Source: Tricharina praecox (lineage: Eukaryota). From it: a stretch of 64,000 nt of DNA. The DNA is taken from positions 806,001-870,000 of the forward strand of contig NW_026250411.1 in assembly GCF_024521635.1 (NCBI RefSeq), in the 5' to 3' direction. A program made the translations under genes and the position numbers. The notes under the pieces were generated by a model. It searched no databases. It was given only the letters and a program-made list of their open reading frames with translations, and was not told where the DNA came from. Position 1 is the first letter of the stretch. Every line of letters begins with the position of its first letter. Positions 1 to 64,000 of the stretch are shown piece by piece.

Positions 1-3000
1 GCATTGCCATTGGCATTGCCATTCATTGCTCTGCCTTATCGACTGCACCGACTTCCAACCTAGCGCGGAGATCGGGTCTGGTCGGTTATATAGGCTGCAG
101 ATGCCCAGCCGTGCCCAGAGATATTCAGCGGGGTTTTCCCGGGTTGGAGCGGTGTTTTGTGCGAGGAGCTGGCTTGGACGGTACTTGTACATAGATACGC
201 GGGCGATTGTTTTGTTGCGAGTGACGACGACGACGACGATGACGGTGGTGGGGGCTGGCTCGTCCGCCGGCTACGGCTCCGGCTTGTCCAGCAGAGTTGT
301 AACTATCCTGGTCCTGGAGGGTTGCTGCCAGAGCAATATCTAGATAAACGAAGGCATGCTTTTCGCCGTTTCCGCGCAAGCAGCAAGCGACGAGTGCGTA
401 AGTGCATTGTCGCTATATATCGCTTGTCTTTTTTTAGCGGGGAGATCCCTCCGATAATCGATGTGCATGGCGAATGCTGGCTGGCCAGTGGCCACAGTTA
501 ACCGCCAGCCACAGGGGGGAAACATTCATACCATAAATGGAAACTAACATAGTTACCGATACTTGTGCACGCAGAACGGCAGTCGGCTGTTGTGGGGCCT
601 CATAGCTTCTTTAGTTCTGGCTTGAGCGTTTCAGGACGATTGAGGCATTGTGTTCACGCGTCGTTTCTCTCGGCGTCCGCCTAAGCTCCCAGTGGAGAAA
701 TATGTATTGCCGCTGGTGAACGCAATCGGTCTCCAGGGTTTCCCGGCAGGCGGGTGGATTGTGCATGTAGAGTCCTGACCCACTCGAGGCTCGGCGCTCG
801 ACGCTCCACAGCAGAGTAGATACCAGTAGTACCGGCAGCGGTGATCGCGGTCTCGCTCCGAAGCTATGTATGCATCGGACCGTGTCCTTGGCGGGCGCCG
901 GGGGTGACAGAGGTGGCGAAGAACGAGAACGAGGTAAGATACGGTAGGTACGGTAGGTATGTCTTGTAGGCACGAGGTTGTACTCGAGGGCAGGAGCATT
1001 CATCGCGACGCATCAATCCACCGCTCCGTTCGACCGAGCATCCATTGCACTGCTCTGCATCCATCCATCGATCGTTGCGTTTATTCGAGCATCCAGCCGT
1101 GCTGGCGATAATGTAGAGTCGGAACGGAGGATCGTGGAGGATCGAAGGAGGTTGGTTTAACGTTGAGCACATCGGCTTGGCGGCAAAGCACTCGTCGTCA
1201 CAGGATGCGTTGACCGCGTTGAGTTTCACGGGAACGGCCGAGCTAGCGACAGAACAGACAACCCTTTCCGGCGAAGTCCGGCGAAGCGATGCAGGTCGCT
1301 GCATAGATACCGCGACTAGTACTGGAAGCTCTAACGGAAGCAAGCACGCACATAAGCCCTGGAAGCTGTGGAGCTTGGAGGAGGGGCGGGCGACCGTGCG
1401 GAGTGAGTGAGTGAGGGAGTGCAGCGTGATGGTGAGTAAACTCAGTAGAGTCCTCCACCGGTAGATGGCGGACATTCTGTACCCTTTGCTCGAATAAGTT
1501 CTCGACTGACCATGAAAGGGGGCGGTCGGCTGCGGTGGCCCAGTCAACGATGGAGACCCGCACATGTTCGTTAGGAGTCAGAGAATGATACCGTACCGGT
1601 AGTTCCCGGTAGGGAGTTTTCCCGTCCTCGCTTCACGAATCACAACCGACGGGTCTATGCACGGATGGAACCAGTGAATCAGCTTCCCTTCCGTGGCGGC
1701 CGCAACGTGCGACCTTGGTTATGGACGGTACAATACCTATGCACAAGCCAAACTTTCGTCCACTGGGTATACACAGATCTCAACGAAAAGCAATGATTGG
1801 CCTCCCGGTTGGGGGAAAAGGAGGGCGTAGGGGGTGGGGGGTCACCATGAAACAGTAGCGGCTGACCGCTGAAGGCAAAGGTCGTGGATCTTGGAGTTCG
1901 CTCGCTGGAACTCGCAGGCAGTTGGTTGCCATAGGCAGGCAAGGGATGCGCTGCCAGGTATGGTAGTTGATCCAGTGCTGCGCCGCTGCCGATGTCTCTC
2001 TCTCTGCCCTTCCGCGTGGCCCTTCGTGACTGTGATGAGTAGGTATTTGTGATTGCTTGTCCGGACGGCCAGGAAGGTGCAATTTCCAACTGATCCCAGA
2101 TTCCCAGGAGTCTGTCGTCCGGTGGGCGAACCGAGATGATTTCTCAGCGAGAAAACTTTTTCGTTGCAGGAGGAGGAGGAAGAGTGAGTCGGCAATGAAA
2201 CATAGCATAAGATGCAATTTCGCCCGGGTCCATGGTAAGCCCTTGCAAGAACCCTGGATCTCATTGGGTATTCGTCACACAAACCGAAAACACCTCTCTG
2301 AAGCTCAAATCTCACCGTGTGCAGTCAAGAATCAAGATAGCCGCCTACAGGCCGCGGTAGATGCAAATGTTCTTTTTCTTTGCTTTTCCCTTCCTTCCAA
2401 TAAACCTTGCACGATGCGGCCCGCGAGATATATCCTGCCCATACTCATCATAAGCAGAGAATGCCGTATTTCGAAGAAGCAAAAGAAAAAAGGAAAGAAA
2501 GGAAGGAAGAAAAAAGGAACAAACTTGTCTCCTCCCCTGCCTTTCTGTCTCCTCCCCCCCCCCCAGCTACATAGCTGTTAGCTATTGGCCACGATGCGCC
2601 CCTTTGAGAGGGTACGCACAGACGTTGGCCATGGATCTTACCGAGAGGGAAAAAAGTTCCTGTGAGAAAGCAATTATGCGGGCAAGCTGGTGGGAGGAAG
2701 ACGAGCGAGCCAGCTCGAGCAGATAGGCACCTACGGTGGTGCAGGTGGTACATATAACGGGGAGGCCGCCCTCTAGAGCTGCGCAGCTCTTTTGGAGACG
2801 ATCATCATCATCACCACGGTCTTTCGGCTGCCTGCCCGGCCTTGTTCCCGAACTGCATTGTTGCACACCCACATCGACGACACGCACGTCGACATCATCG
2901 TCGTACCTCCCCCCCTCCATTACCTAGTACATACCCGTTTCCCTCGGATCGTTCCGAGCTTCTTGGCTTTGGATTCAGCTCGAAAACACCCGCACCAATA

Positions 3001-3246
3001 GCATTAGTGGTGTCGTCAGTGTGTCCCATCTATCATACATCCAGGCCAGCTATTTGGTCCAGCAAACATCTCCAACTCGCTCTCGGTTCAATCCTATAAA
3101 CAAACCGCCACCGCTCCCTATTTCGTGTCAGGTACATACATGCATTCTGGATCTTCACGGGTTCCATCGTCTGCGAGATTAAAGAGTACCTTACCTGAAG
3201 CCTTTCCCGTTGGCTTCGATAGTTTCCGCGCAGTTGCTGATTGTCG

Positions 3247-6203
3247 ATGCGTCTGTCCAGCATGAAGCGAAGTTTCACCCAAACACTCGTGAACGCCACT
3301 TTGGCGGTGGTCACAGCTCCCCGCAAAGTCTACAATGCGGCCTGCGCAGATGTACAGAAGACAAAGAGGACCCTGAAGACAGCCATCGCATTGACTTCGG
3401 CCATTGCCCTCACCCTTCCCCCAGTACTGTCCGACTTTCACGGGCAGAACCCATTCTTACTAGGCACAATCGTACGTAGCCCCTCTTCCCAGCACCATTT
3501 CCGACTCTTTTTTCTTTTTTGGTAAAGATGGAAATATGAAATTTGCCTACGGCCTGATGGCCCCTGTAGTGCGTCCCCGTGAGCTTACTCTCTCCTTAGG
3601 CCATTTACCTCTTTCCCGTAAAGACAGTCGGCGGTCAACTCTTTGGGACTTTCATTGGTTTGTCCGGTATCATGCTCGGACTCGCATACGCCAATCTTTG
3701 CCTATTTCTCGCCAGCTTCATCCAGAACGAAGATGACTTTCACATCCATGCTCCGCGACGAGCCTTCCTGTGGTGTGCATTGACTGTCGGAGCCTTTGGA
3801 TGTGGATACATCCGTTCCAAGATCAGCAGGAGCTACCTGGCAATCAACTTCTTCATGCTCGTGAACATGTTCGCCTTGATCCGAGGGATCAACCACTTCG
3901 GCACCCAGTTCCATGTGTTCTTCTTCGTCATGTTCTTCGGTGCGTGCGTCAGTCTTCTCGTCAGCGTTGTGTTCTGGCCCGAGGACCGAGGTGGAACTCT
4001 GAAGAGGGAAGCGATCAAGGGAATCGGCGAGGTCAAGGCCGTGGTTGCTTCTGTGCGGTTGACTATGACCTCCGGAGGCTCCGAGGAGGTCGCCATTGCC
4101 GGTATCAAGTCCGCTGAAGCCGCTTTGGCGACCAGTTTGCACGAAGCCAACTATGAAATTAGCTTTGCCAGAGTCGATTCGAGCTATCTGATGCCACTCG
4201 AACGGTGCATGTGCCGTCTGATCTCGGCCGTTCGCGTTCTCAATGCGTCGGTCCGGAGGAGGCGTCGGGTCCACCCAGGAGATCCCCTGAACCATTACAC
4301 CAAGGACACCAACAGCACCAACACTCGACAAACCATGGATGCGGTCCTTGCCAATGCTCTGGAACTTCTGGACGCCACGATCGGCCGGATGGAAGATGTC
4401 TACAATGGCACCCCATCACCGCTCCTGGACCATGCTGGCTTCGTACGGGAAGTCGACGAGCTCTGCAAGTGTCTCAGCGACGATGTAACGGCTAGATCTG
4501 TGGTAGACCACCGAGACCTCGAGAATGCTGCCTTCACGGACCAGATCAATACCACGGTTCTCGATATCCTGGACATCTGCAAGGACATGGCTCGCGCCGT
4601 CACCATCATCGAGCCCATCCAGAGTCGTATCCGATTCGTGCTTCCCCGTAAGCTCCGCCGAAACGAGTTTGAGAACAGCGAGCCGCGTGGCGTGGCGTTT
4701 GCAGATAAAGGACGGTCCGATGCAATTTCGAGATTCGACGCCATGTCCAGGGGACGTTCCATGATGGCTTCCGACGAGGCATACCTTCTCTTCTTGGACT
4801 CGACCACGGTACTCCATCGGGCGGGTATCTGGATCTCGGAGAAACTCCTTGCCATGCATCACTCGAGGCACGCCAAGTACGCTTTCAAATTCACCGTTGT
4901 CATGAGCATTCTGGCTCTTCCCGCTTACATTGACAACTGGTATATCTGGTACGACTCGATGCGTGCCCAGCTGGCAATGATTTCGGCCATGGTGGCGATG
5001 GAAACAACTAGGGGAATGACATTCCGAACGGCGGGTATGAAACTGTTGGGGGCGGCGAGTGGTGGCATCACTGCCTTTGTGGTGGTGGAGGCATCCCAAG
5101 GTCATCTTGCGGTGTCGATTACACTGACGAGTCTCGTCGGAATTTTGATCGGATGGCTTGTACTCCACCCAGTGTTCAGTAAGTCGGGGACCGTCTTCGC
5201 CCTGGCGTACAATTTGATCCTGGGTGTCGCCACCATCTTTCCCGAGCAAGGTCCCGTACATTACGCCCTTGGACGGCGCCTCGCAACCCTCCCCGTTGGC
5301 TTGCTGGTCGCAACGTTTGTCCACCTGACGCTGTTTCCGTACCACGCCCGCGAGGAAATGGTGAAGAGTCTCGGTTCGTCGCTCGACTGGCTCCACCATC
5401 TCCTCTTCGCCATCGAGGCTTCGGAGGAACACCCCAGCCTACAGCAGAAATTCGATGCGATGGTGCAGAAGGCCAGCAACCGTGTCGGCTTCGCAAAAGG
5501 CCTGCTCCCCGCAACCCACTACGAGATATCACTGGGAGGACACTGGCCCTACAAACGCTTCGAATGCATCGTCGAGAAGATAATTGACCTGATGGACATC
5601 ATCGTCGGCGAAGTACCGGCCGATCCAGTCCTAGCCATCCACCTCCTGCGCTCGACCGCCTGCGAGCGAGTGCGGACCAAACTCCTGGGCTCACTCTGCA
5701 ACGACCTCCTCGTGACCTCGCACACGCTTTCCGCGCGGCTATTCATGCCTCGGCACGAGAGCATGTCGACACTAGTGATGCAAGAGTACATCGACTCGCT
5801 GCTGCACCAAGCGCGGCGCGAGAACGGTGGCGCGGGGAAGAACTACGTCGACATCGGCCGCCTCGCCGACCTCGTCAGCGAAATGAGCTTCCTCCGCGAA
5901 GAGGTCGATCAGCTCACCGCCGAAACCCAGTGTCCCAAGAACGGCCTCCTCCCGCACCTCAGCTTTCATATACGGAAGAGCAGGCCTGGCACCCCCTCGA
6001 CGTCGAGGAGTAGAAGTAGAGCGGCGAGTCCGGCTACCCCTAGGATTCGAAGCAGAGTCACGAGTCCCTCGGCACCTAGAGGAAGAAGTAGACCTCCAAG
6101 CCCTATCGAGTTTGCGCTCAGTAGGAGTAGAGCCCCCAGTTTGATTGGCACGGATGAGGAGGATATTGAAGAGACGAAGATCGTGGGTGATGAGAATGTT
6201 TGA
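3247..6203 (+). CDS. FUSC/ArAE-type (YGL140C-like) multi-pass membrane transporter; exons 3247-3471 and 3600-6203
   Basis: Exon 1 (..KTAIALTSAIAL..NPFLLGTI) joins in phase 0 across a GTACGT..TTAG intron (3472-3599) to the long 847-aa frame. Two hydrophobic TM clusters are separated by a soluble region, and the second begins with the family-typical 'KYAFKFTVV'. The start could also be ATG 3262. Confidence 0.8.
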
Positions 6204-6767
6204 CTCTAGTTCTATTTTTTTCTCCCTTTTTTTTATTTTCTTTCCTAGTATCTCTTTCTTTCTTTGTTCTCTTGGATTCGATAACGGCCTATTCATTATC
6301 TTGCTTTTGGTTTTGGTTTGGGATTTATCATTTATGACCTGGGAAGGGACGGGGATGGGGACGGGGTTGGCGTATTATATACCATTGATTTCGGGATGAT
6401 TTTCTTTTTCTTTCTATTGTTCTTTCTTGCTATATCTTGTTCTTGGTTTTTCGATTCGTTCGGGAGTACGGTATCGGTATTGGATAGATGGATCATGGCT
6501 GGGAGCAATGGGCATTAAGAGGGTAGCGGGTGTGGCGGGTTTCTTTGTTTCCTTGTTTTTCTGGTACTGGTAGTTTGGTAATGGGCATTAGGTACGCATT
6601 TATGGTCATGATCGCAGTTATATTATCTTGAGGGTGATCGCACTTGACATCTGTTGCGATTTATGTCCTCTAATTGGATACCCAACGACCGACTTGATTT
6701 TTGTATGGTGTAGCACTCCGGGAGTGAGGCCTTATCTATGCCCTGCATGACAGAAAAATATGAAAGC

Positions 6768-6840
6768 GCCTCGCTAGCTCAATCGGTAGAGCGTAAGACT
6801 CTTAATCTTAAGGCTGCGGGTTCGACCCCCGCGTGGGGCT
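6768..6840 (+). tRNA. tRNA-Lys(CTT), intronless
   Basis: Acceptor stem GCCTCGC/GTGGGGC, D-arm TAGCTCAATCGGTAGAGC, anticodon arm TAAGA-CT-CTT-AA-TCTTA, T-loop GGTTCGACCC. 73 nt, followed by T-rich Pol III terminator-like runs. Confidence 0.97.
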
Positions 6841-8163
6841 TTCTTCTTTTGACTTTTGGTTGTTGTCCTGGTGCTGGTGCTGATGGTTGATGGGTGAAGG
6901 GTGAAGTGAAGGGTTTGCAGTGGGCGGGGGGCCGTGCGCCGTGTGCCGGTGGGCTGGTGTGCGGGCTTTCCGTCTATGGACTCCCTGTATGGTATCCCGC
7001 CCCACCACGGTATACCGTTAGCAAACGTCCGTCTCTGACTTTCGGACTCTTGGACTCTTGGATCTCCAACCGCGTTTCGCGCCAGACCAGGCTGGTCAGC
7101 GAGCTATGGAACTGCCGTAGGTAGCAACCAACCAAGCAAGGGACCGCCCGTAGCGCTGCAACTCTCCGTTCCATCGACTGGCTCGTCAGTGCCGATTACG
7201 GGCGGCTACGTGAATGCGAACGCCCTCCCTTTGGCACTCCCTTCGGCACTCCCTTCTGCGGTCCCTTTGGCGGTCCGGGGCGAAGTCCGCAGACGGTCGG
7301 ACAGACGGTCAGTCGGTATCATCTCTTCCCGCGCACCGCGAGAGCATTTCCGCCGCGCACTGTGGGCTGTGAGCTCGCTGTGAGGCTCCCGGGTATCCTC
7401 TAGATACCTCTACACCTCCCCCACCCCGCCCGTAAACCCACCCAAGCCGAGTGATCCCCAGCGCACCGGCTTGCTGGTCGATGGCTTGATGGTACCGTAG
7501 CTTCCACATCCACATCTACATCTACATCGCCGTCTCCGGGCCGGCCGATCAGCGCGCCACATATATACGCATACGCATAAAGCTTGCCCTTGTACCCCGC
7601 CCCCCACTGACGCAGGGCTAGGGAAGTATCATACATAGAAGGTTGCGGGAACGTGTGGGGGCTGGGTTTGCGCTGGTGGTACCTGCATAAATCCCTCGTT
7701 GCACCGTACCGTGGGTACTGCAGTGCGCAATCACATCACAACGCATCACAACACACCGCATCACGTCGCCTCCCATCGCATCCCTCCCAAATCAATCTCT
7801 AGTCTTCCTTCCTTTATGTATAGTATAAGATGAACCACCCAGTGGCCTATGTATTGTGAGAGTTACATAGAACATAGAGTAGGTAGAAAGAAAGAAAGAA
7901 AAGAAGAAAGGGAAAAAAAAACGAACGAGAGACACTAAGTAACTATAAAAAAACAGCACGGGCATATCTATGGCACAATATCCCCCAGGGTAGTAGAGTA
8001 GAGTACGTCTGATCTGATCTATCTATCCACGGACGGACGGGGAACTGAACTGAACTGAACTACATGACCGCTTCCACGAAAGAAGGCGAGATAGATACAC
8101 GGAAGAGGAAGAGACAAGACAGAGAAATATACGGCTACGGCTACGGCAATCCAGACCTTGACA

Positions 8164-10914
8164 TCACATTTCGCCTCCCCTGCCGCGACCAATGACTCCG
8201 ATGGGGCCCGGGGCGTACTCGAACGCGGAGCTGTGGCGGTTCGTGATCGGCTCGAAGGCGGACATTGAGCTTGTGTGGCCGAGTTCGGAGAGGTTGGTGA
8301 TGACGCTGCCGTCGGAGAAGATGCTCATGGAGCGTTCACGGGACGAGTGGAGGTTCGGGGTGGAGTGGGCGTCGTGCGGGATCATGCCGAAGGGAAGCAT
8401 TATGTTGGCGGATCCGTGGGCAGAGCTAGGCAGCGGCATCTCGGCAGCGATCTGCTGGAGTGCCGCGTTCTGCGCGTAGTAATCCCCCCAGTTCTCGTGA
8501 GACCGCACCGCATACTCGTTGATGCGCGCTTCGAGACGCTGGATGGCTCCCAGGTACTCCGACTCGACCGCCTGGCGGTGCATTTCAGCAGCTTCGCGCT
8601 CGGCCTGTCTCCTCTCCTTGGTGTCGGACCCCTCCGAATTCTCCGAGTCCAGTTTCCCAAGGTCCACGCGGAGCTTGGTGAGACGGGCCATCATCTTCTC
8701 CTTCTTGGCAGCAAGAGATGCGACCTCCGACTCGACGGCGGACGCCTGACGATCGGCGTTCGCTTTGTCCTCCGCGGCTTTGGCTTGAGCGGTTGAAAGA
8801 CGGCGTTTCTCTGCCTGCCACTGTTTCTTCTTTGCTTCCCACTCGGGCTTCATCTTATCCGGAAGATTCTGCAGATCTTTCATCTGTATCGACATTTGCT
8901 CCGCCTCTTCCTCGGCACGCTTGATCGATTCCCTCAGAGCTAGGTTGCGACGGAATGCCCGTTCCTCGCCGCGGTCATTGCCAATCAATCCCCGATGTTT
9001 CTCGATCTCTTTTCGAATCTCACTGAGCGCCGTCTTGTGAGCCTTTCTGATCGATTTGAGGTTGCCTTTGGTTTCAGCGAGGCTCGAGTTGGCTTGTGCG
9101 AGCGAATGCAGTAGCGTCGTGACTGGAGAGAGCGGCCTCGATGGCTGTTGCTGATGCTTGGCGGTTGGAGCGGCGGAAGCTTGATTCGTTAGCCTAGGAA
9201 TCCTCCAAGAACTACCGTCACCAATCTTACCTTGTGCAGGTAGTGTACATGCACTCGTGCCGTAGAACACCACCCCACCACCCGTCTTCACGAACTCGAA
9301 ATCGTATTCCGTCGATCCCGTCAGACCGGTCACTTCCACGGTCCACTCATCCTCCCCACTCGCGGCAGCAGTGACAACATCTCCATTGACCTCGCCAATA
9401 CTATTAGCCCGGCGTGCCAGAGGAAATATCTCTGTTTGGGGCCAAACTATCCCATTGACGCGAACGAAAAACGGCAGGCTTGAATCCCTTCCAACCGAAT
9501 CAATCCCTCCATTCACCACACACCCCAACTTATCATCCCCTTTTAATCCGCCCGCCAACCCCACCACGAACCCGACCTCAGTGGACCCAATCTTCGTTAT
9601 CCACACACTACCCTCCTCGCCCCCGGCCGGAGGTTCATTAGAAGCAGTCCCCGCACCTCCAACGCTAGTATTCGAAGCCTCGGAAGACAACTGGGTTCGC
9701 TCCACTTCCTTCGCGATATGTATTACTGCACTAGCCATTGTAGCCCACAGTGGTTGATTACTTCGAATGCTCTGAACTTGAATTTTCTTTTTCCGTTTGC
9801 CGCCGTTCACGGAATTGGACCGTTCCAGCATCGGCGTCGACGGGGCACCAGCGGCCGCCTCCGGATCCTTGTCTTTTTGTTTGGTTGAGCCATCCTTTGC
9901 ATTTCCCGGTAGGGAGCCTGATGACGTGTCAACGGTTTCGGGCCTTCGTATCAGCCAGCGCCTGGTAGCCTTCATCGCTGCTTGCGCCACGATATGGATA
10001 GCGAAGAAGGTGCGGATCCAGCCGGCATTGTCGACACGGCCCGTCAGCAGATGGGAAACCCTTCCCCCTCCCCCTTGGCGGGCCGGTTGTATGCTGTCCC
10101 AAGCATCCGACAAGCGGAAGCGGCCTTGAACAACCTTGACTCCGCTCATGACTCCCGCACACACCGCCACGTTCCGTAGACTGTCGCCGGTAGAATTACC
10201 AGCACCCAGAGTGATTGCGATGATGGCTTGCGCGAAGTCGACGAGAAAGTTCCACGCAACCGGCCAGAGGAAGAGCGAAACCGAAGCCAAGATACAATCT
10301 GCAAACATGATTGTAAGTAGCGACGGCGATCCGTTGGAGCCCTGAAGTAACAGATTCGTGAAGGAGGGCATCGAAACAGTGGTGGACAGGCTGAAAAGTG
10401 TTGTTGACGGTGGTACGAAAGTTTGCACGAAAAAAAGGAAATGAACGACGGTCAATATCGTTGGGGGTATTTGTAGAAAGATGATGAGAAGCGTGATTGT
10501 ATCCAGAAGCGGGAACGAAGACAGAACAGTGGCTACAGAAGTATCTGACGACCGTCCGCCTGACGGGGTGAGGTCAATCTTCTGATGGTCGCTAGTAGAG
10601 CCATTCATCCCCTCCCCAAAGCTGCTGTCACCATCCTCCCCTAAGCAGTCGTAGAACCGCTGCCCTTTCCACCCGTTTGTAATGTCCATGTTCGCCGTTC
10701 CATTTGAAGTCGAGTGGAACTGAGCCGCCGCCGCCGACACCTCCTGAATCGCGGGCTGACTCGTGGACGTTGCTGTTGCCGCGAGCGAGGACGCGTTGCT
10801 CGAAGCCCGTGAGCGGAACGGGCGTTTCGAAGTGACAAGGCCGTTGTGGGTGTTGGGGCTGTTCGAATGCAGGCCCTGACGCTTTGACGAAGAGCCTGTG
10901 GATCCTCGCGGCAT
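8164..10914 (-). CDS. acrB: Ubiquitination network signalling protein AcrB-like (N-terminal TM cluster, C-terminal coiled coil); probable 51-nt intron 9180-9230
   Basis: 916-aa frame with 'FPLLDTITLLIIFLQIPPTILTVVHFLF', further TM segments, 'QPLWATMAS' and a long coiled coil. Architecture matches Aspergillus AcrB as I recall it. Confidence 0.75.
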   Translation of the reverse strand: MPRGSTGSSSKRQGLHSNSPNTHNGLVTSKRPFRSRASSNASSLAATATSTSQPAIQEVSAAAAQFHSTSNGTANMDITNGWKGQRFYDCLGEDGDSSFGEGMNGSTSDHQKIDLTPSGGRSSDTSVATVLSSFPLLDTITLLIIFLQIPPTILTVVHFLFFVQTFVPPSTTLFSLSTTVSMPSFTNLLLQGSNGSPSLLTIMFADCILASVSLFLWPVAWNFLVDFAQAIIAITLGAGNSTGDSLRNVAVCAGVMSGVKVVQGRFRLSDAWDSIQPARQGGGGRVSHLLTGRVDNAGWIRTFFAIHIVAQAAMKATRRWLIRRPETVDTSSGSLPGNAKDGSTKQKDKDPEAAAGAPSTPMLERSNSVNGGKRKKKIQVQSIRSNQPLWATMASAVIHIAKEVERTQLSSEASNTSVGGAGTASNEPPAGGEEGSVWITKIGSTEVGFVVGLAGGLKGDDKLGCVVNGGIDSVGRDSSLPFFVRVNGIVWPQTEIFPLARRANSIGEVNGDVVTAAASGEDEWTVEVTGLTGSTEYDFEFVKTGGGVVFYGTSACTLPAQGKIGDGSSWRIPRLTNQASAAPTAKHQQQPSRPLSPVTTLLHSLAQANSSLAETKGNLKSIRKAHKTALSEIRKEIEKHRGLIGNDRGEERAFRRNLALRESIKRAEEEAEQMSIQMKDLQNLPDKMKPEWEAKKKQWQAEKRRLSTAQAKAAEDKANADRQASAVESEVASLAAKKEKMMARLTKLRVDLGKLDSENSEGSDTKERRQAEREAAEMHRQAVESEYLGAIQRLEARINEYAVRSHENWGDYYAQNAALQQIAAEMPLPSSAHGSANIMLPFGMIPHDAHSTPNLHSSRERSMSIFSDGSVITNLSELGHTSSMSAFEPITNRHSSAFEYAPGPIGVIGRGRGGEM

Positions 10915-11443
10915 CGGAAGCCGGTGTTTGCGTAGTGATCAAACCCCGTCCGAACGTGCCCGTCCGAGACGTGGGCTAGAAGAGAAGGGCGGGAGAATCC
11001 AGCGGGATTGGCGAGGCGTGTCGCGGGGCAAAACGGTTGCCGAGTCGGAGAGCGATCGACGTGGTTGCGAGGGAGGTGAGGGAACGCGAGCGGCTGTGTC
11101 CAGGTGGCGGGACAGTCAGCGCGGCCAATTTAAGAGGTGGTTACCTCCAGTTGCGGCAGAGTGACTTGAGTAGTGTATCGTGTGCTCGTACGTGTGTTGT
11201 GGTTGATATTTGAGACCGGGAGTACTTTCAGGGTGTTGGGAAGGGAAGGGAGATGGAGGGTGGGCTGCAGTTGTGAGTGGGACAAAAGTCAGTCAGCAAG
11301 CGTTGGTTTTTCGGTCAGCGGAGCGATCTGCAGACAAGCAGGCCGGGCACCACTACCACTGTACTCTACTCTAGTAGGTGCTAGGCCTGCAAGCAGCCTA
11401 GGGTGCTCTACTCATCCAACATGCGAATCTCTACATATCTACG

Positions 11444-11585
11444 TACACGGCCGGCGGCTGAGGAGAAGAATTGCGACTGAACGCCTGTTGGTAAGAGAGG
11501 TAGGTGCATTGCAAATCTCTCTACACGACCGGCGGCTGAGGAGAAGAATTGCGACTGCACGACGGTTGGTAAGAGAGGTAGGTAA
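11444..11585. repeat. Imperfect tandem duplication, 78-bp period, 2 copies
   Basis: TACACG(G/A)CCGGCGGCTGAGGAGAAGAATTGCGACTG...GTTGGTAAGAGAGGTAGGT starts at 11444 and again at 11522. Confidence 0.9.
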
Positions 11586-11990
11586 GTACATAACATTGGA
11601 GAACTCCGCATGGAGAGAATGGACGGACAATCAGTATGCTGACTTTGCCGCCAGGACAGTCCTCTACCTATCGTTGGTTACGGCTACATGCGCTCTGGAT
11701 CGTCCCGGCATACATGAAGAAGAAGCACGGTCTTCCGCTCTGTTTACCCAGATCGCAACCCTAGGAACGAGAGCAGAATGCGGTGTACTACATCATCATC
11801 ACCCTGCCTGGCGGCCTGGCCAGAAGGCTGGCTATGTACCTACTTGTTCACCGGCTGACTGCAGCCTGACTGGCAGGCTAGCATTCTTCCTGTCCCTTCG
11901 TCTTCATCGTGGGACTGCCAAGTGCAACCTCTTCTTTTCTCCGCGCAAGAACAATGGGCCTGGGCTCGGTCAACGCAAATCTCGTCGCCT

Positions 11991-12071
11991 CTTTATTCTC
12001 ACCAGGGTTGTTCTTATGGAGAAAAGACACATCTTTATTCTCACCGGGATTGTTCTTGTGGAGAAAAGACA
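11991..12071. repeat. Tandem duplication, 42-bp period, 2 copies
   Basis: CTTTATTCTCACC(A/G)GG(G/A)TTGTTCTT(A/G)TGGAGAAAAGACA at 11991 and 12033. Confidence 0.9.
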
Positions 12072-13449
12072 TGGCATGGATGGATGAATGCGCACACATC
12101 ATCACAAGGTACACCACGGTGTCGTCCTGCTGTCAGCCAGCCAGTTGCGGTTATCGATTAAAGTCCAAGGCCAATCGACCAAGCAATTCCGCTGCATCCA
12201 ACGTGAAGAGACAGTTTGGTTTCCCCGCATCCCACCAGCTCAGACTCCACTCCAATCTGCTCCCCGGCCGATCACCTCCGAAAGGGATCATATCTCCGAG
12301 GTTAAGAAGACAACTCCTCTCCTTCTGCCCGCGGTTCGACACCTATCCACCTATCCGACGATGGAGCAACGGAGCCGGATAGTCCAAAAACGACGGCAAA
12401 TGGGTAGGTACATCAAGGCTGACAGGTTCTTGAAGCCTTGTGCAATACAGCACATCCCACGAATTACTGGGCACCCGCATGCGATCCACCTCGAATTTTG
12501 TGCAGCCGCGCGGCGCGGGACGTGGGGCGCGTTCAACCCCGCTGTCTACATGCATGTCCGTTCACCTCACCTATCTCTCAACCCCGCTTTCATACGGGCA
12601 GGCAGCAGGCGAGACAAAAGAGAAAAAAAGGCGAGCTCCATATGCACCTCCAAAGCTTGTCTTGTCAGTCGATACTTACTTTGCCCTGGCCGTCCGTGTT
12701 CGCTTGCCCCGCCCGCCACCGTGCGGGCAGCAGAACTGCCACTTCGTCATATTAATATCCGGTCGATCAGTGTTACTAATGGACAAAACCCGGAGACGAA
12801 ATGTAGAACGTTTATGCACACAGGACAAGACATGTCAACAGTGGTGCCACGTCACTCCGGTTCACGACATAATTTATGTAATGAGGGAGAAACTTCTTCA
12901 TCTTTATCTCGTTCTCGCATATGACCGAAAACATAAACATAAAATAAATTTCACGACCTCGCTAACTACGAACGTTTTTCGGGTCAGGATCTAGAGTAGG
13001 GTCACGCTGAACACACGCTCTACATATCTCCCCGCGCTGGGATGTCAATCAATGACGCCAAAGGAAAAGTCGCATGAGTTTTAGAGTACATCATACCTGC
13101 TTATTCCCGGCAGGCCGATAATCAATCTCAAGCAGACTGCCAGATCGAGAACCGAGAACCGACGGTAGTGCCGACGGACTAGGATCTGGGCGGACGTGAC
13201 GGTGGGTTGATGAAATATAGGTTGATCGTAGGAAGAACAGAGTGACGGCGTGTGAAGTAGGTCTGCGGGCCCACCGTAGTGTAAATACAGGAGATACATG
13301 GACAGAGTTCTATACCAGTTATTGGTAGAGTGAACCTGCCACGCTGTCTCCCGATGGTGTGTTGTGCTCCGGATGTCGCAAGCCGTGCCACTGTTCTATG
13401 CATCGTCAACCACCACAGGTGCAAAATCGTGAGAGCGACAGCGGTGGAT

Positions 13450-14500
13450 CGGACCAATGGGCAATCAGAGGAATTGCGCTTTCTGACCCCGCACAGAGCA
13501 GAGAGTATGACAGGTGAGAAAATGCCCCTCTTCAGCAGACATCATGATCACTTATCAGCGATATGCAGATGGCTTTCTAAAGAATCATGACAATCGGTCT
13601 CCAAAGTCTAGAGCCCAATATCGCGCCATCTGCGGGATCGATAGCAGAGTACATCCTCCGGGGTTTCTTGTCAACGAACATATAGAGTAGTCGTGCGCTC
13701 GATGTAGGCATACCCCTTCATACGCGGATGCGGGAGGAGTTGAAACTTGACACCCCGCACTGCATCGCGTGGACTCCCCCGGATGGGATTATCCGGACTG
13801 TAGGAGGCACATACTTATGAACACTCACGGGGAGGTGTGCCTAAGGGGAAGAAGTGGCATGTCTTCCATCTCGCGATCAAGACCCGTGTTACCAGTCTAT
13901 TCTCTTGGCTATTGCTTCGAGTATCCAGTGAATAAAAGAGCGAGGGTGCCCAGTTCGGAGTTTCTCCTCCCAAGTTTCGTATCCGAGTGATTCATAGTGA
14001 CTTGTAGTTCACCCGGCTCAAATAACACAGATTCTGATGAAACGTGAGTTCGGTAGCCGGCTCCACCCAATCCGACTGTATGACCTCGCGTATGGTTGCG
14101 CATAACCTCCGTCGAAATTCCTATTTCCGATCAGTTTGTGTGTAAGCAACACCGCCCAGCATTCGTCACGATAGATAGGGCTGACACCGGCACTAGGCCT
14201 AGGTACCTAAGTGTCCTTACTTACATAATCACCCCGTCGCTTCAATCGTTCCAGCAGAAGAAACTCACTTTCGCGGGTTGCGCGTCGATGAGGCGGAGCG
14301 TGCTTGGCTCTATGGCTTGTGACGGGTGAGGCGAAAGAAAAGAAGAGTGAGATGTGGATCAACAGGACCAGCTTGGCGCCTGGCGCCAACGGAAGCCGGG
14401 ATTCCCGGCCTGCGGCGAAATCTTTAGCCCGAGGGATGATGCCGCGCAGCCGTGGACGGAGAAACTGCCCTATCCGCACGGTTAGAGGGAGTGCCTCGGA
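13450..14500 (+). mobile_element. Degenerate non-LTR (LINE, Tad1-like) reverse transcriptase relic
   Basis: Broken motifs in correct RT order across frames: ALDVGIP..RMREELKL..CIAWT (~13695-13775; cf. LDVxGAF..RMxELG..WT), GGVPKG (~13830; cf. GVPQG), PSFVSE (~13970; cf. SFVDD), VWLRITSVEI (~14090), RYLSVL (~14200; cf. RYLGV). Many stops and frameshifts. Confidence 0.4.
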
Positions 14501-14960
14501 GAGGAGAGTCGAGGCTCGTGGTTTACGTTTGCGCTCAGCCGCCTCGTTAAATTCGCTCACTGAGGATTAATCGAACTTGGCGTCTCAAGAGGTTCCTGTA
14601 AATGCGGCTCGGCGGCCCTTGACAAACGTGTGAACATTTGCCATGATGGTTGTGGCGGAGTGCAAATGGCTTGGGCAAGTGCGTCATCGGATGTAGGAAA
14701 GCGAGAAAACGGGTCCATACCAAGCCGACCTCTCTATACTCGTCGTCTCGGCGGGAGCTTAGTCGTTAGCCATTCCAAAGCCCCTCTCTCCACCGAACTC
14801 TCTTCCTAGATCAGCTACAAGTCCCATTCACGCTCATCTCCATCGCTTCTATCCCTTCAACCACCACCCTACCTACATCCCACTTTCGCTACTACTGCAC
14901 ATCATCATAGCTTTGTTCTCGGCCGTCCGAACTCCCACAAACACAGCAAACCCGCCTAGC

Positions 14961-16613
14961 ATGAGTTGGAAAGGCTTCTCGCGGGGTGTCGTGAGGGTGA
15001 GATCCGGATCGGAGGCTTTCCGTGGCCGCAGGACCAACTGACCACTTTTCTCTGCAGGCACCCCAGTCGATAAAACAGAAGTTCAACTTGGTATGCGTCG
15101 ATGCCGGCCCAGAACTCCCGTCGTCACTCCGATTAACGACTTTGTAGGGCGACAACACGAAGGACCCAGTGTACCTGGACGCTGAGCGACGATTCCAAGA
15201 ACTAGAAACAGTGAGTGGGATCCAGGCCATCCGCCGATCGGCCCGGGAGGCTCTAACATCCGGCGCTTCAGGAAACAAAAAAATTACATGACGAGTCGAA
15301 GAGGTAGAGTTTGAACACGGTTCGATTTCGTGGGGTAGCCGTTGGCTGACTTGGCTTTGTCGCAGGTACTTCGATGCCATCAATGGTACGCATTCCTACA
15401 CACGAGCCGCCGCGCCGCGGCACGCACGCCCAATCGTCGTCCCTCGTCGCTAACGAACAGTACCTATGCAGGCATGCTGGACCATCAGATCGAGTTTTCC
15501 AATGCAATAGCCGACATCTACAAGCCCATCTCGGGGCGGATGTCGGATCCCACGTCTTTCAAAGACGAGGGCAATCCGGAGGGAATACGGGCGTGCGATG
15601 AGTACAAGGAGATTGTTACCGATCTCAAGGCGACGCTCGCTCCGGAGTTGGAGATGATCGAGACTCGGGTTATTCGGCCGGCGGACGAATTGACGGAGGT
15701 CATCAAGGCGATCCGGAAGACGGCGTTAAAGCGCCAGCACAAACAGCTCGACTACGATCGACACCGGGCGACGCAGAAAAAGCTGCAGGAGAAGAAGGAG
15801 AAGACCGTAAAGGATGAGAAGGCCATGTACAAGGCCGAGGCGGATGTCGAGCTGGCAACTCAGGAATTCAACTATTACAACGAACTGCTCAAGACGGAAC
15901 TGCCGAAATTGTTCACGCTGGAGCGAGAGTTCATCAAACCGCTGTTCCTAAGCTTCTATTACATGCAGCTCAACATCTTTTACACTCTCCACGAGAAGAT
16001 GCAGGCGATCAACATCGGATACTTCGACCTTGTGAGCGACATTGAAGGCCTTTTCGAGAAGAAGCGCGGGGACGTTCAGGAACGGGCCGAAGCCCTGATG
16101 ATCACAAAGTTCAGAACGCAGGGCCATAAGATGAAGCTGAGCGCTAAATTCAACAAATTCGGGAAAGAGGAGGAAGCTACCGCAGGCCGCCGCCCGGCAT
16201 CGATGGATTCTGTCCGCCCCGTTCTGAGAGAGACCGATACCCCTCCACCGCCATACAGCGCAGCAACAAAACCCACGGGTCTCCTGGCAGGCACCAAAAC
16301 TGCGTTATCCGTTCCTGGTAGCGCCGGTGTTGCAAGGAGTAATTCCACCGGGAGCAATTGGGGCGCCGCGGCAGCAGCCAAAAAGAAGCCGGCGCCGCCA
16401 CCGCCGAAGCCGAAGCCTAAGAACCTCAGCGTCGAGTCCGAAAAAGCGACAGCTTTGTACGATTTCGAGGCGCAAGCCGACGGAGATCTAAGTTTCTCTG
16501 CCGGCGACATCATTGATATCGTAAAACGGACCAGTAACGTCAACGAGTGGTGGACCGGGAAGCTGCACGGAAAGCAAGGGCAGTTCCCTGGTAACTACGT
16601 GAAGATGAATTGA
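14961..16613 (+). CDS. RVS167: Amphiphysin-family N-BAR + SH3 protein Rvs167/Hob1; exons 14961-14996, 15058-15090, 15148-15210, 15272-15303, 15366-15385, 15472-16613
   Basis: Spliced N-terminus [70 protein letters not shown], then a BAR domain and a C-terminal SH3 ([28 protein letters not shown]). All five introns are GT..AG and keep the frame. Confidence 0.95.
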
Positions 16614-17296
16614 TTCCATCATTCCCTTTCTTCCTTTTCTTCTTCTCCCATTCCTCCTTTGGTGGTTTAGAGCCGGGGAGGGTAGGTCTGTGTTTCTTGC
16701 AAGCCTTCCGCTTTCACATTACTCTCTGGGTCGGGTGTCTACGCGTTGTTTGTTTTCTGCAATTGAATGTTGCGTTTTTGGATTGTTTTGGGCTTTTCTC
16801 GAGCTCTCCTTTTCTCTGGGTGTGACTGGTTCGTTTGCTTCTTCTTTCCGTCCTTCATTTGATCGTGTATTTGAAGAATGTAGGTAGAGTATGTTCGCCT
16901 TGCTCCGCTGTATGTATTCTAGGTTGTTGTTTAGGGTAGGTGGATTCCAAAGGTTATACTTTTTTTTACAGTTCTCAACTTGTCTCCGTTCATTGGCTTC
17001 GCTGCGAGTGTACATATGGTTGATCGATCCTCCCTGAAGATGTCTTACGTGAGAGAGAACATCAATGTATTGTCGCATACGGCCTGTCTAGACTACGGCG
17101 ACCAGATGTCTCATGTTCCGTGTATCCGCAGACCATCGAAGGCCAATCTTGCGTGATAGCCTGTGATCAGAATGCGGGGATCGGAGGGGCTCTAGCTCTT
17201 GGCAGCTTAGCTATGGACATCCTTGAAGTGCATAGAGCTCCACACACCACACCACCAATCAACGAAACATCACGTCTCTTCACACCCGCGGCCTTG

Positions 17297-19111
17297 ATGA
17301 CCACCCCTCGACCAGCCGGCGGCCCGCCACCGCAAGTGCTACAATGGTTGCACCGTGTTATCGCTCCCGTTAGCCAACCAGTTCACCACTACCCACAAGC
17401 CCAGCTGACATGGCCCCTACCTGCAGGAGTATCAAGATCCGCAGCGAACCTACAGCGACGTCGCAAACACGCTCGCGAACCTCCCCACGCTCGCGCCACG
17501 GACGAGTGTTTACAGTACGTCGCGTCTTCGTCGGGATTATCGCAGGGCAACTTCTGATACGTCGCAGCACATGAAAACGGAAAGCCGGAGCTGCTCGTCC
17601 ATCTCTTCGGCACACTACCGGTGCTCTTCCGTGGCGCGACATATAACATCCCGATTTCGATATGGGTCCCGCACTCGTACCCGAAGCAGCCACCGATACC
17701 TTTTGTCACGCCCGCGAAGGACATGCTCATCCGCCCCGGCAATCACGTTGATCTGGCGGGGAAATGCTATCACCCGTATCTGGCAAATTGGGTTCACTAC
17801 TCGGATGTGAGCTGAATGAGGTCGGGAGGGCGGGAGGGCAGGGAATGGGCACTGACTGCGGTTAGAGATCGAACATTGTCGACCTGTGTGATGTCCTACG
17901 GGGTGTGTTTGGGCGGGAGCCACCGGTTATGGCTAAGCAGCCGGAGCAACAACCTGCTGCTCCGAAGGAACCTCCGCCGTTACCACCATTGCCGTCTGAA
18001 CTGGCCACGAAGAGCTCCCCGCCCCAAACCCGACAGTCCCTGCCGGTTCCGCCCCCTGTGCCGCCGCTACCGAAGGAATTGGCTGCACATGAGGATGCAC
18101 GAAGATACTCTGTTCAATCTATGCCGCCGCCGGTTCCCCACCAACAGCCTCCGCCTCCGCCGCCGCCCCCGAAGCCCCCCGTCGCCGGTAGAGCTGGCAC
18201 ACCTTCCCAGCAGTATGCTACACCACCGATGGAATACAGAGGTGTACCACCCCCGGGATCCCCACAAGTGCAAGGCCGGCCTATGCACCACCCCCAACAG
18301 CCTCTTCCCCCTCCGCCGCCGCAGCCGCAGCATGGCTCTCCACCTCCGCCGCCAAAACCGCAAATGTTTTCCTCAGCACGGCCCCCCTCATACCAAGGAT
18401 ACCCACCCCAGTATCCACAACCACAACCACCTACCCCGAAACCCGCTCCGCCAAACGATCTCCTCGACTCACCCTCCCCGGCATTAACACCCCTTCCCTT
18501 ACACCCACCGCCACCACCTCCCAACCCCGAAAAATCGCACCTGCTAGCGCGCATCGGCGCCGCCCTCCACACCCTTGCCGAAACCTCGCACTCCCAAACC
18601 TCCTCGGCACTCTCCGGCGCCTCAGCGCAGCGCACGGCGCTACAGGCGGCACTCCTCCAGCTCGAGCGCGAAGCCCATGAGCTCCGCCACATCAACGGCG
18701 TCTGCAACAGCGACGCGGAAATCCTGCGTGAGAGAATAGCCATGGCCGAAGCGGTGATCCAGGATTGTCGGACGCGCGAGCTGCCAGACGTGGATGCAAT
18801 GGTTGTGGCCGGAAGCGTGGTCGAGACCCAACTGTACGAGCTCGTCGCGGAGGAAATGGCAATCGAAGATACTATCTATGTACTCAGCAAGGCGCTGGAC
18901 CGGGAGAGGATCACGCTCGAGGTGTTTTTGAAGGTAAGTTTCCGCCCCCCCACCATATGTGGGTGTAGCGAGGAGTGAAGCTGATAGGCCCGGATAGCAT
19001 GCTCGCACGTTGGCTAGAGAACAGTTCATGAAGAAGGCGTTGATTCAGAAGATTTCGGAGGAGTTGGGGATTGATTCGCTGTTTGACCATACTCGTGTGC
19101 AGCCTATGTAA
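17297..19111 (+). CDS. VPS23: ESCRT-I subunit Vps23/Stp22/TSG101; exons 17297-17368, 17427-17514, 17568-17806, 17866-18933, 18998-19111
   Basis: UEV domain (GTLPVLFRGATYNIPISIWVPHSYPKQPPIPFVTP..GKCYHPYL), Pro-rich linker, coiled coil and SB domain (QLYELVAEEMAIEDTIYVLSKAL..FLKHARTLAREQF). Four canonical introns. Confidence 0.95.
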
Positions 19112-19274
19112 GACTATTACGGCGTGCTTTTTTCTCCGGTTTTGGTTTTCCGTCGACAGTCAGCCCAATTCGTTGGCTCGGGATGATAACCGTGTCTCCT
19201 ACTCCTACTCTTGGTAAAGTTGGAGATTGGGTGAAGGCGGAGGTAGACAGGGCGGGAAATGTCAGTGATGCGCT

Positions 19275-19329
19275 GTGAACAGGCGTCGTTTTGTGTGCCG
19301 TGAACAGGCGTCGTTTTGTGTGCCGTGAA
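19275..19329. repeat. Perfect 25-bp tandem duplication
   Basis: GTGAACAGGCGTCGTTTTGTGTGCC twice, plus GTGAA. Confidence 0.95.
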
Positions 19330-20477
19330 TTCCGCGGCGTTTAGGAGTATCTATGTTGTTGGTTGTAACAATTGCGCCATGTGTGATATCAATCAGCCAC
19401 CAAAGCATTTGTCTTATTCTCTAGGATACAGCTAGAATAAAATGAAGGCGTTGGTATGTATCGAAAATTGATGTCTGCCACTAGGCTACACGTAGGAGAA
19501 AGAGGTCCCACATAACATCTTTGTGTAGGTACACCGGAGAATGTTCTCAACGGCCCAAACAGGTCCTAAATACCCAGCACACGCCCCGACCACGTCTTGC
19601 TGCAATGTAGGCACACGTATCTATTGCAAAGTAGTTACCGGCCGGTAACGAACACGCAGTAAGGACCACTAGGTACCTACGGCACTCAATCGCACGAATT
19701 TACAAGTATTGCGCGGTAGGTAGTTATCTTCCTGCACTGAGGGGTACCGATCCAGCCAGACGTAACGGTCACGACCGGCGGGCTATATACACTTTGATGG
19801 TACGGCAGCGTAGGTGCTAGTAGCTCAGTACCGCTCGGTGCAGTGCGATGTCCGCGTCGCCGTCTCACCGCATACCGTTCGGTACCGCTGATGCCGCGGA
19901 ACAGCATAGGTAGTGCTCCCGAATAACATTCGGTGTGGTGCTACTGCACCGGTTGTCTCCGCATGACCTCACACCGCACACCGCACGCTGTACGGGCCCG
20001 TATGTACAGACCGCGTCCACAGGCGGGATTTCCGCCAGCGGCATTCACCCTGGTGGTATTCCGGGATTGTAGAGTAACGACATAGTCATTACTTGTAATC
20101 CGACAGCCCGCCAGACTACATAGGTAGGTACGCAAACTACCACGTAGCTCAAGAAGCTTCAGACGTCGCCCGTTTCTACATACATGCACCAAGAGTGACC
20201 ATTTCCGCCAACAGATGTCCTTCGGGAGTATAATTTCTATGCATATGTACGCCGGAAAGCCTGCTTGGGCCTAGAGTCGCGAAACCATCCACAACCGGCC
20301 GACCTACGGCGCCGCGAACAAAACGAGTGATATGCAGTGGATGATTGTAATCAGCTTCCTTCTTCCATTTCCTTTCCTTCCTTTCATACTTCACCGTCCA
20401 TTCACTGAACACTTCACCGAGCACCTAGAAGACAACGTTTTTGCAAGCGATTAACACGAACAACGACAACGACAACC

Positions 20478-21191
20478 ATGTCGTCCTCACCCCCCACCAA
20501 AACCGCGCCCCCCTCGCCGCCCACGCTCGCGCCGCCCAAGTTCGCGCCTCACTCGAGCATCAGCGAGAAGCCAGCGAAACCGAAGCAGAGCACGCCCTTA
20601 CCCCCATCAAGACCGCACCACCATCGCCGCCATCGCCACCCAACAAGACGGCGCCGCCCTCGCCGCCCCAGCTCGCGCCGCCCTCGGGCATCAACAAGAA
20701 GCCCAAGAAGCCCAAGAAGCCCAAGAAGCCCAAGAAGCCCAAGAAGCCCAAGAAGCCCAAGAAGCCCAAGAAGCCCAAGAAGCCCAAGAAGCCGAAGAAG
20801 ATCCCGCGCGACCCGCTCCTCAAGCGCCCGCAGTCGCCGGCGGCCGAGTGGATCCGCAGTCGCTCCCCGACGACGACGAGATCGACAAGCGCATCGGCGT
20901 GGGCGAGAACGAGAAGCTACGCGCCGAGCTTGAGGCGCGCAAGAAGCAGGTGCGCTGGGCCGTCCAGCGGTGCTATGACCTCGAGCATAAGTACCACGTC
21001 CCCAAGGAGGACAGGATCTACCGCATGAGGAAGGACGGGAGGTATAGACCCACCAAGGCTGAGAGGATTATCATGTTCAAGACGGGGGGTGGAGGGGGGA
21101 GGAGGTGGAGGAGGAGTTGGAGGAGAAGCAGGAGGAGAAGGGGGAGAAGGAGGGGTGGGTGTACAAAATGCCCGGAATGTGGGTTGATTAG
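20478..21191 (+). pseudogene. Orphan array paralog 1 (frameshifted)
   Basis: Homology to paralogs 2-4 is split over frames: MSSSPPTKTAPPSPP / PIKTAPPSPP..PSGINKK(PKK)n..RPQSPAAE / SLPDDDEIDKRIGVGENEKLRAELEARKKQVRWAVQRC..DRIYR / EEKGEKEGWVYKMPGMWVD*. This implies three frame changes. Confidence 0.75.
20696..20800 (+). repeat. 9-bp tandem repeat (AAGAAGCCC)x~11.7 encoding (KKP)n
   Basis: Read directly; one CCG variant at the end. Confidence 0.97.
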
Positions 21192-21653
21192 AGAGAGAGT
21201 GAGAGAGATGAAGAGAGGGAGATAGAGAGAGAACATCAATTCATTGTCGCATGCGGCCTTACTAGACTATGATGACTCCAATCTTCCCGACCTTTCCTAC
21301 CAGCTCTGTAGGGTAGAGAGAAAGCCCGATCGCCTCCTGGGTACTCTAATTCCCTTTGCTGAAGTGCGCCGAGAGCCAAAACGAGTGATGTGCTATGGAC
21401 GGCAGTAATCTGACGATTCTTGACGCTAGCGCGAGAGGAGGTATTCCACTGTCACAAGACTGAATGGCCTTAGCAGCCGCCATTCACTCTGACCCCAAAG
21501 CTCATTTCTCTCCGCCCCACCGACCCACCAAACCACTGCGTCCGTCTTTTCCTTCCCTTTCCTTTCCTTTCCTTCCCACCATCCTACCACCGAACACTTC
21601 ACGGACAACTCTCAACACAAGCGTCGAACAACAACAATAACGACAACAACAAC

Positions 21654-22214
21654 ATGACACCCATACCACTCACCAAGATCGCGCCCCCATCGCCGCCCAA
21701 GCTGCCACGGCCCTCGGGCATCCTCAAGACGACGAAGCCGAAGGCGAAGACTGCCGCCGCCGCCATCACCATCAAGGCCGCCACCATCAAGACCATCAAG
21801 ACCACCACCTCCACCGCCACCACTGCCGCTACCGACGTGATGCTCGACACGCTCATAGAGCGCCTTGAGTCATTCGGGGCCGAGCCGATACCAGCGCAGC
21901 GCATGCTCGAGTCCCTCGTGGACGAGAGTGCGATCGACGACCGCATCGAGATGGCTGAGAACGAGATGCTGCGCTACGAGCTAAAGGAGCGGCAGAAGCA
22001 GCTGCGCTGGGCCATCCAGCGCAGCATGTATCTGGAGCGGAAATACGAGGTCGGCAACAAGGACAGATCCTACCGTTATCGTTCGGTGAAGAAGGGAAGA
22101 GCGGCTAAGATCATTGCGGCCAAGATGGGGGCGGGAGGAGATGAGGAGAAGGAGGAGAAGGAGGAGGAGGAGTGGGAGCCGGAGTACAAGATGCCCGGTT
22201 CGTGGGTAGATTAG
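21654..22214 (+). CDS. Orphan array paralog 2, intact 186-aa protein of unknown function
   Basis: Uninterrupted ORF with GC3-rich codons: TKIAPPSPPKLPRPSGILK, Thr/Ala/Lys linker, helical core, acidic tail, KMPGSWVD*. Confidence 0.8.
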   Translation: MTPIPLTKIAPPSPPKLPRPSGILKTTKPKAKTAAAAITIKAATIKTIKTTTSTATTAATDVMLDTLIERLESFGAEPIPAQRMLESLVDESAIDDRIEMAENEMLRYELKERQKQLRWAIQRSMYLERKYEVGNKDRSYRYRSVKKGRAAKIIAAKMGAGGDEEKEEKEEEEWEPEYKMPGSWVD

Positions 22215-22981
22215 ACGGATAGGAAATGGGAAATTGAATTGAGCGAATCATGACTTGTGACCCACCGTGGTAGTTGTAGAGTAACGACACCAGCCTATGT
22301 ATAAGTGTAGAAAATTGAGCTATTGTATTAAAAGTAAAAACCTATACTCAGGGCCTCGGGCGATCGTCTCGTGGCATCACCACCACCTACATATGGTCAG
22401 TGGAACTTACCGTACTCGGTGGATTTACTGGCTCTCCCGTAGAGTAGATCTTGGTCTCACAGAAGGTGGGTATCAAGGTCCGTTGGGGCGGACATTGTTT
22501 GACTCTGGGTCTCGGGAAAGCTCTACCACCAGGGCCTGTTGCTGCGCCGCTGCCTACTAACTAATTTTACAAAGAAAAAACATAATCACACTCATTGCGC
22601 ACACCCTGGGCAAACCCAGCACCGTGCCGGGCACTCTTGTTCGGCTCCAGATGCGGTTGACCTACTCCAATACCCTTTGCCGAAGTGCGCCGAGAGCCAC
22701 AACGAGTGATGTGCTATGGATAGCCGAAATCCGACGATGTTTCACACTAGTGCGGGAGGAGATTCCACTCTCGCAAGTCTGAATGACTTCAAATGGTCCA
22801 GCAGCTACCAGACGCCATTCAGTCTGACCTCAGAGCTCATTTTTCTCCGCCCCACGAACCCACCAACCCACGGCTTCCGTCTTTCCTTTCCTTTCCTTTC
22901 CTTCCTTTCCTACCTTCCATCCACCGAACACTTCACGGACAACTCCACACAAGCGATCAATAACAACGACAACAATAAACC

Positions 22982-23549
22982 ATGTCGTCGAGACACCCCA
23001 CCAAGACCACGCCCCCCTCACCGCCAAAGCTCGCGCAGCCTGCGGGCATCCTCAAGAAGACGAAGACGTCGAAGAAGACTCCCGGCGACACCAAGGCCGC
23101 CACTACCACCACCGCCGCCCCCTCCCGCCGCGCCCCACGAGCACCCGCAGTCCCCAGCGGCCGAGTCCATACGCGCGCGGCGTATGCTCGAGTCGCTAGA
23201 GGACGACCACTCGATCGACCAGCGTACCAGCGTCAGTGAGAACGTGCTGCTGTTGGTAGAGCTCAAAGAGCGCCACCAGCAGGTACGCTGGGCGCTCCAG
23301 TGGTGTCTAGACCTGGAGAAGAAGTATGATGTCCCCGACGAGGACAGGATCTACCGCCCGCGTCCGCTCAAGAGGGGGAAGGGGTATACCCCCACCAAGG
23401 CCACCAGAATCGTTGTTGTGAAAATGAGGGAAAGGAAGAGAGAGGAGGGGGAGAAGGAGAAGGAGGGGGAGGGGGAGGAGAAGGAGAAGGAGGTCAAAGT
23501 GAAGAAGGTGAAGTGGGCTTTGGTCTCGCAGACTCCCAGCGAGATCTGA
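22982..23549 (+). pseudogene. Orphan array paralog 3 (one +1 frameshift near 23115-23135; could be a sequencing error)
   Basis: N-terminus MSSRHPTKTTPPSPPKLAQPAGILKK is in one frame and the core HPQSPAAESIRARRMLESLEDDHSIDQR..QVRWALQWC..DRIYRPRPLKRG in another. Removing one C from the C-rich junction restores the frame. Confidence 0.7.
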
Positions 23550-24275
23550 GAGGTGGTGTTTCGTGATGTTTTTTGGCTGAATAATCACGTGCCACGAATA
23601 ATAAATACGGATTTTGACGAGGATGATTCAGTTGGATCAGCGACAATTCACGGTAAGCCTCACATCAGCAAGGGTGCGCCCTGCTCACATTTTACTGCGC
23701 TGTACTGATAGGTAATGACGAGTACTGACCGGTACCGCTGGCTTTCTGCTGTTAGACAACCGTACTGTCTGGTACCGGACACACAGTACTTAGGGACTAT
23801 CGCCGCGTGTTACTTGCGGCGGAGACTGTCAGCAGAAATGTGAATAGTATGATACTGAGGTAACGCTCAGTATTGCTCTGTACCGACTGGTACCGCTATC
23901 GCCGCATCGCCGGGAGTAATACTGACCAGTACTACATGCGGCCGGGGCGGGCAGGAAACTGGAGGTGGTACAGGTCCGTAACCTTCAGTACTGCTCTGTA
24001 CCGAGTGGTACAATCATTGTCCACACCCTCTGCAAATGCAATACGTCGCCGGGAACTCCTGTTCGGCTCCAGATGCGGTCGACCTACTCCTTTTTTTTTG
24101 GTTCATCAGTAATTGCTTGCGACATACCTATGTAGATCATGGTAACATATGACACACTCCGGTTCCATGCCACTGCCGAACCATATTATCAACATGCTTT
24201 TTTTCGGTTCATTCTGTTGGAGTATGAGCCGTCCGGAAGCGGTCTATGACCGCCCAGCTATGCTGAGGGACCAGA

Positions 24276-24445
24276 GCAATGTTGGCAGTCTACAGCAATG
24301 TTGGCAGTCTACAGCAATGTTGGCAGTCTACAGCAACGTTGGCAGTCTACAGCAATGTTGGCAGTCTACAGCAATGTTGGCAGTCTACAGCAATGTTGGC
24401 AGACAGCTGCAATGTTGGCAGATGGCGGCGGCAATGTGGGCAGAG
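24276..24445. repeat. 19-bp minisatellite GCAATGTTGGCAGTCTACA: 6 full copies + 3 degenerate
   Basis: Full units start at 24276, 24295, 24314, 24333, 24352, 24371; decaying units at 24390, 24409, 24431. Confidence 0.95.
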
Positions 24446-25050
24446 AAAGCATGAGCGAGTTCAGTCGTCTGCACGCTGTGGGAGGGTCCGAAATTCTGTA
24501 TATATAGAGGACCCCCGGTCCGGCGAGACTGGAATACAAGACAACAATCAGCGATTACATCTTCTACTTCTAACACATTCATTGATTGTATGCGACCTAT
24601 CTAGATCATGGCAATATCATATACCCGTGCACCCCCCCGTTTCCACGCCACTGTTCAACCCAACTTTCATCAGGCGGTCCGATGTGGCTTTTCACTGCCC
24701 TCCGCCATGGCTTTTACCGCCAAAATGTGGGCGCTCCACGCAGAGGCAGAGCGAGGAAGAGGCAACGTCCGTCTCCTCGCCAATTATACCCATAATTCCC
24801 TTTGCTAGGTGAGCAGAGCGAGTGATATACTATGATTAGCCGTAATCCGACGATGCTTCACGCTAGCGCGGGAGGTATCCCAATCTCGCAAGACTGAATG
24901 GCTTCAATCTCTCCAGCAGCTGCCAGCCGCCATTACTCTGACCACAGACCTCATTTTTCTCTGCCTCACCAAACCACTGCTTCCTTCTTCCCTTTCCTTT
25001 CCTTCCTTCCTTTCCCACCATCCATCCAATACCTCCTCACACAAGCGTTC

Positions 25051-25066
25051 AACCACAACCACAACC

Positions 25067-25120
<54 letters not shown>

Positions 25121-25217
25121 GCAACAACAACAACAACAACAACAACAGCAACAACAACAACAGCAACAACAACAACAGCAACAACAACAACAGCAACAAC
25201 AACAACAGCAACAACAA
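25051..25217 (+). repeat. (AAC)n microsatellite with AGC/CAC interruptions, abutting the ATG of paralog 4
   Basis: About 55 triplets; the later part shows a higher-order (AAC)4AGC unit. Confidence 0.97.
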
Positions 25218-25219
25218 TC

Positions 25220-25828
25220 ATGTCGCCGAAGCAACCCACCAAGTTCGCACCCTTCTCGCTGCCCAAGCTTTTACGGCCCTCGGGCATTCTCAAGAAGACT
25301 CAGCCAAAGAAGTCTCCCGCCACCACCACCACAAAGACCACCACCAAGACCACCACCACCACCGCCCAGACCACCGCCCAGACCACCACCGCCACCACTA
25401 CCACCTTGGTCACCACCGCCACCGACCCGCCCTCCCCGCTCCCCGAGCGCCCGCAGCCCCCCACGGCGGAGTCAATGCTTGCGCAACGCATTCGCGAGTC
25501 GCTAGTGGACGACCACTCGATCGACCAGCGTATCAGCGTCGATGAGAACGAGCAGCTGCTGGACGAGCTCACGGAGCGCCAGCAGCAGATACGCTGGGCG
25601 ATCGAGTGGTGCATCGGCCTGGAGAACAGGTACGACGTTCCCAACGGGGACAGAATTTACCGTCCGCGTCCGCTCAAGAGGGGGAGGGGTTATTCCCCCA
25701 GCAAGGCCGCCAGGATCATTATGGTGAAGATGTGGGAGAGGGAGGAGGAGGAGGAAGAGATCTTCCTGTTTTATTTCGCATGCAGCCCATCTAAAGTTCG
25801 TGGGTGGATTAGAGGGATAGCAAATTGA
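25220..25828 (+). CDS. Orphan array paralog 4, 202 aa, with a replaced C-terminus
   Basis: Open ORF: TKFAPFSLPKLLRPSGILKK, Thr-rich linker, RPQPPTAES..ESLVDDHSIDQRISVDENEQL..QIRWAIEWC..DRIYRPRPLKRG. The ancestral SWVD* (25798-25812) is now out of frame. Confidence 0.75.
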   Translation: MSPKQPTKFAPFSLPKLLRPSGILKKTQPKKSPATTTTKTTTKTTTTTAQTTAQTTTATTTTLVTTATDPPSPLPERPQPPTAESMLAQRIRESLVDDHSIDQRISVDENEQLLDELTERQQQIRWAIEWCIGLENRYDVPNGDRIYRPRPLKRGRGYSPSKAARIIMVKMWEREEEEEEIFLFYFACSPSKVRGWIRGIAN

Positions 25829-26052
25829 AGATTAAATCGAGCGAATCATGACTTGTGATCTACCGTGGTGGATGTAACGAACCCGAGCATACATTGTGCA
25901 AGTACATAATCCATGGTCTCCGTAGTCGCCGCGGGCTCTACTATACTAGTATACCTACCTACGCATCGTCCGCCGTGACCGTCCGCTGCGATACCTTCTG
26001 GTAAGCTACCAAGTTCCGATAAACAGGACGACAGGCGATAGCTTCTATGGAA

Positions 26053-26541
26053 CTACAGTATACGGTGCCGTAGTACCTGTAGCGAACAGAGTAACGGAAC
26101 GAGTAACACACCGACTTCCAACCACACCCTAAGCCTTTGGAGCCGAGCTCTGAGCCTGGCATTTTCCCTCTCGAGCGCGACGATGCGCAGTCCCCGCACC
26201 TCTATTATGCCGTTCAGGAAGTCCTCCCACTCCTCCTCGGAATACTGGGAATCATCGGGTGCTACCCCATCCTCCGCCTCCTCCTCCGCCTCCTCCTCCT
26301 CCTCCTCATCCTCCTCCTCCTCCCTAGACGCCAGCCCGCTTTGCTGCGTGGATGCCTCACCGTGACGTTCCGCCTCCTCCTCCGTCCCCGGCTCCTGCTC
26401 GTCGCCACCGTCCTCGGAGTCAACTGACTCTACCGTCGGCTGTCGCCGTGCAACTTTGCGCGACGATGACGACGACCGGTACGGGACGCTGCGCTTCTTC
26501 TTCTTTTCCCCAAGCGACGTCCGGGTCGAGGCGGGTGACAT
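26053..26541 (-). CDS. Hypothetical 162-aa protein: basic N-terminus, acidic middle, short coiled coil, hydrophobic C-terminal segment
   Basis: ATG-initiated ORF with TATATAAAG on the minus strand at 26690-26682, about 140 nt upstream. LERENARLRARLQRL heptads. Confidence 0.55.
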   Translation of the reverse strand: MSPASTRTSLGEKKKKRSVPYRSSSSSRKVARRQPTVESVDSEDGGDEQEPGTEEEAERHGEASTQQSGLASREEEEDEEEEEEAEEEAEDGVAPDDSQYSEEEWEDFLNGIIEVRGLRIVALERENARLRARLQRLRVWLEVGVLLVPLLCSLQVLRHRIL

Positions 26542-27049
26542 TCCGAGCGCTGTTATGTGTGCTGGAAAGGCTGGGAAGCCTGGGAAGCTTAGAAAGGCGT
26601 GAGGAGATGTGGGGGGATGTGGGCTCAGGGATGCAAAGTAGTTGGTGGAGGGTTGCTGTCAGAGTGGGGGAAGTGCGGTTTCTTTATATACGCACATAGG
26701 TGCGGTGCCCACATAGCTAAATAAGCACCTTTTTTCGTAGAGGGCTGCTGGTCGCGGGGATTCATGGCTTATCCACAGCTTTCTAGACAGCGCAGCTACA
26801 GCTACACAATCACCGGCCTGCGAAGGACTTGACCACCGCGCACTTGGACTCGGAAATGATCTACCAGGCACCTCCTCATACCAATGAAGCCATCCTGCTA
26901 CGAGTAACCGGTTTCATGAATGTGTGTACGCCACCGCGCAAGTTGGCCGTCACGTAGATAAACTTCACAGCTCGTCCACGTGGAGGCCAGTCGGAGAGGC
27001 TTGGATGACATTCTGTGGATATCGAAAAACTAGTGGCAGCCGGACAATC

Positions 27050-30000
27050 CATACAGGGCGTAAAGAGACGCTCTAGCAGACTAGCACTCTGTAATAGTAG
27101 GGTAGCACGTTATAGTGAGGGAGGGGGAGGACGGAGACATCAGTACTTTGGGCTCGCAAGTAGTTTCTATTATCCATGTTTCGCGGCTTTCGAAGATGTT
27201 GTCAAACCATCCGAGATAATCATAACTTTCATCCTCCTCGATTCCACATCTCCAACCCTTCGACATACTCCCTTCCAAGGTGTATCCATATCCTTCATCC
27301 TTCCATCTTGTCGTTTGGGCGGTGCGGAAGTTCGGAGATCGTACGAAGAGAAGATGCGGTAGAGGGAGAGAGAGTTGCAGAACAGGAGTCTCGACTCTCA
27401 ATATTGTATTGGCTATCTGACTTGATGAAGATACGAAAGAACAGGCAACATGAGCGGTTTATAGAATAAAACAGGAGATACAGAGGCATACAGTCCCCCG
27501 ACATCTGTCTTCCATCCTTGAACTATGTCGTTCTACATTATGCGTCATGCCTTTGGGTTCGCCCGGCTGTGTTGACGCATATACATAGTAGGTAGTTCTT
27601 CACATCTCTTAACCAGATACCTTCCACCTCCCGCATGTACAAAAGTGCAATGATTGCCAGTGTCGAGGCGTGCTCGGAATAACGGCCACTCAATCGGTTG
27701 AACCCCGTTTCTTTTTGCCCGATGATCCATCGGTTTCGTGCGTGGGCCCGTGGGGCTTCCCATCTTTTCTGACCATTTGCGGTGTGCTCCTTTAGGTAGT
27801 GGACGCTCTTGTTGCCCACGCCTATATATCCAGACCCAAAAATGAAAGGGAAGGAGCTATGTAAAGAACAGAGCAAGATGGATTGGATTGGTGATCGTGT
27901 ATATATGCAGATGGAATGACGGCAAGAAAGGAAAGAGAAGTAGGTACCTAAGCTCTTGAGTGCTACTCCATTACTATGTGGCGACTTCCTGAGGTGTGAG
28001 GAGGCCAAGCTCCCGGGGGCACGAGCCAAGGCGCGAAGGCACGTGGGATCTGCGGAAATGGGTTGACGAACCGTCGAGGTGATGAAAAGGGTTGCGAGAA
28101 AACATGAGGGAGATGAAGAAGGTTTGAAAGAAGCTTGAAGAATTGACAGAAAGGTTCAATTCGGGTTATCAGACAAGAAGAACAATAAGAAGATGATGAA
28201 GAGGGGAAAGAAGAGCTCTCCTCCCTAAGCTCTCGGCTTGGACGTCCGCCAAGGCGCCAAGGCGTCCAGCCCTGACAGCCGAGTGTCAAGGAGCGAAGCT
28301 CACGCACCGGGTGTCTAGATAATGTTTGGAGACTGGCTTACTGCGCAGGATGCTAGAAATGGGGCGAGAGACTCGTGAAGGAGGCCGAAGCTGAAGTTTG
28401 ATGGGTAAGTTGCTGGTGAGGTTCTATTCTTGCTACAAGGTTCTGTTCTAAAGGGAAGCCTTCTCGTCTTCTCCCGAAACCGTCTTGGCAACCATGACAG
28501 GTCCCCCGCCTCCGAAAGCTCGGACCCCGAGCTAATTCGCTCACTTTGGCCATCATCTGACAAAAGACACATTCCGCCATCGTACAGGTATTTTAAACAT
28601 TTCCTCGTGCTCTTCCGCCTTCGACGCTTGCCACCTCGATCGTCTGCTCTCCGTCTTCCTTCACTTGCCAAGACGTCGCCTTTCCGTGCGACGCCCCCGC
28701 GGAAGACCGGAGAACTCCCGGGATTGCTGAGTGACCCGTGAAGACTCGGAACGGTGAGCCGCCGAGGTGCTGTCGGAGTCGGCCCACGGCCCACGCTTGA
28801 CACTTCCCGGCCTTGGCGCACGTGATCTGGCTTCTTGCCTTGTCGGTAGGCCTGATAGGTTCATCGATGATAGAGCTGAAACTTCGAATGATGCGGCTCT
28901 GTCAGTAGGTTGATCAACAACCCTCGTAAAGAAAACAGCTCCTTTTCAATTGTGAAGGCGGCTTGCTTGTCACTGGGACTCGAAGAGCAGGCCGCAAAGG
29001 TTTGCTGACACACCGTGTGAAGCGACGGATCCACCCCTTGCAAACACACGGATACAGTCTGCGTTATATTGCCCAGCCTATCTGGAGATCGCGTTGTAAG
29101 GCACCCAACCGGCCGCGACCAACATCTGGGTGAGGGCGAGTGCTACCAAGGGGCCGGACAGTGATAGGCGGTTTTGGTACACCTAGCGTTGTGCAAGGCT
29201 ACCGCTAGCGGCCACAGGCATTCCGTCGAGGGGCCATCGGAACGGGCTTCGTTGCTCGGGCGTAAGGGAAGTTTCTGCCTCGCATCCATTAGGAACTGTT
29301 GAAATATACGGGTAGACAGATGATGATATTCTATTTGATACAGAAGAAAAACCTATCGTCTGCGGCGAAGGCCTCTATTTAATAATGAGAGGCCACCTAA
29401 GGTTGGCCGCCGAACAAAGTTGGCCGCTCATCAGAGTTCGCCGGACCCGCTCATCAGAGTTTGCCGCCGCGTAACCATATGCTCGTCGATGGTCCATCGT
29501 GGCCGTCAAGACTTTTCCACCGCCGAACCGTCTTTAGATCCTGCAAAGGTGTGATATGCTGAGCGTAGTAGAGCAGAAGGTGACGGTTCCAAGGCCAATG
29601 AAGTATTCGAGCTGGGAGAGCGTGGCTGGGAACGGTATTCCAGCGACTGCGCCGCCTATTGCTTCCGTGGTCGTCAGTCCGAGTCTGTCGACGAGGTAAC
29701 CAAGCCGTCAGGGAACAGAGCTCACGGGCCGAGTAGATAAGGTTTGGAATAGGCTTACTGCACTGGAAAAGCTAGAGGTTTGTCTGGCAGTCGCAACCAG
29801 AACCTCCCTGGTTGCTGCTGCTGCCTCAGGGATTACTGGTGCACGCGGGACAGTCTTTCATGTCTTTCGTGCGGCCTGGCCGGAGTCCCGCTCACCTTTC
29901 TGTGAGTTGGGCGAAGGTCCGCGTCTGCATCTAGACGTATCGTGCCTGCCCCCACATATGGAGCACTTATCCTCCTTCACGAAGTTTGCCAAGTAGGTGT

Positions 30001-30180
30001 TCGACTCGTTGTGAACCTGCTTCCAGAACTCGTCTTCGTCTGATGTCAGGGTGATCCTGGATCGCAAGGCGGTTGGCTCGATAGCATTGCGGATCTCACT
30101 GCACATCAGATTCCATGATGTGAAACCAGACCGTCTGGCCAGTGTCCTAGATTTGCTCTTGAAAGCGAGATTTGCCAATT
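27050..30180 (-). mobile_element. Highly degenerate Ty3/gypsy-like LTR retrotransposon internal region (gag-PR-RT-IN order); LTRs not found
   Basis: Minus strand, in order: Zn knuckle CSICGGRHDTSRC (29965-29927); protease-like LIYSARE..LVDRLGL (~29742-29675; cf. LIDSGA..LVxRLGL); RT-like DKQAAFTIEKELFSLRGLLINL..P..FQ (~28975-28878; cf. DKxKTAFxTxxGLFEF..APxxFQ); integrase-Zn-like IWLRDVKNYLLC (~27620-27582). Confidence 0.55.
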
Positions 30181-31878
30181 GTAGAAAATAGCAGAAACAC
30201 AACAGTAAACTTGGAAAACGTACGGTCACGACACAGAAATCGAAACGAGAAGAGAACGGCGAGCCCCCTTAGATAAGAGTGAGCGGCGAAAACGCAACGT
30301 TTGGCCGCCCGCATCAGGTTGGCTCGACGACGATGTCAACAAACAGAAACAATCACTACAAAACCAATTGGTCTCAACAGGTCTGGGAAGGTCTAGCCTC
30401 AAAAACAGAGAAGTCCACCCAGGTCTGCCCAAGTCTAGTCGTGTCCAACCAAGCACCAGTCATGTCCCACCAAGCACCAGTCGTGTCCCACAATCTTGGC
30501 GAGCCGCCCCATGCCGTCAGAAACTGGTCTCACTCGGGTCACACCGTCGATCAGGCTGGACACAGCCCTCCGCCGCACCCCGCGCGTGTCAAGTCATGCT
30601 CGTCCCTTCAATTCCCTCGGTAGGTATCCGGGAGGAGAGCAAGGCTCAATGGGTAAGTAAGATGTATGGATTACCTAAAGTATAGGTATTCCAAGCCCTT
30701 CTGCTCATCGGATCCAATGCCGCGCGTCCGCACCAGTGCTGCTGCTCCCGCGCTGCTCACCGCAAGAATCGACCGATTATGCTATGCGAGTAGCTCTACA
30801 GTACAGCGATCCTATCGGCCCAGTGCCAACATCGTTCGCCCTCCTGAGTCCCTCCTGCTCCCTCCTGCTCCCTACCGCTGGGAATCGGCGGAACGTGTGG
30901 AACCACCACCACCACCACCACCACCACCAGCACCACCACCGCTACCATCGTCACACCGTGCTCGAAGTTCTAACGAGTGATCCTGCACACCCCACCCCCC
31001 CCCCCGCACGTCCCCCGCCCCCGCCACCCACCACCCGGGGTGCATTACCATTACAAAACGGAACAGAGTGTGTTCCCTCGAGATCATGTGGGTCTACTGT
31101 AACTCTATGCGGTAGTAGGAGCGTAAAATGCTAGAGCTCACTCGCCCATGTTTCCATGATTGAGTGACATATCATGATGGCCAGTGAGGGCCTTGTATGT
31201 AGCTCCTCCGATATCTCCATCTCTTTCATTACTACAGTAGCAAAAAGTAGGGTGCGATTGATACGGGGTGAATACTTACCCTCTAGCACTCCAGATGCTG
31301 CGTGCGTAATTGACTGACCGGACGGACGAAGAGGAAGATGCATTGATTGCATGCGACCCATATCTGGGTCATGGTAATACCGTATACACACACCGTTTCC
31401 TCGTCCACTTTCAAACCCGACCTCAATCCCCCCCGCAGCCCCCAGTCGCCCCTAAAAATTATTCGGAAGATTCTCACAATTGGTGGATGGAACTGCCTAT
31501 AGTAGTCGAGTGAGAGATCACGATTCACGTGTAGACCCTACAAAACACATTTCATATCGAATCGTCCCATTGAGGTAGGTAGGTCCCATTATGAAGTTCA
31601 GGAGTTTTGTTTGTTCCCAAATCTACTCCGAAATGAACCGGAAGACTATAATCAAGCCCCTATGTAATCAAGCCGAACTTGCAAAACCCGCAACAGAAAA
31701 AGAAGAAAAAAACCAAGCAGAGGTTAAGAAGATGAAGAGAAAAAAAAAGGAACCAGAAATAAACCACCACCACCACCACCACCACCATCTCCAGCACCAG
31801 CAGCACCAGCAGCACATGTCATCATCATCTCCATTTTTTATCCGGCATCCACGAATCCACGGGGGCAGCACATATTAA

Positions 31879-32710
31879 TTAATACACAACCGCCTTCTGC
31901 GCGGACTCGACCAACTTGACAGCATCATCGTAAGCCTCCTTGAAGCCCTCCTCAGGAGCGACCTCCTTGCCCTTCTTCCCGGCACCAGCCCCGGGCATGA
32001 CCATGACGACACTAGTGGGGCGCTTGGTGGCGCCGGCAGCACCGAGCTCGGCACGGCTGGAGACAAAGATGTAGGGGATTCCGTGGTCCTCGCAGAGCAC
32101 GGGGATGTGCGAGATGACGTCCATGGGCGAGATGTCGGCGGCAAGGACGACCAGCCCGTTCGACGGCGTTGACGTGCCTGCCGTCGCCGCGGGCGACTTG
32201 CGCAAAGCTTTTACTACCTCCTTCACGCCGCGCTTGAGACACTTGTTTTTCGCGCCTGAAAAAAACGTCAGCACGCACATAAAGCAACGAATTGACCCCG
32301 CATTCCTCCCCCGCATTCCTCCCCCAATCCACACATCCACCCACCACTCGCACGGGAGGGGATCACGTACCCTTCTTGACACACTTGAGCACCTTCTTCG
32401 TAGCCTTCTCATTGGCAAGAGGCTGCGCGAAGGGGACGATGAGCTCGTCGTGAATTTGCGGCACGGCACCGACGACATCGACGGACTCAGCGACGCCCCT
32501 GACCTCGACCGAGACCTCAGACTTCTTCTCGAGGGCGTCGAGCAGTGCGGACGCCGCGTCGGCAGTCACAGCCGCCGCCTTGCTGCTCTTCTTCTCCTTC
32601 TTCTCCTTCTTGTCCTTCTTGCTCACACGGTTGGAGCCGTCCGAGACTGGGTCCTCGAGTTTCGCGGACTTGTCCTTCTTCTCCTTCTTCTCCTTGCGCT
32701 CTTTGGCCAT
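31879..32710 (-). CDS. NHP2: H/ACA snoRNP subunit Nhp2 (L7Ae family); exons 32710-32371 and 32255-31879
   Basis: KE-rich N-terminal extension, PFAQPLA..KKVLKCVKKG|AKNKCLKRGVKEVVKALRK, LAADISPMDVISHIPVLCEDHGIPYIFV..ELGAAGATKRPTSVV. GTACGT..TCAG intron at 32370-32256. Confidence 0.96.
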
Positions 32711-34153
32711 TGCTGCGATTGTGTGTAAGTGTGTGTGGGTGGGTGAGTGGGCGGGTCGAGGGAAGAGTGCGGGTGGAAGGAGTCGCGAGTGCTTTTGGTT
32801 GGTTGGTTGGTGGACGAGCGGTGGTGGTGGGTTGACGTTGGGATCTGTCGCAAAAAACTTTCGACGCCTGCGGTCCGCTCTAGTTAGCTTTTTTTGCCAG
32901 GTCCGCGCTAGCGCGTGGCTTGGCCCGTCCCCAGTCCCCCAGTCCCCAGTCCCCAGTTGCGGCTCCGCCCTGGTGGGTGGCTCAGTCGCTGCTGCATCGA
33001 TTCGCACTCTTGCAAGCAACGTTGCGACAGAGCACATGCCTCTTAAGGGAAACTCCGGACCGCCCATTCGATATAGAGAGGATATGTACCGGTAACTTGG
33101 ATCCTTACCGTACTCACCGTACTTGAGCACTTGAGCACTTGCATAAGACAGTTCCCGACATCACCAAAGGTTTCATCACCAGCCCGCCACCCAGCCAGCC
33201 ATCCAGCCATCCAGCCCAGCGGCCCAGCCCATGCATCGAAACCACCCTGTACACGATGCAATGCAATCCCCCTAACTTTTCCGTGCCTGCAATTATTGAC
33301 GTGGCCGTTTCACGATGCGAAGCGAGACGGAGACGCAAATAATCATGTGAATCTCATATCACCTTGTAACTATGATGATGATGGACAATGAGACAGACAG
33401 AATCCCTTCTCTCGTGATGGTTGGTAGAGCAGTGGGGCATAGGTATGATATGTAGGTTACAAGCTTGATTATGTTGCCCAAGTACCCATAGTTGACTGAG
33501 GAATAACAACAGAGGTAAACGCAAAAAAACAAAGATAATACTCATGCCCGCATGGGCTTCTCATAGAAATATAAAAAACCCCAAGTTCCCAGTTTGCAGA
33601 GCCGAACCAAAAAGAGAAAGAAAAAACACAACCACGTGCGGGAACGACAGACCGAACAGATAAGACAGAAACACCACAACGAGGGCTGGCGCAGAACTCC
33701 GTTAAAAAAAAGAACAAAAAATAGCCCGTCAAAAACAAAAAACAAACCCCGTCCCAACGGTGATGATGATGCATGCCCCCATACTGATAAAATAAAAACA
33801 TGTGAAGAGTAAAAATATCATAAACGATTCCGATGATGAGGCGGGGGTATTCGTGATCGACATCTGCAAAGCAGCAAAGGTATCAAAATCAAAACACAGC
33901 CGACCGTCAGCATAAATGAGAGTACGAAAACAAACTCCGTAACGCGTGGAAAACAAAAACCCGCGTTTCGAGTACTTGTGTACTTGGTACCCTAAGCACC
34001 CAAGCCAACAAAGACCCCCCTCGTCCAACCCGCTCGGGGTACGTAAAGTAGATAATCGATAGAATCAAATGGGTGTGTAGAAGACAAGGATCGCTCCGAC
34101 AAAGGCAGCAGCCCTATGGGTCGAGGTCTGAGTGTGTTGACACGAGAAAGCGA

Positions 34154-35227
34154 CTATTCTTCCTCCTCTTCTTCTTCATCTTCGAGAGCGTTTTCGTTGT
34201 CATCGATCTCGTCTTCCTCCTCGTCCTCATCCTCGCGCTCGTCATCTTCATCGGAAGATTCGTCGCGGTGGGCCATGATGTTGTTATGGTTGGCTTCGGC
34301 CGAATTCAGCGCTTCCTCCCAGATGGTCTCCAGATCCAGATCGCCCCTCTTCTCGCCTCCGCAGACACTCCACCGTTTGCGCTTGTCGGCAGCACCCCAC
34401 CTTGGCAGCCCCCGATCGAAATCGACACTCCGCCGCCGCCGACTGGGGCTACCGTCGTCCTCGTCCTCATTCTCCAATTTCGCCGCCTTGCGCTCCATCG
34501 CTTCCCTCAATTCCGCCTCGACGGCCTCCTGCTCGGCATCGGGCGAATCGGGTATCGTCTCGAGACTCGATATCGAGGGCGACCGCGATCGGATGGAAGT
34601 GGGCGTGCTTGGCGACGACGACGAAGCGGACGGTGGGTACATCATCTCGTTCACGAGGAACGACGGTGGGCTCGGAGCTCTAGGCGAGAACGACGATCCA
34701 GGGTAGTAGCCGTTCCTGGCGCCTGCTGGCGTCAGAGAGCTGGCATAGACGCGAGTTGGCGATGCACTCCGCGGTACGCCGACGAGGAAGGAGCTACGGT
34801 GAGTTGCGGGTGGTGTTGTGGGAGTTGGTGGAGTCATGGTGAGTGCCAGTTGGATTTTACCCTCGGGGATAACCAGCGGCAAGCTCGTGGAGCGAAGTAA
34901 CGGGGGGGCGTATTCTCGCCGACGTCGGGGGATTGTGGGTGTTGGCGATGGTGGGGCGAGCGATGGGATGTATGAGGGGGGGAAGGTCATCGTCGCGGAC
35001 GCAGACTTGGATCGGCCGTGTCCTCGAGTCGTTACGAAGAAGCGTTTCCTTGGAGGCGATGCTGCGCGGGGCGGTTTGATTGGTGATCGGGGAGAGGATT
35101 TGAGCGAAGCAGGGAAGTCCATCTGGGATGGGCGTACAGCCAATGGAGACGGGCGAGCAGCCGGCGGCAACGGCTTCGCCTCGGGGATTGGCGGAGGGGG
35201 GGACGAAAAGCAAGTTGAGTGAGGCAT
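34154..35227 (-). CDS. Conserved ascomycete hypothetical Ser/Pro-rich disordered protein
   Basis: Single long ORF (first ATG at 35227) with RSRSPSISSLETIPDSPDAE and DKRKRWSVCGGEKRGDLDLETIWEE blocks that I recognise from fungal hypothetical proteins; acidic tail. Confidence 0.8.
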   Translation of the reverse strand: MPHSTCFSSPPPPIPEAKPLPPAARPSPLAVRPSQMDFPASLKSSPRSPIKPPRAASPPRKRFFVTTRGHGRSKSASATMTFPPSYIPSLAPPSPTPTIPRRRREYAPPLLRSTSLPLVIPEGKIQLALTMTPPTPTTPPATHRSSFLVGVPRSASPTRVYASSLTPAGARNGYYPGSSFSPRAPSPPSFLVNEMMYPPSASSSSPSTPTSIRSRSPSISSLETIPDSPDAEQEAVEAELREAMERKAAKLENEDEDDGSPSRRRRSVDFDRGLPRWGAADKRKRWSVCGGEKRGDLDLETIWEEALNSAEANHNNIMAHRDESSDEDDEREDEDEEEDEIDDNENALEDEEEEEEE

Positions 35228-38200
35228 CGCTGCACGAATGTTCGTTTTGGACGAGAGTAGTGTGGTTCCTGGATGAGAGGGAGTTCTGTATAGTGCGTAC
35301 AATGCAGCCGCACGTAATGGGCGGTGATTATCGATGATGAGGGGGGAGGTGAGAGTATGTATTTTTATTTATTTTTTGCTTTGTCGACGATGGAAGGATA
35401 GAAGGTGGTTAAGAACGTAGAGTAAGTAAGGTACTCTACTTGGGTAGGAGGTATCTGAAAGGCCAGAGTTCGTATGGTGGCGTTCGGGGGTTCGGTTTCA
35501 CGGGCGCTTCTGTTCTCGTTCGCTCTCAGGCTCGGTTGGGGGTGGGGATGGGGAGGGGAGGGGGGGGGGGGGTTTAGTTGTAGAGTAGGTATAGTATGGT
35601 TGGCGCTGGTTGGCTTCGGAGGGGGGGGCCAGGCCTGCACAGTTGCGCGCAAACAAGGAGAAAGATGGAGAGAATGACGCTCAGGTCCGGATACTGAACC
35701 TTTTCCAGCTCTAGGGGGGTAGAGTGGTAGAGGGTAGCTGGAGTAGGTAACTCAGAGTTCGAATCGAATCGAAAAAGCAAGAGAGCGCGGGGGGGGAGGG
35801 GGCGGCAACTAAATGCTTCCCAACGATGAGCTGCGGTGCGGTCTCGACTTTTGCTGTTCTGACTGACCGATGCAGTCCGTAGTCTGCGTAGGGCGGAAGG
35901 TTGCGCGGATATACGTCTCGTCTCGTAGATATGCCGACGGGCGTTGCTTCGGTCCAGGTTGTTTGAGGCAGCGCAATAGAGTGACGTGCCTGTTGGTTGG
36001 TTGGAGTGACACCCGAGCCTCTGGAGGATGTAGTGCGTGCAGCGCCGCCCAACAGACAAACAAACCCGTGTGTTGACGAATAGCGGTCGAACGAAGCGAC
36101 GGCAGTGGCTGAGATGGGGCTGTGTACGTGATGAGGATAACTATGGCGATCGAGCAAACCGAAGGGAGGCCGCGCGAGAGTTGAAGATATGCGTGATGGA
36201 GGGGATTCCGCGCGGTGAGTCTTGTCTTGCCGGAAGATATGGGAGGACGAGGAGTAGGAGGAGGACGAGGAGTAGGACGAGGAAGACGAGGAAGACGAGG
36301 AGGATGTAGTAGTAGTACCTTGTAGGTGGTGGTGGTGGGGGGGGGGGGGGGGGCGTGTGCGTGCTCGTGCTTCTTTTTCTTTCTCTTCCCCCTGCTGACT
36401 CTGGTAGAATTCAAAGCTCTTCTAATACAAGAGTATATCCGTCCTCTTCTCTGCTCTTGCCTTGCCGAGTGGCTCCTTTCTGTTATTCCTTTTCCGTGGA
36501 ATGACTACCGTAATCTCCTGACCAGTGAATGAGTCTATTCGGCGGTTGTTGGTGTTGGTTGGCGGTGATCGATAGAGTTGCTGGGCAGTGGGGGGGAGTG
36601 GACAAGTGCTCCTGGCCTGTCCACGGGAGAGAGAACGCGAGAGAGAGAGCGAGACAGAGAGACAGAGAGAGCATGGACCCGTGGCGCACGCGGGCCCGTC
36701 ACGACGGCCAAGAAGGAAAAAAACATGCCATAAGGGGAGACTTCACAGAGGCGAAGTTGCAGGGCGGACCCTGAATGCATGTCCGTCCCCCTTGGCCGGG
36801 CAGTTGAGTTCAGCACACACAGCGACGATCAACTTCTCTCACCGTATACGGGGAATGAATATCTACTGGACCAGAATGCAAAGAAAGGCGCGATGATTCG
36901 TCTCTAGCCCTTCGGACCTCGTGTTTGCTATAGTAGAGCAGGTATCAATCTACATAGTTGCCTGAATATGTGGCCAACGGAAGGTGGAGAGAAGAAAGCC
37001 TTGGTGGAAATCTGGAAATGAGAAGCTGCGACCGCCAGCCAAACAGAATCGAGAGGACCCCGGTGGCGCGCTCCGATCGGACTTTTCTCGTCCAAGGTCT
37101 GTCAGTCTGTCTGACGTTGGAAAAAAGGCCAAGCATCAGAACAAACCGCACCGTACCGTACGGTACCTGTCGCAACGCCCCTCCACAGGAACGACGGAAG
37201 CTGGAAAAACGCCGCAATAGGTAGGCTGTTGGACTGGGGGTGGGAAAATACCTACATGAGTACGTACAGAGTCTGCAGTGCAGCTCCCGCTCTAGAGCTG
37301 CAGTGCGATGAGATGCATACGGGCGAAGAGGAATCAGGACGCGGCCGTGGCTAGACTCCTCCTGAGGACTCCTCCTCCTCCTCCTCCTCCTTGAGAGAGA
37401 GAGTCCACCACCCACCCACTCACCCCCTGCGGTTCCGAACCACACACACACAGTCACGACATCGATCCTCGGTAAGTCGATGGGGCTAATCGGGGGGAGC
37501 GTCTGGAGGTGCTCGTGGCTGGAAGGAAACAACGGGCTGTGGGCGGTCCGGAGAGATGCCCCATGGTGGGTGGCCGACGCAGCAGACCCTATGGCGTGCT
37601 ACCTACAGTACAAACCTACTTAGTAGCCGCGCGCGGCAATCACAAGCGCTACACATTCGGGAAATCTCAGGGTGAACAGCAGAGCAGAGCCTTCGTTGCG
37701 CTGTGGCTACTATGTCGTACACACCCATGCCACACTCTACATGGTGATGTGTCTGCTCACTCTGGAATGCTCGTGCCGCCCACCGCCGTCCACCGCCGCC
37801 GCTTCGGGATAAGCCATCCTGTAGATATGTACGCTTTTTCCATGCACTCCAGGCGCCGTGGTACTGTGCTGGTACATACATAGATCGGTCTCGTTGGAAC
37901 TTGGGTACCTATGGAGAGGGGAAAGCAAGATGGATAGAACCGCTATGTATGTACTCAGGCACCCCATTGAGTACATAGAGTACATAGAGTGCTGGTCCGT
38001 GGGTGGAGAACATGGGGACCGATAACTACTGACAAGTCTTACATACATACCGTATCCCCCGCGGACTAATTTGTGGGGCCCCAGACGGGAGCGTGCATCC
38101 CATCCCACACGGCCAGTTCATGTGGACAGCCGCGCTTCACACGATAAGACGGTGAGTCGCGATCGAGTACTACATTACATACCACCTATAGCTACCCAGT

Positions 38201-39350
38201 ACTTATCGCGACACGACTTTGAAGTTTGAACGAGTTAACTTCACGCCAACGATCGCACAATACCTACGGTATGTGGTATGCGGTATGTACATACGCATGA
38301 GAGAAACAAATAAGTCATCAAGCCCCCCGTCAAGGACCTATCAACGACCTGGCTACTCCAGAGCATGAACTCTCTACATAACGCCGCTCTATCGCGCCGA
38401 CGCAGATACGTTATTTATGCAGGTATATAAAAGAAGCTGTATGGAATGTCCGTCGAATCTTGGAGGATTGAAGCCTTGAAGGGCCAAAATTGGCGCACGT
38501 AGTCAACCTTGCCCCGTGGGAGGTGCCTTATTTATAAGGATGATTTGTTTTGCTGCGCCCAAGCTGTCTCTTTTTTCTTCTCGCTGGGAGATACATGTCA
38601 CGGTTGATGTACCCTTCCCACCGCTTGCCTTCGTGATCGGTTCGAATCTCACTTGGAGTTCCGAATGACTGTACACAGTGGACCGGAGAGCCCAAGTTTC
38701 CGTTTTCCCTGGGGATGTATGCATACCCTCCTGCTTGCTTCCCTTCGTGATTGGTTCGGATCTCACTTGGAGCCCCAAGTTTCCGTCTTCCGCGGGGATA
38801 ACCATTGACCGCACTGCCGGGACTGCCCGCACTGCCGGGACTGCCCGCACTGCCCAGTGCCCATAAAGTACATACCGGTAGTCTGCAGGGCTCAAAGAGC
38901 CGAAGAGTCGAAGAGTCGAAGAGACGAAGCAGGAGCAGATGTTCACGCCTACATACTAGTAGGTATTACTAACCGTTGATTGTCAATCCCTGGCAATGAT
39001 CGTCGGGGTCCATGCTTATGTGTGTACCAGTGCTCCTCGGCCGCCAACCGGTAGTTATCTAGAGCACCTAGAGTAGGAACAGTCCGACAACGCAGATGGC
39101 GACTCGAGATCCGAGACTCGTCGTGGAAAGAAAGTATGCCGGAATCGTTCAACTTCTCGATCAGTCACCCAGTCACCCAGTCACCCAGTCACCAGGCCCG
39201 ACTCCTCCCTCAGCACGAATCACGACACATCGGGTAATCTAGCCCGAGATCCTTCGAGACGAATAGAGTACACACCATACCCCCGCTGAGGACCGCGTCG
39301 AAACGGTGCCTGCTGTACTCGAGTACATATGTAGTTGCGGCGTTGCTGTC

Positions 39351-39394
39351 GGTGGTGGTGGTGGTGGTGGTGGTGGTGGTGGTGGTGGTGGTGG
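39351..39394. repeat. (GGT)n microsatellite, ~14 units
   Basis: Read directly. Confidence 0.95.
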
Positions 39395-41362
39395 CGTGAG
39401 GAGGAGGGGTTTGGCCGCTGGCGGGATGGACGTTACCACAACCAGGAATGTCAGGATGCAGCTCGCGTATCTACCCTAGCCTCTGGAGGTTTGACGGGGG
39501 GTGCGTTTCGGAAGCGCCCCCGTCCACGCCCACGCACAGGCCACAGGAGCCAAAGTGCCCTGTGCAGCGTAGTCTCCAGTCCGAGTCCGAGTCCGAGTTC
39601 GAAATCTCTGCCCTGCCCACCGGCTCGAGAGTCGAAACCGACTTATGTATGTGTGTATATATGTGGGTGAAAAACATGCACGCTGCCTGCACTCTGCACA
39701 GTTGAGCCCTGTGCTACTGCCGTCTCCTTGTTCTGATTCTTCTTCATCTGGCAGGCCGAACCTCCAGGCGGGCGCGGAGATCGGGGGGAGTGGGGGAAAG
39801 ACGTTGCGCTACCTTAGAGTAAGAGCTCGCCCTATCCAGATACCCCACTTCTCCGCAGCCCGCCGTTTCCTTCCACCGCGGATGGTAGGTACCCCATGCC
39901 CTGCCATGCCCACCTGGGGGGTTCGATATGTTTCCCCGCCCTCCAACACGTGTTCGGCGAGGAGCGAGGTGAAACGGCGGCTATCATACTTCGTTTTTTT
40001 CTTTTTCTTTTTGCCGTAACCCCCTAGAAAGGTTTGCCCCAAACATTCGGGTCAAGAGACCCCGTTGATGGGTGGGTAGATGGGTGGGTGGGTCGGTGGG
40101 TGGGTCGGTGGGTGGCCTTGGTGGGTGGGTGTGCAACTGTGTCGAGTCGAGGGGAGTCGAAATTCGTATCCCGGATTCACCACACCCTCCGAGTACTCTG
40201 CTCCTGCTTCATACAGCAGTTCGTGTTCATGTTCATGTTCAGCAGACCCTGCATGTGCGTGGGATGGAGGGAGGGATGGAGAGAGGGAGGGAGAGGGGGG
40301 GGAGTAAGCCCTGCACTTGTTGATGCGGGTGAGGCAAGCGATTGATTGATTGTTGTTTCGGCGATAAGATTAGATCGAAACATACTTAATCAGCCAGCGT
40401 GATATCGACCAACCGACGGACGTTCCACAGTCCACGGTCCAGAGTCCAAGACATGCTGTGCAGTGTGTTCAAGTTCAGCTGAGCGGCGGGAGCTGTGACT
40501 CGAGGCGCACGGAGGGTGGGATGACTCGATACCTATCGTGTTACACGATCGATATCGGCATCGCTAGGTATCTATCGCCGGGGGAACCTGCTGCTATGTA
40601 GGACTGTATATATGGGGTACTGGGTACAAGTTACGCAGCTGGAGGTATGTACCTACCCAACTGTCCGTGGTTCGTACAATCGTGGACAAGAGTGAGACAC
40701 CGTCTACCATCGCCACCTCTACGATCCCCCATCCGCACCAAGTTTGCGAGCCGAAACCCTTACATGCGGTATGTAGCTAGGAATCGTCAGACTCGACGTT
40801 GTAATACGACGTATATATGCATACGTTGAAATGTCGATCTGTTTTATGCATGCGAGTTCGCCTGAACCGGTCCGTGCCCGTACAGGCAATCGTGAAGATA
40901 CCTACCTAGGCTACAGTGACAGCATAAGTAGATTAATGGCGAAGAGGAACTTGTTACTTGGGTCCTGGATTTAACCATTTCACAGCGAGCCAACAGCCAA
41001 ATCACGGGGAGTGAACTGTGATATAAATGTGGCGTCGTGGCCAACCACCTCCACACTCCACACAACGGTGCTATATAGGCAATTCCAGTCGTGCATAAAC
41101 CCTGCGCCACACCCACATACGAGTGATACCCATGAATCCACTGCTCTATCTACCACTGCCCAATGTCCATGGACCAGTTCGACCCAGCAAGCCTTACCAG
41201 CAGCGCTGGCCACAGAAACCCCCCGTGCTCGATCTCGGTCACAGTACGGCTAGCTGCTGTATTTCCAGCATGGAAGCAAAACAAAAAAGAATTGATGCAC
41301 CAAACCCGGATTGAACGGGTGACCTTCAGATTACCCCGGATTAATGGAATTGAACCGAATCG

Positions 41363-41393
<31 letters not shown>

Positions 41394-41602
41394 TGGTGCT
41401 ACTTGTGTGTGAAACGTCAGCTGTACACTTATGAGTTAACCTATGCGATGGCACAAATACAGCTGTCTGCCAGCCAGTCACGCACAGGTATTCGGTTCTG
41501 ATATCTGATATCTCATCTCTGGATTATGGGTGATCATGGAAGACAATAATTACACTACGGATAGACACATGTGGGTTAACTCGAGTAATGGATAGGAATT
41601 CC

Positions 41603-42533
41603 TCAAAACGCCGCCGCTTCGCGCATCGATATCCGCATGCACTCGTCCGAGCTCAGCCCGGAAATCGTCCACTGCGCTCGCACCAGCTGCCACGAGTCCC
41701 AGTCCAGCTCCATTCCTTTTCCCGTGCAGGCATCGGTCGCGTCCTGCGCTACTACGTGCATAAATGTATGCATCAGCACGACTGTGAGGGAGGAGGAGAG
41801 GAGTGGAGATGGGGTGAAGGGGAGGAGGGGAGGACTTACGGCCGAAGAACCATGCGGTGTATCCCTCCGCCAGCAGCTGGAGGGTATTAATCGCGTCGTC
41901 GGTAATCTCCTCCACCTGGCCTAGATCGTGCGCTCCCTGTGCGCTCCCATCCGTCTCAACGGTCCGCGCCCTGAACCCCGCTGCATCCTCGGCGCTCCCA
42001 TTCCCATTCCCATCCACCCCTAGCTCCAGCTCCTCAGCGGTATGATACCGTTCCTCGAGTACATCATCCATTACCTCTTCGACCAGATCCGCCCACTCCG
42101 CCCTTCCCACGGCCAACTGCGTCCCCTCGCCGCCGCGATCAAACTTCGTAAACAACTCCAGCACCCACTTCGCATCCTCGCGCTCCTGTAGTAACCCCTC
42201 GAGCCGCCCCTGGTAGCCTGCTAGCTCGGCTGCGAAATCGTCCGCCCAGAAGTGCGCCTGCTCCCGTGCCGTGCGCGGAAACAGGTGCGGCGAGAGCCCG
42301 AGCGCGTGTAGCGAGCTGATCTGCCGGGACATGTGGGATGTGAGGGATTGGATTGTTAAGGGTATGGGCTGGTGGAGTGGGAGTGCTTGTAGTGTGGAGA
42401 TTGCCGAGGAGAGGGCGTGCGAGGTCGAGGTTAGTGTGCGGGTAAGCAGGATGATGTGGGAGAGGCCGAGGAGGGTGTAGGTTGATGGTTGCGGTCGGTG
42501 GTACTTGGATGGCGGCGATTTGGTGCGGGCCAT
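41603..42533 (-). CDS. Hypothetical protein; exons 42533-41840 and 41751-41603
   Basis: Long coding-like frame with ATATAAAT about 70 nt upstream. Intron GTAAGT..GCTGAT..CGTAG (41839-41752). Splicing gives ..AWFFGLAQDATDACTGKGMELDWDSWQLVRAQW..AAAF*. Confidence 0.65.
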
Positions 42534-42989
42534 AGGTATCTGACTTTTTGGACTGGCTGTGGGTGGCCGACTCGACAGCGAGATAATCGCTGGTGGGGTT
42601 ACATTTATATGCCGTTTCCCCCCATCCTTCCTTTCTCCCGCCCTCGTCAGCCAGATGCACTCCTATACCTTCACTTACAGTACGTCGTGTTTGCAAGCCG
42701 AGTGGTATGTAGTTTGCTCTTTGCTGCTATCCTCGGCCGTAAAACGCGACTTCCATTGTTCCTCGAGTCTTGAATGACGCATCGAATGCCAACCCTAAAA
42801 ATGACCCAATGGTACTTCCATCACATCGACAAGGCCACCGGAAGCCAGCCCCCGGTTCTGAACGTCGAAGGAATTCCCATGTAAAAGTGTTGGATAAAAA
42901 GACAATCTCGATGCTTATGATGTTCAATTACGGTGCAATCTCCCCGGACCGGAGGTCCTCTATATACAGGATCTCGAGTCCCTCCCATA

Positions 42990-45300
42990 GATCATGGGAT
43001 AGCATACCGATGACGATGTGCGCTGATACATTGTCCGCCAGCATTGCTGTGGACTGCCAGAATTGCTGCGACCGTCATCGAGACATTCCAGAGTCCGAAC
43101 GCGCAACTCTTCCAGCATTTCTGCGACCGTCGAGACATTCCGGCCGCCCAACTCTGACAAGAAGTACCACCAAGGCACCACCAATATCCCACGATATTGA
43201 TGATGTAAGTAGTGGGGTAGGTAGCTGAAACATGCATTCCGTCTCATCCCGTCTCGTCCCATCTCATCCTATCAATCCCACTGCAGATATCCGTAGTGTG
43301 CCAACGTGGAGCCTAGGTGGGGTAGGAGTCTGGGGAAGTCGATGCCGTGGCGGCAGGCGAACGGGGAGCCAGGGTGCAAGACTCGAGATAAACCTCCGCT
43401 TAGCTCTGGCCTGTTTGTATGGTGGGGTGGTGGGGTGGTGGGGCAGGTGAGACATTCTTCCCGGCAGAATGTCAAAATTTCGGGTTGCCGAGTGCGGTTT
43501 GATGCTCTAAGTCGGCAACCAGGATACTTGCAGCCGGAAGAAAAGTGCTCCCGGAACTCGTGGCTGGTTCTTCGATTGAAGTATCTAGCAAAATAGAATT
43601 CCATGTAGCACCGGAATTCACCGACGTTCATCTGCCTCGCGGGCGTCCGTCGTTGTTCATCGAGTCACAGGACAGCCGGGCCACATGGTCTCGAGACTCG
43701 GGGGACAACCGCACTAAAAGAGAACCATCAAGCAAGGGCTGCTGTCAGCGCCTCCAATCGCGAGGCGAAACACCCGTTATCGAGAATGGACGAGATATAA
43801 TGTGTACGGTTTGATATTGGCATGGAGCTATAAGTGCACTCAGTGTCACTCACCCACGAGTTGCGGGGTCGGGTTGGAGTGCATCTCCATCCGTTTCATC
43901 ATGTTTGCCATCGCAAACATCCGTCCACACCGCTGTCAACGAGTATCTTCCGCGACCATGAGCTAGCAGGGGAAACAGCGGCATCAGATAGGTTTTGTCA
44001 CCACAGGCCCCTGCGGTCGTCCAGTGCTGGTATTCGAAGCCCTGGACCCATTTGAGTGCCGACGCCCGTTATTGTGCGACGCCTGAGACGCCTTGGTCGA
44101 ACTATCGCGAACCCTATTATCCCTTTCTTCCAGGACTCCGAGCCATGATCCATCCGTCCAGACTGTGGAGAACCAATAGGTAGTCTCGTGAAATCGTCCG
44201 TCTCAGTCCTTTATCTTTGCCCACGACGATTCAGTCTGCAATCGTCCCATCCAAGATCGGAGTAGGCAGGTTAGCATAAATCCAACGGAGCCTAGAATGC
44301 GAATGGCGAATGTGTCGAAATCAATGGGGCGCGCTGGGAAAACAAATTCAACCACTCGAATCAATCGATTTGATAGCGCTTATTCACAAGGACCCCCGAA
44401 CCTCGTGGTCATCTACTGCTGATTCCTGCTGGAAGAACGTCTTCCAACTGGGGAAATCATTCCTAGCTGTCCATTGTCGGTATCGATCACTGAGGAGGAC
44501 GAGACGGGCTGCAAAGAAGCTAGGTAGTGTCCTTCCCTCCAAAAGTTCGCCAGTGATAGGTATGTAGATGTATAAACGGACGTGAATGATCCTGTGAGGT
44601 GCCTGCATCGTTGTCCGTAGCGAAACGCAGTAATCATCAGTCCCGTCGCCAAAGCCCATTCCCAGTCCGCACTTAGTAGGTACGGGACGACGATGTTCTC
44701 TCGACGAAGAATGTCGTCTCTGGTTAGTGGCGCTTAACCCACCTCTGGGTGCTGTTAGTTTCGTTCCAGCTAGTGGCGGCGGCGCGGTAGCGCTAAGTTC
44801 CCATCGTCGCCCATAACTGCCGCCGCGAAGGCATCGATATCCCTCAACTCCCAAACCGATGATCTTAGGGTGGGTTTATAGTGTTTCGAGTAGATGCGGG
44901 TAGTGTTCCAAGCCATCTGTCATATACTCCTCGAGACAAGCGACCAAGTACTTTGGAGGTACTGCCCGCAATCGAAGGGAATGGTCCGCAAGTTGCCATA
45001 CACCCATCCCCCCACTCCTCAAGTCACCGATGGCATCGGCGAAGGCAAGGTCCGGACTCTGCCCATCGACCACCGTCCCCTGGCTGTAATATAACAACAT
45101 TGATTATGACTTGGCCAGCAAGCATATCAGAGCATGACCCCGCTGGGAGGTGGCTTCCTTTAGACGGGAGGTAGGCCCCTTACAAACGCTCCGACAGCAT
45201 GTGATTCCGAAGCCTGGGGGAGATTTGCAAGAGCATGGCCCCGCTCGCATCTCGTTACCACTGTCAGTTGGTATGTATCGAAAGAAGCCGTGAACCACGG
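42990..45300 (-). mobile_element. Degenerate non-LTR (LINE, Tad1/CgT1-like) ORF2 relic: RT plus C-terminal Cys motif
   Basis: Minus strand, in order: PGFG..CRS (~45220), DLRSGGMGVWQ..PKYLVACLEEY (~45030-44922; cf. DxxxAFDxVWH..PxYLVxxIxSY), TATGGGCGACGAT = Y(G)DD with a 1-nt insertion (44815-44803), QRWVKRH, HYLAS (cf. RYLG), and H..ATY..YWWCLGG..QS..EC..LWN (~43235-43085; cf. CWWC..QxRxHLF..C..LW). Confidence 0.5.
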
Positions 45301-48300
45301 GTAAAAATTTGCGCCGAACTTTTGCTCGGCAGAAGTGCATGAGTACCTAGTGGAAGTGAAGCCCCCACCGCGGCAGAGGTCCGGTCTTTGACCTTCGTTC
45401 ACCGTGTTGACAAAGTCAGCGGAACATTTCTATCCGGGCCGCTAGGTACGGTATTTGGAAGGATTACTAGGGGAAGGAATGAAGTGGCATAGGGGCTTAT
45501 GGAGAGTAGCCTTCTCGGCAGCGGTGGTGGTAGTGGTGGTCATGGTGGTGGCAGTGGGTGGCGTGGTGGTGGTGGCATCACGGCGGGGGAACCGATCCCC
45601 TCCCAACCCCTCCCCACCTATTAAGGGCGATCAGCGTGTCCATCCACTGAAGGGGAGGAGTAGGAAGCCATCACATTTGTTCTCCTCTCTAGAGGGACCG
45701 TCAATGACGCGCTGCGGCATTGTAATATGCATGGTGCGTCCGGACACCGACGGCTTCGCCAAACATACCATCAATCGGTGTAAGTGGTATAGAGTGGATA
45801 GCCCGATCAACGGCATACCATCGATAGGTATTTCCCCTCTCTCTGCGCTGCATCGAGCCGTCAGCCATTCCGGTGCGAACCTGGTCGTCCATTCAGCATG
45901 AAGCAGCACACCTTAAATTCGCTGCTATCAAAATCTCATAGATAAGGCAGAGTACCGTACCGTACCGATTCCGTAGTTAATCGAGAACTTTGCCGTGGAT
46001 CAAGCAGAACACAGGGTCGGTCTGCAGCGGGGGCAGTTCTCGATACCCATGCCATGGTTAATGGGAATTCCCACAAAGGAGGCAGAGGCAGTTCGAGACC
46101 GAAGTAAAGCGGCGGCGGCAAACGAATCCGACCCGATGCTGTGCCATTGCATCATGATCCATGAGTAATGCCATCCTTCGTTGTTGTCGTTGTCGTTAAT
46201 GTTGTTTGTTGGACCGCTACCTGCCACTCTAGTTAATACCGTAGTGACCGTCAACAGCTAATCAGGTTCGGTCGCACTTTGCCCGATCGAATTCCCTCTG
46301 CGCTTTCCCCCCTCCCCCCCGAAGATTTTGTGTATATTTTTCCTCAACTAACGGTCCTCAGGGCTGATTTTCGCTGCAAGCCAATCCGGTATTTCCTTTC
46401 TCCACACCGCCCGGGCTCGGTCCCTGCCTCCGAAGTCTTGATTGAGTAGTTGCGGGAAGCGATCGCGACACTCGTTACGCTCGAGAAGCGTACGAGAACA
46501 GGAAAATCGTCATGACATCCCTGGTTGTCTGAATCTCGAGTATCGCTGCATGATTTGTATACAGCAAGGGAAAGAAAAGAAAAAAGAAAAAAAGAAGAAA
46601 GAAAAAAAAAGAATTCTGCAGTTGAGGAGGAGGACCCTGGATGACGACGTCACAGCCTGCATTAGTTAGCTACGGTACTCTAAAGTTGGTGGTTTCCTGC
46701 TCAGCACAGCACCAGCAAGATCGCTCCTCCCCCCTCCCCACCCCACACCGACTTGCAGCGAACCAACCCAAGCCCGAGCGGTTGGAAACCAACATCCTCT
46801 CGAGTCTCGATTGGACAATCCGAACGAATGTCGAATGTCGAATGTTGCTATGCTATGTAGAGTGGTATGCGTTGAGACTTCTCCAGCCAGCCAGCCGCAG
46901 GCCCGCAGCTGCACTCGACAACGATCGGTAGCGAATTTATCGATTCTGTCGCTTCCTGGGTGTCCGTGCTTTGCGGCCTGCATCACCCAAACATACATGC
47001 ATACCCATTCGCAGACTGTTCGCGACCGACTTCAGAGTTCAGGTCGCGACGTGGTGAGAGGGGCGAGGAGGACGAGGGGGGGGAGGCGAGGCGATTGATC
47101 CGAGATCCCGTGTCACGGTCGAGCGAGCGAGTTTCCATGTGCTGGTCCCCCCTCAGGGGGGGTCGGGGTGGAGGGGCAGGGAGTGCCTTGGCGGGTTGGG
47201 TTGCGAAAGTTCGATCGGCACGCTGGGGGAACTCTGATCTCTCTTACAGAATTCGCCGGACCGGCCAAAGAAGAATCCTGCTTCTTTGAGGGGCGTCCTA
47301 CCGGTGGTACCGGTGCTATGTACGCGTCCAAGCACTCGTATTCTGCGAGCCCCAGTGCCCCACAGCTTGTCAGCTCATGATTAAATAAATAAAAACACCC
47401 AGCCGGCCGGCTTGGAGGACCTCTACTGAATGTGTAGAGCACCATCCGAAAGCCAAGGACTTGCTTACCCACCCAAGCAAGTCCGCATCCTCTAAACGCG
47501 GCAAACGACGAGTTAGGAAAATGGCACACACGGAAAAAAGTGGTGATCGTGTCCGTATGTATGCAAACGATCATCGCGTTTAGTTAGCACAGTAACCGGC
47601 CGTGGCATGTACTACCTTGTATGTAGAAATGATACTCTACCTGTCATATCCAACGTGGATGCATGGCAGAATGGCAGCATGGCCGCGGGATGATGGATGG
47701 TGGATGTTGGATCACCAGACAAATGTGATGTATCATGTAAGTAATTTTCAGGCCTCACCTCATCAGACTGTGGACATCCTCGTCTAGCACCCCACCCTCC
47801 CCGCGGAGCCTGAACTCTGAAGCAGTACGACTCACGAGTGGATCCGGCGCATCGTCCACTGCATAAATATGTAGGGGGGGGCATGGGCGATATGTATGTA
47901 TGTATGTCTGAGTACAAACAATTGGGACGAAACGTTGAACCGTTGAACCGTCGTTGCCGAGCACTACAGCGAGTGATGTAGAGGCGAAGGGGGAGAAGGA
48001 CGACGACGACGACGAGGCACGTACCTAGAGTATCATAATTATGTGTCAGATGCGTTCTTCTCTTCTGTTCTCGGGTCAGGAGCTCCGCGGAGTCAGTCCA
48101 GATATCTCGGATTCACGCCCACGTCGGTTTTGATGATTTGATCCCCTGTCAGACCAGGACCTAGTGTAGGTAGAAAAGTAAGATCAGCAACTGGGACGGT
48201 GAAGAAACGAGGGGTAGAGTAGGTAAAATTTAGGTATGTACTCAGTTGATCGTAAGACTGGGAGCGACATCTACTGCCATACACAGTAGTTGTTATACGG

Positions 48301-51300
48301 TAGTACTCAGTTAAACCTAGGACTGAACTCAGACGTCGACCGATTATGTAAAAGAAAAGCTGGCGCTCCGACACTCGTATCCAAAATCTCTCCAGTGATA
48401 GTTACCCACCGGTATATTACATACCACCACTCGTCGGAGTCCCGGCGCTCCATGCGTACGTGAGCACAGCTTGCCAACGTCGGTGCGTTGCCTAGATATA
48501 TGCGGTACCGTACTTACTCATAGTAAACGCGGAAGCTGTGTCCTCGAGGTCGGTCGTTCGGTTGGCGCAGTGCGCTTGAAAGCGGCAGCGAGCCTTGCTT
48601 CATGGGCCAGCACGCTGCACACATGGTTGCGAAAGGCAAAGCCATCGGTCGTGCGGTGTGCAGTGTGCACGCCGGGGAAATAGTAGCTAAATGGTAGCTA
48701 AGGTAAGCAGCCCGTACCCATTCTCCTATTAGTAGAAAATACCGGCGATATCGAGATTCGATACAAAGGTACATCGATATAAGTCCTGGGACTTGAGGTA
48801 CATGGGAACATACATACCTACAAGTCGTCTCGTATCCATCAAACTTCCAGGTACATATTTTCATATGTATTCCACGAACCACCCATTCCACCGCCGCAGG
48901 TGCCCATGCCCATGAGTGCCCCACCATTTCGGCCGCCGTCGTATGATCCACAGGTATCACCGCAACCCCCGCCCTCCGCAGTCATGCTATTCTAAGTTTC
49001 CATAGTTGGAGATGGCATGGCATGGCATGCAGGTATGGGACGAGAGACAGACAGACTTCCTATGATACATATGTTGGTACACCATACGATAGGTCCGTAG
49101 GTAGCAGCCAACGCGCGGGGCGTCGGTGGAGACGGTATGTAAAGCCGCACGTAGGTTTTCTAGGTATCGAACACTTCTTTCCGGCGAGATGCAGATGGAA
49201 ATGCGCGGTGGGATCTCTGTTCAGTCGAGAGAGAGAGAGAGAGAGAGAGAAAGAGTGAGAGAGGTAGCGCGGGGGGCGCTGCAGCGGCAACAAGGGGCAA
49301 CTCGGATTTCGAATGCCTGATGATCATGCCGACTTCATCTCTTTCCCCACTCTTGGAGGGCAGGACTTCGTCGTGCTAGGACAGGAGCCCTCCCCCCATG
49401 CCATGCCCTGGGCTCATTGGCCAGTGGCCACCGGTGGTGAACTGCGCTGGTCGGTCGGCGTGGACTTGAGCGCTAATTACGATTAATGGACTGGACACTG
49501 GACAGAATAGTTACAGCCCCCCATACGATACCATCAATGGCGCCGCCAGAATACCTATGCCCCCCATACGATACAACCGGGCTGCATTTGCGATATTCCA
49601 ATTGCTGTTCGGCGATGGACGCGCGCACTGCACGGTCCCATGGAAGGAGGGATGGCACCCGAGTGTGTATGTAGCAGTCGGTCCCACCCACCGTGGCCGC
49701 CTTCGGGAAATTTCCCCACACTTTCGTCCTCTGCTGCTGCTATGTACCAGCATTCGACATATCGTCCATCCACATCCGAGACTCTGGAGGTATGTATGTG
49801 CCTTGGCGCCACCACCGCCGCGTTCTTCCGGCACAGAGGAGAACAACTCCCGAGCCCCACGAACAGCAGTGCGCTTGCTTCCTTCTCTCTTTGCACTAAC
49901 TATCCAGCTAGGACCGACCCGTCCGCGGAGCTGATAGGTATAACTAACTCAGTAGGTAGTAGTGTACGAAGATACCTGGTCGATGTTCGTATCTATCCGT
50001 CCGCGGAACGATTATGTTCGCATTCGCAGGGACAAGGAGGATAGGGAGTTTAGGCGAATAACTGAGTACTTACCTACCGTACCGTATCACAGATAGGAAG
50101 GAAGGTGGTCCGAGAAGGAGCCCCCGATAGTAGAGGGTGAGAAAGGCAGAAGAAGGCAGGATCTCGAGCGAGCAACGTGCCCTGCCGATGATCCCATGGC
50201 TGCATGTTTCTCACCTCTTCTGTCTTCCTGTCTGTCTGCCTGCGCCCTCCCTCTCTCTCTCCCTCCATTCCCTCCTTGGCCTCTTTCCTTTCTTTTCTTT
50301 TCTTTTCTGCCTGCACAAGCGTAAGCAGCTTGGTCTCAAATTTCCCGCGCAGGCAGCAAAACCCACACACACACACGACGACCCAACCCAATCGCCGGCG
50401 ACGAACCCTTGTGGTTGTGGGGTGTGTGTTCCGGAAGGGAACCTCGCCATCATTCGGTGGGCTCTCTCTCTCTGGCTCTACCTGTGCCTCTGTCTTTTTT
50501 TTTGCCTCTGCCTTTGTCCTTTCTTCTTTCCTTTTGTTCGCGTGTGTTGTGTTGTTTGTTTTGTCAAACACAGCTATTTACGAAATTTACTTGCCTATGG
50601 CTATTACCCCACAGTTTCGGATCGCAACGGGCACGGTTGTTTTCGAAAGGAGGAAAAAGCACAACAGCGGGCATGATATGAAGTAGCATTCGAATCAGAA
50701 TAAAAAATTCAGTTGGATCGATTGAGGGAAATAGAGGACTTCTGGCTGGCTGGTTGGCTTGCTGGATGGCAGCTGGCTGTCGGCCTCGCGTCGTGATAAT
50801 CTGGGGTGCATAGCATAGCATAGCATATGCTATTTACACTTTTTCTCCTACATACACACATACATATTCTGCACAGCTCACAGAAACGGACGCACCCGTC
50901 TGGCTGTCTGTCTGGCTGGCTGGCCGGCTGGCTCGTTCGTTCGTTCGTTCGCCCTCTCAGGCTCTCACCCATGGGCCTGCTCTTTCTGCTTCTCGCCCCC
51001 AACAACTACAAGAATAGAAAAAGAAAAGAAAGAGAGAGAGAAAAAAAACTACTATCGTGAGTTGTCGTCCGTGTGGTGTTTGCCCCCTCCCCCCTCCCCA
51101 GCCAGGCCCTCCGCCCCGTTCGCTTACAGGACAGGATACCGTAGAGGTAGAGTACTATACCTAGAGCACTCTACGTATACTACCGGTATCTCTCCTATCT
51201 ACCGCCTCCCACCACGCGATTGGTCGGAACTGTGGTATCGTGAGAATCACGGACGGACGTCTCCCCTCCGTCCGTTGCCTCCCTGCTCCCCTGGCCCTGG

Positions 51301-54300
51301 CTCCTGGCCCCGACTCCGACCCCTTCGTCATTCGTGAAAGTGAGACTCAAGCGAGAGGGCCTGGATTCGAACCGCCAACCAGTTACTTGGTGAGACCTAC
51401 TTACCACCTACAAACCTACCTGGGTATGATGGGTAGAGTAACATAGAGTAGTACCGGTCCGGCTAACCCCACCCCAGTCTCCCGTCCGTACTCTACTTTA
51501 CTCTATGGATTCATCCATCACTTAGACACGCACGCTTAAACCCGTGGCTGGCGAGCGGAGCGCTCGCTCAGCTTATGGATTGCCGCGGAGGCTCTACTCT
51601 ATGCGACGTGGAATATCTAGGCATACGGTAGACACATACATGGGATGGAATCCTCGGGCCGGCCGGACATCATCATCATCATCACCACCCATGGTTCCGT
51701 CTTTCCCTTTCCCCCCGCCCCGCCCCCATGAAAAAGAGCTCGACTTGCTTTTTGTATAGAGTACTCGCACGTAGAGTAGGTATCTAGAGTACAGCTCGTA
51801 ACTACGTACGGGCCTACGGCCATCAGCGTCTCCGACTTTGACCGTCTGGCCTGGGCTCAGCAGCTGGAGGTACTACCTACCACTCTACCTAGTAGAACAC
51901 TCCGCATGGTGACTTCATAGGTAGGGAGGTAGGCATAGGTAGACGGTAGCCCATCGCCTCACCTCACCTCGCCTTCAAAGAAGTTCTAAGTTCTCACCGC
52001 TCTGAGGCTCTGAAGCTCCAAGCCGTGCCGATTGGACAGTTCGCCAATCCCCCCCCTCTCCTCTCGAGTCTTGACGCTATGGCTACTGGCCGCTGGCCAG
52101 ATCCTCCCCCCGCCCCGCAATCTAGATTCTGGATTCTGCAATCTGGATTCTGCAGCACTGTTTTCGGTTCTCCTCGATCAAAAGAAAGCATCTGTGTACC
52201 AGGGGGGGGGGGGGGGGGTATCGTTCGTTTTTCCGCCTCTCCCCCGCGCGCGCGCCTCAGACTCGCAGACAGACTCCACAGACACTGATACAGCATACAG
52301 ATACAGCATACAGACACCTTATGCACCAGCAACTATAGCAACTATCGTTAGTACAGTCCGCGAGCGGATATGTACCGCACGTACTAGCATAACTGTACTA
52401 GATATATGTAGATACACACCGATTTTGCTTTTCTGCCTGCTGCCTTCTTTTCGCGCGTGTGTGGATGTGTATGCGTGCGGGTGTGCGGTGTGTAGATATT
52501 TGTGGGTGTGTGCGGGTGCGGGATAGCTATCCATCCACCTATCCACCTATCCGTGTCATCCGTTTCATCCGTGTAGTTTGGACGAACGGACGGCCAGGCG
52601 ATAAACATTGTGGAACATCGTTTCTTTTGCTCACGTTCATCCGATCCTTAACATCAAGCACAACCCGGACTACAAGCACAACACCCAGCGGCAGTGGGGT
52701 TGACGTTCTACGTTTCTTCGTGCATCGGCATTTTTTTTGTTTTCCTCTCCGTTTCTTTTCCTCTCCTTTCCTTTTCCCGTTCGTTTTCCTTTTCCCCAGG
52801 CTGAGATGGACGCTCGTCTACCACCGTTGTAGTCGTCGCTGCCGTCGTATGTAGTCGTGAAGCGAATGTCGGTGGTTTTCAGTTGAGGCAATTATGTACG
52901 TACGTGCGTGCGTGTATACTTGCTCGATGTGTATGGCAGGTATGTATGGTATGCACCGTATGTACCGTGGTTGCTTACGTGCCTACATACTTGCCCACCG
53001 CGGTCGTCGTGCTGCCCCTGCTGCTGCTGGGGGTACTCTAGGGAGGCGGGGGCGGAGAGGCGACGGGGGGTGCATCGTGAGTTCCAGGTCCAGCTCCGGC
53101 TCTGTTTAGGTCCAGCGAGCTGTGCTCTCCATCTACCGGGCCGGGGGGCGGGCGGGCGGGCGGACAAGCGCTGGTGCTTGTGCAGGTTCTGGTGCTGGCG
53201 CGGGCACTGGTGAAGTCACGATGTCGTGTGTCGTGTGTCGGTCGTGTGTCGGTCGTGTGGACTCTGGAGTTGTGGAGTTGCGTGTCCGTAGTCGACTTGT
53301 AGTTACCTGGGTAGAACAGCAGAATACCGGTACCAGTAGCAGAGTACCACCTATAGCACTATCCACTGGCAGAAACCAAGGTCTTCTGCTATAGACTCTA
53401 GGCTCTACATAGACTCCAGAGTACGTAGTACCTACCGTAGGTCCGTAGGTAAATCTCACGATGATTTCAAGGCCTCAACTCCCCCCCTCGCACCTCGCAC
53501 TTCCAAGTTCCCACTTCCCACCTCTCACCTCCCCCAGACCGGACTGGACCGCTACAACCAGGACCTGAACCAGAACCAGAACAAAACCAGAACCAGAACC
53601 AGAGCAACACCCCACAACCACATCCCCACAACCACATCTCCCCCCAAAAAGCACAAGCACAAGGCAAGGCAAGAAAGAAAGTTAGAACCCAACAAGAACC
53701 CAACCCAACAAGAGCAAAAAACAAACACTCACCTCTCCTCTCCTCTACCCTACTCCCATCTAGAGTAACTACTGCTCAACTGCGGCAATGGTGCAGCTAC
53801 ATAGATGCGAAACCCAAACCCCCCCTCCCAAAAAAAGTAAAAAGTATCGCTGCACCCCACAGTCCACATCCACAGTCCCCAGCACAGTCCCCAGTCCCCA
53901 GCACAGTCCCCAGTCCCCAGCACAGCACTGTTGCGTCGCGCGGTGCGGAGGGTGAGGTGAGGTGCGTGATCACCTGCCTGCCCAGCTGCCTGCCCTGCTG
54001 CTTGCTGCTTGCTCTCTTTTCTCTCTGTATGACGATGCACCAGCCCACGCACGCAGCCCCATCCGCCCCTCCCCTCCCCTCCCCAGCTCTCCCCACTGCC
54101 CCGGTCCATGCTCACGGTTTATGCACAGAGTTTTGCTTTTGCTTCTTCTTTGGTTTCGTTCTTCAGGATATATTCCGCTCTGTATATACAAACAAGAGGT
54201 ATAGGTACTCTAGGTACTTCGTATCGTACGCACACTACATACAACATGCACTCCATGCAGCTCGTACGTAGGGATACCGGTACCGGTATATGACCGAGAA

Positions 54301-54869
54301 GAAACGAAATGAAACGGTACGGTATGTATTGTACGCCGTAAAATAATCGAAAGCAAGTAGGTATGATGGAGCTCCGCGCCGACTCCCACCCCCATCGGAA
54401 AACACAGACACAGACACAGACACAGACATCTTAAGACAGACACAGACATGGCCACAGACAGACAGACAGGCTTTCCAACCACTTTCCAACCAAAAACAAG
54501 AAAAGAACAAAAGAGGAAACCAAGTAGACCGAGATATTCGAAGGAAAACAAATAAAAACAGGACCCCTTGAACCCCATTCCCGTCATGCAGTTACAAAGT
54601 TAGTAACAAGAAGAAGAAGAAGAGGAAGAAACGGAACGCGGAACGTGAAACCAAAAAAAAAGATATCCGATCCCCCCCACCCCCATGCAAAAAATAAATA
54701 ATTGAACCCCGTTAGGTATGCAACAACGAATGTGAATGTACACAGCAGCCACGAGGAGAGAACTCGACCCGTACCGCAACAAGTAAAGCAAAGACGACGA
54801 ACGACAAGAACTCCTCGAGCATCAAAGCGGACAAGCGGACAAGCAGACAGACAGGCACCAAGCTTCGTG

Positions 54870-55706
54870 CTATGACCGCTGGCTCTGCGCAACGTACACC
54901 AGTCGCTCGCCGAGGTCGTGGCCGGTGAAGTAGCTTCCATCCTTCTCCTGCTCCAGCATCAAGGGAGTGACAGGCCCGCCGGGGCTGCCGAGCGGGATCA
55001 GTCGTGGGCTCATGGGGCCCGTGCTGAGGAGGTGTGCTGGGATTCCGTTCGCGCGGGTCGCCGAGGTGATGATTTCGCGCTGGTGGAGCTGCAGCTTCTG
55101 CTGTGTGCTCAGCGAGTGGGCGTAGTTCTGGTGCGAGTAGCCGTGGTGGTGCGAGTAGTTCGGGGGTGTCGATGTTGTCGATGATGCGCCCGAGGACGTC
55201 GCTGTGGGGAGCATTGACAGTGTGAGGTTCGCTGAAGGCTTGGTGCGTGGTGTCGACGAGGAGCCGGAGGCGGTGGTGGGCATCAGTGATGGTGGGGCGA
55301 TGGTCGAGGTCAAGATCAGAGGCGACGGAGGGCGCTCGGAGGAATACAGGCGCATTGGGTACAACGACATCTTGGACGTGGGATGGTTGGAGTTGTGGTT
55401 GTGGTTGGGGTTTGGGTTGTGGTCGAGGGATTGAGGCTCGTGGGGATCCGGCTGGTGTTGATGGTCGGTTGAATGCTGCTGGTCTGGTCTACGAGGAGGG
55501 AATGCGAGCGTGTCGGCAAAGCAGTCGGCACGATGAGGTTTATGGCTTAGTGTCTGTGTGTGTGTCTGTGTCTGAGGATGAGGGCCGGTATTCTTATGAG
55601 CGACGGCGGAGGTATTTGACTGAGTGGTGGTCAGGGAAGAGGAAGAGGAGGTTGAGGAGGTTGAGGATGGAAGTGAGGACTGCGAGTCGGAACGAGGGCC
55701 GGGCAT
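54870..55706 (-). CDS. Conserved fungal hypothetical low-complexity protein (278 aa)
   Basis: ATG-initiated Ser/Thr/His-rich ORF ending in QQKLQLHQREII..PMSPRLIPLGSPGGPVTPLMLE..SYF, a block I recognise from ascomycete hypothetical proteins. Confidence 0.75.
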   Translation of the reverse strand: MPGPRSDSQSSLPSSTSSTSSSSSLTTTQSNTSAVAHKNTGPHPQTQTHTQTLSHKPHRADCFADTLAFPPRRPDQQHSTDHQHQPDPHEPQSLDHNPNPNHNHNSNHPTSKMSLYPMRLYSSERPPSPLILTSTIAPPSLMPTTASGSSSTPRTKPSANLTLSMLPTATSSGASSTTSTPPNYSHHHGYSHQNYAHSLSTQQKLQLHQREIITSATRANGIPAHLLSTGPMSPRLIPLGSPGGPVTPLMLEQEKDGSYFTGHDLGERLVYVAQSQRS

Positions 55707-58700
55707 CGTGAGCTTTTGAAGCGGAGTGGGAACTGTTTTTGTGTGGGTGGTGGCACTGTGCTTTTGGTGGGTGGGTGAGTTTCTGGAGCCAGCGTCATTT
55801 GGGTGAAGCGTTGGGTTGAAGCGACGCTACTGTAGAGGTTGGGTCACCGTAGTCAGCAGCTTTCCTTCCCTTCTTTTTTTTGTTCCCCCTCGTCGGTAGC
55901 GTAACACCCCGGTGCCCAGGGAAAAGAGCAACCAACCCAAATCCCGAAAGGGAAAAAAAACAGTGGGTTATGTGAGTAGAGTAGGGTGGGCAAGGGTGGA
56001 GGTGTGTAGGAGCACAGACTTCTGCAGCTGCTGGACGAGAAAAAAAAGAAAGGAGGAGAGCGTGAGCGTGCGCGCATAGGACGGACGCGGCGAGAGGGAT
56101 GATCCAGATAGAGACATTAGAGGCAGAGAGACACACAAACACACACACATTCACACACACATAGAGAGGGACAGTGGTGGCATCTCCACATGATAATCGA
56201 GATAGGTAGGCGTGGTGGGCACATAGGTAGCATTCGGAGATACATCGCTCGCCACAGTGGATGACTGGCAGGAGCTATGCTATAGGACGGGTATGGCAAG
56301 GGAGAGGGGCCGGCGGGCACCAAGTGATGGGGTGCAGTAGTAGCAGCAGCAGCAGCAGCCATTTCCCTCTCCTCGGCCATCATGGCAATAGCCGTATGCA
56401 GGTGCAATATGGGACCGCGGTGGAAAGGGTTCGCTCGCGAAAGCGAGTTGTGACCGGTCAGGTCTCTACTCATCCGCCATCACTCTGCATCGTTTGGAGA
56501 CCGTTGTCGGCCGGTGTTAATTAAGCACTGCACCATAGAGCGCCTGGAACGAGAGATGAGGGGCGAGAATTTGCGATGCTGGTGGCTTCGGCTGGCGAAG
56601 ATCTGGAGGCGGTAGCGGTAGTGCTTCCGGCGCCGGGACAAATTGTAGTCTTGCTGGTGGTGGTGGTTGTGATGATGATGACAACTTTCTCGATGGTATC
56701 GATGATGCTAACTAATACTGTCATGGGTACGTGTTACATGGTACCAGCCAGCCGGGGGTGGTGGTGGTGGTGGTATGTAGTGGTGGTATGTAGTGGTGGT
56801 ATGTAGTGGTGGTGGTAGGTGGTGGTGGTAGCGGTACCGGTGGTGGTGGTGGTGGTGATGATGATGATGGTGGATGAGAGCATGATGGTAGCTCGCAGCT
56901 TGCAGGCGAATCCAAGCGACCAATAGACGACGCCGTCCAGGGCTTCTCCCGTCGTCAAAAACAAAGCACAGGGGCGAGCGCTACGTTTAGACATCACCGC
57001 GCTCGTGACCTTGCCCGAAACGCTCCGAACATCTTCCAGGCCCCGGGCCCGCCCCGTCCGTTCTCATCTCCCCTCTCTACTCTGCCCTCCCGCCCCTCCT
57101 TACGCCTCCCCCGTATCAACCTACCTGTACTGGACGTGCATGCCCTCTTCAGCCCTCGACGACACTTCCGAACCCCTCAGTAAAATTAGCTTCCGCCTTC
57201 CATCCCTCTAGCCAACGAACGGAGCGGCGGATGCGTGTATCTGTGGTGCTGCGCAACCGCCGCTCCCTCATGCTCAGTGAACGAATGATCACCGGAGATG
57301 CCGCTGCGGTTCTGTATTCTGCTCCACTTTACAAATCCCTCGCCCCAGTCGGAGCATGCAGCTGCGGTGGTTATCGCCATTAATCCGCGGACGGCAGTGA
57401 CAACGCCGAGTTCGATACCGGTGACGCGCAATGTGCATTACTTTTCCCTCTTACCCCTCTTCGCGCCTTGGTTCTTTTCCCTGGCCGAAGAGCGACGTCG
57501 AAGATGTTGACTTCCCGGACAGGGTATATGTACAGAGGAGTACTCTACTTACTGAGTTACCGGGTGTCAAGTAGCGACCAAGTTCCAACTCCATCTGCTA
57601 CATACACGGAGCCGTAATTTTCAATCAACCAACAACGAAAAAAAATAGTCCCTGCAGCAAGCCTGCCAGCCCACGTCGCCAGTCAGGGGACTGCCCGTGG
57701 GCGTCCAAGGAACAGAGACTCGAGATCTGGACAGCAAGCCACAAGCGAAGGCACCCGCTGCCAGTACTGTACGGTAGGTAGTTACGGCTAACCGCCGGCC
57801 GTTGGTTGGAGGCAAAGATCTGGGATGGGGCATCTAGAGCTGGTGAGAAATGAAAAAGAGGGATCGGGTAATTTCTCAGTGCGGGTATCGACGTCATTGT
57901 CCCTCGAGATGCGGTGTGCAGTTACATGCTGCGTGTCACTCCCGCGTGCACACTGAGATTGCTGGAATGACGTGAGCTTGATCTGGCGCGTGCATCCGAT
58001 GTTATCTTATCTCGGATAGCCTATATCGTGCGGCTCTGCATCTGTGCGGCCCTTCCGCATAATCAAGGGCTAAGGGCTTAGGGTGCGGTCGGCAAGGGTG
58101 GCGTGAGGCGGCTCGCAGAACGTGGACGGCTTGGCTATCAGCACTAAGGCCGATGCGGCGAGGCAAGGGACGCGGCCATGGGTGACACAGCACTAATATG
58201 GGAAAAGTGGACTGATCGATGATGGCGGCGGTTGATGATCTCTCAGTGGTGGCCTACCGGGATGCACGAGAATAGAGAGCCGCCCGCCAAACGAACCATC
58301 AGTGCTCACTGCCGGTACCGAAAATCTTCTGCCGTCGACGACGATATCCAGAGGGATACAAAACAGAGAGAGACACTGAGAGATACGCGCGAAAGAAAGA
58401 CACCATAGTGGTTGGCAGGAACGGAAAGAAGTTCGGCCTTTTGCTTCGCGAAACAACCCGGATCCCCACCACCAGCACCCTTTACACGTCCACCTTTCCC
58501 ACCTTCCGCCTCTTCCCGCCCCGCCCCTGCCGCCGCCGTCGACCTTGCCGCGACCATCAGGCGAGCAGGCAGTGCAAAACCTCTCAGCTTGTCAGTCATT
58601 CCGTCGAATCGGTCGGTCAGAGCTCTCCGTCGCCACCACCTGAGTGTCGTTCAGTAAACTATCGCTGGAATTCCCGATTCGCCATTCCTGCACGCCCGTT

Positions 58701-59460
58701 GTCGTCGCTCGTCCACCTAGTAGCTGTCAGTCACCGGCAGAGCTGTTGCTATCGTTCGTTCGTCGTCCGCCGTTCGCGTGTGATCTAGCTTGACGATGTT
58801 TATATGCTAATTTGTTCATGCGCAGAAACGTAAAGCCCCCCCTCAAAAAAAGGAAGCGAAGAGGAGAGCTTGAGGGGAATTCAATTGATACTTGTATCCC
58901 TGAGCATTGGCCGAGTAAGCCAGCACCTGAGCGAGGAACACCCCAAGATATAAGTGCACGCTTATACTTATAACTTCCCCACCAGTTCAGCTCCTGCACG
59001 ACATCCTCGTATTATCTCCAGTTGAGGTTTCAGTGGAATCGCATCCGTATCCGCCTCTTGGGCTGAACTCGTGTGTGGTGGCGAGCCACTATCGGCGCCT
59101 CTTCTCGGTCCCCGGACGTTGTCACGGAAAGAAAAAAACATCGAACCATCATCACGCCAGATCCTCCAACATCCTTGTACCCTCTCTCGCTACGTCTCGC
59201 ACCTCACGCAACCCTCAGCCCACCGCTCTGACCATTCACAACCAAAATACCTTCCCGCAAAAGGCCCAACAGCTTCCCATTCCCCCCACCCCGCTCCGCC
59301 TAGCCAATACTTACTCACGCAAGTGTTCGATTCTGTCAGGCCATTTCACCGTGTGCGCTTGCAGTTCCTGCGTGATCCTGCTATACTATCTGGCTGACGG
59401 TCTCCTCATCTTGAAATCCGTTTCTTGCTTTCCCCTCAAAAGAACCCCTATCCGTTCAGG

Positions 59461-62457
59461 ATGGAGCAACAACAAGCACTCGATTACAATTCCTGCGCGC
59501 AGTTTCTGGCCAGACTGGACGCTGACGCACAACCCGAACCTCACCACAACAGCTTGACCTCATCGGACTCTCCCGTGGGTGATTCTTCAGGTATCTCGCC
59601 TTTCAACTCGGCTTCTCCTCCCGGCCTTTCTTCGGGCTCAGTGACATCACATTCTCCCGAGTCCCTTCGGTTCGAGTGGGACCCTACCGATACCTCTGCG
59701 TTTTTCGAAAACATCAGTGGCGCTGCCGGCATTCTTCCAGACGGTGGTACCTGGGATCCGTTGATACTTCCTGAGCAAGTTGGCGTTTCCCCCATGAGCG
59801 ACTACATCAAGGTCGAGAACGAGCAGTCCCCAGTCGGTTATTTTGGAGAATCCGGGGATCCTCAGGGAACGATTTCTCCTGGCAGGTCTTTGCTTGATCC
59901 AACTGCACAGACTGCATTCGAGGGAGGCCCTTATTCCTTCCCGAAGGACGGTGACGCACTGTTCAACTTCGCTGCATACAACAACCAACCTCCTTCCAGG
60001 CAAGACTCGGGCGACTTTTCTCCCATGATGTGGAGGACTCAGACACAGCAACGAGATGACTTCCAGTCTCAGACTCCGGAATGGCAGCAACAAATTCCGC
60101 AACCACAACAGCAGCAACCGCAGCAGATGCGGCCACACCAACTCCCTCCAACCCCCCAGCACCAACAACAGCAACAACAGCAACAACAACAGCAACAACA
60201 ACAGACCTCTCAACGACAGTCCCCCCTCCATCAGAGTGTTTCACCCCCTCACTCTGCCAGCAGTCCCGACTCTCGGGATGGATCCGTTAGCGATGATGGT
60301 GCCCCTATCGCACCTCGGACCAAGAAGCGAAAAACGAGTTCCGAGGAGGGCACCGAAGGCCAGCAGTCGGCTACGGGAACTAGTGGTGGCCGTAGACAAC
60401 CGAAGAAGACGGCTCATAACATGATCGAGAAACGGTATCGGACAAACTTGAACGACAAGATTGCCGCCCTTCGGGATTCCGTCCCATCCCTCCGAGTGAT
60501 GGCCGGAACCGCCCGGCTCGGAGAAGACGACGAAGAAGAGGACCTGGAAGGGCTGGCCCCGGCTCACAAGCTCAACAAAGCCACTGTCCTTGCCAAGGCC
60601 ACCGAATATATCCGCCATCTGGAGAAGAGGAATAAGCGGCTGCTGGAGGAGAACGATCAGTTGAAGAACAGGTTGAATGCCTTCGAGAAGCTGGCAACGA
60701 TGGGTGGGATGGGTCTGCAGCATCAGCCCGGGCAGCATCCGGGTCGAGGTGGACAGGCTGGTGGGCCTGGTGGTGGGTTGATGAGTCGGTTGATGGTGGG
60801 TAGTTTGGCGGGTCTGATGGTTGCCGGCGGGTTGCGGTCGCATGAGGGTAGCTCGCATCATCAGTTGGCTGCTTTCCCCCTCCCCATCCAGTGGTTGGGT
60901 GTTGGCGCTCCTGCTGCCGATACACATATCATGTGGTTGATAGCCAAGCTGCTCCTCCTCTTCACTGCGATCCTTTACGTTGTCGTCCCCGGATACTTTG
61001 ACGCCAAAGAGGCCCCCGAGAATGCCAAAGCCGTACGCAATCCGAATGTTTCAGCCGCCCCTTCGCTCGCCTCGCCCCTTAAGGATCGTTCCCATGCATG
61101 GCTTACCGCTATCCAGACCGTTTGGGTTCCTCGTCACTCCGTTACACTCGAGCTCGCCGCACTCGGCTTGAAGGCAACCAAGTTGAGTCTTCGAAGGATG
61201 ATTGGATGGGAGAGGTATCGCATGATCACTGGTATGACTGATGAGGACGAAGCCGCACGCATCAAGTCGTGGACCATTGCTCTTGATGCCCAGCTTGCTG
61301 GTGGCGACCTTTCCGTCAACCATTCACGTCTCTTGCTTACCCTCCTGGCCTCGTGGACCCTTCCCGCCACCCCGGCTCGTCTGATGCTGAACTCTTTGCA
61401 CATTCGGGTTCTCTTCTTTGATCTTGGAAGCCACCTCCAACTCTTTGCCGAAAAGTTCTCCAACTTTTACTGGACCGAGGCTCGGAAAGCACACGACAAG
61501 GCTGTCGCCGAGAACGATCCTTCCACCGAGCAACTTCCCGAGAACCTATTCCAGCTTTTGCAACTCGATCCCTCGGATGTCTTTGACCCACTGATCGTGG
61601 AGAAGGCATACGACCTTGCGCACAACAACATCCCCCAGACCACCTCGGACGAAGGCATGGACAGTGTTGTCAAGGACGCCGCCATTGGCTCGCCTTTGGA
61701 TGCCCTTGCCGCCTGGCACTCGAGTCTCCTTCTCCAAGGCGTCTTGGTTGCCAGCCTGAAGACCAACCCCTCGGCTTCCCTCGTCAGACGCATCCAGACC
61801 GATCTGGATACCGCCCTCCGCATCACTCCCCTCTCCAGCGCCGTGCAACTACGTGCCCTCACTGCCAAGGCGGTTCTCGTCGACGAAGGCGGTGAGAAGT
61901 ACCTTTGCGAGGCCATCAAGATTTTCGAGGAGGATATGAATTCTCGTGAACGGGAGCTCAACCAGAAGCCTGGCTCGTCTCAAGTCGCCGTCACGCCCAT
62001 CAACACCGCAATTACCACCACCACCGATATCCGTGTGTCGCTTCGTTGCGGAATGGCCTTGGCACTTATGAGGAAGGGCGCTCGTGACCAGGCCACCCGT
62101 CTATTCAGCGATCTCGACTGGCAGCGCCAGGCCGACAAGAATGGTCTCGGTTTCCTCGGCTTCGTCGCTGCTTGGAAGACTCTGACTACTTTCGTGCGTT
62201 GGGATGAGGACTGGGCGACGGACGCCGGGGAGAGTGTCGACCGTGCCGCCGCAATGCTGCGAATCTGGGTTAGCGATAAGAGGATTCAGAAGCTCGATGT
62301 TTCGCGGGGCGATTGCAAGCGTGTCGTCGACTTTTGCAGCAAGTTGCAGAAGAAGCTGGCCGGACTCGAGGAGACGGATGGTGATGATGGATATGTGAGC
62401 GGGGAGTTGGAGTCGGTGACACCGACACAGTCAAATCCGGAAGGCGAGCTCGTATAA
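59461..62457 (+). CDS. srbA: Sterol regulatory element-binding protein (SREBP; SrbA/Sre1-like)
   Basis: bHLH KKTAHNMIEKRYRTNLNDKIAALRDSVPSL..KLNKATVLAKATEYIRHLE with the SREBP-diagnostic Tyr (EKRYR). Followed by Gly-rich TM1 (LMVGSLAGLMV), TM2 and a C-terminal domain (AWLTAIQTVWVP, W.IALDAQLAGGD). Poly-Q tract before the bHLH; no coding intron needed. Confidence 0.93.
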   Translation: MEQQQALDYNSCAQFLARLDADAQPEPHHNSLTSSDSPVGDSSGISPFNSASPPGLSSGSVTSHSPESLRFEWDPTDTSAFFENISGAAGILPDGGTWDPLILPEQVGVSPMSDYIKVENEQSPVGYFGESGDPQGTISPGRSLLDPTAQTAFEGGPYSFPKDGDALFNFAAYNNQPPSRQDSGDFSPMMWRTQTQQRDDFQSQTPEWQQQIPQPQQQQPQQMRPHQLPPTPQHQQQQQQQQQQQQQQTSQRQSPLHQSVSPPHSASSPDSRDGSVSDDGAPIAPRTKKRKTSSEEGTEGQQSATGTSGGRRQPKKTAHNMIEKRYRTNLNDKIAALRDSVPSLRVMAGTARLGEDDEEEDLEGLAPAHKLNKATVLAKATEYIRHLEKRNKRLLEENDQLKNRLNAFEKLATMGGMGLQHQPGQHPGRGGQAGGPGGGLMSRLMVGSLAGLMVAGGLRSHEGSSHHQLAAFPLPIQWLGVGAPAADTHIMWLIAKLLLLFTAILYVVVPGYFDAKEAPENAKAVRNPNVSAAPSLASPLKDRSHAWLTAIQTVWVPRHSVTLELAALGLKATKLSLRRMIGWERYRMITGMTDEDEAARIKSWTIALDAQLAGGDLSVNHSRLLLTLLASWTLPATPARLMLNSLHIRVLFFDLGSHLQLFAEKFSNFYWTEARKAHDKAVAENDPSTEQLPENLFQLLQLDPSDVFDPLIVEKAYDLAHNNIPQTTSDEGMDSVVKDAAIGSPLDALAAWHSSLLLQGVLVASLKTNPSASLVRRIQTDLDTALRITPLSSAVQLRALTAKAVLVDEGGEKYLCEAIKIFEEDMNSRERELNQKPGSSQVAVTPINTAITTTTDIRVSLRCGMALALMRKGARDQATRLFSDLDWQRQADKNGLGFLGFVAAWKTLTTFVRWDEDWATDAGESVDRAAAMLRIWVSDKRIQKLDVSRGDCKRVVDFCSKLQKKLAGLEETDGDDGYVSGELESVTPTQSNPEGELV

Positions 62458-63842
62458 GGTCTCCTCTCGTTCTTGTTCCGTTTTCCTTCCGTTTCTTTGC
62501 CTCTTTTCTTTTTTATACCTCCTTTCATTTTTTATACCAAAAATCGTCTTCTGGGTTTCTTCGATTTCTCGCGTTCATACACATTATGGTATACCATCTT
62601 TACGCGCTGCGTTTTTGTGTTCTTGATGGCCGACTGTTGTAATATACATTACATTTCTTGGGACGGCATTCTTCTAGAATATGGTACTTAAGATTAGGTT
62701 CTCTTGCAATGTTTTTTGTTTCTTTCGATTCTCCTCGGTTTTCATACCCCAGCAGGTTTGGCTTTTTCCTTTTCCAGGTTTTTTTTTCTTCCTCGAGATG
62801 GGACGAGTGAGTGGATGTGCGCAGCAGCAGCAGCAGTGGAGTCACTGGAGTGTGATGATGAAGTCATGAAAGGCGCACAAGCACAAAAGGGAAGTGTTAC
62901 ACATCGTGGGGGGCTGTTTGCTTTGCTTTACTTTTTTTGTTTTTTTACTTTTTTTTGTGTGTTGTTTTTTTGACTTGCGCGTGGGAAAAGGCGGGAATTA
63001 TTTTGCGTTTCATGTTGGGTTCTGGGGTTTTTTCTTGCTATCTATATGTCAGTGTTTGATTGTCTTCGATCTCTAAAGTCTCTACTTACTGAATCATCAT
63101 CATCATCATCATCATCACCAACTTCGTCTGATCCATATGGCTTTTTATACATGACGTTTGCTGAGGTGCAAAAAGACGGCTTCCTACGTACTACCTACAT
63201 GTTCACCATATACTCGGCTCTCATTGATGGCCGCCCGGCCGGCTGGCCTTCTGTCGGCGGCCCCATGTGCTCGTACAATGCAAACTGCTGCTGTTCTAGC
63301 CGGCGAGTTGCCGGTGAGTCGCCGGTTGATCAGGCACCTGGATTCCAGCGCCATACAGCCTCTCCCGTGCTCGTGCAAGGTGCAGAAAGGACAGAGGACA
63401 AACTTCCCCACAGAATCTATCTGATCCAGTACCGTATGCCAGCCAGCCAGCCAGCCAGGCAGTCACCGACTCGGTGCGGAGGTAACTGGCAACAGTGGCC
63501 CCGGGATATAACACCCCACCGGTTCCCCGGTTCCCCGCCGGTTCTTCGCTATGAAAGCCCTCCCTCCACAGTATCGAACCAAACAGCTTCTCTCCTCGGA
63601 CCTCTCCAGCCACTGGTCCTCTACGGTATCACTTGCCTCGACTCCACAGCTACCTATACCATAGCATCAACAATGCCACCACCACGATGTTTCCCCCGGC
63701 ACCCAACCCCCTTCTCGTTCGAGAGTCATTCCCCATATTCCCCATACTTTTTAACTTTCTCCCCATCCCCGTCTCCCTCCCCGTCCCCCTCCCCCTCATC
63801 ATCACCCTCCTGCGGCGTTACCCCCCTCCCCTTCATTCCCGT

Positions 63843-64000
63843 TTATGGAACAGATCGCTGCAGCTGCTGCGGCAGCGGCAGCGGCGGCGGTGAGCGCGGC
63901 GGTGGGTTCCAGTCCGGGTCCTTCACGGAATGAGAACGAGAATGGGACGCCGAGGCCGAGGGCGGGGGCGGAGGCGGACTGGTCGGTTCTGAAGAACGCC
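63843..64000 (-). CDS. Possible 3' end of a gene entering from beyond the window
   Basis: The minus frame reads RSSEPTSPPPPPPSASASHSRSHSVKDPDWNPPPRSPPPLPLPQQLQRSVP*. A plus-strand ATG at 63845 is also open to the window edge, so the strand is ambiguous. Confidence 0.3.
   Translation of the reverse strand, partial: RSSEPTSPPPPPPSASASHSRSHSVKDPDWNPPPRSPPPLPLPQQLQRSVP

What the first reader, a model, noticed from the sequence alone, without database searches (positions are those of the whole stretch)
20310..25890. Tandem array of four paralogous orphan genes in birth-and-death decay next to VPS23
Seen: four same-strand units (ATG 20478, 21654, 22982, 25220) share one plan. It runs TKxAPPSPPKL..PSGILKK, a hypervariable linker, a ~70-aa helical core (ESLxDDxxIDxRIxxxENExLxxELxERxxQxRWAxQxCxxLExKYxVPxxDRIYR), an acidic tail and, in units 1 and 2, KMPGxWVD*. 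Unit 2 is intact, unit 4 has a replaced tail, unit 3 has one frameshift and unit 1 has three. I do not recognise the core as any named domain. Inference: a lineage-specific, fast-evolving family expanded by unequal crossing-over, a pattern typical of conflict, recognition or sexual-stage genes.
Basis: partly seen in the sequence, partly recalled or inferred. Interest (0 to 1): 0.8.

Follow-up and report, generated by a model that had tools for sequence, protein, structure and literature searches.

The report
Decaying gene family in fire fungus
Four neighbouring copies of a small, undescribed protein gene in a soil cup fungus are part of a roughly twelve-copy family that was kept by selection, swaps pieces between copies and is now mostly broken, an ordinary pattern for young fungal gene families although nobody knows what this protein does.

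Summary
The four units are real and broken as described, but the array is neither isolated nor an orphan. The genome (its ORFs equal proteins NCBI labels Tricharina praecox) holds 12 copies with coding remnants, including a second four-unit array 42 kb away in inverted orientation; 3 of 12 are intact. Homologues occur in Wilcoxina mikolae, Trichophaea hybrida and three unnamed metagenome lineages, so it is a Pyronemataceae family. The protein is a basic disordered N-terminus, one ~55-residue helix, an acidic tail and a conserved MPGx[W/F] end; no known family matched. dN/dS is 0.19-0.50 (neutrality rejected), with no positively selected sites, and broken copies show the same constraint as intact ones, so breaks are recent. 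Units 2 and 4 have their closest relatives outside this array, and promoter, core and 3' flank give conflicting trees: segmental duplication plus gene conversion, not just local unequal crossing-over. Unit 3's frameshift recurs in two soil metagenomes; unit 1's 16-nt deletion is absent from one. RNA-type contigs cover unit 3. Best reading: a redundant coiled-coil adaptor family in birth-and-death turnover; conflict or drive is possible but unsupported.

The parts
20309..20477 (+). Unit 1 upstream element, middle part deleted
   Evidence: nhmmer hits 20309-20352 and 20352-20483 only; alignment
20478..21191 (+). Unit 1 (W1): three frameshifts, triplicated N-terminal motif, (KKP)x11.8 expansion; the 16-nt deletion at 20857/8 is absent from soil run X1
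21219..21298 (+). High-copy (GA)n-associated repeat in place of unit 1's 3' element
   Evidence: 111 candidates, 40 scored and all 40 matched; a related copy follows the C43 paralogue
21340..21653 (+). Unit 2 conserved upstream element (promoter/leader with CT-rich tract and AAC run)
21654..22214 (+). Unit 2 (W2): intact 186-aa ORF; closest to B2, C8 and B4, not to its neighbours
   Evidence: identical in X1 contig 21659-22715
22215..22335 (+). Unit 2 conserved 3' element
22663..22981 (+). Unit 3 upstream element; its ATG at 22716 opens a 277-aa ORF in frame with the core; covered by an RNA-type contig from 22711
22982..23549 (+). Unit 3 (W3): one frameshift (23108-23139), intact core, replaced tail; RNA-type contigs at 23144-23436
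   Evidence: no gap in X1 22695-23436 or X2 22663-23420
24576..24706 (.). High-copy dispersed repeat in the unit 3-4 spacer (a second, diverged copy near 24090-24197)
   Evidence: 230 candidates, 40 scored; joint 24151-24641
24792..25219 (+). Unit 4 upstream element with expanded AAC microsatellite (25050-25217)
25220..25828 (+). Unit 4 (W4): 202-aa ORF, intact core, tail frameshifted; sister of B1
25756..25793 (+). 38-nt fragment of the (GA)n-associated repeat inside unit 4's acidic tail
   Evidence: 92% to C94:909900-909937
25813..25995 (+). Unit 4 3' flank, of the B4 type although the core is of the B1 type
   Evidence: 84.5% over 200 nt to C94:879072-879260; p-distance 0.06

Best explanation
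An undescribed Pyronemataceae family of small intronless proteins in birth-and-death turnover. SHOWN: the family expanded to at least 12 copies by segmental and tandem duplication of a ~1.1-1.3 kb unit with ragged ends; copies exchanged promoters and 3' flanks by non-allelic recombination, also between the two inverted arrays; the protein was under purifying selection on all branches; 9 of 12 copies then broke recently through repeat slippage, short deletions, nonsense changes and repeat insertions. INFERRED: the protein is a non-enzymatic adaptor. Its single long helix (3-4 spacing of hydrophobic residues, invariant R, Q, W) pairs with itself or a partner as a coiled coil, the basic N-terminus may target it to the nucleus or nucleic acid, and the acidic tail presents MPGx[W/F] as a docking motif. 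Copies are redundant, so extra ones decay once made; a stage-restricted (sexual or spore) role is a guess from Pyronema.
For: Copy census. ML dN/dS 0.19-0.50 in 5 of 5 models, neutrality rejected at p<=2.4e-11, best model 0.29; shifted frames give 1.6-1.9 in 4 of 5 controls, the fifth shares third positions. Broken tips 0.29-0.40 versus intact 0.26-0.29, and omega=1 on broken tips rejected at p<=8e-8. Region trees reject each other, AU p<=0.025 in 6 of 6 cross-tests. Homologues keep helix, acidic tail and MPGx[W/F] at 30-57% identity. AlphaFold2 gives one helix of 55-58 residues (pLDDT about 80-90) and low-confidence ends. No transmembrane stretch. Unit 3's frameshift is in soil runs X1 and X2; RNA-type contigs match unit 3 exactly and one fits B1.
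Against: The adaptor role rests on anatomy alone; no partner, location or phenotype is known. The genomic signature (many copies, many pseudogenes, conversion, repeat expansions, nearby dispersed repeats) is also that of wtf and tdk drivers. Why nine copies broke after long constraint is not explained by simple redundancy. The codon models used one tree although the copies recombine. Unit 1's 16-nt deletion is not in X1, so some decay may be private to the sequenced isolate or an assembly error.
Confidence: 0.62

Rival explanations
1. A selfish or conflict family that works like wtf or tdk: single genes acting as spore killers or suppressors in the ascus, spreading by repeat-mediated duplication and conversion; tail-less or N-terminally changed copies (units 3 and 4) would be antidote-only or dominant-negative forms.
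For: 9 of 12 copies broken, mosaic copies, intragenic repeat expansions and high-copy repeats in the spacers match what the wtf paper (abstract and section 17) and the tdk preprint (section 13) list. Loss of the MPG tail recurs: units 3 and 4, B2, L033, P0011. A lesion differs between isolates.
Against: M1a versus M2a LRT is 0 in 2 of 2 models (low power with 11 sequences). No PF08593, WTF, HET or NACHT match in 10 of 10 members. One copy only in 20 kb of L031. No transmembrane segments or introns as in wtf.
Confidence: 0.13
2. The family once mattered but the whole of it has become dispensable in this lineage (change of habitat or life cycle); all copies, the three intact ones too, are now drifting to loss.
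For: Lesions are recent and independent in 9 of 12 copies on three contigs. None of the four window units' ORFs as read here is on record as a called protein.
Against: Unit 2 is letter-for-letter intact in soil run X1, and a contig fitting intact B1 is in RNA-type run X6. The family persists in relatives.
Confidence: 0.15
3. The unit is a non-autonomous transposon or a captured fragment moved by one, and the ORF is cargo.
For: Copies are dispersed on four contigs; three sites keep only the upstream part; non-coding ends are more alike (p about 0.2) than four-fold sites (0.43).
Against: Upstream homology ends at different places from pair to pair, about -290 to -1150, with no shared terminus or terminal inverted repeat; strong codon-level constraint; both arrays lie between ordinary genes; 12 copies against more than 100 candidates for true repeats nearby.
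Confidence: 0.04
4. Most lesions are assembly errors and the copies are intact in nature.
For: Two of unit 1's shifts are single-base losses at short runs, and its 16-nt deletion is absent from X1, which otherwise differs from the window at 1 of 1868 bases near VPS23.
Against: Unit 3's shift is reproduced without gaps in X1 and X2; unit 4's patch, B4's internal duplication, C1b's deletion and the nonsense codons are not typical sequencing errors.
Confidence: 0.05

Closest known systems
Hypothetical proteins of Wilcoxina mikolae (KAF8253371.1, K440DRAFT_642334) and Trichophaea hybrida (BDD12DRAFT_884730)
   Same: Same plan: basic N-terminus, RI..A.N.L..EL.ER..QL.W...R...LE helix, basic loop; MPGEW end in T. 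hybrida.
   Different: About 30% identity; longer, more basic N-terminus; the W. mikolae record lacks the acidic tail; a close unnamed relative (L031) is single in 20 kb and has other neighbours. None has a known function.
Fungal lineage-specific genes (Neurospora LSGs, PMC11628664, abstract seen; Pyronema confluens orphan genes, PMC3778014, passages seen)
   Same: Short genes of narrow range that arise and turn over by duplication, relocation and recombination aided by repeats.
   Different: Neurospora LSG clusters are mostly next to telomeres; these arrays lie between housekeeping genes inside a 1.27-Mb contig. The Pyronema result (over 20% of orphans up in sexual development) excluded multi-paralogue families and is only an analogy.
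wtf killer meiotic drivers of Schizosaccharomyces (PMC6526906, abstract and section 17 seen)
   Same: Non-allelic gene conversion, intragenic repeat expansion, tandem and segmental duplication near dispersed repeats, pseudogenes.
   Different: No introns, no transmembrane segments, no sequence similarity; no drive shown.
tdk killer meiotic drivers (PMC12930445, abstract and sections 8 and 13 seen)
   Same: Multi-copy, high pseudogenisation, a long helix.
   Different: No PF08593 domain; the preprint reports none in 832 Pezizomycotina species.

Membership tests
Species-specific orphan genes | No homologue outside the species | tested here: not met
   A profile of this genome's copies alone found P0009 (E 1.4e-32), P0011 (1.5e-5), P0012 (4.7e-5) and P0013 (3.2e-4) among 1.84 billion proteins; the full P0013-type ORF finds the copies back, best E 7.5e-7.
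Lineage-specific family in birth-and-death evolution | Several paralogues, some intact and some broken | tested here: met
   3 of 12 intact (W2, B1, B3).
Lineage-specific family in birth-and-death evolution | Purifying selection on the protein | tested here: met
   omega 0.19-0.50, neutrality rejected in 5 of 5 models.
Lineage-specific family in birth-and-death evolution | Narrow taxonomic range | tested here: met
   All 3 named species are Pyronemataceae; three lineages are unnamed, so the limit is not fixed.
tdk drivers | C-terminal PF08593 (IPR013902) domain | tested here: not met
   0 of 10 members match at E<=1; feature taken from PMC12930445 section 8.
wtf drivers | Introns in all genes; transmembrane segments (the latter recalled) | tested here: not met
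   ORFs are contiguous in genomic DNA; best 19-residue hydropathy <=0.94 in 9 of 10 proteins, 1.75 in P0011's aberrant tail.
Spok drivers | About 750 aa with nuclease and kinase parts (recalled, from no call) | tested here: not met
   Members are 158-262 aa with no such Pfam match.
Any killer meiotic driver | Biased transmission in heterozygous crosses | not testable with these tools
   Needs crosses.
HET/NLR allorecognition genes | HET, NACHT or repeat sensor domain; diversifying selection | tested here: not met
   No such match; no positively selected class.
Non-autonomous transposon | Defined termini, terminal repeats or target-site duplications | tested here: not met
   Ragged ends; target-site duplications were not searched for one by one.
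Any known fold family | Significant structural match | tested here: inconclusive
   Only generic long-helix matches, best Z 5.7.
Pseudogenes restored by sexual-stage A-to-I editing | A single in-frame UAG as the only lesion (PMC11156358, passages seen) | tested here: not met
   The window's lesions are frameshifts; B2's stop is TGA plus a frameshift; the TAGs in C8, C1a and C43a come with frameshifts.

The most novel reading that the evidence does not exclude
A new kind of single-gene spore killer or killer-suppressor family in Pezizomycetes: a small coiled-coil protein whose MPGx[W/F] tail is the toxic or docking part, with tail-less, re-started copies such as unit 3 (277-aa ORF from an upstream ATG, covered by RNA-type contigs) acting as antidotes or dominant negatives, and two inverted arrays that keep reshuffling promoters, cores and tails.
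Probability: 0.1. Interest if true: 0.75.

Novelty: new member of a known kind. Interest (0 to 1): 0.33.

Why it matters
It defines a protein family that no library searched here describes and shows its turnover in detail: recent, independent breaks after long purifying selection, exchange between inverted arrays, and a broken copy that regained a long ORF from its own leader. That is a compact case for studying gene birth, death and rebirth in an early-diverging ascomycete. It would matter much more if crosses showed drive, since none of the driver families tested here matches it. Without function or drive data it is an ordinary lineage-specific expansion.

Tried and rejected
Family libraries: no match above cut-off in Pfam, NCBIfam, PDB sequences or Rfam for 19000-30000. 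Folds: no Foldseek match at E<=0.001 in PDB or BFVD (102); VIA-align gave only generic helices; ESM Atlas gave no usable hit. Absence there shows neither novelty nor a new fold. Homodimer prediction: no answer, score 0.01, no evidence either way. Expression: no holder was on record as RNA (19); in X4 and X6 the bins 21342-21675 and 22010-22343 (unit 2) and 20340-20673 (unit 1) had little or no cover, which contigs cannot turn into evidence of silence; X4 and X6 have nearly equal depths and may be one data set. MPGxW as a genome-wide motif: 113 DNA matches against 99 for MPAxW, not frame-aware, uninformative; 20 further stretches (17 chosen from the 100 listed MPGxW sites, 2 weak protein hits, 1 synteny check) held no further copy. 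PF08593 genome search rang in no control and is uninformative. RIP: C-to-T rates 0.072-0.084 in all four CpN contexts. Conserved RNA structure in the UTR elements: 1 of 4 and 1 of 12 pairs with a two-sided change, and one row of the 3' set (B4) was cut too far downstream. Conserved uORF: 21-22 codons in W2, W4 and B1 but GTG starts or frame changes in 6 of 9 rows. Synteny with L031's TPR neighbour: no copy in C39:1654000-1663999. The acidic ORF 26053-26541 is not a relative (hhalign probability 1.6%). A SILK/RVxF phosphatase-docking reading of PSGILKK (motifs recalled) was dropped because the L is not conserved. Papers: no hit for MPGSF, MPGAF, MPGSW, MPGxF, MPGAW or 'PGSF motif'; papers for PGxF/PGxW/PGSF/PGAF/MPGx, of which the 30 listed were unrelated; searches on the species listed nothing on this family. 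Only listings were seen for those, supplements were not opened and could mention these genes, and subscription papers are not covered. Earlier findings: none. A first codon-model script timed out.
Full report
Observation. The window is G000:C94:806001-870000. An ORF of this contig is identical to a protein that NCBI labels Tricharina praecox, a member of Pyronemataceae. Four same-strand units start at 20478, 21654, 22982 and 25220 between VPS23 (PF09454, E 2.5e-16) and an L7Ae/NHP2-type gene (PF01248, E 4.6e-18). They align at 67-80% over 300-770 nt. Unit 2 is intact (186 aa). New details: unit 3 has also lost its tail and 3' flank, and reads as a 277-aa ORF from an ATG at 22716 in its leader; unit 4's lesion is a 38-nt piece of a dispersed (GA)n-associated repeat (92% to C94:909900-909937); the same repeat family follows unit 1's stop (111 candidates, 40 scored).

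The family in this genome. Protein and DNA searches and the fetched stretches give 12 copies with coding remnants: W1-W4; a second four-unit array B1-B4 at C94:873.7-880.2 kb, 42 kb away and inverted, beside a thioesterase gene; C8; C1a and C1b; C43a. Three more sites (C43:83.0 kb, C1:2156.1 kb, C94:896.7 kb) keep only the upstream part. The genome search scores only its best candidates, so 12 is a lower bound. Three of 12 (W2, B1, B3) run from their own ATG to the PGxWVD end. A tree of 122 codons from 11 copies (C43a left out as too damaged) puts W2 with B2, C8 and B4 (100%) and W4 with B1 (99%). Neighbouring units in the window differ by dS 0.53, 0.82 and 0.42, whereas W2-B2 is 0.30 and W4-B1 0.32. 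So the array is made of old paralogues whose nearest kin are elsewhere. Upstream, N-terminal and core regions of 9 copies reject each other's trees (AU p<=0.025 in 6 of 6 tests). Clear cases: B2 and B3 share an upstream region (p 0.10) but belong to different core clades (pS 0.46); W4 has B1's core but B4's 3' flank (p 0.06). Upstream homology ends at different places from pair to pair, which fits segmental duplication and conversion and not a transposon. There is no RIP-like context bias.

Selection. Nei-Gojobori dN/dS has median 0.53 over 55 pairs and 0.40-0.66 among the four window units. My own codon likelihoods give 0.19, 0.40, 0.29, 0.42 and 0.50 under five frequency models; omega=1 is rejected in all (p<=2.4e-11) and the best-fitting model gives 0.29. 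Four shifted frames give 1.6-1.9 and the reverse frame that shares third positions gives 0.26, with 14-37 stops against 2. GC3 is 0.78-0.91 against 0.70 and 0.63 in two neighbours. M2a does not improve on M1a (LRT 0 in 2 of 2 models); power is low and one tree was used despite recombination. Terminal branches of the 8 damaged copies have omega 0.29 (or 0.40) against 0.26 (0.29) for the 3 intact ones, and omega=1 is rejected for them (p<=8e-8); W1, W3 and W4 each reject it singly at p 0.012-0.024. The copies were therefore working genes for most of their history and broke lately.

Outside this species. A profile built only from this genome's copies found 12 proteins at E<=0.001 among 1.84 billion: 8 from this family in this species or its alleles, and 4 others: P0009 (E 1.4e-32, unnamed), P0011 (Wilcoxina mikolae, 1.5e-5), P0012 (unnamed, 4.7e-5) and P0013 (unnamed, 3.2e-4). 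A wider profile added Trichophaea hybrida P0024 (that profile contained P0011, so its score is not independent). The full 218-aa P0013-type ORF on L031 finds the copies back (best E 7.5e-7). All keep the helix; all but P0011 end in an acidic or polar tail with MPGx[W/F]. P0009 falls inside the radiation of this genome's copies, and its locus L034 shares both non-coding elements (E 2.8e-5 and 1.8e-5), so the regulatory cassette is as old as the expansion. L031 has one copy in 20 kb, beside SesA-Ras-like and TPR genes, with no synteny to the loci held here. An allele on L033 has a one-base deletion that removes the MPGEW end.

Protein. AlphaFold2 models show one continuous helix (residues 8-62 of the core; 43-100 of P0009), a short second helix, and low-confidence ends. 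Net charge is +4 to +16 in the N-terminus and -3 to -22 in the tail in 9 of 10 proteins; there is no transmembrane stretch. The 3-4 spacing of hydrophobic residues was read by eye from alignments A3 and A8. No Pfam, NCBIfam or PDB sequence family matched. I infer a coiled-coil adaptor with a terminal docking motif. No partner is known and the motif's role is inferred only from its conservation.

Independent sequence. Four runs were laid on 17000-27000. Soil runs X1 and X2 hold a near-identical strain. Unit 2 is intact and unit 3's frameshift is present without gaps, but an X1 contig carries 16 extra bases at 20857, exactly where unit 1 has its deletion; that lesion is polymorphic or private to this assembly, and unit 1's other two shifts were not resolved. 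X4 and X6 are guessed to be RNA and do show VPS23 spliced at four GT-AG introns; they may be one data set. They hold contigs identical to unit 3 (22711-22997, 23144-23436) and one with 10 differences over 25224-25299, the count expected for B1 and for no other copy. Contigs give neither strand nor level.

Comparison with what is known. It behaves like other fungal lineage-specific families that turn over by duplication, relocation and repeat-aided recombination (PMC11628664, abstract). In Pyronema confluens over 20% of orphan genes are up in sexual development (PMC3778014, passages), which is only an analogy. The genomic signature resembles wtf (PMC6526906, abstract and section 17) and tdk drivers (PMC12930445, abstract and sections 8 and 13), but their defining features are not met and drive could not be tested. 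Restoration by A-to-I editing (PMC11156358, passages) does not fit frameshift lesions. I found no paper on this family in the searches; supplements were not opened.

Verdict. Real, correctly described, but a known kind of thing: an undescribed Pyronemataceae protein family in birth-and-death turnover with concerted exchange. Interest 0.33. The drive reading stays open at about 0.1.

Noticed in passing
window 24576-24706 and about 24090-24197: A ~130-nt dispersed repeat with at least 230 candidate sites, next to T runs like a retroposed 3' end, and present in deep RNA-type contigs; SINE- or LINE-tail-like, no Rfam match.
   Followed up: partly
window 21219-21298, 17051-17095, 25756-25793; C43:55861-55920; C94:876649-876756: A second dispersed repeat (111 candidates) tied to (GA)n tracts; it sits after the stop of W1 and C43a, upstream of W2 and B2, and inside W4's GAG tail, as if it targets purine tracts.
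   Followed up: partly
window 24275-24421: 19-nt tandem repeat, 7.7 copies, 95% matches, in the unit 3-4 spacer.
   Followed up: no
window 26053-26541 (-): 162-aa acidic ORF with a predicted-looking coiled-coil end, convergent on unit 4; no Pfam match above cut-off and not related to the family.
   Followed up: partly
L031:9263, L033:8582-8587, L032:121: Three near-identical haplotypes (96.5-99.4%) of the homologue's locus have three different sequences upstream of the same point about 460 nt before the ATG: an insertion or rearrangement hot spot.
   Followed up: partly
L031:5618-7517 (+): A SesA/NACHT-type N-terminal domain followed by a Ras domain, apparently one gene: an unusual fungal Ras fusion.
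   Followed up: no
G000:C94:879239-879856 (B4): B4 carries an internal duplication of the linker and first half of the core, so it has two partial helices.
   Followed up: partly
G000:C43:82974-83301, C1:2156072-2156429, C94:896689-896759: The family's upstream element stands alone before unrelated sequence; it may serve as a captured promoter.
   Followed up: no
window 17263-19361 (+): VPS23 transcript with four GT-AG introns (17369-17426, 17515-17567, 17807-17865, about 18932-18995).
   Followed up: no
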